Assembly (NCBI GenBank): GCA_031416315.1 | Contig: JANOTL010000090.1 | Location: forward strand, 1-11,133 | Direction of reading: 5' to 3' | DNA from: Pseudomonadota bacterium | Lineage (GTDB): Bacteria; Bdellovibrionota_B; Oligoflexia; Oligoflexales; CAIYRB01 | Length of the DNA stretch: 11,133 nucleotides | In this document: positions 1-11,133 of the stretch, piece after piece | Position numbering within the stretch: the first letter of the stretch is position 1 | Layout: each line of letters opens with the position of its first letter | Made by a program: the position numbers and the translations under genes | Notes under the pieces: model-generated | The model's input: only the letters and a program-made list of their open reading frames with translations | What the model was told of the DNA's origin: nothing | Database searches by the model: none

Positions 1-272
1 TGGCGGCGGCGCGTGCCGGCGCCGACGCGATCGTCGCGGAGCTGATCCGCGCCGGCGCCCCGCTCGATCCGACCACGCATCGCTACAAGTGGACTCCGGC
101 GACCTATGCGGTCGGCGGACGTCACCTCACGACTCTGAAGCTGTTGTATGAGGCCGATCACGCGATCAACCTCGGCCCGGCGCTTTGCGCCGCCAAGCTC
201 AGCGAATTTGCGGAAATTGTCGCCTATCTCGAAAGCGTCGGCGCCGTGTGCGTGCCGACAACCCCCTCTTGA
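1..272 (+). CDS. Ankyrin-repeat protein, C-terminal part (5' end outside window)
   Basis: Not in the ORF track. Manual translation from position 3 gives AAARAGADAIVAELIRAGAPLDPTTHRYKWTPATYAVGGRHLTTLKLLYEA...FAEIVAYLESVGAVCVPTTPS*, stop TGA at 270-272. It matches the ankyrin pattern (TP..A...G...iv.lLl..GA). Confidence 0.75.
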   Translation, partial: AAARAGADAIVAELIRAGAPLDPTTHRYKWTPATYAVGGRHLTTLKLLYEADHAINLGPALCAAKLSEFAEIVAYLESVGAVCVPTTPS

Positions 273-283
273 GGAGATCCATC

Positions 284-907
284 ATGCGGTTCCAATCCCT
301 TTGCCTCATCAGCATCCTCGCTCTTGGTTGCGGCGCCGTCGGCAAGGACAAGTCGTCCGAAGAGAAGGCGCCCGTCGCGGACGGCGTCCTCCTCACACTC
401 GGACTGACCGGCACCTGGGTCAATGCGTGTACGAGCCCGGAGGACGGCGGCTCGAGCCAAGAGCGTTTCGAGATTCGCGAAGACGGCATGAGCCGCCGCT
501 TAACTTACTTCGAGGAAGCGGGATGCCGATCGGGTGACGAGAACGTCGTCTACGAAAGCGTCTTCGACGCCGCGACTCACATCGATCCGCCGGATCTCGC
601 CGGTTACACCACCGTGCGGCAGCAGCTCCGTTCGTACACGGCAACATTGCTGGTCGCTGCCAGGGTCGAGAGCTTCAACACGAAAGCTCGCTACGGCTAC
701 AGCGACTGGGCCCAAGGCCAGGCCAAAGACATCAGCGGCCGCAAGTTCGAAGAAGCCGACAAGCGCTCGACGCCGAAGATCGGCGCGTTGCGCTACTTCA
801 CCATGGCCTTGGCCGAGGGGAAACTGCGCCTTGCGAAGTATCCGGACGGCAAGACGGCGAGCGTGAGCACGGATCCTGAGGACGAGTTTTCAAAGCTAAA
901 CAACTGA
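284..907 (+). CDS. Putative lipoprotein of unknown function (207 aa)
   Basis: GAGGAG RBS at 271-276 overlaps the upstream stop; ATG at 284. The signal peptide MRFQSLCLISILALG-C has a lipobox. The mature part (LTGTWVNAC...) looks beta-rich. The track start at 185 lies inside the ankyrin gene and is not used. Confidence 0.8.
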   Translation: MRFQSLCLISILALGCGAVGKDKSSEEKAPVADGVLLTLGLTGTWVNACTSPEDGGSSQERFEIREDGMSRRLTYFEEAGCRSGDENVVYESVFDAATHIDPPDLAGYTTVRQQLRSYTATLLVAARVESFNTKARYGYSDWAQGQAKDISGRKFEEADKRSTPKIGALRYFTMALAEGKLRLAKYPDGKTASVSTDPEDEFSKLNN

Positions 908-1044
908 AGCCGCCGATTACCGCATGGCAAGGTCACGGAAAACAGCTAATTTCATGTCGTTTCATACTTCTCAATTGATTTGGCCAAGCTGCTGAAGTAA
1001 GGAGCCGACTTCAAACGCACGATCACTCCACTACCAGGCCCCAG

Positions 1045-2559
1045 ATGCTTCTTGAAATAGCGCGCACGAGCAAAGACGAGCCCCTCGGAATCCTGGCTTC
1101 TCTCGCGAACCGGCACGGCCTGATCAGCGGCGCGACGGGTACCGGCAAGACGGTGTCGCTGCAGGCGTTGGCGCAAAAGTTCAGCAACGCCGGCGTGCCG
1201 GTCTTCGTCGCCGACGTCAAAGGCGACCTTGCCGGAATCGCCGTTCCGGGCACGCTCAGCGAGAAGATGAGCGCTCGACTCAAGGAGTTGGCGCTGCCGC
1301 TTCCGACCCCGGGCGCGTGCCCGACGATTTTTTGGGACGTTTACGGGGAAAAGGGACACCCCGTCCGCAGCACGCTTTCGGAGCTCGGCCCAGCCCTCCT
1401 GTCGCGGCTGATGGGCTTGAACGACACGCAGGCTTCCGTGCTGCAAGTGTTGTTCAAAGTCGCCGACGACGCGGGCCTGCTGCTCATCGACTTCAAAGAC
1501 GTGAACGCGCTGATCAAGCTCGTCATGGAAAACTTGAGCCAGTTCAAGGAGCAGTACGGCCACTTGTCTCCGGCGTCGATCGGCACGATTCAGCGTGCGC
1601 TCCTCACTCTAGAGTCGCAGGGCACGAAAGACTTCTTTGGTGAGCCGGCTTTCGACGCCCTGGACCTGCTCCAGAACAGCGGCGACGGTCGCGGATATGT
1701 CCACGTCCTGGCGGCGGATCGCCTGCTCTCCACGCCGGTAGTCTATTCCACCTTTTTGCTGTGGTTGATGTCCGAGCTCTTTGAGCAACTGCCGGAAGTC
1801 GGCGATTTGGAGAAGCCAAAGCTCGTCTTCTTCTTCGACGAAGCCCATCTGCTCTTCAAAGACGCCCCCAAAGCGCTCGTCGAACGGATCGAGCAAGTCG
1901 TGCGCCTGATCCGCTCGAAAGGCGTCGGCATCTATTTCGTCACCCAAAGCCCGCTCGACATTCCCCAGACGGTCCTAGGGCAACTCTCGCATCGGATCCA
2001 ACACGCGCTCCGAGCTTTCACGCCGCAAGATCAGAAGGCCGTCAAAGTCGTCGCCGACACGTTCCGGCAGAACCCGGAATTTTCGGCGGAAACCGCGATC
2101 TCGCAACTGAAGGTCGGGGAAGCATTGATCTCGATGCTCGACGAATCGGGTGCCCCGACGGTCGTCGAGCGCGCCTTCGTCCAGCTCCCGGGCAGCCGCC
2201 TCGGACCGATCGACTCTGCCGAGCGCGCCGCGGCGATGGCCGCCTCGCCCGTCGCCGGTCACTACGAAAAATTCGTCGACCGCGTTTCGGCTTTCGAGAC
2301 GATCGCGTCGCGCACGACCGCAAGCGCTCCGGAAACTTCCGCCGCTACGGCGAGCGCGCCAGCCGCAGCCTCCCATCCGAGCGTGCTGAACGAAATCTTG
2401 TTCGGCAGCGTCGGCCCTCGCGGCGGGCGCAAGGCCGGACTCGTCGAAAAAGCGGCCACGAGTGCCGCGCGTTCGGTCGCAAGCTCGGTGGGGCGGGAAA
2501 TTGTGCGTGGTCTGCTCGGCTCCATCATGGGTGGCTCGCGACCCTCGCGTCGGCGCTAA
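1045..2559 (+). CDS. Helicase HerA-like domain ATPase, DUF853/YjgR family (504 aa)
   Basis: ANRHGLISGATGTGKT (Walker A), VFVADVKGDL, KPKLVFFFDEAHLLF (Walker B), RLIRSKGVGIYFVTQSP, QHALRAFTP and a C-terminal REIVRGLLGS are all typical of this family. Confidence 0.93.
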   Translation: MLLEIARTSKDEPLGILASLANRHGLISGATGTGKTVSLQALAQKFSNAGVPVFVADVKGDLAGIAVPGTLSEKMSARLKELALPLPTPGACPTIFWDVYGEKGHPVRSTLSELGPALLSRLMGLNDTQASVLQVLFKVADDAGLLLIDFKDVNALIKLVMENLSQFKEQYGHLSPASIGTIQRALLTLESQGTKDFFGEPAFDALDLLQNSGDGRGYVHVLAADRLLSTPVVYSTFLLWLMSELFEQLPEVGDLEKPKLVFFFDEAHLLFKDAPKALVERIEQVVRLIRSKGVGIYFVTQSPLDIPQTVLGQLSHRIQHALRAFTPQDQKAVKVVADTFRQNPEFSAETAISQLKVGEALISMLDESGAPTVVERAFVQLPGSRLGPIDSAERAAAMAASPVAGHYEKFVDRVSAFETIASRTTASAPETSAATASAPAAASHPSVLNEILFGSVGPRGGRKAGLVEKAATSAARSVASSVGREIVRGLLGSIMGGSRPSRRR

Positions 2560-2583
2560 AGGCGTGCAGGGATCCCGCAGCGT

Positions 2584-3044
2584 ACCGCTGACGAGACAGA
2601 CCGGAATCTCTCGAAATCTACGAAAATTCATTCGCGTTGGTCGCATTGGTCGCACGCACATCGTTCGACTCCGCGATCTTCCGCGCCATCGCCTTCCGCG
2701 CCGCGAACATCTCGACGAATAGCGAGACCTTCGCGCTCACGACGAGAGAATCGATCGGCTTGATGATGTCGTCGATCGCTCCCATTTCGTAGCCACGCAG
2801 GATGAACGAAAGCTCGTCGGCAACTGCCGTGATGAAGACGATGGGCACGTGGCCCATGGAGCTGGAGGACCGGATTCTCCTCGCAACTTCGAAGCCCGTC
2901 CATGCCGGGCATCATGACGTCGAGCAAGACCGCTGCGAAGTCACGTCGGGCCAACTCTCTGAGCGCCTGATCCCAGGAACTCTCCAAGACGAGGTTGTAC
3001 CGGGGATCGTAGAGGACGAGGGAAAGACGTGGCCGAGCAATCAT
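2584..3044 (-). pseudogene. Degraded response-regulator receiver / hybrid histidine kinase remnant
   Basis: ...RRDFAAVLLDVMMPGMDG is followed by an extra base in CCC 2895-2897. Removing it gives FEVARRIRSSSSMGHVPIVFITAV...GAIDDIIKP, a receiver with the phospho-Asp, Thr and KP. The N-terminal beta1 (ILIVDD) is missing and the frame stops at 2618. Confidence 0.75.
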
Positions 3045-3213
3045 CTAAAGGGCAAGTTCTCGGAAATCGAGCCTGGCAGACGCAAGCTCGAGCTTCCAAG
3101 AGACAGAGGCTTCAGCCGTACGGTCGAGCGGGCCGCCGTGACCGGGCGCAAGAGCGCTCGCATACGAAATCGCTTGCGCTAGGGCCGGTGGACAACCAGA
3201 GACTCATTTGAAG

Positions 3214-4032
3214 TCAGAAGCGCTGAGCGCTTCCGATGAGCACCATCGTCGCCACGATGGCGGGTACCGTCGGCAGTTGGCTGAAGCGCAGCGAGAGCAT
3301 AAATCCGACCAGGCAGGCTAGGGCGGCGACGATTCCACATCGGACGAGGTGGCGCCGCAACCCTGAACGTCCGGTGCGAACGGCCAAGGCCGTCGGCACG
3401 AAAAGACAAGCGACGGTAAACAAGAAGCCGGCGATTTGGACGCTCAGACAGATCAAAATGAGCGACCCGATCGCAAACAGCCCGTCGGCACCGCGCAAAG
3501 TCGTCTCGGGGCTGCACAGAATCATCGTCTCGAACGAGCGCCGGCTCACGGAATTCGAGCGCCAAGCGATCAAGATCAGGGCTGCGCTCCCAGCGAACAA
3601 TAGTGCCAGCGATTCCATCTTGCTGACCGTCGCGAGATCGCCGAAGTATTTCTGCGCCATGTGGCTATCGAGCGCGGGGAAAAGCGCGCTAACGAGGTAT
3701 CCGCACGCGAGCAGCGCGGCGAACATTGCGGCAAAGTGGGTGTTGCGGGCGGCGCGAAGCACCGCGACTTGGTGCTCGCTCATGGCATACGTCGCGCCTG
3801 AAGCGACGAGGGCAAGCGCAAACGGAGCTACGGATCCGGCGTAGTCGGACAGCGCCAGAGATTGGACGAGTCCGATGCCAAGGAGCACGCCCAGCATGGC
3901 GCCCTGCCCGACGCACATGGTTTGCATGGCTCGATCTCGCGCCGCCAGCTGCGCCCCAAGCAGAGCTAGGGCCGATGCGAGCACCGTGCTGCCGACCATG
4001 GTCATCCCATAGATTGCAAGCAGCGTGCTCAA
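3214..4032 (-). CDS. Metal ABC transporter permease (ABC-3, ZnuB-like), about 272 aa
   Basis: Many hydrophobic helices, YFGDLATVS and SVQIAGFLFTVACLFVP. Probable TTG start at 4032 overlaps the ATPase stop (TTGA). Last gene of the operon. Confidence 0.85.
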   Translation of the reverse strand: MSTLLAIYGMTMVGSTVLASALALLGAQLAARDRAMQTMCVGQGAMLGVLLGIGLVQSLALSDYAGSVAPFALALVASGATYAMSEHQVAVLRAARNTHFAAMFAALLACGYLVSALFPALDSHMAQKYFGDLATVSKMESLALLFAGSAALILIAWRSNSVSRRSFETMILCSPETTLRGADGLFAIGSLILICLSVQIAGFLFTVACLFVPTALAVRTGRSGLRRHLVRCGIVAALACLVGFMLSLRFSQLPTVPAIVATMVLIGSAQRF

Positions 4033-4655
4033 TCGGCCGCCGCGGACGGTTTGAGGCCGATCGTGACGACTCCGGGCCAACCGTCGCGTTCAATCGCCTG
4101 CTCGTGGCACACCATTAGGACTCCGCGCTCGTCAGACGCGACGTGGCGGCGGAGCGCGTCGCGTAAGAGCTTACGGCCGTCGGCGTCGAGATGGTTCATT
4201 GGCTCATCCAGGACGACGAAGGTCGGCTCGTCGAGAAGGATCTTTGTCAGCAAAGTTTTCTGGCGCTCACCGCCGCTGGCAGTATTCCACGCAAGGTCAA
4301 GGTGACGCGGGTCGAGGAGGCCGACGTCACGGACACGCGAATCGGTGATGGGCACCCCCGCCGAGAACGACAGAACGTCGCGCAAGGTCAGTGGCAAATG
4401 AAACTCGCGATTCTGCAGTTGCGTCAAGAAGCGAAGGTGCTTCAACTCGAAGGCGCGCTCGATCGATCCGGCAGTCGGCGCTGTCTCCCCCTGCACGACC
4501 TGCAGGAGCGTCGATTTCCCAACGCCGTTGGGACCGACGACAGCGACGATCGCGCCGGAATCGACCGTGAAAGAAAGGCCGCTCACGAGCGCGCGCCCGT
4601 CTGGCGTTCCGTACGCCAGATTCTTGACCTCCAGCAAAGCACGCCTTGCGGTCAT
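4029..4655 (-). CDS. Metal ABC transporter ATP-binding subunit (ZnuC-like, 208 aa)
   Basis: Walker A GPNGVGKST, signature ASGGERQK, Walker B VVLDEP and H-loop MVCH. ATGA overlap with the SBP stop. Confidence 0.92.
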   Translation of the reverse strand: MTARRALLEVKNLAYGTPDGRALVSGLSFTVDSGAIVAVVGPNGVGKSTLLQVVQGETAPTAGSIERAFELKHLRFLTQLQNREFHLPLTLRDVLSFSAGVPITDSRVRDVGLLDPRHLDLAWNTASGGERQKTLLTKILLDEPTFVVLDEPMNHLDADGRKLLRDALRRHVASDERGVLMVCHEQAIERDGWPGVVTIGLKPSAAAD

Positions 4656-5614
4656 TGCAGCGCTTGGCCGCCGCCGAGCGCCCGTACGATCTCGGCGGCG
4701 ATGTGAGCTTGAAGCTCCGGGTACGTCTTGAGCTTGCCGGAAGCCTGGATCATCGTCGGAACGACGATTACGGGGAGGCCGGAGATTTCGCGAAACTTCG
4801 CGACGGTTTTGACCGGGTTGTCTTCGGCCGCCAACGCCACCCGGACCCCGCCGCTCTTGGCGGCCAAACTGACTTCGACGAGTCGTCCGGCCGAAGGCGG
4901 CACACCCGGCTTCTCTTCGATGCTGCCGGCCGACCGAATGCCATACTGCGCGAAAAAGTAGGCGAACTCCTTATGATACTCGACCACGACCGGACGGTCG
5001 CCGGCGGCCCCTTGCGCCGCCAGAACTGGCGCGAGCGTGATCGCAACCTCGGTGCTCAACTTGTCGAGCCGTCTCGCGAATGTTTCAAGTCCTAGCCGGT
5101 AATGGGACGCATGATTCGCATCGACCCGCTCGAGTGCGGCCGCGATTTCGCGACCGGCGGCAGCCAATGCCTTGGGACTAAGCCAGAAATGAGGGTTGCC
5201 GGCGGGATGAACGTCGCCCATCGATCGATCGACCGGACCCGTCGGTTTTTCCAAGACTTCGACGCCCTTGCCGACCTCGCAGTAGCCCTTTCCGCCGGGC
5301 TGTACGTCCGCGTTCCCCGAACGCGCCAAAACCGGCGGCATGTAACCGACCTCGAGATCGAGCCCGACGAGGCAGACGACCTGTGCCTCGGCGACAAGGC
5401 GCGTGAATTCCGGGACGGCGTCGACGAAGTGCGGATTCTCCGTGCCGGCGAGGAGCGCTCTTGCCTCGACCCGCGAGCCGCCGATCTCGGCGGCCGCCCA
5501 TGCGAGCTCCGGGATGGTCGTGACGACTTGGACTTTGCCGTCCGCGAAGGCAGTAGCCGCAGAGCCAGCCAGGGTCGCGAACGCAATGAGATACATTGAG
5601 AATTTAGAAGTCAT
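4652..5614 (-). CDS. Metal ABC transporter substrate-binding protein (ZnuA/TroA cluster A-I, 320 aa)
   Basis: Signal peptide, VQVVTTIPEL, ENPHFVD, GDVHPAGNPHFWLSP, YHKEFAYF and IEEKPGVPPS. Three canonical His ligand positions are recognisable. Confidence 0.92.
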   Translation of the reverse strand: MTSKFSMYLIAFATLAGSAATAFADGKVQVVTTIPELAWAAAEIGGSRVEARALLAGTENPHFVDAVPEFTRLVAEAQVVCLVGLDLEVGYMPPVLARSGNADVQPGGKGYCEVGKGVEVLEKPTGPVDRSMGDVHPAGNPHFWLSPKALAAAGREIAAALERVDANHASHYRLGLETFARRLDKLSTEVAITLAPVLAAQGAAGDRPVVVEYHKEFAYFFAQYGIRSAGSIEEKPGVPPSAGRLVEVSLAAKSGGVRVALAAEDNPVKTVAKFREISGLPVIVVPTMIQASGKLKTYPELQAHIAAEIVRALGGGQALQ

Positions 5615-6671
5615 GGGCTGGATGCGCTCCGATCATGAAGGTTGCTTGCACTTCGGCGATCTGATTTTTCATGTCCGCCTGGGCCGTTTGCTTTGCGACC
5701 GACGAGTCGTAAGCTAGCCGCAGCGTCGAAAACTCGCTTGCTCTGTAGGTCAGGGTCGGCACGACATGTTGCTCCGAGTTCGAAACCTTGGCGCCCGCGA
5801 GGTCTTTAAGCGTCAGAACCGTGTAGTAGTCGAGAAGAATTCCAAACTGAAACTGGCTCGTGAGCGCGGACTGCGGAAAGAAATAGGCACCCAGGCTCCG
5901 TTCGACGGCACCATTGCGCGGAGTCTTCGTCCGTTGCCACACCTCCCCTTGCAGGAGCAGATCGAGAACACCGCCGTGCCTCCACTTTGCAGCCAGGTCC
6001 AGTCCCCCGAGAGTCATTCTGTCTCCAGATGCCGCGATGCGGCTCATGTAATTCATCCCGAGCTGCGCGCCGCCACTGCCGGGCAGTGATGCATAGGTGA
6101 CTGCACGACCATAGTGCGTCGGCTTGCGCGGCTTTTCCCCCTCGTCATGTGCGTGGCCGTAAGTCCAGCCGTTGGTGACTCCGGCGCTCACTTCCAGAAA
6201 GAACGGCAGCGGCGTCAGGAATGAGTATTCGAGCCCCGAGTCGAGGGCGCCTTCCGCCCCGAAGAATTCTTGCTGCACCTTTGGCGCGAAAATGAACGGC
6301 CATTCGTGGCGATGGAAGCGATTGAGACGGCCGACGCCGAGAAAAAACTGGCCGAGACGAATCTGCGAGCGGGGGATCAGCTTCGACGAGCCAAGATAAG
6401 CCTCGTGGACCTCGAATACCGAAACTCCGGCCTCTCGATGAGCCGCGGCACTCAGCACTCCATCAAACGTTTGGTCAACCGGAGCCACGAGGATGAGCTC
6501 GGCCTCCCGAATGTCGAACCGGTCCGTCGCTCGATCGTCCTTCCCGAGGCGAAAGGCGCCCGCCGAGTCCACGGCGGCCGAGATCTTGAGGCCAGACCCG
6601 TCGTCGGAAAGCGCCGAGGACGACAGGAAGATTGCCGAAAAGACGCCCGCAGCCCGCGCCCTAGTCATCAT
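5604..6671 (-). CDS. Outer-membrane beta-barrel protein associated with metal ABC operons (355 aa)
   Basis: Signal peptide, amphipathic strands, IREAEL, GRLNRFHRHEWPF, loop GHAHDEG and C-terminal IGAHPAHDF ending in Phe. 11-nt overlap with the SBP gene. Confidence 0.8.
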   Translation of the reverse strand: MMTRARAAGVFSAIFLSSSALSDDGSGLKISAAVDSAGAFRLGKDDRATDRFDIREAELILVAPVDQTFDGVLSAAAHREAGVSVFEVHEAYLGSSKLIPRSQIRLGQFFLGVGRLNRFHRHEWPFIFAPKVQQEFFGAEGALDSGLEYSFLTPLPFFLEVSAGVTNGWTYGHAHDEGEKPRKPTHYGRAVTYASLPGSGGAQLGMNYMSRIAASGDRMTLGGLDLAAKWRHGGVLDLLLQGEVWQRTKTPRNGAVERSLGAYFFPQSALTSQFQFGILLDYYTVLTLKDLAGAKVSNSEQHVVPTLTYRASEFSTLRLAYDSSVAKQTAQADMKNQIAEVQATFMIGAHPAHDF

Positions 6672-7309
6672 TGTTCGACAAACTTCGGATCACCGAGCAC
6701 GGCCGTCGTCACTTGTGCCTTCGCGAGGCGGAGCCCCCAAAACGTTCCGGTCCCTTGGCCAGGGGTCGGGCCGTCTTCCTCGGAGTTAAACACGGCCTTT
6801 TCTTCGCCGAATTCGGCGTCGGCCCACACGAGGACATGCGCCGGACTCTCGTCGTTATGAACGTCGACGACGATGCGAAGGGCGCTGGCTGCATCGACGC
6901 CGTCGAGGGGTTTGGCTTCCCCGATTTGCCCGGCCGCTCCGAGTGCGACGGAAAGTCCCGCGCCAACCCGCGTAAAGACGAGGACGACACCGTTTTCCAG
7001 CTTTTGATCGGCTTGCGTGATCAGCGTGACCGAACCGCCATCGTCGAGCGTGAAGGCGAGGTCATAGCTCTTTTTTGAGCCGAGCTCCCCGAGCGGCTGC
7101 TTGAATGCGACGGCGCCGCTTCCTTTCAAGTGGGTGTCGGCCCTTTGCAAATCTCCGGCGTCTGCGACGACATAGGCGTTGGTTCCGAGGCGCCCGTCGG
7201 CCGTGCCCGCGGTCTCGCCGTTGCCGGCGGAGCAAGCGGCGGCGCCGAAAGTCAGGAGAAGCGGAAAAACGCACGCGAACGTATGGAATGCTTGCACGGA
7301 AGCCCTCAT
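6668..7309 (-). CDS. Putative lipoprotein of unknown function, first structural gene of the metal uptake operon (213 aa)
   Basis: Signal peptide ending LLLTFGAAA-C, beta-rich body, motif DVHNDESPAH, ATGA overlap with the barrel gene. An alternative start is GTG at 7297, preceded by GAGGG. Confidence 0.8.
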   Translation of the reverse strand: MRASVQAFHTFACVFPLLLTFGAAACSAGNGETAGTADGRLGTNAYVVADAGDLQRADTHLKGSGAVAFKQPLGELGSKKSYDLAFTLDDGGSVTLITQADQKLENGVVLVFTRVGAGLSVALGAAGQIGEAKPLDGVDAASALRIVVDVHNDESPAHVLVWADAEFGEEKAVFNSEEDGPTPGQGTGTFWGLRLAKAQVTTAVLGDPKFVEQ

Positions 7310-7351
7310 TCTAGATGGATTGAATTTTTGATTGGGTCGGGAAAGGTGAAA

Positions 7352-7741
7352 CTAGGCGGCGCTCGGCGGGGCGCGAGCGGATTGCGGCATGCGCCGCGGA
7401 AGTATCGTGGGGGAGCGAGGTGATGCGAAGGTCAGCACGAATGCTAGACGCGGCTCGCGCACTTTCAGCGATCCAACCGGCAGGCTCAGACTGAGGATGC
7501 CGACGCCCGCAATGTGCAAGGCCAGAGTGCCGGCGCGCCCGGCGGAATCGTGAGGCTCTTCGTTGTAGTCTACGAAACCATCAAGCAAACAACGGAAGGC
7601 GTGCTCGTGGTCCGTGTCCTGAGCATGGGCCGAAGCGTGAGCGTCGAGATTGCGGCCGAAAACCAGCAACAGGTAGAGACACAGCCATAAGCTCGTCGCC
7701 CAGCGACTGGTGGATCTCTGATTTATCTGATTGGAAGGCAT
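7352..7741 (-). CDS. Leader ORF, DUF2946/CruR-like architecture, His-rich with C-terminal RAPP (about 129 aa)
   Basis: Hydrophobic segment LWLCLYLLLVFG, then HASAHAQDTDHEHAFRC, a Pro/Arg-rich tail and SARAPPSAA*. ATG 7741 is chosen over TTG 7777, but the start is uncertain. Confidence 0.7.
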   Translation of the reverse strand: MPSNQINQRSTSRWATSLWLCLYLLLVFGRNLDAHASAHAQDTDHEHAFRCLLDGFVDYNEEPHDSAGRAGTLALHIAGVGILSLSLPVGSLKVREPRLAFVLTFASPRSPTILPRRMPQSARAPPSAA

Positions 7742-7815
7742 GACGGTGCAAATCGTTGAGATCAGTTTTTCACGCAATTGCCACTGAACCGCGTTCGGAA
7801 CGAGAATTACGGCAA

Positions 7816-7832
7816 ACGCAATATAGTTGCAA
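7816..7832. promoter_or_regulatory. Zur/Fur-family operator-like palindrome
   Basis: ACGCAATATAGTTGCAA, core GCAA-N5-TTGC, matches 11 of 14 defined positions of the ATGCAAC-N3-GTTGCAT type Zur box as recalled. It lies in an AT-rich patch about 75 bp upstream of the leader ORF of a ZnuABC-like operon. Confidence 0.65.
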
Positions 7833-7979
7833 TAGATTTCTCGAGCCGAGGACGCTGGATGAATCGCGGCCTTTCATTGCTTACGCCACGTCCGGCTGGC
7901 TCACTGAGGGGCGTCGCACTTCAGCTTTCGCCTCATCACGCTCATCGTTCAAACTCCAATCAATAGGGTTGAGATCAAA

Positions 7980-9301
7980 TTAACGCCGAATGGCTCGTAG
8001 CCTGATCGGCGCGGCGGGCGCGAGTGTGGCGCCGGGAAGCGGCTTGACCTCGGTGTCCACGTCGAGCCGAAGCTCGTAGCCACGCACGATCGTCGACACG
8101 ACGAGCTTGGCTTCCATCATCGCAAGGGATTGCCCGATGCAGCCTCGGGGGCCGCCGCCAAACGCGAAGAAGGCGCCGGAATCCGCCGAGGCGGCGTCAC
8201 GATCGAACCGATGCGGATCGAATCGCAAGGGATCGGGAAAGTACCGGGCCTGACGATGCAAGAGATACGGCGAGATGTAGATGACGTCACGGCGCCCGAC
8301 CCGAAAGCCGCCGAGGCGCGGCGACGGGGCTGCGGTCGAAGACCCAAACGGGGGGGATAGAGGCGCATAGCCTCGCGAACGACGTTCGACGTGGCGCGGA
8401 GACCTTCGCCGTCGGCCCGCACCAGGTCTTGGGCGCCGGGATTGCGCGCCAAAAGATAGAGCGTCCACGACATGAGCTTTGCCACCGTCTCGTGGCCCGC
8501 GAACAGGAGCGTGACGATGTGGTCGCGTGCCTGCTGAAAGCTCAGCTCTTGCTTCGCGATCCCTGAAGCGAGCGATGAGAGAATGCCGCGGCCTTCTGGG
8601 CTGCGGGCCGAAGTTTCCAGCAGACGCGCCACGAGGCGGTCCACTTGGCGGATCGCAGCTGCTTCACGGCGGTTCCCCGCCGTCGGCATCCAAGCCGGCA
8701 GCGGCATCGAGCGAAAGCGACCGCCGATGGCGTCGGCGAAGTCGCGGAACGCACGGCCGTCTTCGCCTTCGAGCGCCGCCGTCTCCGACTCGGAGCCGAC
8801 GAGAAAACTCAGGATGATCCGCATCGACAGCGCGGTCATCGCGGGCTCGACGTCGACGAGGGTCGATGCCTCCCAGGTGGCCGTCATCCGCGAAGTTTCC
8901 GCATGGATCGGCGCGGCCATCGCCCCGAGGGCACGGGCACCGAAGCTCGGCTGCAGCGTCCGGCGCTGCGTCGCGTGATCCTTGCCCTCGCTTAGAACCA
9001 GGCCGTTGCCGAGAAATTTCCCGACCATGAAGCGGGTCTGACTCGACTTCGAGAAATCTTCCGGTCGCTCGAGCAGGACCTCTCTGGCCAACGCCGCCGA
9101 GTTCAGCACGACGATGCGGTTGAACGGCGACGGACGAATGCAGAAAATGTCGCCGTAATGGTCGGCTGCGTGCGTCAGAAAGCCGAGAAAATCGCGGCGG
9201 ACCAGGCCGAGCTGAGTCCACCAGCCGCCGTCGGGCCCCGGCAGGCGCGGCTCAGAGCGCGCGGCGCGCCTGGGCGTCAACGATGCGGCTTGTGTCGCCA
9301 A
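7980..9301 (-). pseudogene. Cytochrome P450 with two frameshifts (pseudogene or sequencing error)
   Basis: I-helix AGHETVA, K-helix EAMR, DPLRFDPHRF and heme motif FAFGGGPRGCIG. Breaks at the G7 run 8350-8356 and at about 8316. Reconstructed junction: EAMRLYPP/VWVFDRSPVAA/LGGFRVG. Confidence 0.9.
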
Positions 9302-9304
9302 AGC

Positions 9305-10342
9305 TCAGCAGCCCCCGCCAGCCACGAGGACCACGAAGTGTTCCTTATACGTCGGCGCGCGCAAAAGAGTCGCCGCTTCCGCAGACACATCCGTCCGCAC
9401 GCCTCGACGATAGGTATTGCCGCGCTCGTCCGTCACCGACGGGAACGGCCCCTTGTAGACGGCAACGTGGTCCTTCGGTTCGAGCCGCTGCGCGGTCGAC
9501 GCGACAAGCAGATACTCGCGAAATTCGGCGCCACCGAATCCGAAGACGCTCGCATGGCTGAAACGCTTGAGCTCGATGCCGACGAAGTCCGCTTCCTCGA
9601 AGAGAGAGCGCATCTCGGCTTCGGTCGGGACGCGCCGTACGTGGGCCGCAGGCTCCGGAAGTCGCGGCAGCTCCCCGTCTACTTCACGATCCGCGACCAA
9701 AATGTGCGTGGTCATCTTGCCGCCAGGCTGCAGCGCCCGTCGGCATTCTTCGACGATGCGCCACGCCTCGTCACGCGTCATCGCGGCGTTGAAGGTGCCG
9801 CGCAGATTGATCTCTCGCAGCGACGCGTCGGGTGCCGCGATTTTGGCGGGAAAGGCCGACGGAAGCAGGTGCTCGAAAGTTCCGTCGCGGGCTTCGCACG
9901 TCGCGCCGGTGACGGCGTCGGCCCCTCGCGCGGCGCGGGATTCGGCGAGGTCGGCCTCGACCGTGTACACCTCGACCAGATGGCCGTCGGGATCGTTCAT
10001 GTAGATCTTCGATTGGCGCGAAAAACAGCACTCGACCCCGGCTAGATGCTCGAACGCGAGGCCGCGCTCGGCGATGCGCGACGTCGCGTCGACGAGTGCC
10101 GCGCGCGACGCCAACCGGATGCCGAGATGATCGAGGCCCTGGCGGTCCCCGTCGCGCATCGGCTCCAGCGACAGGACGAGCGCGGGGTCTTCGACCTCGA
10201 ATTTCGCGTAGTCGGCGAAGATCTTGGCCGGAGCGACGCCGAGCAAGCGGCCGTAAAATTCGACGCTCTTGCCGAGGTCCTGCACCTTGAGCGAGAGATG
10301 AAACGCCTTGTCCTGGTCCATCGGCATGAAATTCGACCTCAT
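9305..10342 (-). CDS. ArsI/CadI-family VOC metalloenzyme fused to an ArsM-like methyltransferase C-terminal region (about 345 aa)
   Basis: N-domain: FHLSLKV, YAKFEVEDP, LDHLGI, ECCFSRQSKIYMNDPDGHLVEVY (His/His/Glu triad plus vicinal CC). C-domain: ECRRALQPGGK and YKGPFPSVTDERGNTYRRG. Start is ATG 10342 (2 nt after the PhyH stop) or ATG 10327. Confidence 0.8.
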   Translation of the reverse strand: MRSNFMPMDQDKAFHLSLKVQDLGKSVEFYGRLLGVAPAKIFADYAKFEVEDPALVLSLEPMRDGDRQGLDHLGIRLASRAALVDATSRIAERGLAFEHLAGVECCFSRQSKIYMNDPDGHLVEVYTVEADLAESRAARGADAVTGATCEARDGTFEHLLPSAFPAKIAAPDASLREINLRGTFNAAMTRDEAWRIVEECRRALQPGGKMTTHILVADREVDGELPRLPEPAAHVRRVPTEAEMRSLFEEADFVGIELKRFSHASVFGFGGAEFREYLLVASTAQRLEPKDHVAVYKGPFPSVTDERGNTYRRGVRTDVSAEAATLLRAPTYKEHFVVLVAGGGC

Positions 10343-10344
10343 TC

Positions 10345-10795
10345 TCAGCGGAAGTGGGCTTCCTTGGCGCCATACTCTTGGTAGCGCCGACGAAGCCAAG
10401 CGTGGAAGTAGCGATAATGCGCGGCCCGTTGGTCGCCGCCGTCCGACTCTTTGTTGTAGCTCAGGTAGAGCTGGCGGCGCTGCGCCTCACTGCGGTTGGG
10501 TCCGGAACCATGAATCGCATGGCAGCCGAAGATGACGGCGTCGCCGGGCTCGAGCGCGATTTTCACGCGCTCCGCGGCGTCGAAATCGACCTCGGAAAGG
10601 TCGTGAAAGTCGCCGTCACGCGGCGATAGGTAGCCTCGCGCGTGGCTCCCGCGGACGAGCTCGACGCAGCCGTTGCCTTCCTTCGCCGCGTCCAGGGCGA
10701 TCATGACGGTCAAGAAGGACGTCGGAAAGAAGGGCCAGGCGATGAAGTCCTGGTGCCACGGATACCCGGGCGAGCCGCTCGGCTTGAAGATCAGC
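10345..10795 (-). pseudogene. Phytanoyl-CoA dioxygenase (PhyH) family Fe(II)/2-oxoglutarate enzyme, 5'-truncated
   Basis: The frame extends upstream of the track ORF: LIFKPSGSPGYPWHQDF...IALDAAKEGNGC...GSH...LEPGDAVIF...HGSGPNRS, giving the HxD...H triad. It begins abruptly at an in-frame TAG supplied by the hairpin at 10796, with no start codon or N-terminal part. Confidence 0.85.
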
Positions 10796-10849
10796 TAGAC
10801 CCTGGCGCGAAAGCGCCAGGGTCTATCCCGAGCGGAGCGAGGGATCTCG
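10796..10849. repeat. Left repeat unit: 30-nt perfect hairpin plus 24-nt REP-like arm
   Basis: TAGACCCTGGCGC-GAAA-GCGCCAGGGTCTA (10796-10825, 13-bp stem) followed by TCCCGAGCGGAGCGAGGGATCTCG (10826-10849). Confidence 0.92.
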
Positions 10850-10884
10850 GCGATTACACCTGCGCCGCCGCTTCCCGGCACCAT

Positions 10885-11019
10885 CATGGGGGGCAGCTCG
10901 GAAGAAGTCGCATGAAGAGCGACGCGGCAACACTGGCCGCCGGGTACGCCTCTGTCCTCGGCTTCAATCTGCGGCGACTGACCAGGGCGCAGCGAGCAGG
11001 GAAGGCAAAGTCTGCATGA
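10885..11019 (+). mobile_element. IS5-family-like transposase C-terminal remnant
   Basis: HGGQLGRSRMKSDAATLAAGYASVLGFNLRRLTR resembles the IS5 transposase tail pattern H..GR.R.K......a......GyNLR.l. No catalytic core is present. Confidence 0.6.
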
Positions 11020-11079
11020 TCATTGCCGGGGAATCCGGCGAGAGCGAGGGTCGCGTGACGGACGCTATGGGTAGCGCCG

Positions 11080-11133
11080 CGAGATCCCTCGCTCCGCTCG
11101 GGATAGACCCTGGCGCGAAAGCGCCAGGGTCTA
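11080..11133. repeat. Right repeat unit: inverted 24-nt arm plus the same 30-nt hairpin
   Basis: 11080-11103 is the exact reverse complement of 10826-10849, and 11104-11133 is identical to 10796-10825. Confidence 0.92.

Follow-up and report, generated by a model that had tools for sequence, protein, structure and literature searches.

The closest described counterparts of the locus considered here are small leader peptides that arrest the ribosome translating them. In CruR (Bp2923), a protein of Pfam family DUF2946 (PF11162), stalling blocks Rho and copper releases the stall; loss of the CxxC motif abolishes metal control while expression is kept, spacing matters, and the signal is dispensable (as described in PMC9426467). 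CruR arrests in vitro, at two Pro codons, and the RAPP sequence also arrests in the ApcA, ApdA, ApdP, and SecM contexts; RAPP is rarer in real proteomes and commoner at the ends of small exported leaders (as described in PMC12992588). CutF carries a CxxxC motif and senses in the periplasm; its copper-induced stall unfolds a hairpin that covers the ribosome-binding site of the following gene, and CutF and CruR respond to copper in opposite directions (as described in bioRxiv 10.1101/2022.11.11.516240 and 10.1101/2025.02.05.636593). The His-only CutF-like clusters 14 and 17 precede HupE/UreJ, and Ni/Co sensing has been proposed for them (bioRxiv CutF preprints). In the open-access literature searched, copper is the only metal for which sensing through a stalled nascent chain has been demonstrated (CruR and CutF).

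A zinc operon supplies another point of comparison. The Vibrio Zur-repressed operon zrgABCDE includes the gene for ZrgD, a DUF2607 (PF10795) protein (as described in PMC9817125), which is called hypothetical and whose single deletion gave no growth defect (as described in PMC9820375). Of 30 rows (among 71) for DUF2796 in the source table of PMC12992588, many are DUF2607 proteins that combine a His run with a single Cys; the word zinc does not occur in the main text of that paper. The open-access literature yielded no report treating ZrgD as an arrest peptide or describing a zinc-sensing arrest peptide.

The window, meaning the whole stretch of 11,133 nucleotides that was analyzed, contains a porin and ZnuACB operon from an uncultured member of a predatory group of bacteria. 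The features of the locus, with the basis of each assignment in parentheses where one applies, are as follows.

7352-7741, minus strand: leader ORF P0001, candidate RAPP arrest peptide (translation, codon-position GC; no homologue)
7655-7702, minus strand: h-region (leader residues 14-29) of a probable Sec signal, with A-x-A type sites after it (judged by eye)
7550-7639, minus strand: His/Cys cluster H35, H39, H45, H47, C51, and H64, a candidate metal site (residue distances)
7475-7525, minus strand: second uncharged hydrophobic segment, residues 73-89, containing H76 (hydropathy, distances)
7364-7375, minus strand: RAPP, residues 123-126 of 129, three residues ahead of the stop (translation)
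7310-7351, minus strand: spacer of 42 nt, of which 14 are C and 2 are G, with weak structure; a candidate rut (Rho utilization) site (composition, folding)
6668-7309, minus strand: lipoprotein-like gene without known family, lipobox seen by eye; alternative start GTG 7297 with GAGG
5604-6671, minus strand: outer-membrane porin of 16 strands whose conserved His motifs include a C-terminal HPxHxF; no TonB-type fold (predicted structure)
4652-5614, minus strand: ZnuA/AztC-type metal-binding protein (PF01297, E 8e-36)
4029-4655, minus strand: ABC ATPase, AztA/ZnuC-like (best NCBIfam match AztA)
3214-4080, minus strand: ABC-3 permease, ZnuB/AztB-like (domain match)
7816-7832, no strand assigned: imperfect palindrome of the TTGCAA-N5-TTGCAA type, a candidate Zur/Fur-family operator (matrix from relatives)

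The candidate leader is open throughout its 129 aa and has the C-terminus RAPPSAA*. Hydropathy reaches 2.74 across residues 18-28, with basic residues preceding, as in an export signal. An initial annotation of this DNA had described such an export-like segment, a His cluster at 7589-7639 (HASAHAQDTDHEHAFRC), and RAPP at 7364-7375 three codons before the stop, and translation located all of them. It had also placed the leader 42 nt ahead of a five-gene metal import operon, with which the gap and the domain matches agree, and had likened the layout to CruR; the export signal, the RAPP, and the position before the first gene of a metal import operon support the likeness. The Zur-like palindrome, the rut-like spacer, and the second hydrophobic segment are additions to that annotation.

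The five operon genes overlap or abut, the lipoprotein-like gene starting at ATG 7309, 42 nt past the leader. No Pfam or NCBIfam family was found for this gene, which is kept ahead of the porin in most relatives, often with a His-rich tail. The porin model has 16 strands (pLDDT 78) and its best structural matches are the general porins OmpT, Omp32, and OprP, so the protein is not a TonB receptor; the operon is of the zinc-type porin/ABC kind that the annotation had proposed. The best NCBIfam matches of the binding protein and the ATPase are the zinc models AztC and AztA. The binding protein also matches Mn-type families, and ZnuA-family proteins carry Mn and Fe too.

Two neighbors of the operon appear to be frameshifted, so local decay or assembly error is possible. 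The response-regulator receiver gene at 2628-3044 (minus strand), just past znuB, has an apparent mid-gene frame change, and the cytochrome P450 gene at 7980-9301 (minus strand) is split over two frames, with the shift at a seven-C run near 8345-8351, where the likely source run has the same letters; the split P450 gene is possibly a pseudogene or an assembly error. Upstream of it, at 9305-10713 (minus strand), lie a glyoxalase-domain fusion and a PhyH dioxygenase fragment.

The leader itself is coding-like, with GC by codon position of 0.64/0.52/0.70, the same as in the five operon genes. RAPP terminates 34, and RGPP 17, of the genome's 26,752 six-frame ORFs of 60-250 aa, counts no higher than those of the control tails AAPP (36) and AGPP (15), so that the tail by itself is not enriched. 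The leader is the sole one of the 51 RAPP/RGPP-tailed short ORFs with a 12-residue hydropathy above 2.2. No Shine-Dalgarno-like 4-mer precedes it, but such a 4-mer is present before only 337 of 907 start-constrained genes here and absent from the other 570. Two soil runs from a different study contain a related strain, covering 7484-7748 and 7489-7728 at a depth of about 2, with 2-3 differences; those listed, L18F and Y59H, are both non-synonymous, Y59H adding a His in the region of the cluster, and RAPP lies outside the coverage. No RNA datasets were listed as containing the leader DNA. Judged from its sequence and setting, the leader is a real, well-placed candidate arrest leader; as a singleton from an uncultured organism, this copy alone is a poor model.

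Searches for relatives of the leader returned little besides itself. A word-index search returned the leader alone; against 1.84 billion representatives it matched only itself and two unrelated long proteins at E~6e-4, and against 131 genomes of its class only itself, with fragments at E>=0.005. The DUF2946 (PF11162) search that the annotation had suggested gave no match at E<=10 for the leader and none elsewhere in the genome; DUF2946 was matched below cut-off by 4 of 12 related ORFs. No PF10795 (DUF2607) match was found on contig C90 even at E<=10, and Pfam matches of the leader to zf-UBP and His1_capsid were disregarded as below cut-off. Leads from the ESM Atlas were unnamed Myxococcota/Nitrospirota clusters (0.96) and DUF6769 (0.95, 121 of 256 features shared).

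Leaders were also sought by position, ahead of homologous porins. The porin is present in 50 of the 131 class genomes, from which 53 regions were collected together with 73 metagenome loci; collapsing the porins at 90% identity gave 93 groups, and removal of 24 with less than 700 nt upstream left 69 loci. The leader loci L082 and L115, from which no porin was extracted, stand outside this count. A PP-tailed hydrophobic leader is found at 15 of the 69 deduplicated loci: six are CxxC-RxPP leaders, eight have xSPP tails, and one is the window leader. In a quick IQ-TREE porin tree the leader types are patchily spread, and the window porin falls in a clade with 97% support whose other four members lack a leader and all carry a divergent Fur-family gene and box. 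Of 401 genomes sampled in a sister phylum, 123 encode the porin, and 110 of the 131 places listed were examined. Among the distant porins 34 of 40 are preceded by a leader, among the near ones 6 of 70; these 6 are xSPP-like, and the 34 comprise 21 CxxC-RxPP leaders, 8 RxPP leaders without CxxC, and 5 with RKPP/RRPP/KKPP-type tails. These last (L221, L228-L230, and L232) carry a HIH motif and, at a distance of exactly 49 residues from the tail, one Cys. ZnuA lies downstream of the porin at L082-L086, the loci where this was checked. In a published set of nine leaders, one has a single Cys, and one is identical in sequence to a leader from the 40 distant-porin loci, so that the name given there extends to this porin family. 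The annotation had suggested a check of homologous loci for the leader: PP-tailed leaders occur at 56 homologous porin loci, but at none of the four closest operon relatives (0/4).

The leaders with xSPP tails form a second class, marked by HxxC-x-EH past the signal, by a Cys some 50 residues ahead of the tail, and by an ending of the APKxSPP type (L046, L051, L057, L059, L099, L104, L115, L135, L138, L185-L187, L257, L258, and L272); a literature search on their motifs found nothing relevant. In some relatives (L039), the leader position is taken by a small gene for an exported His-rich product that has no PP tail.

The window leader departs from nearly all of these in its cysteines. No CxxC occurs in any of the three same-strand frames, and the only leader Cys are C21, in the signal, and C51. 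Reading CLLD as a worn CxxC was rejected because it lies 74 residues before the first Pro, compared with about 50 expected, and a hidden frameshift restoring CxxC was rejected because the other frames lack the motif and the likely source run reads identically. In 55 of 56 related leaders (not deduplicated) a Cys lies 45-57 residues ahead of the first tail Pro. The His/Cys cluster of the window leader is 61-90 residues from the first Pro of RAPP, with 58-87 intervening residues up to RAPP, and so does not take the place of CxxC as the annotation had proposed; only H76 is at that distance, 49 residues before the first Pro with 46 intervening residues before RAPP, within the segment 73-89 that begins 52 residues ahead of the first RAPP Pro. 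The AlphaFold model of the leader is of low confidence (pLDDT 60, pTM 0.28), helix 11-40 being its sole confident part.

The middle of the leader was compared with these classes by fixing the signal and tail, shuffling the middle 1000 times, and scoring on the leader profiles. The real middle beats 1000 of 1000 shuffles on the xSPP profile, 999 of 1000 on the non-CxxC profile, and 984 of 1000 on the all-RxPP profile, but only 74 of 1000 on the CxxC profile. Smaller profiles had earlier given a weak result, in which 13 and 48 of 500 shuffles scored as high. The profile scores of the leader are 8.6-13.7 bits, below those of nearly all leave-one-out members, and profile searches (alignments A3 and A1) returned mostly members already in those alignments. 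By sequence, the leader resembles a remote His/one-Cys leader that ends in a RAPP tail and whose tunnel-exit Cys has been replaced by His or lost. Like the xSPP-tailed (APKxSPP) and non-CxxC RxPP leaders, it heads a porin operon and has a HxHxxC-like motif past the signal; unlike them, it lacks the second Cys that 14 of 15 and 13 of 13 of them, respectively, retain at 45-57 residues from the tail, and its tail is RAPP in place of that of the xSPP class.

The leader resembles CruR in its export signal, in RAPP three residues from the end, in heading a metal import operon, in a stretch with C>G near the leader 3' end, and in a candidate ligand about 46 residues before RAPP. It differs from CruR in lacking both CxxC and a PF11162 match, in a His/Cys cluster much farther from the stall, in a gap of 42 nt (CruR, 162 nt), in the Zur-like operator in front of the operon, and in its cargo, a 16-strand porin with ZnuACB where CruR has a TonB receptor. 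In keeping with the published CutF-like rules, it has fewer than 150 aa, a signal-like N-terminus, PP in the last 15 residues, a same-strand gene within 1 kb, and a Cys/His site; unlike CutF, it has no hairpin over the next ribosome-binding site, and unlike the His-only CutF-like clusters before HupE/UreJ, it precedes ZnuACB. By its sequence, then, the leader would work like CruR without being a member of DUF2946, and falls within the rule-based CutF-like definition. With ZrgD it shares a signal or membrane anchor, a His cluster with a single Cys, a C-terminal RAPP, and a place at the head of a Zur-type zinc ABC operon; the DUF2607 His/Cys cluster ends about 44 residues before RAPP (by eye), and that of the window leader 71. 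These shared sequence features suggest that Vibrio ZrgD is probably an unrecognized arrest leader. SecM, ApdA, ApdP, and ApcA have in common with the leader the RAPP core, the export signal, and release by pulling force (predicted for the leader), but they precede protein-localization genes and have no metal site. No characterized example of the combination was found in the open-access literature, as the annotation had supposed, but the leader class is already visible in published tables, and the His-only CutF-like clusters and ZrgD are precedents in print, which lowers its novelty.

Transcription of the operon may have its own layer of control. In a genome scan with a matrix derived from 11 perfect sites in relatives, the palindrome at 7816-7832 came second of 38 matches; it shares 11 of 14 positions with the predicted Zur box of Desulfovibrio znuABC (as described in PMC545781). 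The best-scoring copy, G000 C94:77692-77712, is flanked by a divergent pair of genes with no obvious link to metals. With this top match away from recognizable metal genes and no CobW_C gene found in the genome, there is no evident sign of a wide Zur regulon. Of two unlinked Fur-family genes in the genome, that on C105 matches Zur best among the NCBIfam models, at a score far below cut-off, and the Zur cut-off is passed neither by the genome's own Fur-family proteins nor by the relatives' regulator.

In the 69 deduplicated loci, an adjacent Fur-family gene is present at 11 of 24 loci with the box and 6 of 45 without it. Such a gene is found at 0 of 15 leader loci compared with 17 of 54 leaderless loci (Fisher p 0.015, which is overstated since kin are not independent), and in the short flanks of the sister phylum at 0 of 40 and 9 of 70, respectively. 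At none of the operons surveyed was a leader found together with an adjacent Fur-family gene. Leader residues 92-124 (7370-7468, minus strand) resemble the N-terminal first helix of the Fur-family protein that the closest relatives encode divergently, with 15 of 36 positions identical (pairwise E 0.001). Origin of the leader from a lost divergent Fur-family gene was not accepted; 20 of 300 shuffles match equally well in a 31-protein set, and a Fur profile search gave no match at these residues.

At the RNA level, G<=2 together with C>=14, as in the spacer, occurs in 0 of 6,429 post-stop regions of the genome, and the C/G skew of the last 117 nt, to which Pro codons contribute a part, is matched by 4 of the 6,429. 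A C-rich spacer is found at only a few of the 16 other leader loci and is not a shared feature. The genome has a rho gene. The spacer region folds no better than shuffles (z 0.12); a weak hairpin of -7.2 kcal/mol takes in GAGG, its partner being sequence within the lipoprotein gene. No pairing was found between the last codons of the leader and the GAGG region, as a CutF-type stem-loop over the next ribosome-binding site would have. The locus has no intrinsic terminator and no riboswitch or RNA family, and the sole sigma-70-like match is on the opposite strand.

On balance, the comparisons favor a CruR-like arrest leader, the stall of which would protect the operon from Rho until metal, most likely zinc, releases it. 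Transcription of the operon would be set by a Fur-family repressor acting at 7816-7832, the palindrome. The lead ribosome would translate the leader, the signal would direct the chain into the Sec channel, and the ribosome would stall at RAPP, as expected because RAPP arrests in several unrelated contexts. Positioned on and just ahead of the C-rich tail and spacer, the stalled ribosome would keep Rho from loading, so that, by analogy to CruR, the genes for the lipoprotein, the porin, and ZnuACB would be transcribed when metal is scarce. A hydrophobic segment pulls on the chain from the point at which its start is about 45 residues from the catalytic center to the point at which its end is (as described in PMC7886326); at the stall, residues 73-89 with H76 would lie 36-52 residues from the center, in pulling range. 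The His/Cys cluster, by its computed distances and presumed topology, would be far enough out to reach the periplasm. Metal, most likely zinc, would bind and fold or anchor the chain, and the added pull would release the ribosome, after which Rho would terminate transcription before the uptake genes. Zinc is favored because of the ZnuA/AztC cargo, the Zur-like box, and the C105 Fur-family protein, whose best (sub-threshold) match is Zur. The components of this model are not equally firm: stalling by the leader is very likely and control of the operon by the stall is likely, modulation of that control by metal is rather probable, and the chances that zinc is the main metal and that Rho is the effector are each about even. 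The leader is thus probably a metal-sensing switch of a kind proven so far only for copper.

The leader might instead be metal-blind or decaying, stalling for the sake of passing the rut-like spacer or monitoring Sec export, its Cys sensor lost and the operator alone giving metal control. CruR CxxC mutants, which retain expression and lose metal control (PMC9426467), offer a model for this, and the canonical Cys kept by 55 of 56 relatives is absent from a singleton sequence in which two of the two listed strain differences are non-synonymous and the operator is still there. Against such loss, six His and one Cys are left in the mature part, H76 is at the canonical distance, the middle resembles the His/one-Cys leaders above shuffles, one strain difference adds a His, and published CutF-like clusters use His alone (bioRxiv CutF preprints); we consider this explanation unlikely, while giving it real weight. 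The same switch could also serve another metal (Ni, Co, Mn, or Cu) or have the opposite sign, with a metal-induced stall as in CutF. Ni/Co sensing has after all been proposed for the His-only CutF-like clusters before HupE/UreJ (bioRxiv CutF preprints), the binding protein matches Mn-type families, and CutF and CruR are opposite in direction, but the best NCBIfam models are the zinc ones AztC/AztA, the operator is like the predicted Desulfovibrio Zur box, and an importer would be expected to be shut by its own metal, all of which makes a different metal or sign improbable.

Translational coupling of the CutF/SecM type, in which the stalled ribosome would melt a hairpin over the lipoprotein ribosome-binding site, appears quite improbable: the 42-nt gap is within the short range seen for CutF-like genes (bioRxiv CutF preprints) and the -7.2 kcal/mol hairpin includes the GAGG region, but the fold is at z 0.12 relative to shuffles and the weak hairpin pairs inside the lipoprotein gene, beyond a ribosome stalled at RAPP. 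It is very improbable that the ORF is no regulator at all, being an ordinary small exported His-rich metal-binding protein or untranslated, with RAPP there by chance. RAPP tails number 34 to the 36 of AAPP, a Shine-Dalgarno sequence is absent, and the L039-type His-rich gene has no PP tail; RAPP is, however, depleted in proteomes and enriched at the ends of small exported leaders (PMC12992588), the joint layout is found at 56 homologous loci, and GC3 is coding-like.

Returning to the CruR-like arrest leader, a Cys-poor leader on a Zur-boxed ZnuACB operon bears on whether metal sensing by a stalled nascent chain extends to zinc and on which ligands choose the metal. We tentatively suggest the possibility of a zinc arrest peptide that would read periplasmic zinc through a distal His site, be coupled through a His-bearing segment in the translocon, and have been gained as the adjacent Fur gene was lost; together with the xSPP leaders, the non-CxxC leaders, and ZrgD, it may represent a widespread, unrecognized second layer of zinc control, built of leader modules that can be swapped before one and the same uptake operon.
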